A stretch of 64,000 nucleotides of DNA from Candidatus Woesearchaeota archaeon (lineage in GTDB: Archaea; Nanobdellota; Nanobdellia; SCGC-AAA011-G17; JACPIM01): contig CAZELK010000005.1 in assembly GCA_964513145.1 (NCBI GenBank), positions 21,488-85,487 on the forward strand, written 5' to 3'. Position numbers and translations under genes: made by a program. Position 1 is the stretch's first letter. Each line of letters begins with the position of its first letter. This document shows positions 1-64,000 of the stretch, in pieces. The notes under the pieces were generated by a model. That model was not told where the DNA came from, made no database searches, and saw nothing but the letters and a program-made list of their open reading frames with translations.

Positions 1-2
1 AT

Positions 3-3000
3 ATTTTAGTAAATAATTCTGCTTCATTACAAATAGTGCAGAATATTACATTAAGTGCATGGATTAAATTTGACTACAATACCACTAATTATTCAAGCAT
101 TTATACAAATATTTCATCACAGGGAATTATAGACAAGGGAGATTATGGCTTATACTTTGATGAAAATACTGGGACTATTAATTTTAAATTAGACAATAAA
201 TCTGCTGTAGAAAACTGGACTTTAAGTTATAATGGTGCTGGAAATTTAACTTACTCACTAAAAGAATATAATGGGTATTTGTATGCTGGTAAAGGAAATG
301 CATCTAGAGAAGGAGATATTTATTACTGTAACCCTGCTTTTAATACAACTGGGTCAATAAAGATTTGTGATCCTGACGAATGGTTCTTAAGTTATGATGG
401 TAATAATAATACTATATTTGCTCTTGAAGTGTTTAATAGTAAATTGTATATGGGGCAAGGCAGTCTTAGAACTGGTGATGGAGACATATATGTTTGCTTT
501 GCCAATAATACTGGAAATATAAATATCTGTGATGGAAATTCAGACTGGGCAATCTCATATAATGGTGCTGAGGAGGAAATACTTTCTTTGTATAAGTTTA
601 ATGGTAGGTTATATGCTGGACAAGGAAGCGGTTCAAATGATGGTGACTTATTTATATGTAGACCAAATCAAACTGGGGACATAAATCTTTGTGATAATAA
701 TGATTGGGGTATAAGTAGATTAAATGCTGCTACTGGGTTAACTTCAATTAAGAGTTTTAATAATAAATTATATTTCTCTCAGGGCAAAGGTAGTCAGAGT
801 GCTGATCTTGAAGTGTGCAATCCAGAACTAAATACAACTAATTTGGGGGAAGGATTAAAAGAATGTGATAGAGATGAATGGATGATTTCAAGTTCTATAG
901 GGGCTTACGGTTCCTGGTCTTTGGAGACATTTAATGGCTACTTATTTTCTGGCGGGTTTGGAGCTCCACCACCAACAGAGATTTTAATGTGTAATCCAAT
1001 ATATAATTTAACTGGAGATAACACAATTTGCGATGGCAATAATGAATGGTTTACAGTTTTTGATAGTTCTGAAGCTAAAATTACTTCTTTAAAGGCATAT
1101 AATGGAAAATTATATATTGGGGAGGGCAATAGTTTCAGTTCTGGTGGCAGTATTCTAGTTTGTAACCCTTCAGCAAATCAGTCTAATACAAATTTAACAA
1201 GTTGTGAAAAAAACTATTTTGAGTGGAATAGAAGTTTTTTAGGTTCTGGGGGTGAAGTTAATGCATTTGAAATCTTTAATGGGCATTTGTATGCTGGTGT
1301 TGGTTTGGGTTATGGAAATGTAACTGATGATATTTTAGTATTGGGTTACAATAATTCTGAAACTGTTAATTCCACAACTACAATATGGGAAAAAGACAGG
1401 TGGTATCATGTTGCTGCAACTTACAATGGATCTTCCATGAATTTATATGTAAATGGTATTTTAGAAGGAACAAAAGCAGCACCTATGATGATAGAGCAAA
1501 ATATAACTAATTTGTTTGTTGGTTATGATTCTGGTTATGGTTACTTTAATGGCACTATAGATGAGATAGCAATATGGAATAGAAGTTTATCAGATATAGA
1601 AGTAGCTAACTTATTCAATCTTAGTTACAAAAAATATTTCTGGAAAGCGAATGGAACAGATTTAGCTGGAAATACAAATAATACCGGAATATTTGAATTT
1701 AACCTTACAACTGGAGTTTCAAATACAGCCCCAAACAATGCAACTCCATACATATTTGCTCAACCATTTACATCAAACACAGTAATAAGAACAAACAGTT
1801 CATTAAATGCCAGTTCTTTTGTGCAAGATCCGAATGCAGATTCAATGATAGCAGAAATAGTTTTCTGGAGAAACACAACAGTTGAACACTTCAGGATTAA
1901 CAGGACAAATATCGCAAGTTCATCAAATGCCTCATATACATTAACAGAAAACCAGACGAATAAATTCTTTAAAGGAGAAAATTGGACAGCAGCATTCAGA
2001 GTAAATGATGGTACAATAAGTTCTAACTGGGTAAATGCATCAATATTAATCTCAAATACTCAGCCAGAAAATTCAAACACGACTATAAGACCATTATCAC
2101 CAATAAAGACAGACTCATTAAATTGTTCTTTCACGTATATAGATACAAACAATGATGCAGGCATAGCAACAATAATCTGGTACAATAACAGTAAAGAACA
2201 TTTCAGAACAAACATAAGTATAGCAAACAACTCAAACAACACAATAGTATCTTACACATTAACAAGAAACAATACTAATGCATTTTTAAGAAGTGAAACT
2301 TGGACTTGTGCAGCAATAGTCAATGACGGAGTAATAAACAGTGACTGGTTCAATGCAAGTGTAACAATACAAAACATCCAGCCAAATAATGCAAGTCCAA
2401 TAATAAATCCAAATAACCCAGATACAAATGATGACTTAAATGCGTCTTCGTTAATTTCTGATTCAGATGCAGACTTAATGACAGCAGAAATAGTTTTCTG
2501 GAACGGAAGCAGAGAACATTTCAGAACTAATATAACCAGCATATCAAATAACTCATATGCTTCTTATAAATTAATAAAGAATTCAACAAATATATTTACT
2601 AGCGGGGAAAACTGGACAGCAGCATTTAAAGTAACAGACAATTCAAGTTCATCTTCTGACTGGGTAAATGCTTCTGTATTAATTGCAAGTGCAACTTCTC
2701 CTGTTGTAACAGAACAAACACAAGCTGGCGGTTCAAGCAGCGGGATAAGCAGCGGGTTTGAAGAAAAATCAAGTATACAAAGTGTAGAATTATTGCAACA
2801 AGGCAACTTATATCAATATAAATTATTAGCACCAGGTCAAAATGTAATAGAATTAAATGACAAATTATTAAGCACAGAATCACTGAATATTTTTGCTTCT
2901 AATTTAATGAATGATGTTGAAATTAAAATAGAAGAACTAGAAAGATTGCCTTCTAAATATACTAAAGATTTAAACTATGCCCATAAATACATTAGTATAG

Positions 3001-3704
3001 AGACTCATAACTTTTTAGATTCTTTAGTGACAAACAGGGAGCTTGTATTTAAATTATCAAAATCCCTCACAAAAGATAAAAAGGCTTCTTTATATTTATT
3101 TGAAGAAACAAAAGATAAATGGATTAAATTAAATACTTTCCAAATTAAAGATGAAAGTAATTTTGTATATTATAAAGCAATATTGCCTCACTTAAGTTTA
3201 TTTGCAATCAAATTAGACAATACTGGAATAGATGAGCTTGTAAAATTAGAAGACATCAGGGAAAAAATAAGTGACAATTTTGATCCTTCTGAAAATAAAT
3301 CATTATATGAAAGATTTATGCTATTGTCTTTCTTGCTGATAGTATTATTTAATATTATTTTACTACACTTTGTATTATTAGGTTTGGCATTTTTAATTAT
3401 CTGGCCTTTTGCAGAGATTATAAAACTCATAAACAAACTCTCAAGTAAAAAATCAAAGTACACAGACTTTGCCAATAGAATAGAATTTTCCACAAATAAG
3501 ATATTATCTTATATTGAGATAACTTTAGCAGCTTCTTTCATTATTTATGTGCTTATCGGGTATAATATAAATATAATAAAAACCAACATTACAAAAGATA
3601 TTATAATTTCCATGGCATTGCAAGCAGCAAATATCCTATTAATTGCCTATATTTTGTTCTTGCAGGCAGAATTAAAAAGATTTAGAGGAAAAATAAAAAA
3701 ATAA
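3..3704 (+). CDS. Large surface glycoprotein (5' truncated by window edge): LamG/concanavalin-like domain with inserted 7-blade beta-propeller, three Ig-like repeats, PGF-pre-PGF-like domain, C-terminal TM helices
   Basis: Frame is open from base 3. LamG motifs ITLSAWIK, WYHVAATYNGSSMNLYVNG and FNGTIDEIAIWNRSL. Seven (F/Y)NGxLY repeats, three ~100-aa repeats ending VNASxxI, ILPHLSLFAI motif, many N-x-S/T sequons and a hydrophobic C-terminus. Confidence 0.85.
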   Translation: MLVNNSASLQIVQNITLSAWIKFDYNTTNYSSIYTNISSQGIIDKGDYGLYFDENTGTINFKLDNKSAVENWTLSYNGAGNLTYSLKEYNGYLYAGKGNASREGDIYYCNPAFNTTGSIKICDPDEWFLSYDGNNNTIFALEVFNSKLYMGQGSLRTGDGDIYVCFANNTGNINICDGNSDWAISYNGAEEEILSLYKFNGRLYAGQGSGSNDGDLFICRPNQTGDINLCDNNDWGISRLNAATGLTSIKSFNNKLYFSQGKGSQSADLEVCNPELNTTNLGEGLKECDRDEWMISSSIGAYGSWSLETFNGYLFSGGFGAPPPTEILMCNPIYNLTGDNTICDGNNEWFTVFDSSEAKITSLKAYNGKLYIGEGNSFSSGGSILVCNPSANQSNTNLTSCEKNYFEWNRSFLGSGGEVNAFEIFNGHLYAGVGLGYGNVTDDILVLGYNNSETVNSTTTIWEKDRWYHVAATYNGSSMNLYVNGILEGTKAAPMMIEQNITNLFVGYDSGYGYFNGTIDEIAIWNRSLSDIEVANLFNLSYKKYFWKANGTDLAGNTNNTGIFEFNLTTGVSNTAPNNATPYIFAQPFTSNTVIRTNSSLNASSFVQDPNADSMIAEIVFWRNTTVEHFRINRTNIASSSNASYTLTENQTNKFFKGENWTAAFRVNDGTISSNWVNASILISNTQPENSNTTIRPLSPIKTDSLNCSFTYIDTNNDAGIATIIWYNNSKEHFRTNISIANNSNNTIVSYTLTRNNTNAFLRSETWTCAAIVNDGVINSDWFNASVTIQNIQPNNASPIINPNNPDTNDDLNASSLISDSDADLMTAEIVFWNGSREHFRTNITSISNNSYASYKLIKNSTNIFTSGENWTAAFKVTDNSSSSSDWVNASVLIASATSPVVTEQTQAGGSSSGISSGFEEKSSIQSVELLQQGNLYQYKLLAPGQNVIELNDKLLSTESLNIFASNLMNDVEIKIEELERLPSKYTKDLNYAHKYISIETHNFLDSLVTNRELVFKLSKSLTKDKKASLYLFEETKDKWIKLNTFQIKDESNFVYYKAILPHLSLFAIKLDNTGIDELVKLEDIREKISDNFDPSENKSLYERFMLLSFLLIVLFNIILLHFVLLGLAFLIIWPFAEIIKLINKLSSKKSKYTDFANRIEFSTNKILSYIEITLAASFIIYVLIGYNINIIKTNITKDIIISMALQAANILLIAYILFLQAELKRFRGKIKK

Positions 3705-3717
3705 TAAAGTCTTTAAC

Positions 3718-3806
3718 AGAAGTTTGAATAGTTCCTATTTTTTGTAATTTTTTCTGTATAATTCAATAATTTTGATGTCTTGAAAAATTAAATATTTTCA
3801 AAATTA
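3718..3806. repeat. ~89-bp direct repeat, copy 1 (copy 2 at 6691-6780)
   Basis: agaagtttgaatagttcctattttttgtaattttttctgtataattcaataattttgatgtcttgaaaaattaaatattttcaaaatta aligns with 6691-6780; the central ~45 bp are identical. Confidence 0.9.
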
Positions 3807-3857
3807 ATTAAAGCCTCATCACTTAATAAGTCCCGTTCTGTCATTTCTTTTTTAAGT

Positions 3858-4241
3858 CTATATTTCTACACATACTTCAGAATTTTTTAATAAAGAAGGA
3901 GATTTTCTAATTATATTCTGTACTCTTTCAATAACTTTATTTCTTTTAACTATTTCAAAAGCAAGTTGCACGAATATAACATTATTTTCTACTTTAATAT
4001 CAAAATCCCATTTCTTAATTTCTTTTAAGGATTCTTTTTCAACTTTAAACATATTAGAAGCATTGAAAATTTGTATTCCCGTAATAAAACTTTCTTTATC
4101 AATATCCAAAACAATATCTTCAAATTCTATAGATCTGAAATATTCTCTATCTTTAATTTTAAAAAATAGAATATCATGTACATAATCGTAATCAACTTCT
4201 CCATTTCCTCTTGCATCAAGATGTTTTATTTCCATTTTCAT
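3858..4241 (-). CDS. DUF2283-like protein (putative antitoxin partner)
   Basis: DYDYVHDILFF...DIVLDIDKESFITGIQIFNAS pattern; overlaps the upstream DUF4258-like gene (ATGA-type overlap). Confidence 0.65.
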   Translation of the reverse strand: MKMEIKHLDARGNGEVDYDYVHDILFFKIKDREYFRSIEFEDIVLDIDKESFITGIQIFNASNMFKVEKESLKEIKKWDFDIKVENNVIFVQLAFEIVKRNKVIERVQNIIRKSPSLLKNSEVCVEI

Positions 4242-4555
4242 ATTTTCGGTAAAGTTTCAGTTATATAAAATGTTATTATTTCAATATTATCTTTTTTAAT
4301 CTCAAATATTATCCTTAAATAGCCTTCTTTTCTATTAAAAAAGGCGGCATAGTTGTTATTTCCTTGTATTCCAACTAATACTGGCTTCTCTTCAGTTAAA
4401 ATATTAATAAGTTGCTCGTCCTTATATACCTTTCTTTGCATTTCATTTAGTCTAAAATAAGCATGCGAATTGACTATTATTTTATTTAAAAATCTGTTAA
4501 TAAGCTCTTTAAATTCTTTATAATCAACTCTTTTTATTATCCTTGTTGAAGGCAT
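4238..4555 (-). CDS. DUF4258-like (RelE-fold) putative toxin
   Basis: NSHAYFRL start motif and C-terminal LRIIFEIKKDNIEIITFY; paired with a DUF2283-like gene. Confidence 0.55.
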   Translation of the reverse strand: MPSTRIIKRVDYKEFKELINRFLNKIIVNSHAYFRLNEMQRKVYKDEQLINILTEEKPVLVGIQGNNNYAAFFNRKEGYLRIIFEIKKDNIEIITFYITETLPKI

Positions 4556-4705
4556 AAAAGTAGTTAATTGCTAGTATTAAAAAATTTATCTATCAAAATT
4601 TTAGTAGTAATTAGAAGAAATTAAAAAGAAAATTAGAGTTGATTTTAGTAGAAATCTTCAGAAGCTAACAAGTTATAAACTTTTATTTTTCGCCTTTTGC
4701 TAATT

Positions 4706-4855
4706 TCAAAGCCTTCCATCATCTTTCTTTTCTATATTCTCCGGAATCTTCTCCCCAAAATAAACTTCTTTTGTAATTACATTATTTTTTCTCCTAAAAG
4801 AATGCTGTAAGTAAAAATAAAAGTTATTTCCTTTTTTTTTTTTTATTATTCTCAT
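4706..4855 (-). pseudogene. 49-codon N-terminal gene fragment (resembles N-termini of DPANN Fic-family proteins)
   Basis: Manual translation MRIIKKKKGNNFYFYLQHSFRRKNNVITKEVYFGEKIPENIEKKDDGRL*; no downstream domain. Confidence 0.4.
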
Positions 4856-4926
4856 AACTATTATTACCATTAAATTATGTTTAGAGAAGTTTGAATAGTT
4901 CCTATTTATTACCGCTTTTATTGATA

Positions 4927-5714
4927 TTAAATTAATAATTCAATTACTCTTTTAATTTCTTCAGGACTATGATTAAGTTGTTGACTAGCTATTGCAAAAT
5001 CAGTTTTAGTAATTGTTTTTAATATTTTATAAATATTTTTCAGAGGAATAAAACCAGCAGTTTTGCCTTTAATTTCTTGATTTTTAATTTTTGAATACCA
5101 AAGCAATGCAAACATATCACAGATATCTTTTATTTTTTTGTGTTCTCTGTCTCTAAATTTTAAAGCGTTTATTTTAGTCGCAAGTAATAGTTCTGGTTTT
5201 GGAAGCCATAATTTTTTGTTAAATTGTTTTAATTCTTCTCTATATATACTTTATTTTCAAAAACAAACCTTAATAGCGGTTCATCAGCTGGTTGAAAATG
5301 AAATACTTGTTTAAATTTATCGGGTATAAAATCAACTAATAGATCAATGTATAAGGGAAAAGTAAAATGAGCAGGAACTTTTTGTCCTTCCTGAATTTCT
5401 TCTTCTGTTTCAGTATGCAGTTCTTTTAATAATCTAAATGATAAAGGTTTAAAATTTAACTTATTTTGTAATAATTCCATTGATTTCTCTAAAGAAGAAT
5501 TCTTCATTTGTTCTAATGTTGATTCTTTATCAAAATGAAATCCTAAATCAATATCTCTACTTCCTAAATAAGGTCTTCCTTGTGCTTTTTGAAAATTCTT
5601 ATTAACATGAAGAAATACAGCCCATCCGCCCAAAATACAAACTGGTTCTTGAAGTACTAAAATTACTTTTTGTAAATAATTATAAGATGTTCTTGTTTCA
5701 AATTCTAAATACAT
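4927..5714 (-). pseudogene. AbiEii-like nucleotidyltransferase, frameshifted at a TA dinucleotide run near 5241-5248
   Basis: ILGGWAV and SRDIDLGF NTase motifs. Removing one TA from gtatatatagag joins it in frame to LWLPKPELLLATKINAL...KKIKDICDMFALL (ORF 4927-5115 is the tail). Confidence 0.75.
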
Positions 5715-5715
5715 T

Positions 5716-6288
5716 TTATTTTAATTTTTTAAGAAGCATTTCAGCAGCTTCTTCACAAGGTCCCCCTTCTGTAAATAAATCAATAATCAATTGAGGGATT
5801 GAAACTATAAATAAATTATTAATTTTTCTTTTTTTGTACATAACATGTTCATCTTCAATTATTAATCTTACATTACCTTTTCCATATAATCCTTCTTTGG
5901 TCATTATTTTATGCCATTTTTCTAAATCCTCTTCTTTAATATAAACATCTACTCTAGAGGGAAATAAATATTGCTGAACTAAATTTTCAGCTTGATAAGT
6001 TGTCAAAGCATAATCTAAATTTGCTTTTTTTAATAATTTTAAAGGCTCTTTAATCATATATTCTCTATATTTTTTTGATTTTTTATGGATTTTTAGCCAA
6101 TATTTAAGAACTTCTTTAGAATTAAGGACTTTAGTATTTTTAATTAATTTCTTCTTTTCTAATTCTCTTAAAAATAATATTATCCATTGTCTTGTACAGC
6201 CAGATCTTTTAGATAATTCATTTTTGCTTAATTGTTCTGGTTCAGACAATAATACTCTTAAAATTCTTTCTTTTTTATTTCCTCGCAT
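5716..6288 (-). CDS. HTH plus AbiEi-type antitoxin (type IV TA) domain
   Basis: N-terminal wHTH (LSKNELSKRSGCTRQW), YALTTYQAEN...SRVDVYI and IVSIPQLIIDL; lies upstream of the AbiEii-like gene. Confidence 0.7.
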   Translation of the reverse strand: MRGNKKERILRVLLSEPEQLSKNELSKRSGCTRQWIILFLRELEKKKLIKNTKVLNSKEVLKYWLKIHKKSKKYREYMIKEPLKLLKKANLDYALTTYQAENLVQQYLFPSRVDVYIKEEDLEKWHKIMTKEGLYGKGNVRLIIEDEHVMYKKRKINNLFIVSIPQLIIDLFTEGGPCEEAAEMLLKKLK

Positions 6289-6290
6289 AG

Positions 6291-6329
6291 ATGTAAGTAA
6301 CTCAATTAATATATAAAGCTTACTTACAT
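6291..6329. promoter_or_regulatory. Perfect 10-bp inverted repeat flanking the TATA box of the AbiE operon
   Basis: ATGTAAGTAA (6291-6300) and TTACTTACAT (6320-6329) enclose minus-strand TTTATATA, directly upstream of the 6288 start. Confidence 0.7.
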
Positions 6330-6397
6330 GTAATTAAAATGAAGGATTTGATTATCTATAAGAATATTAAACTAAGAAGTCATTTATTTTTATGTTA

Positions 6398-6579
6398 TTA
6401 GATTATTTCAAGTTTTTTTAACATGCTTAAGATTTCATGCGATATTTCAGTATTATTTCTTATTTCTTGATAAGCAAGCTTCCAGTTCATGGGTTTGCCA
6501 TCAAGTACAATAACAACATTTTCTCTTTCTTTTAAAGGCAGATTAGAATAAATTTTAAAAAAAGCTTTTTCTCATCCAT
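6398..6579 (-). pseudogene. Small DPANN-type hypothetical gene with a 1-nt frameshift near its 5' end
   Basis: ATG at 6579 (MDEK) is out of frame with AFFKIYSNLPLKERENVVIVLDGKPMNWKLAYQEIRNNTEISHEILSMLKKLEII*; the shift falls in A/T homopolymers. Confidence 0.5.
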
Positions 6580-6621
6580 GTCATTATTTGATGTAGAAAT
6601 ATTATTAAATTTTTGCATATC

Positions 6622-6686
6622 TATTTTAACTTTTTAAGAAGCATTTCAGCAGCTTCTTCACAAGGTCCTCTTTCAGTAAGTAGATA
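6622..6686 (-). repeat. Orphan duplicate of the 3' end of the AbiEi-like gene (5717-5781)
   Basis: ttaagaagcatttcagcagcttcttcacaaggtcc occurs at both loci; encodes DLLTERGPCEEAAEMLLKKLK*. Confidence 0.85.
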
Positions 6687-6690
6687 ACAT

Positions 6691-6780
6691 AGAAGTTTTA
6701 ATAATTCTTATTTTTTGTAATTTTTTCTGTATAATTCAATAATTTTGATGTCTTGAAGAATTAAATATTTTTAAAAATTA
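6691..6780. repeat. ~89-bp direct repeat, copy 2
   Basis: Aligns with 3718-3806. Confidence 0.9.
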
Positions 6781-6824
6781 TGAGAGAGAATAAGGTTTAA
6801 AAGCTATTAAAACCTTGTTAATTT

Positions 6825-7826
6825 ATGATAAAGATAGATGGGCAGCATTCTGGAGGGCAGACTTTACGTACCAGTCTAAGTTTATCAATTTTAACTCAAA
6901 AACCTTTCAAAATAATAAATATAAGGGGCAAAAGAGAAAATCCTGGTTTGCAACACCAGCATTTGACAGCAGTTAATGCATCAAAAAACATATGCAATGC
7001 CAAAGTTAAGGGCAATGTATTACATTCTAAAGAACTTGAATTTACACCTTCCAAAGTTATTCCTGGAAGGTACAATTTTGATATAGGGAGTGCAGGTTCA
7101 ACTACATTAGTTTTGGAAACACTTATGCCACCATTGTTATTTGCAAAAGAAAAATCAGTCTTGAAAATAATTGGAGGGACTTCGAATCCTTTAGCTCCAC
7201 CAGCTCTGCATATAAAAGGTGTTCTCTTATGGTATTTAAAAAATTTAGGCATAAATGTTGAAATCAATGTTGAAAAGGAAGGTTTTGTTCCAAAAGGCGG
7301 TGGAAGAATTTTAGCAAAAATTTCACCTTGCAAGAAACTAAAACCTTTGGACTTAACTGAACGAGGATCTTTAAATAAAATCTGTGTTTTTGCTGTTTCG
7401 TCACAAAGCTTAAGAGACAAAGATGTTGCAAGCAGATTGCTAGATGGATTTACCAAAGTTATTAATGATAATTTAGAACCACATAAACAATATGTTGAAT
7501 CTTTGGATCCTGGTTGTTTTATTTCAGCTATTGCTGATTACAATAACTCCAGAATAGGATATACTAATCTTGGCACTTTGAAAGTTAAAGCTGAAGATGT
7601 TGGCAGAGAATGCGCAAATAAATTATTACTTGAAATTAATTCTAATTCAACTGTTGATTATTTTACTGCAGACCAATTATTGATTTACATGGCTTTGAGC
7701 GGAAAAGGCAGAATAATTACAAGCCAAATAACAGACCATATAAAAGACAATATAGACATAATAGAGAAATTCCTGGATGTTAAATTTACAGTTAAAGATA
7801 ATGAAATAAGTGTTGATAAAAAATAA
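6825..7826 (+). CDS. rtcA: RNA 3'-terminal phosphate cyclase
   Basis: GGQTLRTSLSLS, RENPGLQHQHL, GSAGSTTLVL, GFVPKGGG, ADQLL and the catalytic His in ITDHIKDN. Confidence 0.93.
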   Translation: MIKIDGQHSGGQTLRTSLSLSILTQKPFKIINIRGKRENPGLQHQHLTAVNASKNICNAKVKGNVLHSKELEFTPSKVIPGRYNFDIGSAGSTTLVLETLMPPLLFAKEKSVLKIIGGTSNPLAPPALHIKGVLLWYLKNLGINVEINVEKEGFVPKGGGRILAKISPCKKLKPLDLTERGSLNKICVFAVSSQSLRDKDVASRLLDGFTKVINDNLEPHKQYVESLDPGCFISAIADYNNSRIGYTNLGTLKVKAEDVGRECANKLLLEINSNSTVDYFTADQLLIYMALSGKGRIITSQITDHIKDNIDIIEKFLDVKFTVKDNEISVDKK

Positions 7827-7853
7827 TTTATTTTTAAAAGTCTTTCAAAAAAA

Positions 7854-7908
7854 CTGAAAGGTTTTCGGATTTTTTAAAAACTTTCCTAAAAGTACGAAAA
7901 TATCCTGT
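7854..7908. promoter_or_regulatory. Tandem 15-bp palindromic boxes (consensus CCGAAAA-N-TTTTCGG), 20-bp period
   Basis: CTGAAAGGTTTTCGG at 7854, with degenerate copies at 7874 and 7894; upstream of the LAGLIDADG gene at 7987. Confidence 0.55.
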
Positions 7909-7986
7909 ACTGTAAAAAAATTACATCTAGAACCTATTTTAAAGTTTAAATAAAATATTAAATAATTTAAAGTATTAATTAGGGGT

Positions 7987-8601
7987 ATGGAAATTCCTCC
8001 GTTTACAAATGAGCTTGCGGAATTTGTAGGTATTTTATTGGGTGATGGTTATATAAGTCAAAATGATTATGAAGTTAAGATTTCGCTTGATAAAATTAAA
8101 GATAAAGAGTATGTCTTTTTTGTAAAAAATTTAATTTTTAATTTATTTAATATTCAAGCTAAAGCCTATCCGCGTTCTTGTGATGGTACTACAGATATAA
8201 GAATATCTAATAAAGAGTTTCATCATTATTTAACAAATGGTTTAAAGTTACAACAATCTCCTAAATTTAATCGAGCTATTATTCCAAATGAATTTTATAA
8301 TAAAGAATGCTTCTATCCTTTTTTATTACGCGGTTATTTTGATACTGATGGATGCATAACTGATACTGATAATAATGGCGTTAGATACCCAAGAGTTGAA
8401 ATGAAAATATGTAAGTCTCCAATGCAATCTCAATATATAAAAATCCTTAAAAATTTAGGAATTAGATTTGGATCTTATAGAATCGAGAATGAGGCGATTA
8501 GAATACAAATCAACGGTAAAAATGAATTAAAAAAATGGATGTTATTTATTGGTTCAGATAATCTAAAAAATATAAAAAAAGCACAAAATTTTAAAAAATA
8601 G
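7987..8601 (+). CDS. Free-standing LAGLIDADG homing endonuclease-like protein (HEG1)
   Basis: Two motifs, LAEFVGILLGDGYI and LLRGYFDTDGCI; no intein splicing residues. Its TAG stop overlaps tRNA positions 71-73. Confidence 0.85.
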   Translation: MEIPPFTNELAEFVGILLGDGYISQNDYEVKISLDKIKDKEYVFFVKNLIFNLFNIQAKAYPRSCDGTTDIRISNKEFHHYLTNGLKLQQSPKFNRAIIPNEFYNKECFYPFLLRGYFDTDGCITDTDNNGVRYPRVEMKICKSPMQSQYIKILKNLGIRFGSYRIENEAIRIQINGKNELKKWMLFIGSDNLKNIKKAQNFKK

Positions 8602-8764
8602 CGGAGAGTGGATTTGAACCACTGACCTAAACCCCAATATTTTTTTAGATATTGATCGGGTGTCTAAGACACGCATATGAGCCCATTCCGCTAATTTTAC
8701 TTAGTGACGGACACTCCTGGCTGTCCTATTGCAGTTGTAAGATTTTTTCTTAACAATCTCCGCT
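8599..8764 (-). tRNA. Initiator tRNA-Met(CAT) with four introns: 7/8 (8729-8757, 29 nt), 28/29 (8685-8705, 21 nt), 37/38 (8662-8675, 14 nt), 43/44 (8629-8655, 27 nt)
   Basis: Spliced product AGCGGAG-TA-GGAC-AGCCAGGAGT-GTCC-G-TCGGG-CTCATAA-CCCGA-AGGTC-AGTGG-TTCAAAT-CCACT-CTCCGCT-A is a fully paired cloverleaf with A1:U72 and G29-31:C39-41 initiator marks. Each intron has a 4-bp central helix and 3-nt bulge register. Confidence 0.9.
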
Positions 8765-8802
8765 ATAGTTGGAGTGCCATTAAAAATTAGCTTGAAATGT
8801 CT

Positions 8803-9525
8803 TTATAAAATTTCGTATTTTTTTAACAATTGATTAAACCTATTTTCTAAGAAAGGTATTCTAAAACCTATCTCCTTAAATTTTTCAAAATTTTCTTTTC
8901 TATAGATGGAAACTCTATACTGACCATTAGGTTGTTTTAATCTTGGTGCATATGTAAGATGAGAATTTATATCTATACTTTTTAATAAATTATAGATATC
9001 TTTAGCAAAAAATTCATCTCCACTTACAAATCTTATTTCAGTAAGCTTCTTTAGAATTGTACCTTCCATATCAAAAGCTTGTTTTAAATATTCTATTTTT
9101 ACTTTTTTTGGAGAATCAAATATCCAATTAGGAACACGCATTTGCTCATCTGATTTTGGAAGTTTAAGAATATAATATAAAAACCAAGCTAATGTTTTTG
9201 AGTTTACATAAATTTGTTTACCTTTAGAATTTTCTTTTCTAAATAAGATTATTTTATTTGAGAAGAGTTTTATAATTAAATCATTAAATAATTCTATTTT
9301 TCTTGGGTCTTTCTTTTGATGAAAAAATGTTCGCATTAAATCTTTTATTAAACTACCATCTGGCATTAAACCCATTAGTGAAGATACATCTTCATTTAAA
9401 ATAAATGGTAATTTAATAAAAATCGGTTTAGTCATATTAGAAACTTTTAATTGAAAATATTCTTCTTTTTGTTCTATCTTAAAATATTCTCTTAAATTAT
9501 TTTCATTAATAGATTTGTACTCCAT
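8803..9525 (-). CDS. Free-standing LAGLIDADG homing endonuclease-like protein (HEG2)
   Basis: Motifs VSSLMGLMPDGSL and YLKQAFDMEGTI; ends 38 bp upstream of the tRNA 5' end on the same strand. Confidence 0.8.
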   Translation of the reverse strand: MEYKSINENNLREYFKIEQKEEYFQLKVSNMTKPIFIKLPFILNEDVSSLMGLMPDGSLIKDLMRTFFHQKKDPRKIELFNDLIIKLFSNKIILFRKENSKGKQIYVNSKTLAWFLYYILKLPKSDEQMRVPNWIFDSPKKVKIEYLKQAFDMEGTILKKLTEIRFVSGDEFFAKDIYNLLKSIDINSHLTYAPRLKQPNGQYRVSIYRKENFEKFKEIGFRIPFLENRFNQLLKKYEIL

Positions 9526-9557
9526 AAAATAATAAAAATGTTTTATTATATAAGCGC

Positions 9558-9594
9558 TAGGCGGGTGTTTGTCTTGTCCAGTAGGTTTTGTCCA
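9558..9594. promoter_or_regulatory. 37-bp element directly upstream of the HEG2 BRE/TATA; second copy at 49790-49826
   Basis: taggcgggtgtttgtcttgtccagtaggttttgtcca vs taggcaggtgtttgtcttgtccagtagtttttgtcca (35/37 identical); contains two TGTCCA boxes. Confidence 0.75.
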
Positions 9595-9639
9595 ATAGCA
9601 AGCCTTTATTCTTGAATTAATAGTAATAAAAAATAAGTT

Positions 9640-9745
9640 CCGAAAAGTTTTCGGTGTCCAGTTCTTTTTTCTGAAAGATTTTTAGAGAAATCGGAAAGTT
9701 TACGAATTTACCGGAAGATTTACGATTTATTTGAAGAATGTTTGG
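9640..9745. promoter_or_regulatory. Array of 15-bp palindromic boxes
   Basis: Perfect CCGAAAAGTTTTCGG at 9640-9654; variants at 9671, 9691, 9711 and (weak) 9731 with a 20-bp period. Confidence 0.65.
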
Positions 9746-9827
9746 AGTTTATTTTTTAAAAGTTATTAACCAAAAATTGAAATTGACTCGAAAAGTTTAT
9801 ATATCATTAATATCATATAATTATATC

Positions 9828-10040
9828 ATGGCAGAAGTTAAAGCTATTATTCGAAAATGGGGGGATTCTCTCGCAATTATCATACCCAAAGATATTGCCA
9901 AATTAGAAAATATGAAACCTAATCAAAAAGTAAATGTCATTGTGAAAAAAAATATTGACTTATCTGATTTATTTGGCAAATGGAAAACTAAAAAAACTGC
10001 ACAAGATTTGAAAAATGAATCAAGAGAAGATTGGGTGTAA
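9828..10040 (+). CDS. AbrB/MazE-type antitoxin (VapB-like)
   Basis: IRKWGDSLAIIIPKDI motif; likely start is ATG 9828, with a TATA box ~30 bp upstream. Confidence 0.85.
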   Translation: MAEVKAIIRKWGDSLAIIIPKDIAKLENMKPNQKVNVIVKKNIDLSDLFGKWKTKKTAQDLKNESREDWV

Positions 10041-10042
10041 CA

Positions 10043-10405
10043 ATGTATTTTTTTGATACATATGCGCTTTATCAATTAGCCAAGGGCGAAGAAAATTATA
10101 GTATATTTAAAAATAATGCCGAGATAGCGACCTCCTTATTAAACTTGTATGAATTATATTATTCTTTATGCAGAGATAAAGAAGAAAAATTAGCGGAAGA
10201 TTTTTTTAATCGATTATTACCCTGCTGTTTAGATATTACTTCTGATGACATAAAACAAGCAGCCAAGATCAGATTAAAATACATTAAAAAGAAATTATCC
10301 TATATTGATGCTTTAGGTTATGCTCTATCTTGGAGGCAAAATATTTTGTTTTTAACTGGTGATAAGGAGTTTGAGAATTTAGAAAATGTTTATTTTTTAA
10401 AGTAA
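10043..10405 (+). CDS. vapC: PIN-domain toxin (VapC family)
   Basis: YFFDTYAL, LNLYEL, LSYIDALGY and FLTGDKEF PIN motifs. Confidence 0.85.
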   Translation: MYFFDTYALYQLAKGEENYSIFKNNAEIATSLLNLYELYYSLCRDKEEKLAEDFFNRLLPCCLDITSDDIKQAAKIRLKYIKKKLSYIDALGYALSWRQNILFLTGDKEFENLENVYFLK

Positions 10406-10454
10406 TTATATAAAATTTCTATTATATAAATTATTATTACAAAATATGCTTTTT

Positions 10455-11207
10455 TTATTTTTTTAAGACAATATTCAGAACATCGTAAATATTTTCTACT
10501 TCTATTACTTCCAGATTTAGTTCATCTTTTGCATAATCTTTCAAATCAAATCTCTTTGGAATATAGCTCGTTTTGTAAAAAACCAACCCGTTTCTTTTAA
10601 CTTCCTTTATTTCTTTTTCATAATAACTTATAGAACTTTGGCCTTTTGGTATTAAAAATATTTTTTTATTCTTTTCTGCAGCAGCTTCTGCTTTTTCTAC
10701 TACCCCACCTATTTGACCTATTGTACCGTCTTCCCTAATTGTTCCAGTTATAACTATATCATTTCTTAGTTCTTTGCCCAATAAAACTGAAACTGTTGCT
10801 GCTGTCATCGCAGCTCCAGCTGAAGGACCTCCAAGAACGTCGCTTTCTATATCAAATGTGTAGATTAAATTATGATTTCCTATTTTTTTTATTGCGACTT
10901 GTTGAGCTATATTGGCAGCCACATTTGCACTATATTGTGTGTCTGGCTCTAAGAATGGATCTGTATTTACTAATATTTTTCCGTCTCCAGGAGTTATTTC
11001 GACATTTACTTTACCCAATACTCCGCGATTATCTTTAGATGATACTGCAGCTATACTTGTTGAGGCTTTTTCTAATTTTACCTGATCTAATACTTCTGCC
11101 CCAGTTATAATATTAGTTTGCAATGGTTGTGAAGGAATTAAAATAGTTGCAACTAAAAAACCTGCCAAAAATAATATGATGTAATTTAATAGTTGGTTAG
11201 TTTTCAT
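10455..11207 (-). CDS. Membrane-anchored S16 (Lon proteolytic domain) serine protease
   Basis: GGPSAGAAMT Ser motif and IGQIGGVVEKAEAA Lys motif; N-terminal TM; no ATPase domain. Confidence 0.8.
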   Translation of the reverse strand: MKTNQLLNYIILFLAGFLVATILIPSQPLQTNIITGAEVLDQVKLEKASTSIAAVSSKDNRGVLGKVNVEITPGDGKILVNTDPFLEPDTQYSANVAANIAQQVAIKKIGNHNLIYTFDIESDVLGGPSAGAAMTAATVSVLLGKELRNDIVITGTIREDGTIGQIGGVVEKAEAAAEKNKKIFLIPKGQSSISYYEKEIKEVKRNGLVFYKTSYIPKRFDLKDYAKDELNLEVIEVENIYDVLNIVLKK

Positions 11208-11300
11208 CTTATATTGTAATATATATTTTAATATATAATATATTCTAAACCCATTATACTTTACCATAACCTATAAAAATCTTTTGAATAGTTAATTTAT

Positions 11301-11657
11301 ATGCCAGATTTAATAGCTTGTTTATCTGTTGGAAAAGGAACATGGGGGCATGTTGGCAGAATAGTACAAGAAGCTAGCTGGGACAAGATTTTTTTAATTA
11401 CAAATGAATATGGTAAAGAAAACTTTACTAAAAATGACAAGACTGAATTTATTGTTGTTAATTCCAATCAAGGCTTAAAAGAATTAAGGGAAGAAATTTA
11501 CAATAAATTGAAAGAAAAAGTAACTGGTACTGAAGTTGGAATTAATTTTATTTCCGGTTCTGGAAAAGAACATATGGCTTTAATGAGTGCTATTTTAAAA
11601 CTAGGTGTTGGGATAAGATTAGTTGCTTTGACAAAAGACGGAATGGAAGAAATATGA
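11301..11657 (+). CDS. Conserved hypothetical protein, Rossmann-like (possible CARF-like fold)
   Basis: LIACLSVGKGTW, DKIFLIT and GINFISGSGKEHMALMSAIL pattern. Confidence 0.55.
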   Translation: MPDLIACLSVGKGTWGHVGRIVQEASWDKIFLITNEYGKENFTKNDKTEFIVVNSNQGLKELREEIYNKLKEKVTGTEVGINFISGSGKEHMALMSAILKLGVGIRLVALTKDGMEEI

Positions 11658-11818
11658 AAACCAAGGTTCTTATCAACTCCTAACAAAAAGATTGGAATTA
11701 TATGTTCATATTTAAAAAAATTAATGCTATAATTAGAGTGTATATATAGTTATTTTTGCATGCCCACTTTATTTTATAAAAATTGCTTCCTTGAAATCTA
11801 CCCAAGCATAGGTATCTA

Positions 11819-12052
11819 TCATATATTGTATTTTTCAATCTGCTCTTTTAATTCATCCTCTTCCGTGAATTTCTCCATTTCTTTTAATGTTCCAAAATAA
11901 TCTTTTTTTAATTTTTTTAATCTTGTCGTAACATCTAATTTTCTTAAATGTTCCAATTTCTTAGGAAGGTTTTCTACCAAAAAGCTGGGAATATTAAAAG
12001 AATCTGGATTTTTTTCACTTGACATTATTATGTCTCCAATAGTGTTCATCAC
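11819..12052 (-). CDS. Small hypothetical protein
   Basis: ORF only; charged helical composition. Confidence 0.35.
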   Translation of the reverse strand: MMNTIGDIIMSSEKNPDSFNIPSFLVENLPKKLEHLRKLDVTTRLKKLKKDYFGTLKEMEKFTEEDELKEQIEKYNI

Positions 12053-12241
12053 TAAATCTTATTTCTTTTGTTAATGTTATTTAGTCTTCTCCTATAACTA
12101 AAACTTCTGCCATAAATTAGTAATATTTTGACTATTTATAATTTTTATTATTTATTTTACTATGTGCAGAGTCCCCAATTATTTTACTATATAATTTGAC
12201 AGCACAATAAATATTTTATACTCTTAAACTTCTAAAAACTT

Positions 12242-13297
12242 ATGAGCTTATTTGATAATCGACTAAAAGGAAGTGAATCTTTATTTATTGATGAAAGTGT
12301 CTTTGATTTAGATTATTTACCACATATTATTAAGTTTAGAGAAAATCAACAAAAGTATATTGCAGATTGTATTAAGCCTTTATTAGAAGGTAGAAATGGA
12401 AAAAATCTAGTAATCACAGGCACTTCGGGAATTGGCAAAACTGCAGCAACCAGGTTTGTTTTAAGAGAACTTGAAGAAAAAGGACTGGATGATGAAGCTT
12501 TACCAATTTATATAAACTGCTGGAAAAAGGATACGGGTTATAAAATTGTTCTTGAAATTTGTGATCAGTTAAAATATAGGTTTATACAAGGAAAACATAC
12601 TGACCAATTATTAAAGGAAATTACCAAAATATTAAATAAAAAACCAGTTATATTAGTTCTGGATGAAGCAGACAAGCTACAGGATTTACAGATTCTTTAT
12701 TTATTATTAGAAGATCTAAATAGAAAGGGAATATATTTAATAACAAATAATTTAGAATTCCTAAGCAGCATGGATAACAGAATAAGATCCAGGTTAATGG
12801 CAGAATTATTAGAATTTAAGCCTTATAATCCTGAAGAAACTTATGGAATTTTAAAACAAAGAGTTGAATATGGGTTTGCGAAGAATGTTTTTAGTGAGGG
12901 GGCATTAAAGCTAATAACAAATAAAACCCATGAAAAAAACGATTTAAGGCTCGGGATTTTTCTTTTAAGGGAAAGCGGAATGGCTGCTGAGAATGAAAGT
13001 TCAAAACTTATTTTAGAGAAACATGCTCTGGAAGCTATTGAAAAATTAAAAGATTTCAAAATAGAGAATTCGGAGAATATCGAAAAAACAAAAAAAAGCA
13101 TCTTAAATTTAATAAAAGAAAATTCCGGGAAAAGCTGTCTTGATTTATTTACCTTATATAGGCACGAAGGCGGGAGGAAAAGTTACAGGACGTTTTCAAG
13201 AAAAATAGCCAGCTTAGTTGAAAAAGGACTGGCTTCAAGAAAAGAAATTATTAAAGGCACTGGCAAGTCAAGTATAATTGAATATTCCAAGAACTAA
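12242..13297 (+). CDS. cdc6: Cdc6/Orc1-family AAA+ replication initiator
   Basis: Walker A GTSGIGKT, IYINC, Walker B LVLDEAD, RIRSRL, FKPYN and a C-terminal wHTH. Confidence 0.9.
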   Translation: MSLFDNRLKGSESLFIDESVFDLDYLPHIIKFRENQQKYIADCIKPLLEGRNGKNLVITGTSGIGKTAATRFVLRELEEKGLDDEALPIYINCWKKDTGYKIVLEICDQLKYRFIQGKHTDQLLKEITKILNKKPVILVLDEADKLQDLQILYLLLEDLNRKGIYLITNNLEFLSSMDNRIRSRLMAELLEFKPYNPEETYGILKQRVEYGFAKNVFSEGALKLITNKTHEKNDLRLGIFLLRESGMAAENESSKLILEKHALEAIEKLKDFKIENSENIEKTKKSILNLIKENSGKSCLDLFTLYRHEGGRKSYRTFSRKIASLVEKGLASRKEIIKGTGKSSIIEYSKN

Positions 13298-13681
13298 TTA
13301 TTTTACAAATTCAACATTAGCCATATTTTCAAACTCCTTATCACCAGTTAAAAATTTTAGGTTATTTTTTTTGGCATAAACATAACCTATGCAATCAGTA
13401 TATGATAAATCATTTTTTTTATTTTCTTTTCTAAATTTGATTGCTTCTTTTAAAATTTCATCTTTAATTTCTACTATAGCGGGTTTATAACAATCGTATA
13501 ATTTATTCGCTTCCTTTTCTCCCAATTCATTTAAAAAATTCCAATATACCTCGGCAAGATTAAAAATTGTTAATATTATTGGTTCTTCTGAATAATTTTT
13601 ATAATTAATGTTGCCTTTTTCAAGTTCGATTATTGCATAACTATCCCAAAAATATTTAATGCCAACCCTTTCTTGCATCAT
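13298..13681 (-). CDS. vapC: PIN-domain toxin (VapC family)
   Basis: YFWDSYA, FNLAEV, LSYTDCIGY and FLTGDKEF. Confidence 0.85.
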   Translation of the reverse strand: MMQERVGIKYFWDSYAIIELEKGNINYKNYSEEPIILTIFNLAEVYWNFLNELGEKEANKLYDCYKPAIVEIKDEILKEAIKFRKENKKNDLSYTDCIGYVYAKKNNLKFLTGDKEFENMANVEFVK

Positions 13682-13874
13682 CTTTCAATTCTTGCCCTGA
13701 CTTTTTTATTTTACCCTTAAATCTTCCAAAAAATTCTCCGGCTATTGGTCTGTTTTTTATTTCAATAATTATTTTGTCATTTTCTTTTATTTTTTTAGCA
13801 TCCACTATTTCTTTTGGTATAATTATACCTATTGAGCTTCCCCATTTTTTAGCTATTGTTTTAATCTCTTCCAT
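13656..13874 (-). CDS. AbrB/MazE-type antitoxin
   Basis: KKWGSSIGIIIPKE motif; tandem ttagttatat repeats just upstream (13879-13898). Confidence 0.85.
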   Translation of the reverse strand: MEEIKTIAKKWGSSIGIIIPKEIVDAKKIKENDKIIIEIKNRPIAGEFFGRFKGKIKKSGQELKDDARKGWH

Positions 13875-13945
13875 AACATTAGTTATATTTAGTTATATTT
13901 AAACCTTGCTATCTATTTATAAATCTTTTAAATTTAAAAGTTTAT

Positions 13946-14533
13946 ATGAAAATCTTAGCTTTTACAGATGTCCATGGAAACAAGAAAATTATAAAGGAAA
14001 TTATTGAGAAAGCGAAAAAAGCTGATATTTTAATCTGTTGTGGGGATATGACTAACTATGGCAATGAGCTTGAAAATATTCTTAAAAGATTTAAAGATTT
14101 AAAAAAAAATATGGTACTAATTCCTGGAAATCATGAGGATTATGAAGATATAAAATTATTATGTAATAAATATGATTTCTTAATAAATGTGCATCTTAGA
14201 ATGTTTAAATATGGAGACTTTTTATTTTTTGGTTATGGGACTGGGGGATTTAATTATGTTGATATTGAATTAGAAGAAAAAATGAAGAAAATTAAATTTG
14301 ATAAGAAAGACAAGATCATTTTTATTACGCATGGACCGCCTTATGGAACAAAACTGGATAAGCTGGATGGTTTAGGTTATAGGGGGAGCAGAACTTTAAG
14401 AAAGTTTATTGAAAGATTTAAACCAAAACTTTATCTTTGCGGGCATTTACATGAAAACTTCGGAAAACAAGAGAAGATTGGAGAGACTTTAATAATTAAT
14501 CCTGGGAGAACTGGAATGATTATTGAAATTTAG
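13946..14533 (+). CDS. Metallophosphoesterase (calcineurin-like)
   Basis: TDVHG, CGD, PGNHE, ITHGPP and CGHLHE. Confidence 0.9.
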   Translation: MKILAFTDVHGNKKIIKEIIEKAKKADILICCGDMTNYGNELENILKRFKDLKKNMVLIPGNHEDYEDIKLLCNKYDFLINVHLRMFKYGDFLFFGYGTGGFNYVDIELEEKMKKIKFDKKDKIIFITHGPPYGTKLDKLDGLGYRGSRTLRKFIERFKPKLYLCGHLHENFGKQEKIGETLIINPGRTGMIIEI

Positions 14534-14537
14534 AGTT

Positions 14538-15320
14538 TTATTTTAAAAATAATTTTTGATAATTCATATATATATTATTTTCTACTTCAAGTTTATCCAT
14601 GTTTTTTAATTCAGCTATTTTTTTAATTGTATATTGAATAAAAGCAGGTTCATTTTTTTTGTCTAGAAAGGGGGATAGCCATGGGCAGTCTGTTTCTGTC
14701 AATAACTGGTTTATATTTACTATTTTCGCGAGCATTTGGAAATGTTCTGAGCGTTGTATTATACATGGAATAGAGAAATAATAACCTAATTTTTCTGCTC
14801 CTAATATCAGTTTTTTATTGCCAGAAAACATATGTAAGTGCACTTTTTTAGCATTGGATTGCTCCAAAATATCTATAGTCTCCTTTTCAGCCCCTCTTGA
14901 ATGTACAATTAAAGGCTTGTTTATTTTCTCACTTAATTCTATTATCCTTTGAAAATTTTTAATCTGATTTTCTTTATCTTTAGAGAACTTAAAATCCAAG
15001 CCAATTTCCCCTACACCGATTATTTTGCCTTTATTTTTTTTGATAAATTCTAAAGTAAAATCAATATCAAATTTAGTATTTCTATCATAATCATCATAAC
15101 CTTCAATAACTGAAACATTTAAAGCATTTAACGGATATATTCCCAAAGCGGGTTTTATTATTTCATATTTTTTAGATAATTCTAAAACTTTCAAATTGTT
15201 TTCATGATTTACTCCCTGAGTTATTATTGCTTTGACATTTTCTTTTTTTGATCTTTCTATAACTTCCTTTAATTCTTCGTCAGAAAACCTGTCCAAATGT
15301 GCATGAGCGTCGATTAACAT
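14538..15320 (-). CDS. tatD: TatD-family deoxyribonuclease
   Basis: IDAHAHLD, VGEIGLDF, IVHSR, LHMF and LTETDCPW. Confidence 0.9.
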   Translation of the reverse strand: MLIDAHAHLDRFSDEELKEVIERSKKENVKAIITQGVNHENNLKVLELSKKYEIIKPALGIYPLNALNVSVIEGYDDYDRNTKFDIDFTLEFIKKNKGKIIGVGEIGLDFKFSKDKENQIKNFQRIIELSEKINKPLIVHSRGAEKETIDILEQSNAKKVHLHMFSGNKKLILGAEKLGYYFSIPCIIQRSEHFQMLAKIVNINQLLTETDCPWLSPFLDKKNEPAFIQYTIKKIAELKNMDKLEVENNIYMNYQKLFLK

Positions 15321-15355
15321 TTTTATGAAAGCAATGGTTTGTGTGAATATTAATT

Positions 15356-15589
15356 TTATTTAAGTAGCTCTTTAAATTTTTCTTTTGTAAGTCCAGATTG
15401 ATGCAATATACTAAGCAAGGTTCCTTTAGCAAGTTCTTTATGTAATGGAATTGGAACTACTTTCTTTCCAAAATTATCTTCTTTTTTTAAAATTGCGTGA
15501 TCACCAGTTGTTCTAATATGTTGAAAACCTAATTTTATTAATATTTTAAGTACTTCATTGCCAGATACTACAGGTAATTTTGACATCAA
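15356..15589 (-). CDS. hicA: HicA-family toxin
   Basis: LPVVSGNEVLKIL...GFQHIRTTGDHAILKK...VPIPLHKELAKGTLLSIL. Confidence 0.85.
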   Translation of the reverse strand: MMSKLPVVSGNEVLKILIKLGFQHIRTTGDHAILKKEDNFGKKVVPIPLHKELAKGTLLSILHQSGLTKEKFKELLK

Positions 15590-15822
15590 ACCTCTACAAA
15601 AGAAAAAGTTGGAGGGCTATCTCTTTCTACATCATTTAGCTTTTCAGGAAATTCTTCTAAATAAAGATCAATAGCTTCCTTAATATTCTTGGTAGCTTCT
15701 TCAATAGTGCTTCCTTGACTAGTAATTCCTAAACTAGTACAATGGGCTACAAAGACATCTTCTTTAGTGCTTAGTTTTTCCTTTACTATTACAATATCAA
15801 GATAATATTTACCTTTCAACAT
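15586..15822 (-). CDS. hicB: HicB-family antitoxin
   Basis: FVAHCTSLGITSQGSTIEEATKNIKEAIDLY. Confidence 0.85.
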   Translation of the reverse strand: MLKGKYYLDIVIVKEKLSTKEDVFVAHCTSLGITSQGSTIEEATKNIKEAIDLYLEEFPEKLNDVERDSPPTFSFVEV

Positions 15823-15897
15823 TCTTAAATTAAAGAGCTAAATCTATATAAGATTTATGTTTTAGTTATTTTGTAATATAAATTGTAAATGGCTTTT

Positions 15898-17073
15898 TTA
15901 GATAAATGGTCGGAATATAAAACTAAATAATTTAATGAAATAAGGCATTAAATTTATGAAAATAACAATTAATAAAAAGTAACTAATAATAGACCAGAAT
16001 TTTTGCGCTTTCTTTTCTTCTTTAAATATGACTGATGACAATACTAAAAACATTCTTCCACCATCTATTGGGCCCAAAGGCAATAAATTAAATAATCCTA
16101 CACCCAAATTTACTATAAATAACCAAAATACTAGTTTTAACAACCATAAAACTGAATTTCCAAAAACTTCATTTACATTAGGTTTTATTTTTGTATTTAT
16201 TGAAAAGTCTGTTATTCCAATAAATCCTCTTGAACTATTCCCAGGATTTTTTTCTGTTATCAAATCAAATCTACCTTTATCAGTTTCTAAAATTATCTTT
16301 TCATTTGGCTTAACTTGGTCTGTAATTGATGTAAAATCCTTTAAACTTTTAATTTCTTTTTCATTAATTGAGTTTATCTTGAATGGTGTTTGAATATCTG
16401 CTTTGGCTGCAGGATAACCTGGAACTAATTTATTTACTTGGATACTTTCAAAATCAATTATTTTATTCTGAACTGGAAGAGAAACAAAACTAATCACTAA
16501 CAGCAAAACCATTGCCAAGGCTATATTTGAAAATGCGCCAGCAGACAATATTGCCAGTTGCTCTTTATTTGAAGCTTTTTGCAGTGATTTTTCATCAGGT
16601 TCTACAAATGCGCCCAAGATTGGACCGAAAAAAAGAAAGCCAGAGTTTTTTACTTTTATTGAAAATAATCTTGCGAATACGCCATGTGAAAACTCGTGAA
16701 TAACAGCAACAATAAAAATTGAAATTATCCAATGCCAAAATGACAAAACTGGCAACCCTGGGACTTTTACTCCAGGCAGTACTGGCGCCAAGGCAGGCTG
16801 GGCATTTGGAATAAACAATAAATCAAAAGTGCCTTTTAATAAAATATAAACAATAAAAATCATTCCAGCAAAACCAATAAAAATGCTTACATAAGACAAT
16901 GGGCGAAGAATTATTTTAAATTTCTTTGCTATATTATCCATTAATTTAAGCCCTAATTTAGTTCTGCAAATAAAAAGAATTTTTCCTTTAACTTCAAATT
17001 TATCTTTGTTAAAAAAATAAAATACTAATAATAATAAAAAGAAGATTACTGCTAAAATTAAGTCTATATTCAT
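15898..17073 (-). CDS. Site-2 protease (M50) with PDZ domain
   Basis: HEFSHG, GAFVEPD and FNLLPLGPIDGG; PDZ-like PGYPAAKA. Confidence 0.9.
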   Translation of the reverse strand: MNIDLILAVIFFLLLLVFYFFNKDKFEVKGKILFICRTKLGLKLMDNIAKKFKIILRPLSYVSIFIGFAGMIFIVYILLKGTFDLLFIPNAQPALAPVLPGVKVPGLPVLSFWHWIISIFIVAVIHEFSHGVFARLFSIKVKNSGFLFFGPILGAFVEPDEKSLQKASNKEQLAILSAGAFSNIALAMVLLLVISFVSLPVQNKIIDFESIQVNKLVPGYPAAKADIQTPFKINSINEKEIKSLKDFTSITDQVKPNEKIILETDKGRFDLITEKNPGNSSRGFIGITDFSINTKIKPNVNEVFGNSVLWLLKLVFWLFIVNLGVGLFNLLPLGPIDGGRMFLVLSSVIFKEEKKAQKFWSIISYFLLIVIFINLMPYFIKLFSFIFRPFI

Positions 17074-17105
17074 CTTTTTTTATAAAATAAATGATATTAA
17101 ATAGT

Positions 17106-17279
17106 TTACTTCTGGACTTTTTTACTTTTTATAACTCTAAAACTTCTTCTGCCACACTTTTTACAGCTGACTTCCTTGTTTAGAATTTTACTTACACTAG
17201 CCCTTATTTTTGTTTTGCACTTTCTGCAAACAAATACGCCATGAAATAATCTTGCTGTTGCTTCTGTAAATCTTACCAT
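17106..17279 (-). CDS. rpl40e: 50S ribosomal protein L40e
   Basis: Manual translation MVRFTEATARLFHGVFVCRKCKTKIRA...CKKCGRRSFR (57 aa); not in the ORF track. Confidence 0.8.
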   Translation of the reverse strand: MVRFTEATARLFHGVFVCRKCKTKIRASVSKILNKEVSCKKCGRRSFRVIKSKKVQK

Positions 17280-17280
17280 T

Positions 17281-17676
17281 TTATACTGCCTTAATTTGCA
17301 TAATTACTTTCTGATTTAAAATTATCCAATAAATAACCTGGATTCCTTCTGCTACCTTGTCTTTTAATTCTTCTGGTATTTTAAGATCAAATGTTTCAAA
17401 AGACTCCAAGTCCATAACATTTGCTTCTGTGTCTTTAATTGACAAAACCTGTGCTGTTTTTTTCTCTATTAATGGGATATCGACTTTATCGCCACCAGGC
17501 ATAACTTTTATGATTTTTTGATCATCTAAAATTGAGACTGCCTCTATTCTTGCCTTGGCATGACCATGCTTACCTGACTTTCCCACCTGAATGTCTCTGA
17601 TTACACAGGCCTTACCATCAAAAACTATTGTATTTCCCTTTTTTAAAGTACTTGCAGGTACTTGCTTCATACTCAT
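17281..17676 (-). CDS. eif5a: Translation factor aIF-5A
   Basis: Hypusine loop GKSGKHGHAKARI. Confidence 0.95.
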   Translation of the reverse strand: MSMKQVPASTLKKGNTIVFDGKACVIRDIQVGKSGKHGHAKARIEAVSILDDQKIIKVMPGGDKVDIPLIEKKTAQVLSIKDTEANVMDLESFETFDLKIPEELKDKVAEGIQVIYWIILNQKVIMQIKAV

Positions 17677-17767
17677 AAAAAAACAAAATTACTATTTCTT
17701 TATAAAGATTTGCTTTAAATTTTTTATTATCAAAATATTTATAAAACTATAAAAGGCATCACACTTT

Positions 17768-18448
17768 ATGATAAAAAAAGGAGATTTTGTAGAAATAGAT
17801 TTTGTTGGAAAAATTGCTGACAGCAATGAGATTTTTGACTTGACTAGGGAAGATGTTGCCAAAGAAAAAAATATTTATAATCCCAATTTATCTTACAAGC
17901 CTTTGGTTATTTGCGTTGGTGAAGGCGATATTCTAAACAGCTTAGATGAGAAATTGATTGGAAAGAAAGAAGGAAAATTTGAAATTGGAATTAAAAGCGA
18001 GGAAGGATTTGGGAGAAAAAATCCAGCTTTACTAAAATTAGTGCCTATTAAGATTTTTAAAAAAGAAAATTTAAGACCTTTTCCAGGATTAAATGTAAAT
18101 ATTGATGGATATGTAGGTACAGTAAGAAGTGTTTCTGGCGGAAGGGTTATAGTTGATTTTAATCACCCTTTATCTGGAAAAGATTTAGTATTCGACATTG
18201 AAGTAAAAAAAATTATAAATGATGTTAAAGACAAAGCAGAGAGCATAGTCTCAAAAATCAATAACAAATACGAGTTAAAGATTGATAAAAAAGTTTTAAA
18301 TTTAAAAATAAAAATTGATGACAAGCACAAAGAAATTTTAAAAGAAAAAATACTAAAATTAATCCCAGAAATAAAAGAAATTAAATTTGAAGAAGAAAAG
18401 GAAACTAAAATAAATTCTAAAGCTGATAAAAAAGTGGATTTACAATAA
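17768..18448 (+). CDS. FKBP-type peptidyl-prolyl isomerase (SlyD-like)
   Basis: KKGDFVEIDFVG, GGRVIVDFNHPLSGKDL. Confidence 0.9.
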   Translation: MIKKGDFVEIDFVGKIADSNEIFDLTREDVAKEKNIYNPNLSYKPLVICVGEGDILNSLDEKLIGKKEGKFEIGIKSEEGFGRKNPALLKLVPIKIFKKENLRPFPGLNVNIDGYVGTVRSVSGGRVIVDFNHPLSGKDLVFDIEVKKIINDVKDKAESIVSKINNKYELKIDKKVLNLKIKIDDKHKEILKEKILKLIPEIKEIKFEEEKETKINSKADKKVDLQ

Positions 18449-18519
18449 AATAGGTTTTCTAAAATATATTCTAAATAGCAAGGCAATATTTAAATATATG
18501 ATTAGTAAATAGTGAAACA

Positions 18520-19632
18520 ATGGATAAAATGATAGAGGGTGTAAAAGAAAGGGGTTTTATTAAAAATCAAATGCCAAGAAATCAAAACCCATTAGATGCT
18601 GAGCTAGAGGCTTTATTAGCAAAACAGAAAGCAAAAATCAAGGTTGTTGGGTGTGGCGGGGGTGGAAATAATACAATTAACAGAATTTCTGAAGTCGGAA
18701 TTACTGGAATTGAAACTATAGCAGTTAATACTGATGCCCAAGATTTACTTTATACAAATGCAGATACTAAAATCTTAATTGGAAAAACGACTACTCATGG
18801 ATTAGGAGCTGGAAGCATTCCCCAAGTTGGAGAAGAAGCAGCAAGAGAACAAGAACATGAAATAAAAGAAAAGATACAAGGAGCTGACATGGTCTTTATA
18901 ACTTGTGGATTGGGAGGAGGAACAGGAAGTGGGAGTGCGCCTGTTGTTGCTGAGGTTGCAAAGAAATTGGGAGCTCTGACAGTAGCAGTAGTCACAATGC
19001 CTTTTGAAATGGAGGGACAAAGAAGATTTGAAAATGCAACTTTCGGTCTAGAAAAATTAGAGGGCACTGTGGACACATTAATAGTTATACCAAATGATAA
19101 ACTATTAGATTTAGCACCTGATTTACCATTACATACTGCTTTCAAAGTTGCTGATGAAATTTTAACAAATTCTGTAAAAGGAATTGCTGAATTAGTAACA
19201 AAAACTGGGCTTGTAAATTTAGATTTTGCTGATATAAGGACTGTTATGGGCAAGGGTGGAGTAGCTGTAATAGGCGTAGGGGAAAGCGATTCTGAAAACA
19301 GGGCTATAGAAGCTGTTGAAAAAGCAATTAATAACCCTTTATTAGATGTTAGCATTGATGGTGCTGTCGGGGCTTTGATAAATGTTGCTGGCGGTCCTGA
19401 CATGACTTTAGAAGAAGCAAGAAAAGTTGTTGAAACTGTTTCTTCAAGATTAGACCCTGATGCAAGAATTATTTGGGGGGCACAGATATCTGAAGATTTA
19501 GCAAACACAATAAGAACTATGCTTATAGTTACTGGTGTTAGTTCACCACAAATATTTGGACCTAGAAAAAAGATGTCACAAAGATTAAGAAGGGAAATAG
19601 AAGACGAATTAGGCATTGAGTTTATAAGCTAA
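18520..19632 (+). CDS. ftsZ: Cell division protein FtsZ
   Basis: [18 protein letters not shown] and NLDFAD. Confidence 0.97.
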
Positions 19633-19679
19633 AGTTTATATAGAGTTATTTTATTTTTTTCAATAGGGATTTGGCAAAA

Positions 19680-20031
19680 ATGAAAAAGCTAATTTATGGC
19701 GGGTTAATTTTATCGAGTTTATTTTATTGCGGGAAAAAGGTTAATGATTATATTATCAGGCAGAAAGAATTACTAAAGGATATAGTGGTTGCAGAATAAA
19801 TGGGGATGGATTTAATGATTTTGATGTATATTGTAATTTTCAAGAGATAATGGGGATTATACACAAAAAACTTTAATTTTTGAAATGAGGAATTTGGAGA
19901 GAATTACGTCAGGGGATGTTGACAATAATAAAACTATAGATCTAATCTTATTAAATTCTTGTGGCGAGATTATAAAATGGAAAAACCCGGGAAATATTAA
20001 CGCCCACAGATTGGATAAGCCCATAAAATGA
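19680..20031 (+). pseudogene. Small secreted FG-GAP/VCBS-like protein gene with two frameshifts
   Basis: Signal-like MKKLIYGGLILSSLFYC. Frame-hopping gives VVA(D)INGDGFNDF... and ITSGDVDNNKTIDLILLNSCGEIIKWKNPG. Confidence 0.5.
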
Positions 20032-20256
20032 CGTCCTCCACGCCATAAATGGTGTGGTTTCCAGCAGAGGTCAAATATGTCTGACTTGCATATAGTTCCT
20101 GAATCAACGACAATAGCCAAAACTGCTGGTCTTACATTATCTCAAACAGGCGTTACTTTTCGCTTGTCCAGCGATAGACTGCTGATGCAGTGAATGATAT
20201 TAAAGAACCAGCATATTTAAATGTTATTGTGATTCAGTGCTATTCATGAGAAATTC

Positions 20257-20311
20257 TCGGAAGATTTTCGGTTTCTTCGGAAGGCTTGCGAGATTTATGA
20301 AAAGTTTCCGA
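20257..20311. promoter_or_regulatory. Three 15-bp palindromic boxes, 20-bp period
   Basis: TCGGAAGATTTTCGG (20257), TCGGAAGGCTTGCGA (20277) and ATGAAAAGTTTCCGA (20297). Confidence 0.55.
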
Positions 20312-20471
20312 CATGAGATTAACTGCAGAAATGTTTAAGAAGAAAAAATGATATTAAAAAGATACCCCAATTCATCCATGTTCTGAAGAACATGGTTTTC
20401 CTGGGTACGACCGTTATAAAAACCAAAAATTTAAAGAAAAAATTTATAAAGATATTATTTTTCTAGAGACT

Positions 20472-20642
20472 ATGATAGATAAGTTTAAGAATATATTATC
20501 TGAGTATATAAGAGTTTTTAGAATAACTCATAAACCAAGTTTAGAAGAATTTAAAGGTATTATAAAAGTATCAAGCATAGGGATTGCAATTATAGGAATC
20601 CTCGGATTTATAATACATGTTGTGTGGAATTTAATAACATAA
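20472..20642 (+). CDS. secE: Protein translocase SecE (Sec61 gamma)
   Basis: Manual translation MIDKFKNILSEYIRVFRITHKPSLEEFKGIIKVSSIGIAIIGILGFII...; canonical ftsZ-secE-spt5 context. Confidence 0.92.
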   Translation: MIDKFKNILSEYIRVFRITHKPSLEEFKGIIKVSSIGIAIIGILGFIIHVVWNLIT

Positions 20643-20643
20643 A

Positions 20644-21093
20644 ATGCCAATATTCGCATTAAGAACAACAGCAAATAGAGAAGACCAAGTTATGGATTTT
20701 GTAGCCAGCAATGTGCAAAAAAAAGGTTTGAATATTTACTGCATTATTAGACCCCATGGATTAAGGGGTTATATTTTTCTAGAGAGTGAAAACAGAGAGG
20801 TAGCTGAAGATAGTTTTCATGGCGTACCTTATGCAAGGGGTTTATTATTAAACAATATTGAATACAAAGAGATTGAACATATGCTTGAACAAGTCAAGGT
20901 TCAAGTAAATATACAAAGAAATGATGTTGTTGAAATTATATCAGGTCCATTTGCAAGGGAGAAAGCAAAGGTTTCCAGAGTAAACATTCAAAAAGAAGAG
21001 GTTGTAGTAGAGTTATTAGAAGCTGCTGTTCCTATACCAATTACTGTAAAACTTGATTCTGTTAAAGTAATAAGAAGAGATAAGGAAGATTAG
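20644..21093 (+). CDS. spt5: Transcription elongation factor Spt5 (NusG)
   Basis: NGN domain LRGYIFLES; KOW VEIISGPFAREKAKV. Confidence 0.95.
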   Translation: MPIFALRTTANREDQVMDFVASNVQKKGLNIYCIIRPHGLRGYIFLESENREVAEDSFHGVPYARGLLLNNIEYKEIEHMLEQVKVQVNIQRNDVVEIISGPFAREKAKVSRVNIQKEEVVVELLEAAVPIPITVKLDSVKVIRRDKED

Positions 21094-21094
21094 A

Positions 21095-21874
21095 ATGAAT
21101 TTTTATGGCAAGGTTGCTGTAATTACTGGCGGTTCTAGTGGGATTGGCAAAAGCACTGCTTTAGAATTAGCAAGGGAGAATTGCAAAGTAATTATTATAG
21201 GGAAAACTAAGGAGAAAGTACAAAGTACATTAGATGAATTAAAATCAATTTCAGAAAATAATTCCGGGTATGTTTGTGATATTAGTGAAGAGAAAAAAAT
21301 AAAATATGTTATTGATGAAATTATTAAAAAATATGATAAGATTGATTTTCTTATAAACAATGCTGGATTTTCAAATTATAAAGAATTTGCTGATCAAAGC
21401 ACACAAGAAATAATAGACATAATTAATACAAATTTACTTGGAGTAATATTTTTTTGCAAATATGTAATTCCTTACATGGAAAAGCAAGGATATGGTCACA
21501 TTTTAAATGTAGCTTCTGTGGCAGGAAGGATAGGTTTTCCAAAATTAAGCGTATATTGCGCAAGTAAATTTGGCGTTGTCGGGTTTACTGAAAGCATTTA
21601 TTACGAGTTAAAGAAAAAAAACATCAATGTCAGTTTAATTTGCCCTGGTGCTGTGAATACTGATTTTTACAGGGATGAAAGTTTTAAGAGCTTTCCACAT
21701 AATAAAAGACATAAAAGAGTTCTAGAACCTACTGAAGTTGCCAAAGAAATTAAAAAAGCAATAATAAATAAAAAATTCGAGATTATTATACCAAGATTAT
21801 TCAGACTTAAACTGCTATTTAAAGATATTTTAAAGCCTATTGCAATGAAATATATAGAAAAATTACCCAGATAA
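21095..21874 (+). CDS. Short-chain dehydrogenase/reductase
   Basis: TGGSSGIG, LINNAG, NVASVAG and YCASK. Confidence 0.92.
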   Translation: MNFYGKVAVITGGSSGIGKSTALELARENCKVIIIGKTKEKVQSTLDELKSISENNSGYVCDISEEKKIKYVIDEIIKKYDKIDFLINNAGFSNYKEFADQSTQEIIDIINTNLLGVIFFCKYVIPYMEKQGYGHILNVASVAGRIGFPKLSVYCASKFGVVGFTESIYYELKKKNINVSLICPGAVNTDFYRDESFKSFPHNKRHKRVLEPTEVAKEIKKAIINKKFEIIIPRLFRLKLLFKDILKPIAMKYIEKLPR

Positions 21875-21939
21875 AAATTTATGTACAAAGCCAAAATTTA
21901 AGAAAGCTTTAAATATAGAATTTTTGTTAAAAAAATAAA

Positions 21940-22671
21940 ATGCCTAAGGAAAAACTTGATTTAATTGTAGATGGTGGAAAGGCTACTTCAACACCACAAA
22001 TAGCCCAAAAACTAGGGCCTTTAAAGATAAATATATCTGAAGTTATAAAGAAGATTAATGATAAAACCAGCAATTTTGCAGGTGTTAAAGTACCGATTAA
22101 ATTAAGCATAGATACTACGAGCAAGGATGTTGAAATTGATGTTGGGACTCCACCAGTTTCTGAATTGATTAAAAATGAATTAAAGATTGAAAAGGGATCT
22201 GGCATTCCTAATAAAGACATTAAAGGAAATATTGCAATTGAACAAGTTATTAAAATAGCTGACATGAAAAAAGATTCCATGTATGTTGTTGAATTAAAAT
22301 CAGCTGTAAAAAATGTTATTGGTTCATGCAATTCTTTGGGTGTTTATGTAGAAAATGAACCTGGCAAGTTTTTTGTTAAAAGAATTGAACAGGGGTTATT
22401 TGACAAAGACATAAATGAATTAAAAAAAGAACCAAGCAAAGAAAAACTAATTTTGTTAAAAAAACATTTAACTGGATTACAAGAAGCTTACAAGAGAGAG
22501 CAAGAAAGAATAAAGGCTGAAGAAGAGAAGGCAAAAGAAGCGGCAGCTGCGGCAGCTACTGCAGCAGGAACAACTGGAGCAGCAACTGGAGCAGCAGCTA
22601 AAGAAGAAAAAGCAAAAGAAGAAATAAAAGAAGAGCCAAAGAAGAAACCAGAAGCTGAGAAGAAAAAATAA
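21940..22671 (+). CDS. rpl11: 50S ribosomal protein L11 with long C-terminal extension
   Basis: VDGGKATSTPQIAQKLGPL and VGTPPVSELIK; follows spt5; Ala-rich then Lys/Glu-rich tail. Confidence 0.9.
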   Translation: MPKEKLDLIVDGGKATSTPQIAQKLGPLKINISEVIKKINDKTSNFAGVKVPIKLSIDTTSKDVEIDVGTPPVSELIKNELKIEKGSGIPNKDIKGNIAIEQVIKIADMKKDSMYVVELKSAVKNVIGSCNSLGVYVENEPGKFFVKRIEQGLFDKDINELKKEPSKEKLILLKKHLTGLQEAYKREQERIKAEEEKAKEAAAAAATAAGTTGAATGAAAKEEKAKEEIKEEPKKKPEAEKKK

Positions 22672-22680
22672 TTAAATTTT

Positions 22681-24417
22681 TTATGAGTTAAATTTTCTTT
22701 TTTTTTTATAATAAAGGAAACCTAAGATTAGCATCATTAATGCTAAAATCTCTGTTAATAAAATTAAGTTTTCATTTAATTTAGTTACTGAAACTTCTAA
22801 TCTTTTTGGTTTTAAAACAACTATGTCGTTACATCCATTTATTGCTTTTTCTATTAATGATCCAGCTTCATTAAATTTACCTTCACTGATAAAAGATTCT
22901 GCTTTTTCTATTAATGTCCTCAAGTTTTGACATTCTTCGTTTTTGCCAAATAAATCTCTCGCATACTGTAATCTAGGAACTAGCATGGTTTTATTTCCAG
23001 CACCAAATTCAATAGCATTTAAATAAATAGTTGTAGAATCTTTTATTTTAGGGAGATTTACTTCAGCAAATATAGTAATCTGGGATGTCTCATCTTTGTT
23101 TAAACTAGAAATTATTTCTAAATCTATTTTTTCTTCCGCTCCCTGACTTAAACTTGGAATAAATGTTTTTGTTAAAACAGTTTTTATATTTTCATTATCA
23201 GAAACTGCTTTTAAATTAATGCCCTGAAGAAGGAAATTGCCTTTATTCTTTATTATTAACTGCGCTATTGTTTTATCTTTTAAGAAAATTGTCTGCGTTC
23301 CTGGCGATATTACTTCTATTACTGCGCTTACTACATTTTTCCCCCCGCCACCTATACTAACTTGTGATGGATCATCACGACTTTCTATTGTTAAAGTTAC
23401 ATTATTTGATCTTCTTGTTAAATTACTGTCATTTGCTTCAAATACAACATATTCAGTTCCGAAGAAATCTATAACTTGTGAGAAACTTACAATACCGTTA
23501 GTTATACTTACGTTTATTGCTTTATTTCCTATAACTGAATAATTTAAATTATTATTTTCAAGATCTGTAAAAAAAGCTGATAAATTAATTGCGTTATCCA
23601 AACTAGTATCTTCTACCCATGACTGGTTTGAGATTAAACCTGTAAAAGATGGTGCTGAATTATTTTGGATTGAATGACCACTTGAATTATACCATATGCT
23701 CCAGTTATCTCCATCAAATACTCTTGCAGAAAATATCCAATTATCCCCATTAGTCATATTTAAGTAGTTTATTTGAGTAAAATTTTTGAATAAAGTTATT
23801 TCTATAGAATTATTGTACCATCTTGTTTCATTTAGCTGATTAGAATCTCCATCAGCATCTAAATAGTTAAGTTGACCTGTTAAATTGCCTGTTGATTTGT
23901 TTGCTGAGTGATCATTTGAAATATTTATACTTGTTATCTCCGGGATTCTATTTATAAAAATAGTATTGTTTGAACTGTAATTACAATTACTTGAGTTATC
24001 GCAAGCTAAAGCAGACCATAAATAATAACCTCTTCCTTGTGAAATATTTATTGTAAATTGGGTTGCGTTATTTGCTAATCCAAAAGAAGAATTAGTTATA
24101 TTTATCTGAAATTCCCCAGTCCAATTACCAAATATAGAGATATTGTTTATTAAGTTGACTTCCTCAGCAGTTATATTAAAAGTAATATTTGTATATGAAA
24201 AATTTGAATTGTTTGCTGGGGAATTAATTGTTATATTCGGATAAGCAGTATCAGCTACTTGGATTTTAAATATATTATATCCTGTTATTAAATTATTTTC
24301 ATAATTGTCCAAATAAAAGTAAGTTAAAGAAAATATAATTAGCAAAGAAATTGTAATCATGTCTATTGCTAAAGTCTGGTTTCTTAAATTATTTTTTCTT
24401 CTTAGTCTATTTTTCAT
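22681..24417 (-). CDS. Membrane-anchored surface protein with Ig/cadherin-like repeats
   Basis: N- and C-terminal TMs; YPNITINSPAN, NNSAPSF...EDT and FFGTEYVVFEAND; many sequons. Confidence 0.7.
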   Translation of the reverse strand: MKNRLRRKNNLRNQTLAIDMITISLLIIFSLTYFYLDNYENNLITGYNIFKIQVADTAYPNITINSPANNSNFSYTNITFNITAEEVNLINNISIFGNWTGEFQINITNSSFGLANNATQFTINISQGRGYYLWSALACDNSSNCNYSSNNTIFINRIPEITSINISNDHSANKSTGNLTGQLNYLDADGDSNQLNETRWYNNSIEITLFKNFTQINYLNMTNGDNWIFSARVFDGDNWSIWYNSSGHSIQNNSAPSFTGLISNQSWVEDTSLDNAINLSAFFTDLENNNLNYSVIGNKAINVSITNGIVSFSQVIDFFGTEYVVFEANDSNLTRRSNNVTLTIESRDDPSQVSIGGGGKNVVSAVIEVISPGTQTIFLKDKTIAQLIIKNKGNFLLQGINLKAVSDNENIKTVLTKTFIPSLSQGAEEKIDLEIISSLNKDETSQITIFAEVNLPKIKDSTTIYLNAIEFGAGNKTMLVPRLQYARDLFGKNEECQNLRTLIEKAESFISEGKFNEAGSLIEKAINGCNDIVVLKPKRLEVSVTKLNENLILLTEILALMMLILGFLYYKKKRKFNS

Positions 24418-24686
24418 TTATTCCTCTTATTATAATAGTAATAATTTCCTTTGTGGGTGATTACATCTTTTAATTTGAACTCCCTAAGATAATTGTAAAT
24501 TAATTTGTAAAGAATCTGCTGCTTATTTTTGTAATGATTATTAATTTCATTTTCCTGCATAAAGTGGGAATATATTTCTCGCAAAGTGTAAGCTAAACTA
24601 GGGTCTTTTTTTAATAATTCAAGAACTTTTCCTCTAAGTGAATTTTTATCATTTCCTTTTTCTAAGTCTATAACTTTTACAGGCAC
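24414..24686 (-). CDS. Small winged-helix DNA-binding protein
   Basis: VLELLKKDPSLAYTLREIY...YNYLREFKLKDVITHKGNYYYY. Confidence 0.55.
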   Translation of the reverse strand: MPVKVIDLEKGNDKNSLRGKVLELLKKDPSLAYTLREIYSHFMQENEINNHYKNKQQILYKLIYNYLREFKLKDVITHKGNYYYYNKRNK

Positions 24687-24730
24687 ATATTTAGAATTAT
24701 TTTTTTATATATAAATATACTGTATTTTAC

Positions 24731-24760
24731 ATTATAATACATTACTATACATTATTATAC
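24731..24760. repeat. Three 10-bp tandem repeats upstream of the wHTH gene
   Basis: attataatac attactatac attattatac. Confidence 0.6.
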
Positions 24761-25657
24761 CTTACTATTTAATAATTCGAGTTTTTTGATAAAAATCGTG
24801 GCATAAGCCCCTTTTGGCAATGTAAAATAAATATAGTCCTTTTTATGGCTTAATTCTGTTACTTCAACCAGAACATCCCGATATTGCGTATCTGATACCA
24901 AGAATGGGTGTGATCTTATTAAAAATGAATTTTTATCCAGGTGTTCTTTTTTTAATATTTTTTTATATAATCTGCCTGTTTTTCCCTTTAAATTTGTATC
25001 AAAATTTATCAAAGGCACTTTGAAGTTTTTTATTTCTTTTTTTAAGAAAACAAATTCCCCTATTGAATAAGGAATTTTAAAATTTTCATATTCTGATAGA
25101 TACTCTGATAAAACTTCATTAAATAAATACGACTGGTAAGCGTGAAAATAAAATCTTAATTTTAATTTATATGTATAATCTGATTTATTTTCAATTAGAT
25201 TATCCAATTCTTTAAATTTTTTATCAATTATTAATTTTCCAAGAATATGATTATTATGATTTATCCCAAATCTCTGCTCATCAAAATAATTCTCCATGAA
25301 ATTTGGCATGTTCCTTAACTTTTGATCAAATTTTATTTTGAATTTGTTTCCTATTAAATCCCCAAGATTAATCCTTTTATCTCCGCACCCAATAAATTTT
25401 AATGATATATCTTTTAAATTGAGTTCTGAAGTTATTTTTGGAATTGAAATATACTGTGTTGTGATTGCAGCCTTGTCTTTATTTCCCGCGAAACCTATTT
25501 GCTTTGGATTTATGTGTAATTTCTTTGCTATAACTTCTATTGCCTTTATTGTATTATAATTTCTTTTTTTTAATTTGAAATACGCATAATCTCCGTCTTC
25601 TTTAATTTTAAGTTTTATGACTTCTTTAACTTGAAAATATTCCAGTTTTTCTTTCAT
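24755..25657 (-). CDS. truD: tRNA pseudouridine(13) synthase TruD (compact)
   Basis: GFAGNKDKAAITTQ, GDLIGNKF, NYFDEQRFG and LPKGAYAT. Confidence 0.92.
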   Translation of the reverse strand: MKEKLEYFQVKEVIKLKIKEDGDYAYFKLKKRNYNTIKAIEVIAKKLHINPKQIGFAGNKDKAAITTQYISIPKITSELNLKDISLKFIGCGDKRINLGDLIGNKFKIKFDQKLRNMPNFMENYFDEQRFGINHNNHILGKLIIDKKFKELDNLIENKSDYTYKLKLRFYFHAYQSYLFNEVLSEYLSEYENFKIPYSIGEFVFLKKEIKNFKVPLINFDTNLKGKTGRLYKKILKKEHLDKNSFLIRSHPFLVSDTQYRDVLVEVTELSHKKDYIYFTLPKGAYATIFIKKLELLNSKV

Positions 25658-25718
25658 TTTACAATATGCAACAAGAAATACAACAATGTATATAAAAAGC
25701 TTTTACTTTTTACATTTT

Positions 25719-26351
25719 ATGGGGGATATTATTACTTACGAAGCCTTATATGATATACTCAGAAAAGAGAAGTATGAAAAAGAACTGCAAAAATTAGAAC
25801 CTAATTTTTTTCAGCTAGTTATAAAGTATTTAGAAGAAAAAGAAGCTATTTTAGCATCACAAAAAACTAAAGACTCTGTATTTGCAAAAGAAAGCGATAA
25901 AACCCAGAAACAATTAGATAATGTAGGGAAAATACTTAGAGAAATTTATGAAAAAAGAGAAAATAAAATAGTTCAAAATGCTTTGATTTCTTCCAGATTT
26001 AATGAAAGCAATTTGCCAAATATGTTAAGCGAGGAAATCCAATTTTATAATCACATAAAAAATATATTAAGCAAATATAGAACAAACATATTAGAAAACT
26101 TGCTTTTGAAAAAGCTACCAAATATTTTACAAGATGAAATTAAAATAAAAGAAGAAAAACCAAGTGAACTTAAAAAAGAAAATCCTTTTAGCTTATTACG
26201 AATTTTAGAACCTGTTCCACAATTTATAGCTGATGATTTAACCTTATATGGCCCTTTTGAAAATGAGGATGTGGTTTCTTTGCCCAATCATATTGCTTCA
26301 ATTCTAATTAATAAAAACAAAGCTGAAGAAATTAAGCCAGAGATTAAATAA
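25719..26351 (+). CDS. GINS complex subunit (Gins51-like)
   Basis: ITYEALYDILRKEK...LQKLEPNFF, REIYEKRENKI and C-terminal YGPFENEDVVSLP B-domain. Confidence 0.8.
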   Translation: MGDIITYEALYDILRKEKYEKELQKLEPNFFQLVIKYLEEKEAILASQKTKDSVFAKESDKTQKQLDNVGKILREIYEKRENKIVQNALISSRFNESNLPNMLSEEIQFYNHIKNILSKYRTNILENLLLKKLPNILQDEIKIKEEKPSELKKENPFSLLRILEPVPQFIADDLTLYGPFENEDVVSLPNHIASILINKNKAEEIKPEIK

Positions 26352-26436
26352 TAATTGAAAAAATTTCTAAGAGCCGTATTGGGATTTTTATGGGATGTAA
26401 ATATTTAGAGTACCTAAGTTTATTATATGAAAATTA

Positions 26437-26461
26437 TGGACTGCACCCCCAAAATTGGACA
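26437..26461. mobile_element. Solitary IS3/IS150-like terminal inverted repeat remnant
   Basis: TGGACTGCACCCCCAAAATTGGACA resembles IS150-group ends (TGnACTGCACCC...TTrGAC, recalled consensus); no partner end or transposase found in the window. Confidence 0.4.
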
Positions 26462-26472
26462 AAAAAATTTGA

Positions 26473-26598
26473 GATGCTGTTTACTATAAATATAGAATAA
26501 ATCTTCCTAAAGAACTTGTTGAAGAAAATAACTTATTAAGGAATGAATTAAAAATTAAATATGAAAATGGAAAAATTATTATTGAGAAAATGTATTAG
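26473..26598 (+). pseudogene. 3' fragment of a small AbrB-like gene
   Basis: DAVYYKYRINLPKELVEENNLLRNELKIKYENGKIIIEKMY* with no in-frame start. Confidence 0.45.
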
Positions 26599-27664
26599 AT
26601 TTGTCTATAATCTTTTGCAGAAGAGAAATAAACTCCTTTGTATCAACAAAATAATTTGGGTAAGCTTTCTTTAAATCACTACTTGTGTCAGCTCCAACCA
26701 AAACAACATCATATTCCCTTTTTCCCTGATTCCTCTTTTCTGCTTTTGCATAATCAGAGATTGCTAATTCTTCTTGACTTTTGGTATATCCGGTAATATT
26801 TAATTTTTCTTGCACGATATCTAACTCTAATAGAAAGAACTCTAGTTTTGGTTTTTTCCTTACAGCTTGTTCAAAAACATTTATAGCTTGCGTCCACCCT
26901 TTCATAACTTTAATTACCTGCAATTCTTTTTCTTTTTCTTTGATTTTATTATATAGCTCTTCTTTTTTGTCAGGAGTATTCGGTACTAATGGAGTATCTT
27001 CTATTAACGCAAGAGCAGAACTCACTAATCTAAAAAAATCCATCCATTCTTTTTGTCCTTCATTGGATTTAATTGCCTGTCTTGTAAAGAAATCAACAGT
27101 CTCAATTGCAGTAGCCCAAAGATGCTGGAGTTTTGATCTTATTTGAATCTCTATAAGTAACTTATTATAATCTTTTTTTCCTTCTTTATCACTATTATAT
27201 CGATAAATAATGTGGATGCTTCTATAACCATCTTCTTTTGGATTTTTAATGTAGTCTTTTTCACCGACTTTTTTATGTTTTAAATCTCCTTTTACATAAC
27301 TTTCTTTGTATAATTTTCGCACCAACTCTACATTAGACAGGACAGTTCTACATCCCGCAATATCTTGCATTTGGGATAGTTTCATGGTGGGTTTATTTCC
27401 ATAATACCCCCTTTGTAATTTTTTAACTATTGATGGAAGTCTTTTTAATCTCTGGACTGTAATTGATTCCACATCTATTTTTTCTGAGACTCTTTTTAGC
27501 CTTTTTTTAAAAATATGCATTGGGTACCTATGTATTGCTCTCCAATTATCTAATATAGCCAAAGCTTCTTCTACTTCTTGTGGGGAACTTTTAGTATTAA
27601 TAAAAACACTTCCAGCCCAATCAATTTTTGATTTACTAAATCCTTTTGGTTTTATCCAATTCAT
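26579..27664 (-). CDS. RelA/SpoT-domain protein (small alarmone synthetase-like)
   Basis: QRLKRLPSIVKKL, MQDIAGCR, DYIKNPKEDGYRSIH and IEIQIRSKLQHLWA. Confidence 0.9.
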   Translation of the reverse strand: MNWIKPKGFSKSKIDWAGSVFINTKSSPQEVEEALAILDNWRAIHRYPMHIFKKRLKRVSEKIDVESITVQRLKRLPSIVKKLQRGYYGNKPTMKLSQMQDIAGCRTVLSNVELVRKLYKESYVKGDLKHKKVGEKDYIKNPKEDGYRSIHIIYRYNSDKEGKKDYNKLLIEIQIRSKLQHLWATAIETVDFFTRQAIKSNEGQKEWMDFFRLVSSALALIEDTPLVPNTPDKKEELYNKIKEKEKELQVIKVMKGWTQAINVFEQAVRKKPKLEFFLLELDIVQEKLNITGYTKSQEELAISDYAKAEKRNQGKREYDVVLVGADTSSDLKKAYPNYFVDTKEFISLLQKIIDKSNTFSQ

Positions 27665-28032
27665 TCAGTTTAGGGTGAATTCTTTATTTAAAATAGTTCC
27701 TATTTTGCGCATTAGTTGATATTTCATTTATGCCATTTAAAGCTATTATAACATCATTTTAGAAAATTTTGAAGTATTTCTTATAATAGACCTCTTTTTG
27801 CGCGGTAAATTCTGGCACTGAAAAAATGTATAAACCTTAGGTAACTAATAACTAAGTTGTAAAATGCCAAAAAGGAATGAGAGAAGAATATTATAATATA
27901 AAATATTAATGTCTGTATTGGGAACTTGGAGACTGTAGAGGGTTTAAATACGAAATGCCCCCAAAAATATTTAGAGCCAAATATTAAAAAATGAAAAGGT
28001 TATTAAATCCAAATTAATCAAAAAATAGATAA

Positions 28033-28344
28033 ATGAAAATCCCAAAAAAGATCAATAGGTATTGTAAAAAATGTAAAAAGCATACAGAGCACGCTGTTTC
28101 ACAAGCAAAGAAAAAAGAAAGGGGCAGTTTAAAGAGAGGGTCAATTAATAGAGCAAGAAAACGAGGTTTAGGAAGGGGATTTGGTAATTTAGGAAGATAT
28201 GGTTCGAGACCAGCTATTTCCAAATTTAAAATGAGTGGGGCTAAAACTTCCAAAAAAGTTGACTTAAGGTATAAATGTAAAATCTGCGGAAAGAGCAGTG
28301 TTCAAAAAAAAGGATTTAGAGCCAAAAAAGTGGAGTTCAAATGA
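28033..28344 (+). CDS. rpl44e: 50S ribosomal protein L44e
   Basis: [12 protein letters not shown] and [17 protein letters not shown]. Confidence 0.95.
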
Positions 28345-28526
28345 GAAGATTAAATGAACCAAGTTCGCGATTTATAAAAGTAAGATGCTCCAAGTGTAAA
28401 AATGAACAAATTATTTTTGGAAAACCCACTACCCAAATAACCTGCCTGGTGTGCTCTAGTATTTTATCTGAACCAAGCGGCGGAAAAGGAAAAATTAAGG
28501 CCAGGGTTTTAGAGGTATTGGAATAG
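28341..28526 (+). CDS. rps27e: 30S ribosomal protein S27e
   Basis: [18 protein letters not shown]...CLVC...PSGGK. Confidence 0.95.
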
Positions 28527-29321
28527 ATGCTTTTCAAGAAGAAAGACTTACCAAATACAAGTGATTTTGTTATTTGCACAGTCAAGAGCATACTGCATCA
28601 TTCTGTTTTTGTTACATTAGATGAATACGACAATTTGGAAGGTTTAATTCATATTTCTGAAATAGCGCCAGGCAGAATAAGAAACATAAGGGATTTTGTA
28701 AAACCAAATAAAAGAATTGTCTGCAAAGTGCTAAAAATAAATAAAGAAAATAAACAAGTAGACCTTTCCTTGAGAAGAGTTTCAATTAACTCCATGAAGA
28801 TAAAAATTGACGAAGGCAGGCAAGAGGAAAAAGCTGAGAAACTTCTTGAACATGCTGGAAAACAATTAAAATATGATTTAGAAAGAATGTATAAAGAGGC
28901 TGGAATAAGAATTATTGAGAACTTTGGTTCTTTAAGAGAGGGTTTTAACAGTGTTGCTCTAGAAAACAGCGAAGAAATAAAAAAACTTGGAATAAATGAG
29001 TCAATATTAAATGTTTTAATAAAAGTTATTAAGGATAAAATAAAACTACCAAAAATTAAAGTTAAATTAAGTTTAGACTTAAGAAATTATGATACAAATG
29101 GAATAGAACTTATTAAGGCATTACTGGAAAAAATGTCAGATAATTATAAAAAAACCGGCTATGACTTAAAGATCACTTATATGAGTGCACCAAAATACCT
29201 GCTGGAGTTGATAACTACTGATAAAAAAAATTCCGAACCTTTAATAGAAAAAATAGCAACTGAGATAATTAATGAAGGCAAGAAATCAAATATAACTGGA
29301 AAATGGCAAAAAGAATCTTAA
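28527..29321 (+). CDS. eif2a: Translation initiation factor aIF-2 alpha
   Basis: S1 domain LEGLIHISEIAPGRIRNIRD...VDLSLRRV. Confidence 0.93.
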   Translation: MLFKKKDLPNTSDFVICTVKSILHHSVFVTLDEYDNLEGLIHISEIAPGRIRNIRDFVKPNKRIVCKVLKINKENKQVDLSLRRVSINSMKIKIDEGRQEEKAEKLLEHAGKQLKYDLERMYKEAGIRIIENFGSLREGFNSVALENSEEIKKLGINESILNVLIKVIKDKIKLPKIKVKLSLDLRNYDTNGIELIKALLEKMSDNYKKTGYDLKITYMSAPKYLLELITTDKKNSEPLIEKIATEIINEGKKSNITGKWQKES

Positions 29322-29461
29322 AATGTGTTGTGTGCAATTCTTATACTTTGAAAGAAGAACATTGCGGAAAAACCACTATTAACCCTAAACCAGCAAAATA
29401 CTCTCCAGAAGATAAATACCAAAATTACAGGCTAAAATACAAAAAAATTCACAACCTTTAA
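29303..29461 (+). CDS. nop10: H/ACA RNP protein Nop10
   Basis: Manual translation MAKRILKCVVCNSYTLKEEHCGKTTINPKPAKYSPEDKYQNYR; canonical position after aIF2a. Confidence 0.9.
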   Translation: MAKRILKCVVCNSYTLKEEHCGKTTINPKPAKYSPEDKYQNYRLKYKKIHNL

Positions 29462-29485
29462 ATATTAATTGGGCTTTTTAGTGCT

Positions 29486-30247
29486 ATGACATGGAATATA
29501 AATGAAATTGGCAAAATAAATTTGAAGAACCCCATATTAATTGAGGGCTTGCCAGGGGTAGGAAATGTTGGCAAAATTGCTGTTGATTTTATAATTGACA
29601 GCTTGAAAGCCAAAAAAATCTATGAAATAACTTCTTACAATTTTCCACACTGTGTTTTTGTAAATGAGGACAATTTAGTTGAATTACCAGCAATAGAAAT
29701 ATTTCATAAAAAATTGAATAATAAAGACTTTCTTTTTTTAGCTGGGGATATACAACCTTTGGATGAGAAGTCCTGCTATGAATTTTGCGATAATATTCTT
29801 GATTTATTTCAAAAATATGATGGCAAAGAAATTATAACTTTGGGTGGGATTGCCCTGGATAAAGTCCCAAAGCAAGCCAGGATTTATTGTACAGGCACAA
29901 ACTCCAAAGTGATTAAAAGATATCAAAGCAATGTTGTAAAAAATATTTATGGGGTTATTGGACCTATAATCGGCGTTTCGGGGTTATTAACTGGTTTAGC
30001 CAGAAGAAGAAATTTAGATGCAGTTTCCATATTAGCTGAAACTTTCGGACATCCAACTTATCTTGGGGTAAAAAGTGCCAAAGAAATTTTGAAATTACTA
30101 AATAGCAAATTGAATTTTAAATTAGATTTGGATGTGCTAGACAGAGAGGTTGGAGAAATTGAGAAAGAAATTACTGAAAAAACAAATAGCCTAAAAAATG
30201 AAAGAGCACTAATAAAACCAAAGAGAGATGTAAGTTATATTGGGTGA
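29486..30247 (+). CDS. PAC2-family proteasome assembly chaperone
   Basis: LIEGLPGVGNVGKIA, ITLGG, GPIIGVSGLL and LAETFG. Confidence 0.9.
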   Translation: MTWNINEIGKINLKNPILIEGLPGVGNVGKIAVDFIIDSLKAKKIYEITSYNFPHCVFVNEDNLVELPAIEIFHKKLNNKDFLFLAGDIQPLDEKSCYEFCDNILDLFQKYDGKEIITLGGIALDKVPKQARIYCTGTNSKVIKRYQSNVVKNIYGVIGPIIGVSGLLTGLARRRNLDAVSILAETFGHPTYLGVKSAKEILKLLNSKLNFKLDLDVLDREVGEIEKEITEKTNSLKNERALIKPKRDVSYIG

Positions 30248-30760
30248 AATAAATTTTATTTTCAAGACAAATAATTTATAACTGGTGTGAATCTTATTTA
30301 AATATAATAAATAATATCAAAACAAAATTAGAAAAATGTGGTGAATACCCAATATATTATTCTGGTATTATTTCATATTTAAATTTATTTTCTGAAAACA
30401 TTTTCATATTTGATAAAAATATGCTGTTTTATCTATGCTTGAGAATATTAACAATAATAATGATTTTACTATAGATGCGCTTAAAAAATTCTTTACTGAA
30501 CGACAAACTTTCTTCAGAGTTAAGATTAATTTTGAGGAAGAAATTTTGAAGCTCCAAAAAAAACAAAAAGAAATTAAATTTTTAAGTGAAAAAATGAATG
30601 TGATAAATAAACTATCTCTTGAAATTTATAAATTTTTGAGAATGTAACGAATTTTACTGATTCTCGTAATTGATATAAAAAAGATTAAATAAAATATCAA
30701 TGAGAGGCGAAGTAAAGTTGGCAACTTATTTGAAATTATTGCATCTATTTTAATATATTA

Positions 30761-32023
30761 TTAACATAATAACCATCTCCAAACTGGGATAACTTTTATT
30801 AATTTATTTTTTAGTTTAATTTCTCTTTCGGCATCAGATGTTAAAATAACCCCCTCTTTTAGCTTGAATTTTTCCATTGCTTCCAATAAACCATTTATTT
30901 CTCTATCTTTATTTTCATCGTTTAATTCATAACAAACTTGAATTGCTTCTTTAATCTTGATGCCCTCCCTTATTAAGAAATCACATTCTCTCTTTTCTGA
31001 AAAATAATAAATCTCTTTTCCTTTTCTTTTTAACTCTATAAATACTATATTTTCTAAAAGTTTACCTTTATCTTCTGAGAATTTGAATCCCACTTCTTTC
31101 ACGAACCCATTATCAACACAATATAGCTTTCTAGGATTTTGAATTTGTTTTTTTAAAGAATAATCAAATTTATTAATAAAAAAGAAAATAAAAGCATTTT
31201 CGAAAGTTTCTAAAATTGATTTAACAGTTGATAAATTTTTTATCTCAATTATTTTTGACAAAGATCTTATACTTAATTCTTTGGAAATATTTGATAATAA
31301 GTAATTAGAAATTTCCTTAATTGGCTTTTCTAAATTCTTATTAAATCTCTTTATTATATCTCGATATAAAATACTCTCATATATCTCATGTAAAAGTCTT
31401 TTATCTTTATCTATAATTACTTTTGGTATCCCCCCTAATGAAAAAAATTCTGAGAATTCTTTTCTTAATTGGGATTGGAGTTTTATATCGATTTTCCAAT
31501 CATTTCTTTTTAATTTTTTTGAATCTAAAAATTCTTTAAAACTGAATGGAAATAAATTATTACTTATCGACCTCCCAGTTAGGATTGTTGATATCTCTTT
31601 GCTTAATAGCTTAGAATTTGACCCGGTTATAAAGATTGTAAATTTTTCTTTTATTCTATCTACCCATTTCTCCCAATCTTTTGTTTCTTGTATCTCATCT
31701 ATAAAAAAATAACAATTTGTAAGATAATTTTGTTCATTTAAAAAATCTAATATTTTTTGAAAATCTTCGGCTGAAAAATCAATTAATCTTTCATCATTAA
31801 AATTTATATAAAAAAATTCTTTTTCTTTTAGTTTTAAATGATTTTTTAATATATATAACAAAGTTGATTTACCGCATCTCCGAACACCAGTTATAATAAT
31901 TGGAAGTTTCAAATGAATGAATGATAATATTTTTTTTGTTATCTCTCTTTCTACAAAATTAGACTGTATTTCAAATTCTTTTTGTTGTTCAAATAGAACA
32001 TAATAAAGATCATCCCTATTCAT
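30761..32023 (-). CDS. AAA_14/DUF4143-type ATP-binding protein
   Basis: GVRRCGKST, FFIDEIQ, ITGSNS, LTGR, GGIP, KLYCVDNG, LENIV and ECDF. Confidence 0.9.
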   Translation of the reverse strand: MNRDDLYYVLFEQQKEFEIQSNFVEREITKKILSFIHLKLPIIITGVRRCGKSTLLYILKNHLKLKEKEFFYINFNDERLIDFSAEDFQKILDFLNEQNYLTNCYFFIDEIQETKDWEKWVDRIKEKFTIFITGSNSKLLSKEISTILTGRSISNNLFPFSFKEFLDSKKLKRNDWKIDIKLQSQLRKEFSEFFSLGGIPKVIIDKDKRLLHEIYESILYRDIIKRFNKNLEKPIKEISNYLLSNISKELSIRSLSKIIEIKNLSTVKSILETFENAFIFFFINKFDYSLKKQIQNPRKLYCVDNGFVKEVGFKFSEDKGKLLENIVFIELKRKGKEIYYFSEKRECDFLIREGIKIKEAIQVCYELNDENKDREINGLLEAMEKFKLKEGVILTSDAEREIKLKNKLIKVIPVWRWLLC

Positions 32024-32066
32024 TATTTTATGATATTTTATTGATTTATAAATCTTTTGATATGAT

Positions 32067-32116
32067 ACAATTTTTGTAACACTCTTTTTATAAAGTGTAA
32101 CAATTTTTGTAACACT
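32067..32116. promoter_or_regulatory. Duplicated 17-bp operator-like sequence upstream of the AAA ATPase gene
   Basis: acaatttttgtaacact at 32067 and 32100. Confidence 0.55.
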
Positions 32117-32127
32117 TTAATTTAATA

Positions 32128-33402
32128 TTAATGACTAAATTCATTTAGATCTTTTTGTAGATTTTGTAAAGATTTTGGACTCTCTCTTAATTCGTCTTTT
32201 TGATCCCTTTCATTAAAAATAGGTTGTCCATACACACCATCATATCCAGGTTTATAGTTTACTTTTCTTTCTCGTATTTTGACTATAGCATCAGCAATCT
32301 TTTCATTAGTAACTGATTTTAATTCTTCAAATCCTACTTTCATTAATACATCAAACTCATTACCAAATTTAGATATTATAGAATTATATTCTTTTACTAC
32401 TGTTTTTGTTGATACCCCTTTTTTCAAAATTAATGATATTACTTCTGATAATGGGATTACTTCAGTATAAAATGGAACTTTTTCTGGTTCTTTTCTATCT
32501 GCTAATTCTTCAATTCTATAAGCTACCCCAATTGTTAATGGGGTTTTACATTTTGGACAGATACCATTTAATTTCTTAGATTCAGAAGGCTGTAAAACTA
32601 CACCACAAGCTCTATGACCATCAATATGATATTTACCATAAGCAGGGTTCACTTCTATAGTTCCTACAAGTCCGTCTCCAGTCCTAATTGTATTTATAAT
32701 ATTTTTATAGGTTAAAGTTTTTATATCAAGAATTGTTGCCTCTCTACCCAACCTATGTGGGTGATAAGAATGAGGATCTGAAAAAGAAACCAGATTATAC
32801 TTATCTAGTGATGAGACTCTTCTATTCATGTCTGGGGAAGAAGATAATCCAGTTTCAAATGCATGAATATATTTTGATTTTTCCTTAAAACATTGTTCAA
32901 CAGAATCAAAACCAGTTTTGCTTCCAAAAATTCCAAAATAACTTGTCCATGCGTGGGCTGGAATAATTTCTATTTGGTCTGAAATTGATCTCATCATATC
33001 GACTAACTCTATACATGAAAATCCGAAAATTGGTCTTCCATCATAATCTATTCTTCCTTTTTTTAAAAAAGCATCTCTAACTTGTATTACAACTTCTTTG
33101 TTAGGCATTAATAATAAATTATGAATTCTTCGACCTTTTCCATCTTGAGTATACATTAAAGAAACTTCGGTCTGCCAAATAAAAGGAAATGAATTAGTCT
33201 CCTTAGTCCATAAAACCCCATTTGAATCTTCTTCAAGCTGGGTATTAATTTGTTCAAACCATTTTGGGTGAAGGGCATCGCCAGTACCCAATACATTAAG
33301 ACCTTTTAATCTTGAATTATCAGCTAACCTTTGTATAGTAGTTTGCTTACTGCAAGCCATAGCATAAGGTCCGTGTATATGAAAATCACCAATTATTTGC
33401 AT
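32128..33402 (-). CDS. PHP-domain endonuclease Q family protein
   Basis: DFHIHGPYA, LGTGDALHPKW, IPAHAWT, ETGLSS, SDPHS, GKYHIDGHRAC and CPKC. Confidence 0.88.
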   Translation of the reverse strand: MQIIGDFHIHGPYAMACSKQTTIQRLADNSRLKGLNVLGTGDALHPKWFEQINTQLEEDSNGVLWTKETNSFPFIWQTEVSLMYTQDGKGRRIHNLLLMPNKEVVIQVRDAFLKKGRIDYDGRPIFGFSCIELVDMMRSISDQIEIIPAHAWTSYFGIFGSKTGFDSVEQCFKEKSKYIHAFETGLSSSPDMNRRVSSLDKYNLVSFSDPHSYHPHRLGREATILDIKTLTYKNIINTIRTGDGLVGTIEVNPAYGKYHIDGHRACGVVLQPSESKKLNGICPKCKTPLTIGVAYRIEELADRKEPEKVPFYTEVIPLSEVISLILKKGVSTKTVVKEYNSIISKFGNEFDVLMKVGFEELKSVTNEKIADAIVKIRERKVNYKPGYDGVYGQPIFNERDQKDELRESPKSLQNLQKDLNEFSH

Positions 33403-33444
33403 TTTTAATGGGAATTAATTTTTATTTATAATAATTTGTATATT

Positions 33445-33771
33445 TTAGATTTTTCTTTCAATATTAACTAATCTATCTTTTATATTATTGAGTGTGTCTT
33501 CAACTTTTGAAAGCCTTGTTTCTATATTTAAAAATCGATTCTTAAAATTTTTTGTTCTTTCTTCTAATTTTCCTAAAGTTCTGGCTTGGCTAAATATAAA
33601 AGCAGCTATTGCAAAATTGCCAGTTATTATTAAACCAATCCCGCCAACTATTACATCTGCTTTTTCTCAAGAACCGCCAAAAATATATAATAAAATTTGA
33701 TAAATTATAAAAATTATAGATAATAAGAATATAATCCAAAGAATGTTTTTAATAAGATCCTTAAAACTCAT
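33445..33771 (-). pseudogene. Two-TM plus coiled-coil hypothetical gene with an in-frame TGA at codon 35
   Basis: MSFKDLIKNILWII...IFGGS*EKADVIVGGIGL...IERKI*; TGA at 33667-33669. Confidence 0.6.
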
Positions 33772-34005
33772 ATTCTTAACCAACCCAGATTTTTAGCTAA
33801 CAGCAAAAAGAATGATATGGCTAAAGCTAAAAATAGCCAACGCATAATATTCAAATAAATTAAATCCATATTTTCAAATTTAATCTTCATCTATTTAGAA
33901 TAAATCTTAAAGTTTATTAAGCTTGCCACAAAAAAACCGAAAATATTTCGGAAAAAATTATTCTAATTTGAAAACTTTAAATAAATATGACTTGCTCTCT
34001 AAAAA

Positions 34006-34950
34006 TTATTGTTCTGAGTTTACAACAGTAATCTGTTTCTCAATAGAATCTTTGTAGAAATAATTTAAAACTATATTTACAGGTTCTTCAAAGGCTATAT
34101 CCTGTATATTTGATGTTGGAATATTACAGTTAATCACTTTCTCTTTTAATGCTAATTTTATAATTCCCTTGTTTGTATCTTTTAACTGGCTGCATTTAAT
34201 TCCTGATTTTGCTGAGTTTGATGTTACTTCCAATAAAACTTCATCTTTTCCAGCAGATACGTCAACACACTTATCTGAAAATGTCGTTGGGGAGTAAACC
34301 TGACCTTTGCCCACATTTGAAATTGTAAATGTTAATTTTATTTCATTTACTGCTGAACTTCTTTGTTTTACATCTTTTATTTTTACTGGGGCGCTAGAAG
34401 ACTCTGCGATAACCTTATCTGAATTAATTGTGCATTTATCTTCTGTATTTTTTTCAATTGGATTTTTCTTTAAACATACTTTTGCTACTGACCTAGTCTG
34501 ATATAAATAACAGATATCTGCTCTTAAAGAAGTTGGAAAATCTGCATTTAAATCATATTTATAAATTGCCTGATCAAACTGCAGCTCTTCTGGAGAACTT
34601 TGAACTATTTGATCTCCTGATTTTGACTTACCTTCCAAAGCAATTGCTAATTTTGCATTTAATGAAGACAATGAAAATGCTTCCCCATTTACCCCACTTA
34701 AAGAAGATATTATTTTATTTTCTGGTATTGTGAATTCTCCTTTATTTTGAAGATTTAAAGTTATAAAAAACGGCTCTTGATTATTGTCTATTACTTTTAA
34801 TGGGGGCTGGTTTTCTTTAAATGAAAAATCTAATCCATCATTTCCACCTATAAAAATACCCAATGCCTGCTTTTCTTTTTGAGCATTCTGACAAGCAGAT
34901 ATTAAAACAACCAAAGACAAGACCAAAACAAAAAGACTCTTTTTTTTCAT
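34006..34950 (-). CDS. Secreted/lipoprotein-like beta-rich protein
   Basis: Signal ending ISAC; FKENQPP motif; several Cys; similar to 35593-36495. Confidence 0.7.
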   Translation of the reverse strand: MKKKSLFVLVLSLVVLISACQNAQKEKQALGIFIGGNDGLDFSFKENQPPLKVIDNNQEPFFITLNLQNKGEFTIPENKIISSLSGVNGEAFSLSSLNAKLAIALEGKSKSGDQIVQSSPEELQFDQAIYKYDLNADFPTSLRADICYLYQTRSVAKVCLKKNPIEKNTEDKCTINSDKVIAESSSAPVKIKDVKQRSSAVNEIKLTFTISNVGKGQVYSPTTFSDKCVDVSAGKDEVLLEVTSNSAKSGIKCSQLKDTNKGIIKLALKEKVINCNIPTSNIQDIAFEEPVNIVLNYFYKDSIEKQITVVNSEQ

Positions 34951-35018
34951 ATTAAATTTTAGTATAGATTAATTTATATAGTTTACGAGAATAATTTTAA
35001 TTATAAGGGGTGTTAATT

Positions 35019-35591
35019 ATGGGTTTTTTATCTAGGGCAAATCCAACTAAAAAAGGTTTTATTAAGGGGGCTGTGGCTGTTACAATTATTGCTTCTGCTT
35101 TTGGTTATTTAATGAGGGACTTAATAAATTTTGGCAAATCTGAAGGTGATATGAGGCCAGCAAAAGTTGCTCAAGCTGAAAAAAGAATTTTCAAAGAAGC
35201 GTTAATAAAACTTGAGGATTTTGAAATATCTAGTGATAAAGTATCTTCTATTCAACAAGACTTTGAAAATCTTACATTTATTATTGGACATTGTGAGGAT
35301 CTTAAAATTGCTGAAGAGGAATATAAGATTAAAGGTGATTTTTATAAGGCTAAAGATATATTAATTAAGATACAGAAATACATGAAAATAGTTGGCAATG
35401 AAAAAGACTTTAAAAATCTAGACCCAAAAATTTTTCCTAAAGAAGCAGCTGAATTAATTTTAAAAATTTTAGCAGAACTTAAGGAAGACATTGCAATTGA
35501 ATTGGCATTTCTTGAACATGAGATAAAATCAAGTGAAAATAATGTTATAGAAGCTGCAAGAAAAGCTCATCAAAAAGTAGGAGGAAAATAA
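35019..35591 (+). CDS. Hypothetical helical protein
   Basis: ORF starting MGFLSR; no recognised motif. Confidence 0.55.
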   Translation: MGFLSRANPTKKGFIKGAVAVTIIASAFGYLMRDLINFGKSEGDMRPAKVAQAEKRIFKEALIKLEDFEISSDKVSSIQQDFENLTFIIGHCEDLKIAEEEYKIKGDFYKAKDILIKIQKYMKIVGNEKDFKNLDPKIFPKEAAELILKILAELKEDIAIELAFLEHEIKSSENNVIEAARKAHQKVGGK

Positions 35592-35592
35592 T

Positions 35593-36495
35593 TTAACTTT
35601 CTAATTTATTTACTTTTATCGGACCCAAAGTTTCTATTAACTTGTAAGGATAATCAAATGATATTTCAATAACATCCTGCCTGAAAATTTCATCATAAAG
35701 GCTTAGATCTGCATTACATATTATCACTTTTTCTCCATCTTTTAAAGATAATTTGCTTGGATTACTGCATTCAAGATTATTGGCGCCTTGGAGATTAACT
35801 TTGAATGAATTTATTATTTCGCCTTCATTGTTTATTTTTCCTTTCCCAATATTTTTTATAAAAATTTTAAGATTTAAATTCAATAATCCTTCCTCTTGCG
35901 GAACTACTATCTTCTCTATTTTTGTTACGGTGACTGGAGAATATTTTGCCTGGCTACCCAAGCTTGTTATTGTTTCCTTATTTTGACATCTTGATTGCTG
36001 GGAAGATTCAGACTTTATACAAATTTGAGATGTAACCAAAGTTTTATGGTTTGTTATTAACTCAATTATAAAACTAGTCATCATTCCTGGAAAGACTTTT
36101 GATTCTTCATATTGAAATGGGCCAAATACTACTGTTTCTTTTGATGGTATTACTTTATTTTCTATAAGCTCTGCAGGCTGTAATGCAAAGCTTTGCTGCT
36201 CTTTTCCTTCTAAAGAACTAAATTCATCTGAAGGAGTATCTGAAAGTGCTAAAGTGCCAGATATATCTTCTAAATCATTGTTTACTATATCTACAGCGAC
36301 TTTAAAATTTTTACCTGCAAAAATTTCATCTAATGGCGGCTGACCCTCCCTAAATTTAATTGACAAGCCTTTACTTTCCACTACTTGTTTTTCTTTTTGA
36401 CCAAGATTTAAATTAGGCAGAGTTGGTAATTGGGTACATCCAGAAATAACTAAAACAATTAAAATTATTGTAAATATAATCCCTATTTTTATCAT
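35593..36495 (-). CDS. Secreted/lipoprotein-like beta-rich protein
   Basis: Signal ending ISGC; FREGQPP motif; SPVTVTKIEK; paralog-like to 34006-34950. Confidence 0.7.
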   Translation of the reverse strand: MIKIGIIFTIILIVLVISGCTQLPTLPNLNLGQKEKQVVESKGLSIKFREGQPPLDEIFAGKNFKVAVDIVNNDLEDISGTLALSDTPSDEFSSLEGKEQQSFALQPAELIENKVIPSKETVVFGPFQYEESKVFPGMMTSFIIELITNHKTLVTSQICIKSESSQQSRCQNKETITSLGSQAKYSPVTVTKIEKIVVPQEEGLLNLNLKIFIKNIGKGKINNEGEIINSFKVNLQGANNLECSNPSKLSLKDGEKVIICNADLSLYDEIFRQDVIEISFDYPYKLIETLGPIKVNKLES

Positions 36496-36529
36496 ATTAT
36501 TTAAATTAAATAAAAGTATAAATACCTTT

Positions 36530-38032
36530 CTAAGTTGTTGTGGGTGACAATAAATTCTTTGATATTATGGCTGATGTAAATGCCTGGAATTCATAATCAA
36601 ATTTAGCTTCTGCTTCTATTAATGAAAATGACAAATCTTCTGTTACTGCTGAATTATCTATTTCAAACTCACAAAAAAATCTCTGGTCAGATACATCTTT
36701 ATCCTTGTTTAATTTTAAAATAATATCTTCTTTTAATTTTAAAACATTATTTTCAATTAAATCAAATTCTTTACAGTCTTCTATTTTTGGCTTAAAACCA
36801 TTTGGCAAAGACACTCTTAAAGATTTAAGACTGGATATTTTTCCGTTCCAGGAAAATTTATCATTTTTTATTTCGAGTCCCAACAAATAAACTGCGCTAT
36901 CTCTTAATGGCTGGGCATCAAATAAATTTAATGATAATATTGCTGGGCTTTTCTTTAATTGTTCTGATCTTACTGACCTATCTGATGATATTAATGGATC
37001 ATTTATTTTAAAATAAGCGAAAGGATTTTTATTATCTTGCTCCAGGGATGTCAATATTGTAGAATCCAATGTATAAATCTTTAATCTTGAACTTACTATA
37101 AAATCCTTATAATTAGCTTTTAAAGTTATTTTTTGAGATATTGTTTTTTTATCACCAAACTTAATAGCATAAAGAGTTTCTTCGCCAAAGCTACATAAAA
37201 TATTTAAACTCTTATCCTGATTTGGATAGACAAATACTGAATTTGAACCTTCATTTTCACCAAATAATTTTATTTCTCCGCCTTCACTGCCTGAAAAACC
37301 AATAGTTGTAATTTGCTGGACAACATCACCTTTTGTACATGAAAATTCAACATTTGTTGATAAATCTTCCAAAGCATAAATTTTTACTGCTGCCAAGGCT
37401 TCAATTTTATCTTTTTCCCTGAAAATGTCTTTTTTTGGCTCGAATTTTCTAAACTCTACGCCTTGCGGCTTTTTCTTTTCAACTGTCTGCGGATTTTTAA
37501 AAGTGCCATAAGAAGCTACAGTACCGACTGGATCAAGTACAAAATTTTTAACTTGGGATATAGCTACTGAAACTGGACCTGATGTTTCTGAACCTAAAAT
37601 AGATAATTGGGTTCCAAATATAGAAACGCCGCCACCAGTCAAAAGATTCCAAAAAAAAGACCATGTAGCGAATACTAAAAGAACAATAACAACATATGAA
37701 ATAATTTTACCTATTCTTGTGTATTTAAAGAAGGCGCTTATTATCTTAAATATCTCACCTATTAAAGTTAATGGAAGAAAAACTATTTTCTTAAAGTCTC
37801 CACTGGTAAATGCTTCAGAAATTTTATTCCATAAAGAAGAAAATCCTGAATTTATAAAACCAGAAAGTGTAGACTTCTTTTTTTCTTTTTCAATATTTTG
37901 CCCTTCTTCATACCATTTGTTTAACTGTTGGGTTTTTTTCTCCGCTTCTTTTTCTTGGGCTCTTCTCCGCTTTTCTGCTCTTTCTTCTCTTAGTTCTCTA
38001 TAATATTTCTCTTGCTCAGAATCTTCAGCCAT
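36530..38032 (-). CDS. Membrane protein with large extracellular beta-rich domain
   Basis: Charged N-terminus, TM segments, and a C-terminal domain ending KFDYEF like its neighbours. Confidence 0.65.
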   Translation of the reverse strand: MAEDSEQEKYYRELREERAEKRRRAQEKEAEKKTQQLNKWYEEGQNIEKEKKKSTLSGFINSGFSSLWNKISEAFTSGDFKKIVFLPLTLIGEIFKIISAFFKYTRIGKIISYVVIVLLVFATWSFFWNLLTGGGVSIFGTQLSILGSETSGPVSVAISQVKNFVLDPVGTVASYGTFKNPQTVEKKKPQGVEFRKFEPKKDIFREKDKIEALAAVKIYALEDLSTNVEFSCTKGDVVQQITTIGFSGSEGGEIKLFGENEGSNSVFVYPNQDKSLNILCSFGEETLYAIKFGDKKTISQKITLKANYKDFIVSSRLKIYTLDSTILTSLEQDNKNPFAYFKINDPLISSDRSVRSEQLKKSPAILSLNLFDAQPLRDSAVYLLGLEIKNDKFSWNGKISSLKSLRVSLPNGFKPKIEDCKEFDLIENNVLKLKEDIILKLNKDKDVSDQRFFCEFEIDNSAVTEDLSFSLIEAEAKFDYEFQAFTSAIISKNLLSPTTT

Positions 38033-38055
38033 TAATTATACCTCTTTTATAAAAA

Positions 38056-39231
38056 TTATTTTGTGAATATTTCCAATGATCTTATTTCAAACTTATTTCT
38101 CGGGATAATTTTAATGAAATTTTCACCTTTTTTAATCAAATTAGAAATATCCCTGGAATATATGTTTCTGTCAGTGTCTAATGTTATTCTTTCATCGTTA
38201 ATTATTATTGTTGCAGAACTTCTTTCGTCTTCTTCATTTGGAACTAAATCCATTTTTAATTCTATTTCGTAATTCAAGTCCTCTTCTTTTGCATCAAAAA
38301 AATAAATTGGGACTTTTTGACTTTCTGAATCAATTTCTAATTCTATCTGCTCTAAAACATAATTTCCCTTTTCAGATTCAAATGATAATTTATTTTGTTC
38401 ATCCTTGAAATAGTTCTTTGGAATATCTATAACCTGTTCGCTGGCATCACAAATTATCTGGCCCAAATGCAAATTAAAATCATTCAAAAATATCTTTATT
38501 ATTCCCTGATCATCATTTACATTTAAGCAGTTAATAAAATAATTTAAAGTTGCCTCCTTTATTTTGTCTTTTTCCAAAGAGAACTGTCTTGTTTCTTTTT
38601 TATTTTCTGAAGAAACTTCTTTTATTAACTTAATATCCTTTAATGCATATTCATTTACTGATAAAAATCTCCATGAGGGAGAAGAAGCTTCTACTCTTAA
38701 AACATTATCATTTTTTAGATTTGAAACTGGTATTTCCAATGGCAAGTTTTCGTTACCTACTATGCCCCTAAATACAATCTGATTATTCAGGTAAATAACT
38801 AATGATCCTTTAGATGAGATAATATTGAAAAATAATTTTAGTTTGTTTGTGTTTGCTATATCTTCTATTTTAAAATTTAAATCCTGGAAATTGTTATTGA
38901 AAAGACTTCTTGAAACTGAAAGGGCATTTGCCAAAGTTATTATATTCTGAGTTTTTTTAGCAAAAAGATTTACTGGGGGGATTTTTATTTTTTCTTTTTG
39001 AGCAGAATCAGAAAAAACCAATCCCGGGGATTCTACTAATAGATTTGTTATGATTTTATCTGAAGGTGTGCCTTGACCATAATTATCCTGTATTGTGCCT
39101 TTTTCCAGTATATCTTTTTGAGCTTCTGGTGGAATTAGCAGCATATAAACTGTGATTAAAATACCCATTAGAATAATTAAACCTGTTACATGTATTGTTT
39201 CTGACTCTACAGCACCCCTTTTATTAAGCAT
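38056..39231 (-). CDS. Class III signal-peptide protein with large beta-rich domain
   Basis: Likely start MLNKRG|AVESE followed by a hydrophobic helix. Confidence 0.65.
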   Translation of the reverse strand: MLNKRGAVESETIHVTGLIILMGILITVYMLLIPPEAQKDILEKGTIQDNYGQGTPSDKIITNLLVESPGLVFSDSAQKEKIKIPPVNLFAKKTQNIITLANALSVSRSLFNNNFQDLNFKIEDIANTNKLKLFFNIISSKGSLVIYLNNQIVFRGIVGNENLPLEIPVSNLKNDNVLRVEASSPSWRFLSVNEYALKDIKLIKEVSSENKKETRQFSLEKDKIKEATLNYFINCLNVNDDQGIIKIFLNDFNLHLGQIICDASEQVIDIPKNYFKDEQNKLSFESEKGNYVLEQIELEIDSESQKVPIYFFDAKEEDLNYEIELKMDLVPNEEDERSSATIIINDERITLDTDRNIYSRDISNLIKKGENFIKIIPRNKFEIRSLEIFTK

Positions 39232-39387
39232 ATTAAATAGAATTATTTTAGTTATATAAGCTTTTTGAACTGCCAATAATATTTAAATATTGTTTCTATT
39301 TATAAGTGATAACAAATAGAAAGGTTTATAAATACGTTATTTCTTCTAAGTAGTAATTTAAATTAATATTTATGGGGGAAAATTAAA

Positions 39388-39768
39388 ATGGCAGTTGATT
39401 ATCAGAAAATAGGAATTGGTGCAGTGGCACTTGGAATTGGCGTACTTGGTACTTTATTCGCATCATATCTAATTGGTGGTTGTTCTTCAAGTGAAAAAGA
39501 ACATAAAATTAAAACTATTAAATTGGGGAAAGGTTATGAGGCTGTAAAAGTTGAAGCTGACAATGATTATGCATTTGTTATTGACAAAGACACAAAAAAA
39601 TTAAGAGTTGTACAATATATTGATGACAAGCCTTTTACTCAAACAAAAAAACATGACAAAGATGGCAAGCCTATAGAAAATAGCTTAGAATTTTTAGTAA
39701 ACGGCAATGTATTTGAACTGGGGTCTCCAACAATGACAGCTGGTTCAGTCAGTATAAGAAGGGATTAA
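39388..39768 (+). CDS. Hypothetical protein with N-terminal TM/lipobox-like segment
   Basis: GIGAVALGIGVLGTLFASYLIGGC. Confidence 0.55.
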   Translation: MAVDYQKIGIGAVALGIGVLGTLFASYLIGGCSSSEKEHKIKTIKLGKGYEAVKVEADNDYAFVIDKDTKKLRVVQYIDDKPFTQTKKHDKDGKPIENSLEFLVNGNVFELGSPTMTAGSVSIRRD

Positions 39769-39774
39769 TTTCTT

Positions 39775-40857
39775 TTATTTTTTTATTAAATATTTTGCAA
39801 AATAAAGAAGTCTAGGTTCTTTTATCAATAATCTAAACAAAAACTTAGATGGATAATCCCTGTCAAATGATTCCAGGATATTTTTTACTTTTGCTTTTTT
39901 AACTAATCCAATTAACTTATCTAGATCATATTCAGTGAATTTGTCTAAAACTTTTCTTATTAATAAATTGTATTTTAAATCGCGATTAAGCGGTTTTAAT
40001 AATTTTTCATAGTTTTTGTTTTCAGTTATTGCTTTTGAGAGAAATTCTGCAGCAATCATTCCCTGAATTATTCCGCCATGACTTGGATTTTTAGTCTGAC
40101 AAGCAGCATCACCTATTAAAAAAACCCTTTCATTCTGCAGTTTCTGTTTTGGATCAAACATGGGAATTACTCCAGATTGATATTCCCTTATCTTTGAATT
40201 TGGAGCTCTTTTTTTTAATAATGATTTAAAGAAAACATTGGAATTTGTATAAGAAGCTGTCCCAATTCTAGCAATGTTTTCATCTTCTGGAACAACCCAG
40301 CCAAAATAACCTTCACCCAAATAAACTTCAATAATTTCCGAATCTTCCATTTTCAGATTTATTCTGGCTTGAAGGCCAATCATAAATTTCCTGTTATTAT
40401 ACATATTGGCTGACTTTGCTACTAAACTAAATGGGCCATCTGCGCCAACCAGGCAGTCTGTTTTAATTATTTTCTTATTTGAGTTAAACTCTACATAATT
40501 TTCATATAATTTACAACTCTCAAATTTATTATTTAAAAAATAATTAGCACCAGAATTAATTGCCTTATTTGCCAAGAATTTATCAAACTTCATTCTGTCG
40601 AGAACTATGTTTGGTTTTTTAAAATTAATTTCAACTGAATTTTTTTTTGAAAATACCTTAAAACCTTTAATTAAATTTACAATAACTTCTTTTTTTAAGT
40701 CTATAATATTTTTTATGGAGTCTGTTACAAGACCAGTGCATTGGACTGGAGAACCTATTAATTTATGCTCCTCATAAACATTTACTTCCTGGCCTTTTTT
40801 TGCCAATAAATAAGCTAAATGGCTTCCTGCTGGTCCGGCACCTATAATTGAAATCAT
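39775..40857 (-). CDS. Geranylgeranyl reductase-family FAD oxidoreductase
   Basis: IGAGPAGS, VQCTG, VGADGPFS, YFGWVVP and LIGDAACQ..GGI. Confidence 0.88.
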   Translation of the reverse strand: MISIIGAGPAGSHLAYLLAKKGQEVNVYEEHKLIGSPVQCTGLVTDSIKNIIDLKKEVIVNLIKGFKVFSKKNSVEINFKKPNIVLDRMKFDKFLANKAINSGANYFLNNKFESCKLYENYVEFNSNKKIIKTDCLVGADGPFSLVAKSANMYNNRKFMIGLQARINLKMEDSEIIEVYLGEGYFGWVVPEDENIARIGTASYTNSNVFFKSLLKKRAPNSKIREYQSGVIPMFDPKQKLQNERVFLIGDAACQTKNPSHGGIIQGMIAAEFLSKAITENKNYEKLLKPLNRDLKYNLLIRKVLDKFTEYDLDKLIGLVKKAKVKNILESFDRDYPSKFLFRLLIKEPRLLYFAKYLIKK

Positions 40858-40956
40858 TTTAACCTTTTTAACAAAAAAGCTTAACCAAAAAAATTGGAAA
40901 GCTTAACAAAAACGGCTAAAAAAACTTTATAAAGTTATCTAAGATTAAGTTAAAAT

Positions 40957-41841
40957 ATGCTTGAAGAGATTGTGATTAGTTCTGTTGCCATAATTGGCTT
41001 GATTATTGCGACAATAACTGACATTAAATATCGGGAAGTTCCGGATTATCTGAGTTATTTTTTAATAACTACTGGTTTTGTTTTCAGATTTTTTTATTCT
41101 GTTCTTAATAATAACTGGTATTATTTTCTTTATGGGCTAATTGGTTTCGGAATTTGTTTTTTAATAGGATTATTGCTTTATTTAACAAAACAATGGGGTG
41201 GGGGGGATACAAAACTTTTAATGGGGTTGGGAGTCATATTTGCCACAAAGCCTTTTTTCATAAAACAAGATGGAACTTATTTTCTTAATACTTTCATTAA
41301 CCAAGATTTAATATTTTTATTTAATTTGTTAATTTTTATTTTCTTGACTGGAGCTGCTTATGGCTTAATTTATGGCGTTTATTTGGCTTTTAAGAACAAA
41401 AATAATTTTGTAAAGGAATTTAAAAGAATTTTGAATGAAGACAATATAAAATTTGTAAGAGTTTTTTCTTTGATTATATCAGGAATATTAGTATTCTTAA
41501 TTTTCTTAAGCAGTGATTTAGCAACTAGAATTATTTTAACTGGTTTTGTTTTCTTTTTAATATTTTATGTTCATTTATGGATCTTTGTAAGGTCTGTGGA
41601 AAATGCATGCATGTTCAAGGTTATACCAATAAACGAATTAACCGAGGGAGACTGGATTGCTGACAATGTAGTAATCAAAAATAAAATTATTTTTCATAAG
41701 AACAAATTATCTGTTGATAAAAAAGATATTTTAAAATTCATTAAAGAGGGCGTCAGAAAAGTTAAAATTAAAGAGGGAATTCCATTTGTACCCTCTTTTT
41801 TAATAGGGACTTTATTGAGCTTTATATTTGGAATTTTTTAA
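40957..41841 (+). CDS. Prepilin/preflagellin peptidase (A24 family)
   Basis: TDIKYREVPD and GGGDTKLL catalytic Asp motifs; GDW..; C-terminal GIPFVPSFLIG. Confidence 0.88.
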   Translation: MLEEIVISSVAIIGLIIATITDIKYREVPDYLSYFLITTGFVFRFFYSVLNNNWYYFLYGLIGFGICFLIGLLLYLTKQWGGGDTKLLMGLGVIFATKPFFIKQDGTYFLNTFINQDLIFLFNLLIFIFLTGAAYGLIYGVYLAFKNKNNFVKEFKRILNEDNIKFVRVFSLIISGILVFLIFLSSDLATRIILTGFVFFLIFYVHLWIFVRSVENACMFKVIPINELTEGDWIADNVVIKNKIIFHKNKLSVDKKDILKFIKEGVRKVKIKEGIPFVPSFLIGTLLSFIFGIF

Positions 41842-41842
41842 A

Positions 41843-42484
41843 TTAGGGGTATCTTTCTTGGTAATAAGTTTTGGTTGTTTCTTGTTTTTTCAGCTTAACT
41901 TCTTCTGGTTTTTTTTCTTCTTGCGGATTTAAGACTGAAACATTCTTTTTTATCTTGTTTAATATACCATCTAATTCTTCTTCAGTCACTTTTTTACGTT
42001 CCAAAACTAAATTTAATTTGTCTTTTGCAAATCGTGGAATTACATTAATAGCAACATGCGGGATTAATTGCCCAGCAAATTCTCCATTTGCAACAAAAAT
42101 ATTTGTTCCTTGAGCATCCAAAGAATTAAACAATAAAGCAGAAATTTTATTTGCTAAATTGAATAAACTACCCACATCTTTAACTTGCGACAATATTTGA
42201 AAATGCTGTTTTGGAAAAACTAATGTATGTCCCGGGTTGGATGGATTAATTTCAAGAACAGCCATTAACTCTTTATCTTCATAGACTTTTTTTGATTTTA
42301 TCTTGTTTTCAACTATTAAGCAGAAAGGACATTGCTGTGGTGGCTGGACATTTTTTAATGATTCAAATTGCTCTGGTGAGAGTTTCTTTAAAAAATCTGG
42401 CAATACTTTTTTTTGCTCTTCTTCAGATAATTTTGATATTTTATTTAATTCTTCTATTTGTTCTTTTGTAAATAATTCTTCCAT
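41843..42484 (-). CDS. HIT-family protein with degenerate histidine triad
   Basis: CPFC, GHTLVFPKQH; triad region reads IPHVAINVIPR. Confidence 0.8.
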   Translation of the reverse strand: MEELFTKEQIEELNKISKLSEEEQKKVLPDFLKKLSPEQFESLKNVQPPQQCPFCLIVENKIKSKKVYEDKELMAVLEINPSNPGHTLVFPKQHFQILSQVKDVGSLFNLANKISALLFNSLDAQGTNIFVANGEFAGQLIPHVAINVIPRFAKDKLNLVLERKKVTEEELDGILNKIKKNVSVLNPQEEKKPEEVKLKKQETTKTYYQERYP

Positions 42485-42568
42485 TTTTTTAACATTTTTA
42501 TGAAAAAGCTTAACCAAAGAACCCTTTTTACGAAAAGTGTTCACGGAAAAACGAAAAAGCTTAACAAA

Positions 42569-42844
42569 TTACCCCACTGCTCTTCGAACTTCAACTACAT
42601 CTGCACTTTCAACATTTTTAATTTTACTGATTGATTCTTCTAATGGATCTAAATTAGATTTACTTTCATCTGAGAAAAAAGAAATCATCAGGGCTTTTAA
42701 TCCAAAGGCTATTGGTTCTTGAGTAATTTTTCCTATATTTCCGCCGAATTTTTCAATTTCTTTAACTGCTTCTTTTTCCAGAACAGAAAGGTCTATGTCA
42801 ATATTTTTAGGCATTATTCTTAGGGTTATAATAACTTTAGCCAT
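42569..42844 (-). CDS. ef1b: Elongation factor 1-beta
   Basis: LRIMP and EPIAFGLKAL. Confidence 0.93.
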   Translation of the reverse strand: MAKVIITLRIMPKNIDIDLSVLEKEAVKEIEKFGGNIGKITQEPIAFGLKALMISFFSDESKSNLDPLEESISKIKNVESADVVEVRRAVG

Positions 42845-42845
42845 T

Positions 42846-43019
42846 TCAATTTGGTCCTGAGAAATTACAACCAGGGCAAATATATTTAGCGCCTAATTCC
42901 CTACATTTAAAGCATCTTACTATTTTTTGTTTACCACAACTTGGACAGTCAAATTCTACTGAACCACGAATATTAGTTATATTTGTTTTACAGCTTGTAC
43001 ATATTTTTTTGTCTTTCAT
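42846..43019 (-). CDS. Zn-ribbon protein (DUF1610-like), conserved neighbour of EF-1beta
   Basis: Manual translation MKDKKICTSC...FDCPSCG...RCFKCRELGAKYICPGCNFSGPN. Confidence 0.85.
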   Translation of the reverse strand: MKDKKICTSCKTNITNIRGSVEFDCPSCGKQKIVRCFKCRELGAKYICPGCNFSGPN

Positions 43020-43126
43020 AAGACTTCTGATGGCAAATAAATATTTATAAAGCTTTTTATTAACCTTTTTTAGAAGCTTACTAAAAATTCGTTATTTTCC
43101 GCTAACGCTTTTTATAAAAGGGTTAT

Positions 43127-43258
43127 GGGCCTATAGTTCAGCCTGGACTAAGCTTTAAGAAAAGTTTAAATCAAAAACTGGAAAAAAAGTAAGAAAATAC
43201 CAGAGAGAACACAAGATTGCGGATCTTGGAATCCGAGGTTCAAATCCTCGTAGGCCCG
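43127..43258 (+). tRNA. tRNA-Arg(GCG) with a 57-nt D-loop intron (43149-43205, position 20a/21)
   Basis: GGGCCTA/TAGGCCC acceptor, GTTC/GAAC D-stem, CAAGA-TTGCGGA-TCTTG and CGAGG-TTCAAAT-CCTCG. Central helix CTGG/CCAG sits in BHB register. Confidence 0.9.
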
Positions 43259-43657
43259 ATACATCTACTGAGCTGTTAGCGAGTAGCTGGTAGGTAGTAG
43301 GAATGAAACGATAAAAACACAAATAGTTCTAGAATTTTAAGCGATTTATTTAATTTTACTATTAATGTTTGCCAAAGTTTTAGTTTTTTTTCTTTCAATT
43401 TTTGCAATTGTTGTATTTGTTGATCATCAGGGAGTTCAAAAAGTTGTTTATGTATTGCAGAAAGTTCATTTAATTCTTTTTGTGTCTGTTGTAAACATTT
43501 ATAGATATCTAGAATCCTAGGTTCCATTAATTTAACTTCTTCAAACCTAAACCCATATAAAAAAGATTCATTTTTGATATATATTCTATAAAATATATAA
43601 AAGACAATTTAAATAAAATTCCGATTTCAAGGTCCTACATCTTTAGGTCTATTAAAA

Positions 43658-44233
43658 TTATTGAATGAACTTTTTATTTGCCAATATATTTCTAATCACT
43701 TCCAAAAACTCCTGTGCATGTTCAAGAGATTCTTTGGCAGGTTCAATATTCATTTTGGAAAGTCTTTCATAAGCTGAAAAACCTCGTTTTTTCTTTTCTT
43801 CAGCTAAACTTGCAAATAATTCTAAAGCTTTTCTTTCTGCTTCTTCATAAATAAAAAATAATTCTTCTTCTAATTCTTTATTTATAATGAAATTTTTACA
43901 AAAAGCATAAAGTGTGGCTTTATGAACATCAATCCTTGAAATTTTTATTCTTTTTGTTGCCAATAAAGCATTTACAGCATGAAACATAGCATAATAAGAA
44001 GCCTGAATAACCCAGTCATAAAAAGTATCTTATTCTTTTAATTTTAATAATTCTTTTAATTTATTGTCCTGAGAAATCTTAAATATTGTTCTACTAATTT
44101 TAAGATTATTCTGTGCTTTTTCAAACATTAAATGTATTCTTGTATGAACTTTGTCATCATTTTCTTTAACAGAGCCTTTTTTAATTAATTTAGTATATTC
44201 TTCATTAATTTCATCAATATTTATTTCTTTCAT
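43658..44233 (-). pseudogene. HEPN-domain protein with an in-frame TAA at 44030-44032
   Basis: ORFs 44030-44233 and 43658-43987 are in one frame: ...LKE*DTFYDWVIQASYYAMFHAVNALL... Confidence 0.8.
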
Positions 44234-44844
44234 TTATTTGATTCCAGCAATATTTGGTAAAATATTTCTGCTCCTGTTAATATAATCTTATTTTTAATTA
44301 TTTCCTTGCTTACAGTAAACTGCTTGGATTTTAAAGACATAATAAATTCTTCAAAAGAAATAATATTTAAGTCTATTTTATTTTCAAATTCTGGAAAATA
44401 TTTTGAAATAAAGTTCTTAAATTCTTTTAATTTATCAGTTAATATAAATATATCTATGTCTGATTTTTTTGTTTCAGTTCCAGAAGCATAACTTCCGAAT
44501 ATTCCTATTGATATTATTGGGCTGATTTTATTGGCCTCATTTATTACATTTTTTAAAAATGGGAGTTTCTTTAATATCTGTAAAGAATTTAATTCTTCTA
44601 CAAAGGCTAAATAAACTGGCAGTTCCAAAGAATTAATATTTAAAGAACAAATATTAGCTTTTCCTACAGTTTCTATTTTTAATAAATCCTTTTTTTGCAG
44701 ATTTTTAACAGTATTATAAGTGTTTGGATAGTGCTTTTTTATTGTTTTTGCAATCTGTAAAATGCTTATTTTTAAGTTAAAATCCTTTGCAAAAATACAA
44801 AGTATATTCGCTTCTAAACTATTTAGATTTATTATATTATACAT
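44230..44844 (-). CDS. HTH plus minimal nucleotidyltransferase (MNT) antitoxin
   Basis: IFGSYASGTETKKSDIDIFI; N-terminal HTH. Confidence 0.88.
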   Translation of the reverse strand: MYNIINLNSLEANILCIFAKDFNLKISILQIAKTIKKHYPNTYNTVKNLQKKDLLKIETVGKANICSLNINSLELPVYLAFVEELNSLQILKKLPFLKNVINEANKISPIISIGIFGSYASGTETKKSDIDIFILTDKLKEFKNFISKYFPEFENKIDLNIISFEEFIMSLKSKQFTVSKEIIKNKIILTGAEIFYQILLESNK

Positions 44845-45149
44845 ACTATAATATTATATTATAATAACTATATAAACTTTTTGGAGAAGATTTAAATACA
44901 TCTTGCTATTATTAGTTTTAATCAAGCTGATTGGTGCTTTGGAATAGACATTCTGACAGTCGTAGGCTCGATACATCTACGAAGCGGGTAGCCCGAAGCT
45001 TGTAGGGACAAAACTATGAAAGGAAGACATTTAAGAGAAGTTTGAATAATTATTATTGCTAAAATATTTTAGTCGAGAATTCAACATTTTGCTTTTTTGC
45101 AAACTTCTCTATATCAATTACGAGAATCAGCAAAATTGGTTATGCTACC

Positions 45150-48100
45150 TTAAGTTACGTCAACTAGCCCTTTTTCTGTTACTTGAAAAATAGCTTCAGA
45201 CTCTGGTAAATGTGGGGCATCAATCATTTTTGCAACCCTTGTTCCTTTTTTTCCTTTTCTTAAGTAAACCCTGTAAGTTGAATTATGTACAACAAAGCTA
45301 TTTGCTATATAATTTTCAGATTCTGGAATAGTTAAGTCGTAAAACAACTCTTTATTTTGTTTTTGAGTTATTTTTCTGATTTTTTCCCAGCGTACAGGCA
45401 TAACTAATAATTGTTTTAACCAATTAACTTCTTTTTGAACTTCTGGGTTTAGTTGTTTTTTATCTAAGGCAGCCACTATCTTTTCAAAGTTCTTCTTTGT
45501 AACAGTTTTATATTCTGACGATCTATAAGTAATAACTGAAAATGGCTTTAAACCAGCTCTTTTTAATAAATTTATTAAATAAGTTCTTTCTACTGGAATG
45601 GTTTCTTTTGTAAACTTTTGTTTTTTACCATACTCCAACCAATAATTTATTTGCTTTTGCTTATCCCTAGCAGTCATTCCAATTTGCTTTCCAAATTCAT
45701 AACAATCTCTATTATCTAAACGAAGATTATAAATCAAATTTCCATCAGAATTTACAGATTCTTCAAAAACCGAACGGATATTAAATCTAAGTAAAAGCAT
45801 TTGCATTATATGCAATAAACGTTCATTTTTTTGAGATATTGTAATCCTTGGTCTATCTTTATCTACAGAGCCTTCGGCATCAGCAAATCCCTTAATAAAT
45901 GCTTTTACATATTCATCCGGAGATTGAGATACTAATCTTACTGTTTCGAATAATAAATATTCAAAAACTTTAGTTATTGTTTTATTGTTAATTGATAAAT
46001 CAAAACAGTTTTTATCTTTGAGTTTTATTATACTGCCTTCTTCTCCAAATAAATTATACATAGCTTTTTGATATTGTTCAAGAATTTCTTTTCTTTGATC
46101 TCTGAAACTAACACTATAATTATCTACATTTCCATCCCCAATAAAATACCCCAAAACTTGAGATAATTCCGGCGTAAACTCTTTAGGTATTGTTATAATG
46201 TGGTGCTTATTTGTTTCAACTTGCGTTGCATTAATCAAAACTTGTCCATCTCCTTGAAAGTTCATATTTTCGATCACTTGTTTACTAGTTGGATAACTCT
46301 GATTTAAAATTCTTCTTAGTTGTCTTGGTCTTACTCCCAAATTTGTACAAAATTCTTTTCTTGTAATCTCATTTTCTTTTAACCAGCTTTTGAGTTTTTG
46401 AGATTCTTTTTCTGGCACTTCAAAAACTTCGTCTATTTCAAATTCAGGTAGTTTTTGGATCTTGCCTTTAATTTTTATTTCTTTTGTTAAAGCTACATAG
46501 TCTCCTACTTTCAAATCTTTTGCATATGTCTCTTCGATTTTCCCTTCTTTATTCAATTTAAAGAATCTGTGTGTATTGGAAGAAGTAATTCTTGAACCAG
46601 CATCAATTTCGTAAGCTTCTTCAAGTTTTACATTTACAAATAAAGTTTTAAGTTCTTTTGAACAAAAAACAAATCCGTTTTTCATATCTAAAGAGATAAC
46701 TTGATTTGTTGCGGGCTCAAATAGATCTCCTATTGCTTGAATAGTTCCATTTGCTAATTGAATTAAAGATCCGGCAGCTACGCAGTTATGGCCAACAATA
46801 TGTCCCCCAACTGCTGCCGTAGGGTCTCCAAAAAATGTATCTGGCTTTGACATAACTTGATTTGTAATATAAACAACTACATTATAATTTGAAGCTAATT
46901 TTTGCAGGATATGCAAATGCTTGTTTAATTTTTGCTGTCTATCTGCTAATTGACCCCTTCCTGAAAAATCTGACCTAAAATGTCCCATTAAAGAATCTAC
47001 GATAACTAATTTTATTGGAAGATTATCTTTTGTAATTAAATCTTCTACTTTTTCAGCTAATAACATTTGATGATCTGAATTAAAGCAACGAGCTATTTTA
47101 ATATTTTTTAAGGTTTTTTCAGGATCTAGATTATTTAATTCTGCAATTTGTTTTATTCTTTCAGGTCTGAATGTATTATGAAGAATTATTCCTCCATGCC
47201 CCCCAATAAAATTTTGTATCTCTTTATTATCTGGCATAACTTCGACATCGTATACTTGTTCTGCATCTAATTCTTTTATACTTTTAATTGCATCAAACCA
47301 GATATCTGAGTCAATAATTTTCTTTATTTTTTGAATATCTCTTGATTCTTTTAAATTTCCAATAATTTTCTTTAATGTTGATTTTCTAATTGATTTCGAA
47401 CCGTTCTTCAAAATATTTGTTAAATAAGAAAAATCCATATCAATTATCTTAGAAAAGTTTTTCAATGTATCAAACTGTTTTCTTATATTTTCTAATAAAA
47501 TAGAGCTAAATTGTAATTCTTCATTTGGTAATTCATCAAGACGACTATCTCTTACCAAAGCTGTTTGCCAACTTATAGCCTGCATTTGATATTCCTCTCC
47601 GTCTCTTTCGGGTCTTATGTGATTTTTTGGAGAACATTTGTAAGACCTTGTATTAGTATGCTGGTTTGCAGGAATATTTAATGCACAGGTAGAATACAAC
47701 AACCCTTCTACTAATTCTGCGCTTTTAGTTTCGCACGTAGTTGATCCAGTTATATCATCAATTGTTCCGTCTCCATCAATATATCCTTCTAAAAATGAAG
47801 AAATATATTCTTTGCTTAAATTAAAAATAAAATTTGGTAGTCTTTTTGTATTGGCAGTATAACCTAAATCTAGTTTTTCTATTAATAAAGCAAAAGGTTT
47901 AGAATTAATCTTTAAATCAGATTTAGATCTTTTTACGCTTAAACCAAAACTATTTATGAATTCTCTTAGATAAAATTCAATATAATCTTGAGTGTTCGTT
48001 ATTATAACTGTCTTATTTTTTAAACAACTTCCTTCTGCCACATATAACCCCAAAAATTTCATAAAATCTTTAGTTAATGGGACTAATAAAGGAATCATAC

Positions 48101-49313
48101 TTTTTCTTATCCACCCCCCAATAAACAAATTGCTTTTTGTATTATCATCTATATGTTCATTTATTTTATTATATATGTCTAAAGGTAGTTCATTTCTGCT
48201 TAACCAATTGTTAAAACTGCTATCACAACTTTCTCTATTTTTAATTAATTCACAAATTTCTTTTTTATGCGTTGTTATTATTTTTTTAAAAGATTCACCC
48301 CCCCGAACTAATAAATCTCTTCTATCTCCAAATAACTTAGATGTATCTAAACTATTGATGCCCATCTTTATAGGTATGCTTCCAGCAACAGCTATTTTAT
48401 TTCCAATCTTCAATTTTTCTGTAGATATCTCAGATAGTTCACAATTTTTATTTAAAGTAAAAAAATTGTGATATTTAGTAACTCTCACCTTTCTACCACT
48501 TTTTAGTTTAACTTCGTATATTTTTTGTTTCGGATGCTTAATAAATCCAGATATTTTAAAAGTCTTTATTTTGTAGTCTTCCGGGTCATAAGAAACTGCT
48601 TTTATATTTTCAAAATTATCTGCAGTTGATATTGTTTGTCCATATCTTGTTATTCTTTCTGTATTATTTAAAGCAGTTTCAACTAGTTCTCCTATCTTTA
48701 CTAATCCCAAAAAATTGTTTTTTTCAATTAAAATTTTTTCATCATAAGGCAAACTACTTTCAGTATCCAACCAAACTGCCATTCCTTCAGCCCCGCCTTT
48801 TTCTTTTGGCAATTGTATATTTACAGCTAGTTGATGAGCAAGGGCTGACTTTCCAACGCCAAATTCTCCGTAACATTCAGTTATTGCACCACTTTCAATT
48901 CCACCACCAAATAATGCGTCTAAAGCTCTTGAATTTGTAGTAATTTTATTTATTGATTTTCTTTTTTCTAAGAGCTGGTCTCCAGATTCAAAACCCATAT
49001 CCATTTTATTTCTGGCTGTGTTAATTATTTTACGAGCTGTTGCTTCAGTCAGTCCAGCTATTTCTGTTAATTCGCCTGGAGAGGCTACTGCAATAGAAAG
49101 CATAGTATCAAAACCAGCTTCCCTTAATTTTTCAGCTGTTGCTGCTCCAACACCTGGAAGCTCTTCAATTGTTAATTTCTTTTTCAGCTCTTCTTTTTCT
49201 TGTTTTACTTCTTGCTTGGGTTTTATTTCTTTTTCAACAGGAATCTCCTTTACTTCTTTGATATCTTCTTTTTTCTTTTCAACTAGGACTGTTTTTTCAA
49301 CCATTAATTTCAC
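45150..49313 (-). CDS. radA: DNA repair and recombination protein RadA with two inteins (extein ~359 aa)
   Basis: ELPGVG HhH, GEFGVGKS Walker A, DTES|TFRPER, LVIVDS Walker [13 protein letters not shown] and GGHIVGHN|[10 protein letters not shown]. Confidence 0.95.
45282..46784 (-). mobile_element. RadA intein 2 (501 aa) with LAGLIDADG endonuclease
   Basis: Starts CVAAGS, ends YDLTI...FVVHN followed by Ser; motifs VLGYFIGDG and IKGFADAEG. Confidence 0.92.
47175..48755 (-). mobile_element. RadA intein 1 (527 aa) with LAGLIDADG endonuclease
   Basis: Starts [10 protein letters not shown], ends VYDVEV...IILHN followed by Thr; motifs FLGLYVAEG and LEGYIDGDG. Confidence 0.92.
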
Positions 49314-49374
49314 CTTCTTGAGTTTTAATTTTTAATTGCTTAATATGTCTTTCTGTAAAAAAACCGAAAACTTT

Positions 49375-49671
49375 TCAGTTTTCAGCTTTTTTTTCCAGTG
49401 GTTTTTCCAAAAATAATTCCTTGGTAGCTTCGTGCAATAATGTCATGACCCTTGGCAAATCCATTCTTCTTAAGTTAATAGTTTCATTTCGCCATATATC
49501 TTCATCTTTCTTTTTAAAAGATCTTGACAAGCTCATTGTTTTAAATTCCACTAAATTTCCATTTACTTCTCTTTCATTAGACCATAAGGCAATCTCAAAA
49601 TTAGAAGATCTCCATTTTTTTATTGGTCTATTTACTTTTTTAGAATTTTTTGGTATTTCCATTTTTTTCAC
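49375..49671 (-). CDS. Small hypothetical protein, possible PC4-like ssDNA-binding fold
   Basis: PIKKWRSSNFEIALWSNE...MSLSRSFKKKDEDIWRNETINLRRMDL; directly upstream of radA. Confidence 0.55.
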   Translation of the reverse strand: MKKMEIPKNSKKVNRPIKKWRSSNFEIALWSNEREVNGNLVEFKTMSLSRSFKKKDEDIWRNETINLRRMDLPRVMTLLHEATKELFLEKPLEKKAEN

Positions 49672-49789
49672 ACTCCAATTGTTGCTTTCGCATTTTGTTT
49701 AAATTAGCCTTAAAACTTACAAAAGAGGTGTCTTTTGAACTAATTATTTTAAGGCTTTAATTCAAAAAGATAATTTTCTATATAAAGGT

Positions 49790-49826
49790 TAGGCAGGTGT
49801 TTGTCTTGTCCAGTAGTTTTTGTCCA
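49790..49826. promoter_or_regulatory. Second copy of the 37-bp TGTCCA element, adjacent to the minus-strand TATA upstream of the 49671-radA unit
   Basis: 35/37 identical to 9558-9594; abuts ctatataaagg (49778-49788). Confidence 0.75.
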
Positions 49827-49941
49827 GTTGTATTTATAAATAGAAGGTGTCACAAACCAGAGTAGTAAATTTTCGAAGAATTTTATGGCAGAATAATATT
49901 TCTTAATAAATATTTATAATCTTTAAAAAATATTAAAAATT

Positions 49942-50349
49942 ATGAATCAAGTAGATGACAGAACTATGCTGGATAAATTTTGCATAGATTTTTGTAAAAT
50001 TGTTGAAAATTATACCAAATACATAATTGTTTCCGGTTTTGTAGCTATAGCTTCTGGAAGAGTAAGGGGAACTGAAGATATTGGTATGATAATTGAAAGA
50101 ATAAATGAAGAAGATAAGAAGAATAAAGCTATGAGAGATAAAACACATATGGAATTTGTTGAAAAATGGGCAAATTATGTCAAGAATAATTCTGATTGGA
50201 AAAAAATACATACTGAATTTATTGATTCTCAATTTAGAATGCATGAGAATTTTATAAAAAGATTACTTAAAGAAAAAAATGGAAAAGAGAAAATAATAAA
50301 ATTATATAAAATAAAAAATGTTGATGGGTATAAAGAATTGTTGAAATAA
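49942..50349 (+). pseudogene. Truncated nucleotidyltransferase N-terminus running into a second small ORF (MRDKTH..., from 50131)
   Basis: YIIVSGFVAIASGRVRGTEDI NTase start ends after ~55 aa; an unrelated helical segment follows. Confidence 0.5.
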
Positions 50350-50384
50350 AAACATTTTAATAATAATCAGTACTTAAAGAAAGT

Positions 50385-50936
50385 ATGAATAAATGGTTAA
50401 AAGAGCTGGAAGTTATTATTGACAAGATTATTCCTTATTTAGTTTTAATTCTGCTTGCTATAATTATCATAGATTTATTTTATACACATACTGCAGAAAA
50501 GTATAAGTTTCAAATTGGCTTGATTGATGGATTTATTATTTTGGCTTTTATTATTGATTTAGGATTTAAATATAACAGAGTAAGAAACATACCAAATTTT
50601 GTCAAAAAATACTGGCTTGAAATTTTGGCAGTTTTTCCTTTTTATTTAATTTTCAGGCTGCTTGAAACTACTGTTGGCTTCTTGGAATTAAGCGGCTTTA
50701 TAAAACAAGGACAAAACATATTTCATAGCGGAATTGAAGTTGAAAAAGAAGTTTCTTTAATAGGCAGAGAAGCTGGAGAGCTTGAAAAAATTGGATCGAA
50801 AGCAGAAGGTTTTTCAAGAATTTTCCGAAATATGGGCAGAACTTTTAGGGCAATAACTTCTGAAGAGAAAGAATTAGAAAATATCAAGAAATATTACAAG
50901 AAGAAAAACAACAGAAAGAAAAATCATAAAAAATAA
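50385..50936 (+). CDS. Membrane protein resembling an ion-channel voltage-sensor-like domain without pore
   Basis: TM1-TM2 IDGFIILAFIIDL and KKYWLEILAVFPFYLIFRLL; no pore signature. Confidence 0.5.
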   Translation: MNKWLKELEVIIDKIIPYLVLILLAIIIIDLFYTHTAEKYKFQIGLIDGFIILAFIIDLGFKYNRVRNIPNFVKKYWLEILAVFPFYLIFRLLETTVGFLELSGFIKQGQNIFHSGIEVEKEVSLIGREAGELEKIGSKAEGFSRIFRNMGRTFRAITSEEKELENIKKYYKKKNNRKKNHKK

Positions 50937-51335
50937 TATATTTTCTATAAGTCCGCCAGTTCTAATAAAACCTTTAATTCTTTTATTGTAAAATGGTGCA
51001 AATAAAGCTATACCATCTATTGTCAGCATGTCTAAAAATAAATGCGAAGACATTCCAATAAAAACAGCCTGGCCAATTTCTTTTAATTCAAATATATAAT
51101 CAAATATAAAATAGATTAAACCTGGCAAGATTAAAGAGTGAAAAAATCCCCTATGAGAAAATATTTTATTTGACAAAAAAGAAATTAATTTTAATTTGCT
51201 GCCTATTTTGCTTGTTTGAATATCTATATCTGGAAGAAATGAAGACAATACTAGAATTATCATCAAATAAAAATTAAAATAACTATTTAATAATAAAGCA
51301 AGGAAGATTGCAAATGACAAATGAGTTTTGTATAA
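50874..51335 (-). CDS. Membrane metal-dependent hydrolase (YdjM-like); original start codon missing
   Basis: LYKTH, FLPDID, HRGFFHSL and SHLFLD; preceded in frame by the TAG of the HEPN gene. Confidence 0.7.
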   Translation of the reverse strand, partial: LYKTHLSFAIFLALLLNSYFNFYLMIILVLSSFLPDIDIQTSKIGSKLKLISFLSNKIFSHRGFFHSLILPGLIYFIFDYIFELKEIGQAVFIGMSSHLFLDMLTIDGIALFAPFYNKRIKGFIRTGGLIENILFFMIFLSVVFLLVIFLDIF

Positions 51336-51767
51336 CTATTTTATCAGCTCCAGTAATCTTTTGTTTATTTCCGGTAAAAATTCTTTTGCAAATTCTAAAG
51401 CTTCGAGACATTTTTGTAATGATATGGTTTCTGCTTTGTAAATTGAATTATTCCTTAAAATCCTATAGTTATCTAAAATATTTATTTTGTCTAATGATAA
51501 CAATTTTTCTTCATTAAGAAATGATATTAAAGCTTCATGCGAATATGGTTTATATCCCTTTAATTCCATTAAGGATTGGGAAGCTTCTCTTAAGCATTCA
51601 TAAATATCTTCAAATGTAATTGATGACTCTGATTCTTCAATATTTAATTTGTTTATTCTTTTTAATCTTAATTCTGATTTTTCAAACAATGACTTAGCGA
51701 TACTTGCATTTGGAATTGATTTTCTTACTAAGTTTTCATTTATAAAAAATTGAAATTGCTTTATCAT
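51336..51767 (-). CDS. HEPN-domain toxin-like protein
   Basis: YECLREASQSLM...GYKPYSHEALI...DNYRILRNNSIY. Confidence 0.8.
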   Translation of the reverse strand: MIKQFQFFINENLVRKSIPNASIAKSLFEKSELRLKRINKLNIEESESSITFEDIYECLREASQSLMELKGYKPYSHEALISFLNEEKLLSLDKINILDNYRILRNNSIYKAETISLQKCLEALEFAKEFLPEINKRLLELIK

Positions 51768-51889
51768 GAACTGTGAAATTTTATTACCATATATAATTAT
51801 TTATTTTAACTGCAAAGTAGATCAGCATTATTTCCGCAATAATTCCGGACTTTTTGAAATATATTTATTTTTGTTGAAAAAAATTTCCG

Positions 51890-52411
51890 TCAAATATATT
51901 CGATAAATCCTTCCAATATTATTCCATTGGCCAGAGAATTCTTAAATTCTTTTGATACTTTATTTAAATCTATTATATGGATATTTATTTTTCTTGCTAA
52001 TTTAAATTCAAATTTCTTTAAATCAACTTCTTTATTCTTTGCGATTATTGCTATATCTATATCGCTTTTCTCTGAATCTGTTCCGTTAGAATAACTTCCG
52101 AATAAAATTATTGCTTTCGGCATTTCATAAATTGACTTTAAATAATCTAATAATCCAGAATCCCTTAAAGAATAAACATTATATAGTCTTTTTACAAATA
52201 AAAAATTTCCTTCAAAATCTGGCTTAATTTCTTCTATTATTTTTGTTTTTTTAGAAACTAATAATCTTTCTTTTTTTAATTTTTTTAATATTTTGCTAAT
52301 TCCTGTTGTTGATAAACCTGTTAATCTTGATAATTCCCTTATATGAAATATTTTAAATGGGTATTTAAAAAATAATTCCATTATTTTTAAGCTGTTATCT
52401 TTAGTTATCAT
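51890..52411 (-). CDS. HTH plus minimal nucleotidyltransferase (MNT)
   Basis: FHIRELSRLTGLS; LFGSYSNGTDSEKSDIDIAI. Confidence 0.88.
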   Translation of the reverse strand: MITKDNSLKIMELFFKYPFKIFHIRELSRLTGLSTTGISKILKKLKKERLLVSKKTKIIEEIKPDFEGNFLFVKRLYNVYSLRDSGLLDYLKSIYEMPKAIILFGSYSNGTDSEKSDIDIAIIAKNKEVDLKKFEFKLARKINIHIIDLNKVSKEFKNSLANGIILEGFIEYI

Positions 52412-52450
52412 ATGTAAACTTTAGTTATCAACTGTTATATAAAGTTATCG
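52391..52450. promoter_or_regulatory. Six helically phased GTTATC-type repeats across the MNT start codon
   Basis: gctGTTATCt, ttaGTTATCa, tatGTAAACt, ttaGTTATCa, actGTTATAt, aaaGTTATCg at 10-bp spacing. Confidence 0.6.
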
Positions 52451-52727
52451 ATAAAATTAAGATTGATTTATAAATGTTTTCTTCGTTATTACTTATAAGT
52501 TACTAAAAATAGAAAGCTTTAAATAGTTCTTTTTAATGAATTTTTACTCTATGAGTAAAATTTATGGATTAGAATGTAGAAAGCAAAAATATCAGAAGAT
52601 GTATGGCCTATTTCAAGGGGCGGAAGAAACTTTATATTTTCAAAAGATATGATTAAGAAAATTGCCCCTTTTTGCTTCTAAGAAATCTAAAAATTAATAA
52701 TTAAATGAATCTTAGTTTTTAAATAAT

Positions 52728-53708
52728 ATGAAAGAAAATAAATTATCGGGAAAGTATATCGTATTTTCTGATGTTCAGGGAAGTTTTAGCTACTTAGAAA
52801 GATTTTTTGAAGCAACTAAAAAAATGAGGAAAAAGGGATTTATTTGTTTAGGTGATATTGTTGATAGACTTGATGAATTTTCTGATAATAGGTGCATTGA
52901 AGTTATTAAAGAAAATGTTGAACATTGTGTTAAAGGAAATCATGAAGACAAATTATCTGATGATTCAAAAATATCTCTAGAAAATTTAAGTTATATAAAA
53001 AAACTGCCTGAATTTAAAGATTTAAGAAATGTATTATTATTTCATTCCAGTGTTTCACAACATAACCAACGTTTAATAGAAGAAACACAAATACAAAGAG
53101 AATTAGAATTTATATCTCAAAATTTTCCTTTGACAAGATTTGCTTTTTTTGGCCATACTCATAAAAAAGGAATTTATAATCTTAAAGATAATAAAGCTTG
53201 TTCTTTAGATAAAAATAAAGTAAAACTAAACTTAGAAGAATTAAATCTAATCAATCCTGGAGCAATAGGAGTCAGATACGGATTAGAAAAGACTTTTGCA
53301 AGAGTAAATTTTGATAATGGCAATTTAGATTTTTTCTTATTAGAAGAAGCTGAAGATTTAGCTTTTAAAACTAATATTGTAGATGCGTTTGACAGCAGAT
53401 GGATGCCTTCTCTTAATGAAGATTCATATAATTGGTTTTTACAATATTCTAAAGCCGATATACCCATAATAGAAGGAAACATTAAAAATGATGATTTATT
53501 CAGAGTAGTTTCCACATTAAAATCTTTCGATGTTTCTACATTAGAAAGAATTGGCTCATCAAAAAAGAAAAAATATCTAGAAATGTATAGCTATAATTTA
53601 GCCCAGGCAATTAAAGAAATAAGAGATAAAATAGATGAATTTTACCAAACAAAAGACCCAATAGAATCAAGAGATGAATTTTTAAAATTAAAAAGAAAAA
53701 AATATTAA
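52728..53708 (+). CDS. Metallophosphoesterase with extra C-terminal helical domain
   Basis: SDVQG, LGD, KGNHE, FHS, FGHTH and INPG. Confidence 0.8.
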   Translation: MKENKLSGKYIVFSDVQGSFSYLERFFEATKKMRKKGFICLGDIVDRLDEFSDNRCIEVIKENVEHCVKGNHEDKLSDDSKISLENLSYIKKLPEFKDLRNVLLFHSSVSQHNQRLIEETQIQRELEFISQNFPLTRFAFFGHTHKKGIYNLKDNKACSLDKNKVKLNLEELNLINPGAIGVRYGLEKTFARVNFDNGNLDFFLLEEAEDLAFKTNIVDAFDSRWMPSLNEDSYNWFLQYSKADIPIIEGNIKNDDLFRVVSTLKSFDVSTLERIGSSKKKKYLEMYSYNLAQAIKEIRDKIDEFYQTKDPIESRDEFLKLKRKKY

Positions 53709-54520
53709 GCTACCTTCTTACCAGAGTATAATTTCTTAAAATCCTCTTCTTCAAGATTTTTCAGTTTTTCTGATAAAAGCTTTTGGTCAATATGAGTAAG
53801 CAATTCAATAATCATATCTTCTTCTACGTGCAGACTTGGTTTTCTATTACACCTTTGCTGTTCTTTTGTAATCCATGAATCTTGTTGAATTCCAATTATT
53901 TTTTTCAAATCTTTATCATATTGAAGTTCAAAACCAGCACATTGAGTTAATAGTTCACAGGATTTGTCCGAATTTCCTTCGTATAAAGCATCAGCTTTTT
54001 TATTTGTCTTTTCTTTATCAATCATATCTAAAAATTTATTTTCAATAAATTTAGTTAAGGTAGCAGCCGCATGTCTATGATGAGTGTTGATTGCTTCTGT
54101 TAAAAAAGCAACATTATAATTTCCATCAGAAGCCATATATACAATAGCTTTTGCTCCCATAATCTGTTCTTTTTTATATTTATGACTTAATTGTGTTTGA
54201 AAAATTTCATCTAGATTTCTTTCATTTATTTTTGAATATAAATTGCTTTTTGAAGTCTTTGATTTATCTATTGGATTAATACCAACAACTTCACAAATTT
54301 TATCTTCTAAATTTTCACTTGCTAAAAATAAGATTAAACTACTAAGAATAAACAATATTCCAATATTAATTAAATTAGAAAATAAAGTAATACCAATAAA
54401 ATTACCAGTTATATTTCCCTCTGATCCATTTAATAGAAAAATTCCTACTAAAAACAAGACTCCAGATATAGAGTTTATTAAATAAGTTATTACTTTTTTA
54501 TTTAAAACTCTCTTTTTCAT
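53705..54520 (-). CDS. Two-TM protein with unknown C-terminal domain
   Basis: TM-NITGNFI-TM N-terminus; soluble domain with THHRH. Confidence 0.6.
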   Translation of the reverse strand: MKKRVLNKKVITYLINSISGVLFLVGIFLLNGSEGNITGNFIGITLFSNLINIGILFILSSLILFLASENLEDKICEVVGINPIDKSKTSKSNLYSKINERNLDEIFQTQLSHKYKKEQIMGAKAIVYMASDGNYNVAFLTEAINTHHRHAAATLTKFIENKFLDMIDKEKTNKKADALYEGNSDKSCELLTQCAGFELQYDKDLKKIIGIQQDSWITKEQQRCNRKPSLHVEEDMIIELLTHIDQKLLSEKLKNLEEEDFKKLYSGKKVA

Positions 54521-54855
54521 AATTCTTAGTTATTATAATAACATATTTTTTCTAATCTGCAATTCTTTTTATAAATTCTTTGTAATCATTTATAAGTTTA
54601 GCTTGTAACTCATTTACAATATCATATTTGGAACGATTTGTCAAGCACTATTCCTTTATCTATACAATATATCCAAGAGATTTACAAATTTTGATAATAT
54701 TTGACTAAAAGCTTCGTTTACTTCTTCAGGATGAGATTTTATAATATCATAAATTCTGGTTTTAAAATTTGTTTCAATTTAGCCAGTAAGCTCATAAAAA
54801 TAGAATATATTAATAGTTTATTAATTTTTACTTAAATAGTATTTATTAATTCCTA

Positions 54856-55854
54856 TTAGTTTATCTGCATTTCCTCTACCAAATTCTGCTGATTTGAATT
54901 CAATATTCTCTGCACTGTAAATTCCTTTCTTTCGAATAATTCATTTTTAGTTACCTTGCCTATTAAAGTCAGTTGTTTTCCCATGATTTTATTCTTTATT
55001 TCTTCAATTTTTTCCGGATATTGCCTTAATTCATATAATTGTTCTGTTTTTAAGTCCAGTATTTCTTCAGCATTATTTCTAAAGGCAACTGCCCTTATAC
55101 TTTCTGTTCCATCGTCAAAGAAGAAATTTACTATAGGAACTAATTTTTCTGTAATTGTGCCGTGAACATCGCATTGAAACTTTCCGTCATAAAGCCTTGC
55201 TTTTTTATTGCAGTCCGGGCATGCTTCATAAAATCTTGGCTCAAATAATTGTGTTATTGTGCCAAATATGCCTACATTCAAATCTGTATCCTGCAGATCT
55301 TTAATCTGTTTTTTGATGAATTCCTGGAAATTATTATTTTGAGTTACATTTACTGTTTCATTTTCTGGATTAATTGTTATTTGAGACCTGTTACCTAAAT
55401 GGAATTCCTTAAACCCGTTATTTTCCTTTACATAACCATTTTTAATTTTTAAAATTGAACCTTCTTTTAAATTATTATCTTCAATTAACTTTATTTGATT
55501 AGTGTCCCACATAACTAATTTTGTTATGCCTGTTTCATCACCGACTAATAAATTGGCAACTTTTCCCTGCCTCTTTTCTGTCTTAAATTCACGAACACTG
55601 AATATTTTTACAACTTTACATAATAAATTTACAGAATTCATTCCAGCCATTAGCTTGTCTATTGTCAGCTTGCCTACTGGCTCAAATATTTTTACGCCTA
55701 ATTCGTGGGCAACTATATGGGCTGCGCCTTCCTTTGTTATTAGGTCTGATAATTTGGTTAATTTATCTTTAACTTTTGACTCTATTTCACTTTCAGAAAG
55801 ATTTGTCCCTTCTTTTATTCTCTTTATTATATCTGGATATGAAAGACCAAACAT
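54856..55854 (-). CDS. rpa: Replication protein A (OB folds plus Zn finger)
   Basis: LVGDETG.. LVMWD, ILKIKNGYVKE and ACPDC...CDVH. Confidence 0.85.
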   Translation of the reverse strand: MFGLSYPDIIKRIKEGTNLSESEIESKVKDKLTKLSDLITKEGAAHIVAHELGVKIFEPVGKLTIDKLMAGMNSVNLLCKVVKIFSVREFKTEKRQGKVANLLVGDETGITKLVMWDTNQIKLIEDNNLKEGSILKIKNGYVKENNGFKEFHLGNRSQITINPENETVNVTQNNNFQEFIKKQIKDLQDTDLNVGIFGTITQLFEPRFYEACPDCNKKARLYDGKFQCDVHGTITEKLVPIVNFFFDDGTESIRAVAFRNNAEEILDLKTEQLYELRQYPEKIEEIKNKIMGKQLTLIGKVTKNELFERKEFTVQRILNSNQQNLVEEMQIN

Positions 55855-55885
55855 AATGATACTAAAATTAAGTGATATTAAAACA

Positions 55886-56680
55886 TTACGGTTCTATAAT
55901 AGTTGGCTTGAATAATTTTCTTAATTTAAACTTTATTACTGGCTGCAGTTCATCAGGGTATTTAAAAGACTTATCCGGATTATTAAAATAAAACTCCTTG
56001 TTTTTATATTCAAAATATAAAAATTCATCTTTAGAGCCTTTATCTAAACATATTAAACCTGGTTCTAATTCGTCTATTGCCATGCTTCTCTGATCTTTAT
56101 CAGGACAAGTCAAAAATTTGTCTTCTTTTGAATATTTAACGAATAAATCTTCATATTTATTTATATCATAATCTACTTCTTTTGAAAATTTATGGTCTGT
56201 ATAGTGTTCAATATTATTTTTAGAAAATTTTAAATTTGAATTAAATGTTATTTTCAATTTATTATTTTCAGATATTACATTTATGGAATACAGATTTAGG
56301 TTTTGACTTTTTATATAATCATTAAAATAATTAGAGAGATAATATTTAAAATTTTCAATTATTTTTTCTTTGTTTAAATAACAATTTTTGGTATTTTCTG
56401 TCCAAGACTTGCATTTTGCCAGTTGTGCTTTGTTGTATCCTGAGTTTTGTCCTAATTCATTTAAAGATTTGTAAATATGATAAAAACTAGCTTGCTCAAT
56501 AAAATCTAATTTAAGTGTGATGTCTTCATTTATATCAATTAAATCTGCAGCTGGCTTACTTATTTTAATATTTGTACTTTCGCTAGTACTAATATTATAA
56601 AATGCAGCAGATAGAATTATAATTACAAAGAATACCAAAACAGGTTCATACATTATTGCTTTTTTTCCTATTTTGTGCAT
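55886..56680 (-). CDS. Class III signal-peptide (pilin-like) protein
   Basis: MHKIGKKA|IMYEP followed by a hydrophobic helix. Confidence 0.6.
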   Translation of the reverse strand: MHKIGKKAIMYEPVLVFFVIIILSAAFYNISTSESTNIKISKPAADLIDINEDITLKLDFIEQASFYHIYKSLNELGQNSGYNKAQLAKCKSWTENTKNCYLNKEKIIENFKYYLSNYFNDYIKSQNLNLYSINVISENNKLKITFNSNLKFSKNNIEHYTDHKFSKEVDYDINKYEDLFVKYSKEDKFLTCPDKDQRSMAIDELEPGLICLDKGSKDEFLYFEYKNKEFYFNNPDKSFKYPDELQPVIKFKLRKLFKPTIIEP

Positions 56681-57510
56681 AAATAATCTCCCCTGCATTC
56701 AATTAATTTATTTATTGAAATTCCTTTAGAACAGTCTGTATTAACTGAATTACACCATTCACCATCTTCATTAATTATCCATAAATCTTTTGTTTGTGAA
56801 AGAAGAACTTCTCCTGCAGAGCTTAATTTTCCAATACTGTCTACAAAAGTGTTTTCATTTGTTATTTGCGCAACTTTACTTAATGGGGTTGGAATTCTTC
56901 CTATTTCATCTATGTTTTTATCATATAATTTTAAGTTCCTTTCATAACGTGAGTTACTCTGTTCTTTTTTATGCTGGCTAATATCCAAACACGCAATGTC
57001 TGTGCTTGATAGTGCCGGGAGACTTAACGATAAAATTGTGCCGGGGTTTATACTTTTAATGCCTGCTAGAGTTATTTCGGAGCTTGTGATTGTTATTATC
57101 GGCTGATAATTTCCTTTTTTAATATTATTACAATCATTAGTGCCATATAAACAATACAGATTTAGGTATGACCTTTCTGGCAACAAAGATAAAGAAATTC
57201 TTTGTATATAAGTTAGTAGATTTTTATTTTTATTATGACAATATAAAGCAATTAATTCTTGCAAAGAAGTTTCATTTTTATCTACTCTTACTTTTGTATA
57301 CAAATAATAATTAGCTGTTTCATACAAATCTATATTTGATGATTCTAAAATAGATTCTTTTTCTTTGAAAACATCAAAAATATTAGTAGCTTCTTTATCA
57401 GCTGACAACAAAAGAAACAAGAATGAGAATAAAATTGCAATTACAGCCAATGAAATAATTGAGTAAACATAGACAAGAGTATTGCCTGCAAGAAACGCTT
57501 TCTTATCCAT
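56668..57510 (-). CDS. Class III signal-peptide (pilin-like) protein
   Basis: MDKKA|FLAGN followed by a hydrophobic helix; Cys-containing. Confidence 0.6.
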   Translation of the reverse strand: MDKKAFLAGNTLVYVYSIISLAVIAILFSFLFLLLSADKEATNIFDVFKEKESILESSNIDLYETANYYLYTKVRVDKNETSLQELIALYCHNKNKNLLTYIQRISLSLLPERSYLNLYCLYGTNDCNNIKKGNYQPIITITSSEITLAGIKSINPGTILSLSLPALSSTDIACLDISQHKKEQSNSRYERNLKLYDKNIDEIGRIPTPLSKVAQITNENTFVDSIGKLSSAGEVLLSQTKDLWIINEDGEWCNSVNTDCSKGISINKLIECRGDYLCTK

Positions 57511-57931
57511 TATGCAACACCAGACCAATCTTAACTTTTTTTATTTCATCATTTATTTTTAGAAAAGATTCCTGACTTGGACATGTAATAGTATTACTTG
57601 CGGAAATACATAATTCTTTTTCATATTTATTTTTATTTATATAAAAAGAGTCTTCATCTACCTCTATTAAAGCAGCAATATTTTGCTTGGTAAAACAACT
57701 ATTTAATTTAGCCTCATTTAAACCTTCTTTTTCTATGCAATTTTTTAATTCAAAAAAAGTTAAATCTACTGTTTCTTCTTCCAATGATTTTAAAAGTTCT
57801 AATTTCTCCTGAGAAAAACAACTTATTGGGGTGGTTACAACAATTATAAAAACAATCATAAACAATATTCTTGGCAGCCAGAAAATATTCTCCGATGTTG
57901 TGTCTAGAACTGAGCCTTTTTTATTTATCAT
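57503..57931 (-). CDS. Class III signal-peptide (pilin-like) protein
   Basis: MINKKG|SVLDT followed by a hydrophobic helix. Confidence 0.6.
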   Translation of the reverse strand: MINKKGSVLDTTSENIFWLPRILFMIVFIIVVTTPISCFSQEKLELLKSLEEETVDLTFFELKNCIEKEGLNEAKLNSCFTKQNIAALIEVDEDSFYINKNKYEKELCISASNTITCPSQESFLKINDEIKKVKIGLVLHNG

Positions 57932-58283
57932 TTTTCTCCAAAATCAATAAATCATCTTTTCTTTCAAATTTAATTTCAGAATTTTTACTTTTTGCGTATT
58001 TTGATTTAATTATTATATCTTCATCAATTACATAAACAAAGTTATCATCTAATCTGAATTGGAAATTCTCTTTTAGTTCATAATTAACTATTATTTTATT
58101 ACCATTTACTGACTGCATAATTCCTATTGTGTTGGCTATGTCCTGTGAATACAGCTTTGCCTGAAAAGAAGTGTCTTTTGTATTTGAATAGACAAAATAA
58201 AGAACAGCCAGACCTATTAAAATTGCGAATGAAATATAAGCTATTTCAAACATTAATATTTGTGTATCGCCTTTTTTGTCCAT
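57921..58283 (-). CDS. Class III signal-peptide (pilin-like) protein
   Basis: MDKKG|DTQIL followed by a hydrophobic helix. Confidence 0.6.
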   Translation of the reverse strand: MDKKGDTQILMFEIAYISFAILIGLAVLYFVYSNTKDTSFQAKLYSQDIANTIGIMQSVNGNKIIVNYELKENFQFRLDDNFVYVIDEDIIIKSKYAKSKNSEIKFERKDDLLILEKNDK

Positions 58284-58289
58284 AGTATT

Positions 58290-58931
58290 TTATTTATATC
58301 TGTTTAAACATAATATATTAAGTTCCAGATTTTCTAACTTTATCTCCATGGCTGCTGTAAATTGCTTAGCATTGTTTTGATAATAGTCAGTAATTAAACC
58401 CCTATCTTTTAATTCAATACATTCCCCCTGCTTAATTAAAATCGGGGTTTTTATGGAATAAGTCTCGTCTAAAATAAAACAATTAGCAGTTTTATCTATA
58501 CACTTAAATTCTTTATCTGAATCTGTTTCTATTATTTGTGTTTCTGTTAATTTACATTTACATATGCATGCTTCATTATTTTTGCAATTATCTGGTTTTT
58601 CTATTAAATTAAATTGCACTTTTTTATTATTTGAGGGATTAATATAAGTTACATCTTCTTTGAATTTAAGATCTGAATTTAAAGCAAAAATTATCTCATC
58701 ATAATTAATATTCAGATTGAATATTTTTTCTTCATTTGTTTTTATTACATTATTTACTTGCTTTACAAAAATAAAATAATCACCGCTATCAGAAACTTCT
58801 TTATTTTTTGCAGTTCCCAATATTGCCTGAGAAAGTTTATTTAAACCACCAAATAAAGCCAGAACAATTAAAGAAGCTAAAGCGAGACCAACAATGGCTT
58901 TTACTAATTCTTCAGACCCTCTTTTATTCAT
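58290..58931 (-). CDS. Class III signal-peptide (pilin-like) protein
   Basis: MNKRG|SEELV followed by a hydrophobic helix; Cys cluster. Confidence 0.6.
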   Translation of the reverse strand: MNKRGSEELVKAIVGLALASLIVLALFGGLNKLSQAILGTAKNKEVSDSGDYFIFVKQVNNVIKTNEEKIFNLNINYDEIIFALNSDLKFKEDVTYINPSNNKKVQFNLIEKPDNCKNNEACICKCKLTETQIIETDSDKEFKCIDKTANCFILDETYSIKTPILIKQGECIELKDRGLITDYYQNNAKQFTAAMEIKLENLELNILCLNRYK

Positions 58932-58973
58932 CAGTTAATTAAAATAAAAAGAATATATAAGGTTTATTAAAAA

Positions 58974-59414
58974 TTATTGAGTTTCAGTTTCATCTGTACC
59001 GAGATCAGCATCTAGGTTGAGACATATACCTTTTAACTGTTTTCCATCATCTAATTGACATGGCACTTGCAATGTTTCGTAACAATAATATCTTTTTAAT
59101 TTTCCGTCACTCTCTTTATCAACTTCCCCATCTCTTGGATCATAGTCTATATTGAAAGAAGACTTACAATAAGATGACTGCCTTCTTATGGTATTGGATG
59201 GCAAAAGTCGTGCTTGATCACAATATTGTTCGCATGTTTGTACAGCAATAGCCAAATCTGTTCCACCAGTTACTGGATAGAAAACATTTACAATAGTATC
59301 CTTAATTCTTCCAAACCCACCTAAGAAAAATGTAACAACTACGATTAAAACTAAAACAACTAATATAGCGATAATAATTGTATTTAAGGATAAAGATTGT
59401 GCTTTTTTGTTCAT
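58974..59414 (-). CDS. Class III signal-peptide (pilin-like) protein
   Basis: MNKKA|QSLSLNTIIIAILVVLVL; CEQYC...YC. Confidence 0.7.
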   Translation of the reverse strand: MNKKAQSLSLNTIIIAILVVLVLIVVVTFFLGGFGRIKDTIVNVFYPVTGGTDLAIAVQTCEQYCDQARLLPSNTIRRQSSYCKSSFNIDYDPRDGEVDKESDGKLKRYYCYETLQVPCQLDDGKQLKGICLNLDADLGTDETETQ

Positions 59415-59474
59415 TAATTATGACCTCTTTTTAATTTTTAAGACATTATTCATATTTAAAGGTTTTTGTTAATT

Positions 59475-60047
59475 TTATTGACAAAGTAATTGGGTAAAAT
59501 CATCACTTTCTACTTGTGATTTAAATATACATTTATCTGTTTTAATTTGACCCCTACTAAATTGTACACTCTCAAAATCACAGGGGTTAAAATTGCATAT
59601 TATTTCATCTTCTTCTTCTATTGTCCTTGTTAAAACTGTGTTTCCTTGCGAGTCATTTGGACTTAAAAAAATTTTTAAATAGCCATGGCATTTACCATAG
59701 TCATTACCAAAATAACTTTTTTTAACAATACATGAATAACAACCAACTTGATTATCTATTTTACCCCAAAAACATCCAGTTTTTTCTTTATCAACACCCA
59801 TGCAGTCTTTTGGATTTTGCGGTAAAGAGTCACATTTTTCTTTTTCTTCCAATAACTGGGATTTCTTACCTAAAATTGTTAAATCTAGAAAGCTACTATC
59901 AGTTACTTTATCCTGAACATTTTTTAATTGTGAAAAACCTTTGCCAGAAAATGTATTCCAAGCCATGAGCAAGGCTACTCCGACTAATATAATTATAAGA
60001 AAAGCAACAAGGGTTTCCATGTCAAAACCCACACCTTTTTTGTTCAT
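59475..60047 (-). CDS. Class III signal-peptide (pilin-like) Cys-rich protein
   Basis: MNKKG|VGFDMETL followed by a hydrophobic helix; Cys-rich. Confidence 0.65.
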   Translation of the reverse strand: MNKKGVGFDMETLVAFLIIILVGVALLMAWNTFSGKGFSQLKNVQDKVTDSSFLDLTILGKKSQLLEEKEKCDSLPQNPKDCMGVDKEKTGCFWGKIDNQVGCYSCIVKKSYFGNDYGKCHGYLKIFLSPNDSQGNTVLTRTIEEEDEIICNFNPCDFESVQFSRGQIKTDKCIFKSQVESDDFTQLLCQ

Positions 60048-60067
60048 ATAATTATCACTTCAATACT

Positions 60068-60220
60068 TTATTTAAAGATTTCTTTAATAAAATTAGTAAA
60101 AAAATCAATTAATTCTGAAGAGGAACTTCTTAAAAAAAATATTATTGCAATAATAACTATTAAACCTATTAGCAAGGCAATTATTTTTTCAAATGGCAGT
60201 GAAAGTCCTTTTTTGTTCAT
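60068..60220 (-). CDS. Minimal pilin-like peptide (50 aa)
   Basis: Manual translation MNKKGLSLPFEKIIALLIGLIVIIAIIFFLRSSSSELIDFFTNFIKEIFK*; ATGA overlap with the upstream gene. Confidence 0.7.
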   Translation of the reverse strand: MNKKGLSLPFEKIIALLIGLIVIIAIIFFLRSSSSELIDFFTNFIKEIFK

Positions 60221-60360
60221 CTTAAACGGAATAATTTTGTTAAATCTAGATCATAAAGATTTTTAATTAAAATATAAGTAATTAACAATAATATAAGCAA
60301 TATGGCTGGATATAAAATTATCTTTGGTATTACTTCTGTTTCAAGTGCTTTTTTGTTCAT
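60217..60360 (-). CDS. Minimal pilin-like peptide (47 aa)
   Basis: Manual translation MNKKALETEVIPKIILYPAILLILLLITYILIKNLYDLDLTKLFRLR*; ATGA overlaps on both sides. Confidence 0.7.
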   Translation of the reverse strand: MNKKALETEVIPKIILYPAILLILLLITYILIKNLYDLDLTKLFRLR

Positions 60361-61022
60361 CTTATTGAGGTGCATGTATTCTTTATATAATTTGGCGATT
60401 TTAAAGCAATGGATGCATAAAAATCAGGTGTGTATCCCGAAATATAACTAATGGCTGTAAAAGAATCAATAGAGGTTCTATCTTTAGCAGCGACTATTAC
60501 TGTATATAAAGTTGTATCTTTATTTATTTTATCAAAATCAATATTTTCCCTGAACTGGTATATCCCCTTATAATTGTCTTCTGCAGCTAAATAATTTCTA
60601 AGAATGCCAGGGTTTAATTCATCAACTTCGTTTTTAAATTTAATTTTTGAACAAATAAAGCATGCTTTTTTTTGTTCTCCTTCAAAATCTTTCAAAAAAT
60701 TTAATTTCCCCTGACCAAACATTAGCCAACAATTATACAGACTTTTTGCCAATAAATCTTTTACATATTCTGGCTCAATTTCATTAGTTATTATTTCCTG
60801 AGTTTTACAGCCACTTAATTCTTCTAATGAAGTAATTCCTAGGCCTGGCAGGGTAGATTTTTGAACACTTAACTGGCAAGCACTAATATCAAAGAATTCT
60901 TCCTGTGCTGGATTTAATTCATTTCTTATATAAGCTAAAAAAGCAACAGCAAAGACTAGAATTAAAATTAAATAAATTATAGATTGGAATGAAATATCTA
61001 TTCCCTTTTTATTAATATACAT
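60357..61022 (-). CDS. Class III signal-peptide (pilin-like) protein
   Basis: MYINKKG|IDISF followed by a hydrophobic helix; CQLSV, CWLMFG and CFICSKI. Confidence 0.65.
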   Translation of the reverse strand: MYINKKGIDISFQSIIYLILILVFAVAFLAYIRNELNPAQEEFFDISACQLSVQKSTLPGLGITSLEELSGCKTQEIITNEIEPEYVKDLLAKSLYNCWLMFGQGKLNFLKDFEGEQKKACFICSKIKFKNEVDELNPGILRNYLAAEDNYKGIYQFRENIDFDKINKDTTLYTVIVAAKDRTSIDSFTAISYISGYTPDFYASIALKSPNYIKNTCTSIR

Positions 61023-61135
61023 TAAATCTCACCAATATATTTTTAATGATAATAGAAATAAAAATAATTAAAACTATTACTAAAATAATTTCAATAATTG
61101 TTTTTAGATCTGCTTGTTTATTCATTTAATACCAA

Positions 61136-63367
61136 CTATTTATTTATTAAGTTAAATAAAGTACCTTTCAAGTCATCTAATTCATTTAATAAATTAATTA
61201 CTGTTTTGGTTTTATTTGGCAAGGCTTTAACTTTATCATTTAAATTATAAGCTAGGCTATATAACTCCTCAACTTTTTTCTTGTCTCTTCTCCATAATTC
61301 ATTAAAATTATCAATTGTATCATTTAATTTTTGAATCATATTATCTAGCTCTTTTTCTAATTCTCTGTTTTCGCTTTCGGAGGCTTTTTTTATTCTTAAT
61401 CCGAATAATTCCTGATCTAATTTACCTAAAGTCTCTAATTCATTTAAAAGTGGTTTATCGGGTGATTCTGAGAGTTTATCGTACAAATTAGAAGATTTTA
61501 GGATAATATCCAAAACATTTTTTTTATCTTTTCTCCATAAGCTTTCAAAATTAGCAATTGTATCTCTTAATTCTTGAATTGTTTTATTTATTTCTTTTTG
61601 TTCTTCTTCTAATGTGTTTTTTGGCGGTTCTTTTAATTTAGAGTTCAACTTTGCTAATTTAACGCCTACACTTGATAAAGCAGATTTCAATTCATAACTA
61701 AGATCCGGCTCGTTTAAGAAGCCAGCATAAGCACCAGCAATTTCGGTAAAAAATGCTGTTTCTTCTTTTGAAAGTGGTTCAGTTTCTAATTTCTTTAAAA
61801 AACTTGCAAGGAAATTATCATATTTAGTTAGCTCGTCTAAAAGCGTTTTATTTGCTTGTAATTTTTTAGTATCCTCCGTTGCTTCATCTTTCGTTTTCCT
61901 TTTTATTATTTCTTCATTTATTTTATTACCCAGACTAATAATCTTTTTAAGATAAGGTATTAGACTTTTGTCAACATCAGCAGTATTTAGTTCATTGTAA
62001 GTTTTAGCTGCAATTTTTAAAGTTGAATTTATTCTTTCAATTTCACTTTCCCATAATTTATCAAAATTTTTAATAATAAATTCTAGTTCGGATATTAGCC
62101 TAGAAATGAGATTTTTTGCTTCCTGAAGTTCTTCTGATGTTATTCCTTCTATTGGTTCTTCTTTTTCTGAGTCTTCTTTTAATATGTTTTTTTCTTCATC
62201 ATCTGTTTCTTTTATTTTTGTTTCTATATTTGACAATACTTTTTTGATGCCTTTAATATATTGTGAACTTGGATATTTGCTAATGAATTTGCTAAATAAT
62301 ACCTTCAAAGGAGAATATTCTTTTTCAAGTTCTTCTTTGTCTATTTTATGCAATTCGTAGTTTTTTAAAAAGTCGGAAAATATAACAAAAGATTCTCTTA
62401 ATTTTTCAAAATCTTCATCTTCAGATAATCCTGTTTCTTTGTTTACTTTTTCCAGTTCTTTTTTTTCTTCCTGAAGTTTATTGCTTTCATAAGCTGCTTT
62501 AAGCCTTGGTTGTTCAACTTCTTCTTTGTATTTTTCATATAAGACTTCTATCTGACTGAGCTGTTTTAATACTTCATCAGTATATTTTGTCCCCCTATAT
62601 TTTGTTAAAAATTCATCTATACTTGCTCGTGCTGATTTATACCTTTCTTCAAAATGCAATTTATCAAATGGCTCTTGATTAGGAAGGGCAAGAAAATAAT
62701 TTATTAATTTTTGAAGTTTTTTATAATCTCCTTTTGCATTACTATCAACTTTGAGAGCAGCATTATAAGTTACTCGTGTAGGTCCAAACTCTCCTTCTCG
62801 CAACTCTGTCGGTGCTCTACTCCAAAAAAACCATACAATAAGCCCAATTAAACCGAAAATTATCACATAAGACAATATATCTGCTCCTTGAAAATCAAAA
62901 ATTCTACTGCCTAAAGCAGGACCAAATAAAGAAGCCAATATTACTGCAGTAATTATTGAACCTATTATCGACGCTTTTTTATGTGTTTCAAATTTCTTGA
63001 AGATTAATTGGGAAATAATCAAGAATAATATTAAAAGAACTATTGGGCCGAAATAACCAAGATTAAAATCAAATTTTCTTTCCATTAAACCAAAACCAAT
63101 TGCCAGTATCAAACTAAGAAAAATTGGCGTTGGCTTGCCAAGTGTGTCTTCAAGAAGTTTTTTTGTCAACCCCAATAATAAGCCAAATATTAACAGGATG
63201 TCTATCCATTCATAATTCGAATTATAAAAATTTAAAATTCCCGGAAGGGAAAAATCAATACCCAAACTGGGAAATGAACCAAAACCCTGGTTATAGAAAT
63301 ATTGTGCACTAACTAAAGGCAATAATGTCATTAATACTATTATAAACGTGAATATTTTTAGTTTCAT
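61136..63367 (-). CDS. Multi-TM membrane protein with long helical-repeat cytoplasmic region
   Basis: Signal plus several TMs; two FLxKYxxxxY repeats and three NFxxLW repeats. Confidence 0.7.
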   Translation of the reverse strand: MKLKIFTFIIVLMTLLPLVSAQYFYNQGFGSFPSLGIDFSLPGILNFYNSNYEWIDILLIFGLLLGLTKKLLEDTLGKPTPIFLSLILAIGFGLMERKFDFNLGYFGPIVLLILFLIISQLIFKKFETHKKASIIGSIITAVILASLFGPALGSRIFDFQGADILSYVIIFGLIGLIVWFFWSRAPTELREGEFGPTRVTYNAALKVDSNAKGDYKKLQKLINYFLALPNQEPFDKLHFEERYKSARASIDEFLTKYRGTKYTDEVLKQLSQIEVLYEKYKEEVEQPRLKAAYESNKLQEEKKELEKVNKETGLSEDEDFEKLRESFVIFSDFLKNYELHKIDKEELEKEYSPLKVLFSKFISKYPSSQYIKGIKKVLSNIETKIKETDDEEKNILKEDSEKEEPIEGITSEELQEAKNLISRLISELEFIIKNFDKLWESEIERINSTLKIAAKTYNELNTADVDKSLIPYLKKIISLGNKINEEIIKRKTKDEATEDTKKLQANKTLLDELTKYDNFLASFLKKLETEPLSKEETAFFTEIAGAYAGFLNEPDLSYELKSALSSVGVKLAKLNSKLKEPPKNTLEEEQKEINKTIQELRDTIANFESLWRKDKKNVLDIILKSSNLYDKLSESPDKPLLNELETLGKLDQELFGLRIKKASESENRELEKELDNMIQKLNDTIDNFNELWRRDKKKVEELYSLAYNLNDKVKALPNKTKTVINLLNELDDLKGTLFNLINK

Positions 63368-63371
63368 TTTT

Positions 63372-64000
63372 CTAAATTAATTTTGTCTTTAATTCCAAAA
63401 GTGATTTTTTTCTTAATGGCAATGTGCTGTTTGACAGATCTGTCAAAGTAACTATTGCTTCATTTAAAGAATCCCTGTCTTTAACTGATATTTTTTTAGA
63501 AAGATCCAAAAAAGTATCTTTGATATCATCTGTCTGCTGCGGTTTCTTATTTACTAAATTTCCAATTAATAACTTAATATAAGCATTGTTTGTCATATTT
63601 AAAGAAATGATTTTATTGTTTACATCTTCCAAAGTTAATTTTCTTTCTATTTCCAAATTATATATTTTCTCAATTTTTCTTATGTTACTTTTGACACCTA
63701 AATTATACAGGAACTTTGTATTTAATGAAAAATACTGACCATAAGTATTTGCTATAATTCTTCTAAGCAAGATTCTTTGATTATCTGTTATTGAAAGATC
63801 TTTTTCAATATATGCCACTAAGATTTTTAATAATGATAATGTGTTTGATATTTCCTGGAGAGAAAATTCTATGTTTTTGTTTAAGCTTGAGTTTCTGTAG
63901 TATTTGTTGTATTCTTCTGTTGACTTATTTAGAACTTCTGACAGATATTTTACAGAATAATTTTCAAATGTTGCTATTATTTTATTGATGTTGTTAAGGA
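63372..64000 (-). CDS. Hypothetical protein (5' end beyond window)
   Basis: The frame of ORF 63372-63818 stays open to the window edge. Confidence 0.55.
   Translation of the reverse strand, partial: LNNINKIIATFENYSVKYLSEVLNKSTEEYNKYYRNSSLNKNIEFSLQEISNTLSLLKILVAYIEKDLSITDNQRILLRRIIANTYGQYFSLNTKFLYNLGVKSNIRKIEKIYNLEIERKLTLEDVNNKIISLNMTNNAYIKLLIGNLVNKKPQQTDDIKDTFLDLSKKISVKDRDSLNEAIVTLTDLSNSTLPLRKKSLLELKTKLI

Follow-up and report, generated by a model that had tools for sequence, protein, structure and literature searches.

Among the closest described systems are the tRNA genes of Asgard archaea, which the locus analyzed here resembles in that most are interrupted, many at non-canonical positions and by introns with BHB motifs, and many are missed by standard software (PMC11291895). 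The table of Valentin-Alvarado et al. (2024; PMC11291895, Supplementary Data 4) contains intron-4 columns and lists four-intron genes in Freyarchaeia (Arg-TCT, Ile2-CAT, and Leu-GAG) and Atabeyarchaeia (Trp-CCA), as well as an Asgard Thr-CGT intron at 8/9, beginning with nucleotide 9 and hence adjacent to the 7/8 site considered below. A 2026 preprint gives up to five introns per tRNA gene for Asgard archaea (10.64898/2026.10.13.758758). The maximum of three introns per gene, stated in PMC4033280 and implied in PMC8450103 (papers of 2014–2021), is thus out of date, and the suggestion in an initial annotation of our locus that four introns in one tRNA gene might be undescribed did not survive comparison with these records. 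The present locus differs from the Asgard genes in belonging to a DPANN archaeon (Woesearchaeota) with a ~1-Mb genome of 28% GC, and in carrying four introns in its initiator tRNA gene, as against three for the initiator tRNA in the table of PMC11291895. In addition, Kaneta et al. (2018; PMC5829648) describe the L1 (CSL) loop as a conserved element of the Asgard and TACK enzymes, whereas a single α-type EndA without such loops is encoded here.

Short BHB or relaxed-BHB introns at many cloverleaf positions, several per gene, are also a feature of the Thermoproteales, according to two papers that summarize the work of Sugahara et al. (2007, 2008) (PMC4033280; PMC8450103). Their introns are packed so tightly as to require removal in a set order, which is also expected for the gene described here, and in both cases they turn over rapidly between relatives. 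The Thermoproteales are set apart by a stated maximum of three introns per gene, by an (αβ)2 EndA with a Crenarchaea-specific loop, and by their being thermophiles with GC-rich tRNAs. In the red alga Cyanidioschyzon merolae, nuclear tRNA genes hold up to three BHB-type introns each, placed in the D arm, the anticodon loop, and the T loop, and RT-PCR showed that they are removed in an order set by motif stability; the nuclease of this eukaryote, however, is a heterotetrameric Sen enzyme, and none of its tRNA genes exceeds three introns (PMC3728597).

For DPANN lineages with an α4-type EndA, Kaneta et al. (2018; PMC5829648) report increased tRNA gene disruption, including in one Woesearchaeota and one Pacearchaeota genome, and predict "unidentified disrupted tRNA genes" because full sets were not found by tRNAscan-SE. 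Text searches of passages of that paper found no four-intron gene and no 7/8 intron. Similarly, a literature search for 7/8 as a tRNA intron position, in which the notation "7/8" itself was unsearchable, returned nothing relevant. Against this background, the four-intron initiator gene described here is a well-supported fresh example of an already recorded phenomenon.

Structure of the interrupted initiator tRNA gene

The gene lies in a 64,000-nt stretch of DNA from a Candidatus Woesearchaeota archaeon, hereafter the window. The initial annotation had proposed an initiator tRNA-Met with introns at 7/8, 28/29, 37/38, and 43/44, had named a helix for each site (that at 37/38 with one mismatch), and had stated that excision of 29, 21, 14, and 27 nt leaves a paired initiator cloverleaf. 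All of the named helices were present on the sequence, and excision at the exact coordinates given in Table 1 produced a 75-mer that ARAGORN called as tRNA-Met(CAT) with a fully paired cloverleaf (21 of 21 stem pairs and eight of eight conserved features). The junctions also agreed with the BHB cut rule and with intronless orthologs, as detailed below. The marks of an initiator were all found in the spliced product, namely a CAU anticodon, an A1:U72 pair, and three G:C pairs at 29-31/39-41; its T loop was ordinary. The GC content of the exons was 57%, vs. 28% for the genome. At the level of sequence, the observation of a real initiator tRNA-Met gene with four BHB-type introns is therefore confirmed.

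Table 1. Features of the initiator tRNA locus, with the neighboring and splicing-related genes. Plain coordinates are window positions; the exons (7, 23, 9, 6, and 30 nt) are read from 8764 to 8599 on the minus strand.
Feature	Position	Strand	Description
Initiator tRNA-Met(CAU) gene	8599..8764	-	166-nt precursor coding region giving a 75-nt mature tRNA; CCA not encoded
Exon 1	8758..8764	-	Positions 1-7, AGCGGAG, 5′ acceptor strand; 7/7 pairs with CUCCGCU of exon 5
Intron 1	8729..8757	-	29 nt, at 7/8; HBh′ type
Exon 2	8706..8728	-	Positions 8-28: U8 A9, D arm with 10-nt D loop, G26, U27 C28
Intron 2	8685..8705	-	21 nt, at 28/29; HBh′ type
Exon 3	8676..8684	-	Positions 29-37: G29-G31, C32 U33 C34 A35 U36 A37; contains the CAU anticodon
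Intron 3	8662..8675	-	14 nt, canonical 37/38; hBH/BHL type
Exon 4	8656..8661	-	Only 6 nt, positions 38-43, ACCCGA
Intron 4	8629..8655	-	27 nt, at 43/44
Exon 5	8599..8628	-	Positions 44-73: variable loop, T arm, 3′ acceptor strand, discriminator A73
TATA-box-like UUUUAUAAA	8802..8810	-	38-46 nt before position 1; shares nucleotides with the stop codon of the LAGLIDADG ORF upstream
Six-T run	8593..8598	-	Directly after A73
LAGLIDADG ORF, 204 aa	7987-8601	+	Free-standing, double-motif; flanks the initiator gene
LAGLIDADG ORF, 240 aa	8803-9525	-	Free-standing, double-motif; flanks the initiator gene
RtcA (RNA 3′-phosphate cyclase)	6825-7826	+	PF01137, 2e-75; ~770 nt from the initiator gene
tRNA-Arg(GCG)	~43126-43259 (C5:64613-64746)	+	One D-loop intron of ~57 nt
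EndA	G000:C7:33755-34318 (L001 1474-2040)	-	188 aa, N- and C-terminal domains; PF01974 1.4e-30, PF02778 1e-8
RtcB ligase	G000:C6:76969-78150		

A UUUUAUAAA-type motif was found at an equal distance upstream of the initiator gene in G003 and G008, and we infer that UUUUAUAAA serves as promoter of the tRNA gene. T-runs also follow the initiator gene in G003 and G019; the six-T run is likely to be an archaeal transcription stop.

Each of the introns has the 4-bp central helix and the two 3-nt bulges on opposite strands that mark the BHB class, with intron 3 reaching three of the four central pairs. The central helix of intron 1 uses G2-G5 (GCGG/CUGC, 4/4 pairs with one G.U) beside a 5′ bulge A6 G7|A, and is joined to an 8-bp hairpin with one bulged U; the exon-side outer helix is absent. 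Intron 2 pairs U23-G26 (UCCG/CGGA, 4/4 Watson-Crick) and has a 4-bp hairpin (CUAA/UUAG) and, again, no exon-side helix. For intron 3 the central helix is CUCA/UUAG, with one mismatch, an intron-side helix of ~1 bp, and the anticodon stem as outer helix. Intron 4 pairs A38-C41 (ACCC/GGGU, 4/4) and has a 6-bp hairpin (CAAUAU/AUAUUG), together with an exon-side helix of 1 bp that reaches 3 bp only if a 4-nt 3′ bulge and the end of intron 3 are included. Cutting by the rule of a 4-nt central helix followed by two bulge nucleotides gave exactly the junctions required by the cloverleaf in all four introns. In the strict hBHBh′ form each side carries an outer helix of 2 bp or more, and none of the four introns shows this; they belong to the relaxed HBh′ and hBH types, which the broader BHB intron class is accepted to include.

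The reading was also recovered by a SPLITS-like enumerator, blind to the answer, which lists all site pairs that obey the BHB rule and possess an outer helix, removes every non-overlapping subset of them, and rates what is left by its fit to a cloverleaf. Applied to the 166-nt precursor, it returned one solution only, identical to the four-intron reading, with 21/21 pairs and 8/8 features. When the interior of the precursor was shuffled 400 times with dinucleotide composition preserved and the acceptor strands and T arm kept, none of the shuffles reached even 20 stem pairs and seven conserved features. It could be argued, on the ground that the assembly is of metagenome type and on no other, that the introns are chimeric insertions into a normal tRNA gene, or that the resemblance is due to chance; given the shuffles and the recurrence of these introns, identically placed, in independently assembled genomes of other species, we accord this explanation virtually no probability.

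Folding of the precursor was consistent with part of the motif set. The local MFE structure of nt 1-45 was exactly the intron 1 motif, and that around intron 4 was the full BHB, with GAC at the end of intron 3 paired to G46-C48. The local MFE structures around introns 2 and 3 differed from the BHB folds, a competing hairpin being formed at intron 3, and in the MFE structure of the whole precursor the acceptor stem was formed in place of the intron 1 central helix. Two other gene architectures were tried and rejected. Group I or II self-splicing introns do not fit segments of 14–29 nt, which are far too short and have no Rfam matches, and a split or permuted tRNA gene does not fit five exons that are colinear within 166 nt.

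Orthologs within the order

Relatives were collected by BLAST of the locus against 60 related genomes and by a pattern search in five more, yielding 24 loci in 24 genomes. A strict BHB scan, which solved 12 of 20 relative loci, was replaced by a motif-free spliced alignment to the mature sequence followed by a check of BHB geometry. Two of the readings come from spliced alignment only, namely L011 (G024), for which BHB refinement failed, and L021 (G009); L106 (G002) was left unsolved entirely, and in L018 (G028) the first three or four nucleotides are missing or lie far upstream. Across the order, the orthologs carry zero to five introns at about ten positions in mature sequences that are nearly identical. 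No introns were found in G043, G022, and G033, one in G024 and G009, two in G008, and three in G023, G039, G032, G011, G003, G056, G001, and G007. Besides the present genome, five others have four introns (G004, G034, G059, G030, and G036), and one, G019, has five (7/8, 28/29, 37/38, 53/54, and 59/60). In the two alignment-only readings, the single intron was ~98 nt long and near 37/38 (G024) or at 53/54 (G009). The same two genes (L011, G024:C6, and L021, G009:C33) appear to have C33 in place of U33, with the anticodon loop GGGCCCAUAACCC. C33 is found in some eukaryotic initiator tRNAs.

The three intronless orthologs were called as tRNA-Met by ARAGORN and were identical to the inferred mature RNA at 59–68 of 75 positions, and the spliced gene of G003, a member of the same genus, was identical at 74 of 75. 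Because intronless and spliced orthologs are so nearly identical to the product, they confirm all four junctions independently. The junctions cannot slide, since a shift of one base at 7/8 would alter G7 or U8, both of which are fixed in the intronless orthologs.

The introns themselves are conserved in part. That at 7/8 is homologous in four genomes (this one, G003, G008 of the same family, and G019); the 3′ strand of its central helix is CUGC, UCGC, or CCGC, all of which pair with GCGG (G2-G5), and the changes are one-sided only. The 28/29 intron was present in 10 loci and displayed a compensatory change between exon and intron, from UCCG/CGGA (six loci) to UUCG/CGAA (three loci) or the reverse. 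Covariation was likewise seen in the 15/16 and 53/54 introns of relatives. Within the genus the introns form a mosaic, with 7/8, 28/29, 37/38, and 43/44 in this genome, 7/8, 20a/21, and 53/54 in G003, and 20a/21, 37/38, and ~44/45 in G001. Viewed through these sequences, the initiator gene is one state of a fast-changing ortholog family with zero to five introns.

These data bear on the question of whether the gene is real but one or more of its segments, for example that at 37/38 or 7/8, has other boundaries or is removed by an activity other than EndA. What speaks for it is that intron 3 has only three of four central pairs and a competing hairpin, and that introns 1, 2, and 4 are of the relaxed HBh′ type while EndA resembles the α4 type of strict specificity. 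On the other hand, the fixed junctions and the single solution of the enumerator leave little latitude for different boundaries, in most intron 3 orthologs the helix at this site is a fully paired CUCA/UGAG, and neither group I/II nor any other RNA family was matched by segments far too short for self-splicing. We therefore judge a different intron set or mechanism to be very improbable and retain the four-intron reading with EndA as the nuclease.

Other features of the relatives were noted during this comparison. The five-intron gene of G019 (L003 129-303, plus strand; G019:C83) includes a 6-nt exon, UUCAAA, and forms a perfect cloverleaf (21/21). Its automatic five-intron solution was rejected for a wrong T loop in favor of a manual parse with 21/21 pairs and 8/8 features. 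No spare copy of exon 1 was found within 90 nt upstream of the 7/8 genes of this genome, G003, and G008; in G019, a copy matching exon 1 at six of seven positions lies 31 nt upstream of the initiator gene. A second, intronless initiator-like tRNA was seen in G007 (L104; G007:C1:46384-46398 region), with a G1-type acceptor end and a bacterial-looking UUCGAAU T loop; it may represent contamination or a transferred gene.

tRNA census and splicing enzymes

The genome assembly comprises 978 kb in 18 contigs and is 98.8% complete. ARAGORN found 15 tRNA genes in it and the Rfam tRNA model 18, numbers which, at this completeness, indicate that tRNA gaps in DPANN genomes are probably annotation artefacts. 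An intron-aware scan resolved 27 tRNA genes, at least 23 of them with introns (one to four): none in four genes, one in ten, two in nine, three in three, and four in the initiator gene, or ~1.5 introns per resolved gene. Further tRNA genes are certainly hidden in the genome beyond these 27. A tRNA-Arg(GCG) gene in the window (Table 1) is mis-modeled by ARAGORN as having an anticodon-loop intron; the central helix of its D-loop intron, CUGG/CCAG, was read by eye and left unscored, and the intron holds an AAGCTTT...AAAAGTTT hairpin.

The prediction that standard tRNA finders would miss the initiator gene was borne out, in that the unspliced DNA gave no tRNA call with ARAGORN, with or without intron mode, or with cmscan (Infernal) at Rfam gathering thresholds. 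A second initiator tRNA gene, which the initial annotation had proposed as a check, was not found elsewhere in the 98.8%-complete genome. The mature sequence shared no 12-mer with the rest of the genome, two other GGGCTCATA sites were not tRNA-like, and the other resolved CAT tRNA (C7:25807-25928) is of the elongator type, with G1:C72 and without the G:C run.

It might still be supposed that the locus is a decaying pseudogene or relic, and that the cell uses another initiator tRNA which is unassembled or too fragmented to recognize. Points in favor are the division of the assembly into 18 contigs, the frequency with which tRNA genes escape detection, and a census of only 27, which implies that others are hidden. 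A relic, however, would have to be reconciled with a perfect cloverleaf with all conserved features, four intact BHB motifs, near-identity of the spliced sequence to that of a congener with different introns, orthologous introns conserved with compensatory changes, a conserved TATA box and T-run, and the absence of any mature-sequence 12-mer elsewhere in the genome. We consider such decay extremely improbable and treat the gene as functional.

The genome encodes both an endonuclease (EndA) and an RNA ligase (RtcB). A search for a paralog or β subunit of EndA at E ≤ 10 found none in the genome, and, as a single α-type gene without paralog, its sequence points to an α4-type homotetramer. It aligned without gaps to the α4 EndA of M. 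jannaschii (1a79) over residues 42–188, and it lacks the six extra residues of the Tyr-His loop of the N. equitans α subunit as well as CSL and ASL. The enzyme showed none of the features of broad-specificity EndAs: it has no second (β) subunit, is not a fusion of three units, and carries no Lys-rich loop inserted close to the catalytic His. Its N-terminal extension is Lys-rich and poorly conserved in relatives. An RNase Z-like gene (L001 2034-2984) divergently adjoins that for EndA.

The α4-type EndA is said to cut strict BHB motifs only (PMC3488258), and relaxed-motif cleavage has been tied to CSL, ASL, and the N. equitans-type loop (PMC3488258; PMC5829648). In Kaneta et al. (2018; PMC5829648), broad specificity is credited to an inserted "L3" loop, whereas the enzyme described here has no insertion relative to that of M. 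jannaschii. The tension between the relaxed motifs of the introns and a loop-less α-type EndA is the most interesting residue of the finding.

The Pfam match of RtcB is split (G000:C6:75368-78150; L102/L103), with positions 1-44 and 49-426 ~1.4 kb apart within or near an 879-aa open frame, and RtcB probably contains an intein.

Neighboring genes and proposed maturation

RtcA adjoins the initiator gene not only in this genome but also in G003, G001, G007, and G008, all of the same family, and in G030 of another family; to judge from these gene orders, the location of a gene for an RNA-end-healing enzyme beside that of a heavily spliced tRNA is conserved. Of the two LAGLIDADG ORFs that flank the gene, the upstream one ends inside the tRNA TATA box and the other overlaps the 3′ end of the tRNA by 3 nt. 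The genome contains 22 LAGLIDADG_3 matches, most of them in long ORFs and looking like inteins; about four are free-standing, two of which are those beside the initiator gene. A LAGLIDADG gene was found next to the initiator gene in five of ~24 loci (here and in G003, G009, G039, and G056) and was absent beside most other relatives' genes. Since the genomes hold several free-standing copies and many inteins, this adjacency is suggestive only.

Taken together, the sequence data make it very probable that the locus is a functional initiator tRNA-Met gene of a member of the Woesearchaeota (DPANN) with four short introns cut by EndA at BHB-like motifs. A precursor of ~180 nt would be transcribed from the gene's own TATA-box promoter, EndA would cut out the four introns, RtcB would join the five exons, and CCA would be added to give the 75-nt initiator tRNA. 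The central helices of introns 1, 2, and 4 use G2-G5, U23-G26, and A38-C41 and so preclude the acceptor, D, and anticodon stems while they exist; the precursor would thus be expected to switch between alternative folds. Being self-contained modules with strong hairpins, introns 1, 2, and 4 would probably be removed first. The intron 3 motif requires C39-C41:G29-G31 and cannot form while the intron 4 helix exists, and splicing would appear to be ordered, with intron 3, whose outer helix is the anticodon stem, probably last. Cleavage at intron 1 may precede transcription of the 3′ acceptor strand; such an early, co-transcriptional cut is suggested because the MFE structure of the full precursor prefers the acceptor stem.

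A broader proposal, which we regard as doubtful, is that in the Woesearchaeales a loop-less α4-type EndA routinely removes relaxed HBh′ introns, that the sole initiator tRNA needs an obligatory, possibly co-transcriptional, order of refolding, and that the 7/8 intron might travel with the upstream LAGLIDADG gene in a manner resembling collaborative homing. Joint travel of the intron and the LAGLIDADG gene would account for the sharing of the 7/8 intron by congeneric genomes whose other introns differ.

For the organism, the consequence of the four-intron reading is that eight endonuclease cuts and four ligations would be needed to produce its sole recognizable initiator tRNA, which would make splicing essential for all translation initiation. 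The combination of relaxed motifs with a loop-less α-type EndA challenges the textbook view in which substrate range is linked to EndA architecture, and the orthologs, with zero to five introns, offer a natural series for the gain and loss of archaeal tRNA introns.

Follow-up and report, generated by a model that had tools for sequence, protein, structure and literature searches.

Predicted free-standing LAGLIDADG endonuclease genes flank a four-intron initiator tRNA gene in a groundwater archaeon and belong to a family docked on tRNA genes

How archaeal tRNA genes come to gain introns at unusual positions, and to exchange them, has long been an open question, and it is raised by the 0.98 Mb genome of a groundwater archaeon (G000, the genome studied here), whose initiator tRNA gene (tRNA-iMet) has an endonuclease gene at each end. 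We analysed a window of 64,000 nucleotides (the whole stretch of DNA, to which all coordinates refer) in which two LAGLIDADG genes, HEG1 and HEG2, flank this tRNA gene, and compared the locus with those of related genomes. Its features are:

6825..7826, plus strand: rtcA, encoding RNA 3'-phosphate cyclase (Pfam RTC, 2e-75), a conserved gene that borders the locus on the side of HEG1
7812..8598, plus strand: optional block of ~780 bp, made up of the HEG1 ORF, an upstream region of 160 bp and a new end for rtcA
7987..8601, plus strand: HEG1, 204 aa, convergent with the tRNA gene
8599..8764, minus strand: tRNA-iMet(CAT) with four introns, from manual exon assignment and our own spliced alignment
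8764-8758, 8728-8706, 8684-8676, 8661-8656 and 8628-8599, minus strand: exons of tRNA-iMet, separated by introns at 7/8 (29 nt), 28/29 (21 nt), 37/38 (14 nt) and 43/44 (27 nt)
8765..8802, minus strand: spacer of 38 nt between the HEG2 stop and tRNA base 1 at 8764
8803..9525, minus strand: HEG2, 240 aa, upstream of the tRNA gene and on the same strand

The initial annotation had described a multi-intron initiator tRNA gene, and this description proved correct. The intron-bearing pre-tRNA was undetected by ARAGORN, with and without the intron option, and by Rfam at the gathering score, giving only a weak Rfam tRNA match of 21.7 bits; removal of the four introns leaves 75 nt that ARAGORN calls as tRNA-Met(CAT), with A1:U72 pairing and an anticodon stem of GGG/CCC. 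Because the identical mature sequence recurs in more than 60 other genomes, where introns are found at other positions, we take the introns to be real. In addition, the splicing genes EndA and RtcB are encoded in the host genome, the whole precursor folds with a z score of -3.8, and the BHB of the 37/38 intron, read by hand, has one mismatch in the central helix. The close packing of the locus was also as first annotated: HEG1 takes its TAG stop codon (8599-8601) from the tRNA gene, as the complement of tRNA C71-U72-A73, and HEG2 ends 38 bp from the tRNA on the same strand (8802-8765), a spacing found likewise in a genome of the same genus (G003). The A/T-rich, TATA-like stretch that can be read inside this spacer is probably the tRNA promoter. 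No leftover tRNA 3' half was seen by eye between rtcA and HEG1 (7827-7986). The whole genome holds two intact free-standing LAGLIDADG genes, and since both abut one and the same tRNA gene, chance can be excluded; two further LAGLIDADG remnants, on contigs C6 and C7, have no tRNA detectable alongside.

Both proteins match Pfam LAGLIDADG_3 (PF14528; 33.1 bits for HEG1 and 36 bits for HEG2, cut-off 22.5), and HEG1 scores 24.2 bits for PF03161, just below the cut-off of 25. The two motifs with acidic positions ascribed to each protein were recovered (LLGDG and YFDTDG in HEG1, LMPDG and AFDMEG in HEG2, with an acidic residue in each), and the acidic positions are kept across relatives in two alignments (A2 and A3). 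The AF2 model of HEG1 (pLDDT 92.6) has I-Tsp061I as its top PDB match (TM 0.72, Foldseek 6.7e-13), and that of HEG2 (pLDDT 70.9, residues 1-40 disordered) has the TliVMA intein endonuclease domain and I-DmoI as its top Foldseek matches (2.8e-9); the predicted fold of both is a pseudo-symmetric double alpha-beta-beta-alpha-beta-beta-alpha. The lack of intein splicing residues was likewise confirmed, the Hint domain, the N-terminal Cys/Ser block and the C-terminal His-Asn being absent from both ORFs, and matches to intein-bearing proteins are restricted to their endonuclease domains. Both ORFs lie outside any intron or intein and have their own start codons, HEG1 being antisense to the tRNA. Judged by motifs and modelled fold, HEG1 and HEG2 are intact genes for monomeric two-motif LAGLIDADG endonucleases, free-standing and not inteins, with predicted activity. 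The dN/dS values of 0.11 for HEG2 (G000/G003), 0.16 for HEG1 (against L143) and 0.13 for rtcA place both HEGs under purifying selection.

Whether these genes are fixed parts of the locus can be read from its relatives. In G003, rtcA, the tRNA gene and HEG2 are present and HEG1 is missing as a clean gap of ~780 bp, with rtcA there taking its stop codon from tRNA positions 71-73 (the rtcA product shares 73% amino acid identity with that of G000, as does that of G001). The borders of the 7812..8598 block were set by blastn and alignment of the window against L002, and both edges carry a short A-rich microhomology of 8 nt, AAAAAATA. A second clean indel, of 681 bp, occurs at the same place between G039 and G059. 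A single-protein scan for related loci yielded four loci, and HEG1 relatives adjoin iMet in records that carry the labels Woesearchaeota (66% identity) and Aenigmatarchaeota (46%). The closest relatives of HEG1 belong to other families or, in one record, carry the label of another phylum, and all lie beside iMet; same-genus genomes are without HEG1. These alignments mark HEG1 as an optional insertion placed exactly between rtcA and the tRNA 3' end. The reading of both genes as free-standing homing endonuclease genes was borne out; the presence and absence of HEG1 with precise borders and the tie of the family to tRNA genes described below are what mobile HEGs would show.

In G001 the HEG1 slot is occupied, behind a homologous upstream stretch, by an unrelated 192-aa ORF. 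This ORF, with a GLGFFKGEG motif, was considered as a LAGLIDADG gene and rejected (no Pfam match, hhalign probability 1%); an Atlas feature search gave a weak LAGLIDADG lead (0.80-0.85), and the ORF was excluded from the HEG counts. G003 has an ortholog of HEG2 with 83% amino acid identity; G001, in which this region has been rearranged, lacks the gene. That G000 and G003 keep HEG2 in one position, with strong purifying selection acting on it, would be compatible with a host function too. In public reads, this stretch is present in groundwater metagenomes of two studies as short contigs whose ends fall at the conserved exons of the tRNA. A clear HEG-less allele was not found in these short public contigs; one contig joint, from 7839 to 8564, skips HEG1, with a shorter side of only 21 nt and repeats nearby, and speaks neither for nor against such an allele.

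Across this DPANN order, matches to the family occur in 152 of 240 genomes (E<=1e-25). Within 200 bp of 41 HEG ORFs we found 37 tRNA-like ends, a density of 1.54/kb compared with 0.094/kb farther off in the same loci and 0.035/kb genome-wide, i.e. an enrichment of about 16-fold locally and 16- to 44-fold over the range of backgrounds; the tRNA finder is heuristic, and about 9 of 51 HEG ORFs are without a tRNA call. In a tree built by quick search, the iMet-linked HEGs form two clades (SH-aLRT 100 each), nearly all of them convergent on the tRNA 3' end, and the remaining clades track other acceptor types. As far as tree and gene order can tell, each HEG clade keeps to a single tRNA in a single geometry. 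The distance from HEG to tRNA end is near-constant across about 27% protein identity, and the C-terminal tail GFEP of several members is the antisense reading of the T-arm. Since HEG1 is optional, the same spot is reused in distant hosts and the family is docked on tRNA genes, we think it likely that these HEGs are site-specific mobile genes for which tRNA genes serve as landing sites.

As an explanation of the locus as a whole, selfish site-specific HEGs homing at iMet therefore seem to us the probable case. Such selfish, free-standing LAGLIDADG genes would use the initiator tRNA gene as a landing site: the enzyme would cut HEG-less iMet loci in or beside the conserved tRNA gene, and repair off the HEG-bearing copy would duplicate the HEG into the cut locus. 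The tRNA gene would act as the homologous arm, so that the donor tRNA allele, in part or whole and introns included, could be co-converted, and the far side of the HEG insertion would be joined by microhomology. Introns in the tRNA 3' half may add protection against self-cutting; they would be neither required for the HEG nor the main route of intron turnover here.

The initial annotation had gone further and proposed, on the model of collaborative homing, that the enzymes may cut intron-less iMet alleles and that the introns make their carrier immune, which would account for their accumulation. Spelled out for this locus, the enzymes would recognise the uninterrupted iMet gene, introns at 41-54 on the HEG1 side and at 7/8 on the HEG2 side would split the site and protect their carrier, and homing would spread the introns. 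We regard this as possible but doubtful. A survey of HEG and intron co-occurrence, named at the outset as a check, was suggestive in one part: an intron at positions 40-60 was found in 26 of 29 HEG-bearing and 18 of 33 HEG-less alleles (Fisher two-sided p=0.004, uncorrected for kinship), and in 9/9 HEG-bearing alleles of a HEG-blind sample against the same 18/33, the search pattern for HEG-less alleles missing those with introns at 54-72. Intron-free alleles number 7 without and 1 with a HEG, and the lone HEG-bearing one (G078) has an A45, which is rare in a variable loop (AGGTC) that otherwise does not vary. Introns from 41/42 to 53/54 all fall inside one stretch of ~22 bp that is better conserved than any other part of the gene, the 7/8 intron is confined to the two genomes with HEG2, and in three same-genus pairs (G025/G051, G056/G033 and G009a/G013) the HEG goes with a 3'-half intron. 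In its other part the survey failed to support the proposal, as intron number does not differ significantly with and without HEG (2.3 vs 1.8, p=0.09), and the claim that the HEGs account for the accumulation of non-canonical introns was not supported. Moreover, three HEG-bearing alleles have no 3'-half intron, namely G078 (none at all), G121 (15/16, 37/38) and L145 (29/30, 37/38), and of the related pairs 3 speak for the link, 1 speaks against it and about 6 are ties. G039/G059 and G055/G030 differ in the HEG on identical intron sets, from which it follows that introns did not block gain of the HEG, or that they outlive its loss. Many HEG-flanked tRNAs of other types are intron-free, with 71-77 nt, and more than 20 intron-bearing tRNAs of this genome have no adjacent HEG, yet their introns differ just as much between G000 and G003. 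In addition, a repeated intron family suggests transposition independent of HEGs.

The HEG-intron link in iMet alleles is thus suggestive only. Some same-genus pairs (G025/G051, G056/G033, G000/G003) differ in the HEG and the intron-bearing tRNA allele as one block, and between G025 and G051, whose flanks are 89% identical, replacement affects the tRNA allele (acceptor, T-arm and introns) as well as the ORF downstream of it. A 28-30 intron occurs in 5/5 clade-A alleles against a background of about 31%, a pattern found post hoc. The iMet gene of G000 may possibly be a chimera, its 5' part, which carries the 7/8 intron, being genus-like and its 3' part coming from a donor of the HEG1 clade. The intron positions of the allele agree with this idea; the intron sequences of L143, the closest HEG1 relative, are not clearly homologous, and other tRNAs are equal in turnover. 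The wider proposition, that tRNA-docked HEGs are among the main forces selecting for non-canonical tRNA introns in DPANN archaea and among the main vehicles that carry them, with the 41-54 and 7/8 introns splitting recognition sites and homing copying intron-bearing alleles between species, appears rather unlikely to us.

A different reading makes HEG1 and HEG2 domesticated LAGLIDADG proteins that are no longer mobile and serve the host, for example as WhiA-like DNA-binding proteins that regulate the tRNA gene or as RNA maturases that assist folding of the multi-intron pre-tRNA. Purifying selection on the HEGs as strong as on rtcA would suit such a role, as would the keeping of HEG2 in place between two species, the appearance of WhiA and the bI3 maturase among the structural matches, and a C-terminal extension, winged-helix-like by eye, in the G029 homolog of HEG2. 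In characterised domesticated LAGLIDADG forms the catalytic acidic residues are, as far as is known, lost, whereas here they are retained throughout; members of one genus differ in whether they have the genes, the indels being clean, copies that have decayed and contain internal stops occur in G016 and G111, and HEGs adjoin intron-free tRNAs too, with no tie to intron number. We therefore judge domestication improbable. That the HEGs are passive passengers, riding islands into tRNA genes as general integration hot spots or persisting where harmless, is highly improbable: the HEG2 side does vary, with a MazE/PIN pair in G000, a transposase-like ORF in G001 and other genes in G003, but the HEG1 indel consists of the ORF plus 160 bp with no integrase and no att-like repeat beyond the 8-nt A-rich microhomology, the HEG clades follow tRNA identity at near-constant spacing to the tRNA end, and tRNA genes are enriched beside them 16- to 44-fold.

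Homing by selfish endonuclease genes, as we favour it for this locus, has its nearest parallels in phages. In T4, SegB acts in a region of tRNA genes. Intronless homing is carried out in T4-like phages by free-standing endonucleases from seg and mob genes (reviewed in PMC2988022). Like the HEGs, these are optional ORFs between genes; they spread by cutting genomes without them and co-convert flanking markers, as is proposed here. They are GIY-YIG or HNH enzymes of phages, whereas here a LAGLIDADG family sits on tRNA gene ends in cellular genomes with clade-to-tRNA specificity. Collaborative homing is known from F-CphI beside the ORF-less psbA group I intron of cyanophage S-PM2 and from T4 mobE with the defunct I-TevIII intron (PMC6083498, PMC3984707, PMC2790892). 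There too a free-standing endonuclease gene adjoins a conserved gene with ORF-less introns, and the logic proposed is the same, in that intron-less alleles are cut, the intron protects and both are inherited jointly. The present case differs in its cellular archaeal genome, its LAGLIDADG enzyme and a target-intron link that is only proposed and has exceptions; furthermore, the phage introns are self-splicing group I introns in a protein gene, and those described here would be BHB mini-introns of 14-29 nt that lie in a tRNA and are spliced by proteins.

Among characterised enzymes, I-Tsp061I and I-DmoI (PDB 2dch, 2vs7, 1b24) are archaeal monomeric two-motif proteins of about 190-200 aa as well, but they sit inside rRNA BHB introns, whereas HEG1 and HEG2 lie outside introns and flank a tRNA gene, at an identity of only 15-18%. 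Intein endonuclease domains (TliVMA, 7qsu/7qss; PI-PfuI) are closest to HEG2 by sequence (E 3.9e-6) and close by fold; unlike inteins, HEG2 is a stand-alone 240-aa ORF without Hint splicing domain or host extein. On the side of the introns, Sugahara and Fujishima reportedly described tRNA intron transposition and the multi-intron tRNAs of Thermoproteales, and Randau and Soll are said to have proposed tRNA introns or splits as a guard against mobile elements. The Thermoproteales tRNAs resemble those studied here in having many non-canonical introns per tRNA that turn over quickly from one close species to the next, in the kinship of intron sequences between different tRNAs and in a proposed benefit, guarding against mobile DNA; here, unlike there, the lineage is DPANN and a concrete candidate attacker, a tRNA-docked endonuclease family, is at hand.

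We found no paper in the literature describing such tRNA-docked endonuclease genes, and what is new here, from comparison of genomes, is the order-wide family membership of HEG1 and HEG2 and their docking on tRNA genes. The locus and its relatives offer a concrete candidate mechanism by which archaeal tRNA genes may gain and exchange introns, namely a widespread and, by prediction, apparently active endonuclease family at the ends of specific tRNA genes, and the natural alleles with and without HEG and with different intron sets would be ready-made substrates. Should the link to introns fail, it would still be new for free-standing LAGLIDADG genes of cellular genomes to have tRNA genes as their dedicated homing sites, and the family would supply compact nucleases whose targets are long and conserved.

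The public runs closest to the window are groundwater metagenomes, and the window comes from contig C5 of a genome (G000) of 0.98 Mb with 28% G+C and 98.8% completeness. On re-reading the sequence, the coordinates and distances initially claimed for the two free-standing LAGLIDADG homing endonuclease genes (HEG1 and HEG2) and the initiator tRNA gene (iMet) proved exact.

Features of the HEG block and its surroundings (window coordinates)
6825-7826, + strand: rtcA, leftmost
7987-8601, + strand: HEG1, right of rtcA
8764-8599, - strand: tRNA-iMet, between HEG1 and HEG2
38-nt spacer: between tRNA-iMet and HEG2
9525-8803, - strand: HEG2, beyond the spacer
9828-10405: MazE/PIN pair, a MazE-type antitoxin (PF04014) and a PIN toxin (PF01850), just past HEG2

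HEG1 ends in a TAG stop (8599-8601) complementary to tRNA C71-U72-A73. Synteny with G003, a genome of the same genus, stops about 70 bp upstream of HEG2, so the tRNA has a variable region on its HEG2 side; there G001, also of this genus, carries a transposase-like ORF. Short palindromic CCGAAAA/TTTTCGG-like repeats flank the HEG-tRNA-HEG block on both outer sides (7854-7880 and 9600-9745); they may be regulatory sites and make read joints harder to interpret.

Neither ARAGORN nor Rfam detected the tRNA-iMet of the window. Its five exons join into a 75-nt tRNA-Met(CAT) that has an A1:U72 pair and an anticodon stem with three G:C pairs; the exons are separated by introns of 29 nt (between positions 7 and 8, 7/8), 21 nt (28/29), 14 nt (37/38) and 27 nt (43/44). 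The strongest proof that these interruptions are introns comes from comparison, namely the recovery, by spliced alignment, of a near-identical mature iMet from more than 60 genomes with interruptions at other positions. The genome encodes the splicing endonuclease and RtcB. As ARAGORN found only 15 tRNAs and Rfam gave only 24 matches, weak to strong, in this near-complete genome, heavily interrupted tRNA genes are the rule there. Most of its tRNA genes have at least one non-canonical intron (e.g. C1:145720-145846, C2:34370-34488, C11:25339-25477), and a related intron sequence (AAGCTTTT..AAAAGCTTAAGCAAAA) is shared by several different tRNAs in G000 and G003 (G003 loci L149-L173), a recurrence that looks like intron transposition.

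Both HEG proteins pass Pfam LAGLIDADG_3 and carry two motifs with acidic residues that are kept in relatives, and the intein parts looked for were absent from both, which bears out their initial description as free-standing endonucleases. For the HEG1 model (pLDDT 92.6) the structural matches are I-Tsp061I (TM 0.72), an archaeal intron endonuclease, I-DmoI and the endonuclease domains of inteins; the HEG2 model, weaker (pLDDT 70.9) and disordered over its first 40 N-terminal residues, has the same set of structural matches. Selection on the two genes is purifying, with dN/dS, at dS close to saturation, of 0.11 for HEG2 (G000 vs G003), 0.16 for HEG1 (vs a 66%-identical relative) and 0.13 for rtcA. 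The genome has 24 LAGLIDADG_3 matches; 18 of them fall within open frames of 780-2013 aa, and we read these as inteins. An insertion apparently splits RtcB into an 879-aa open frame and an N-terminal piece 1.4 kb upstream of it (C6:75368-78150); together with the long frames this makes the genome seem intein-rich, tRNA ligase included. HEG1 and HEG2 are its only intact free-standing LAGLIDADG genes; two more of the same family are broken into two ORFs each (C7:16390-17430, L147 1392-2432; C6:16617-17773, L148 1617-2773), and neither has a detected tRNA or Rfam RNA next to it.

HEG1 is optional and precisely placed. On a single long contig, G003 carries rtcA, the tRNA and an ortholog of HEG2 (83% amino acid identity) without HEG1, and tRNA positions 71-73 supply the stop TAG of rtcA instead. 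Compared with G003, about 780 bp (7812-8598) are present in G000 only, with A-rich microhomology common to both edges (rtcA end ...AAAAAATAA, HEG1 end ...AAAAAATAG). G039, with HEG, and G059, without, differ by a second clean indel, 681 bp long and in the same position with respect to the tRNA. In G001 the slot (L071 764-1342) holds a 192-aa ORF after a partly homologous upstream stretch; it showed no recognisable family, and the Atlas feature search gave a weak LAGLIDADG lead only.

Free-standing HEG1-like ORFs occur across the archaeal order, several per genome, and a profile of the iMet-linked members matches 152 of 240 genomes at E<=1e-25. We fetched 51 such ORFs with their flanks and searched for tRNA-like genes by a simple rule (TTCRANT loop plus a G+C-rich 7-bp acceptor pair within 68-400 nt). 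By this rule about 42 of the 51 have a tRNA-like gene at most 170 bp away, about half overlapping or abutting it. In the loci with 3-kb flanks the density of tRNA-like genes was 1.54/kb within 300 bp of the HEG and 0.094/kb further off; across the whole G000 genome it was 0.035/kb. In a quick maximum-likelihood tree the iMet-linked HEGs form two separate fully supported clades, one with HEG1, G039 and G042 and one with six members from six genera and six families, all convergent on the tRNA 3' end except G042; the remaining clades follow other acceptor types and geometries. Several iMet-linked ORFs read on into the tRNA gene, and the GFEP tail at their C-terminal ends (loci L014, L024, L055, L067, L145) is therefore antisense translation of the T-arm; the overlap between ORF and tRNA gene in G039 is 86 nt long and takes in part of the 43/44 intron. 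HEG2-like ORFs are likewise tRNA-adjacent, beside iMet in G003 and G029 and beside other tRNAs in two more genomes. The G029 homolog (L003 1468-2637, 37% identity), downstream of a five-intron iMet gene, has about 140 additional C-terminal residues that by eye resemble a winged-helix DNA-binding domain. The nearest relatives of HEG1 are in records labelled Woesearchaeota and Nanoarchaeia, which together with the groundwater runs makes it reasonable to infer a DPANN archaeon; relatives at the iMet 3' end are in one record labelled Woesearchaeota and one labelled Aenigmatarchaeota. In phages, free-standing endonucleases are established, as are intronless and collaborative homing (PMC2988022, PMC2790892, PMC6083498, PMC3984707), and DPANN LAGLIDADG genes have been reported within rRNA group I introns (PMC6125680); our full-text literature search turned up no account of LAGLIDADG genes docked on the tRNA genes of archaea.

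The initial annotation proposed that the HEGs cut intron-less iMet alleles and that introns, as an immunity device, accumulate under their influence, a minority reading that we hold to be possible but doubtful. We compared 42 iMet genes mapped blind to HEGs plus 20 added via their HEG, counting an iMet gene as HEG-bearing when a HEG of the family converges on its 3' end; the statistics ignore relatedness. The co-occurrence expected from this proposal appeared for introns between positions 40 and 60 (26/29 with HEG vs 18/33 without, two-sided Fisher 0.004; HEG-blind sample 9/9 vs 18/33, two-sided 0.016, one-sided 0.011), but not clearly for intron number (mean 2.3 vs 1.8, Mann-Whitney p=0.09); intron-free alleles numbered 1/29 and 7/33 (two-sided Fisher 0.06). 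The clustering of introns 41/42 to 53/54 in one short, highly conserved stretch and the confinement of the 7/8 intron to the two genomes with HEG2 agree with it, as does the sole intron-free allele with an abutting HEG (G078, L121 1393-1467), whose variable loop reads AAGTC, a rare change from the otherwise invariant AGGTC. However, three HEG-bearing alleles (G078, G121, L145) lack any 40-60 intron, the HEG varies on identical intron sets (G039/G059, G055/G030), related pairs taken alone give about 3 in favour, 1 against and 6 tied, and alleles interrupted beyond position 54 are missing from the HEG-less sample. HEG-flanked tRNAs of non-iMet types are often intron-free, and tRNAs of G000 and G003 that are putative orthologs, all without a flanking HEG in G000, show intron differences as large as those of iMet; the one intron sequence family in several tRNAs points to HEG-independent intron movement. 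Thus the association figures point towards the initial proposal, but the case for the intron link is not made.

Domestication of HEG1 and HEG2 is unlikely, fitting the data poorly, and their passive hitch-hiking, also a poor fit, is more improbable still. The two are probably mobile, tRNA-targeted homing endonuclease genes, putatively active. In G025 and G051, whose flanks are 89% identical, the downstream ORF has been swapped as one block with the entire tRNA allele, its acceptor, T-arm and introns included; block transfer of nuclease gene and tRNA allele therefore appears to occur at the iMet site, which weighs in favour of the intron link. The 298-aa ORF in the G051 slot (L104 2485-3381) has a helix-turn-helix-like start and shares its first codons (MEKE.VL) with the G025 LAGLIDADG gene; in the Atlas feature search it lies nearest to phage endonuclease-like clusters, a lead only. 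Same-genus relatives have unrelated ORFs in the HEG slot next to the 3' end of iMet (298 aa in G051, 192 aa in G001). Judged from sequence, by docking on tRNAs the family behaves as site-specific mobile endonuclease genes do, and it would use conserved tRNA genes as targets and homology arms. With the tRNA gene serving as the homologous arm in HEG copying, tRNA alleles and their introns could be carried along.
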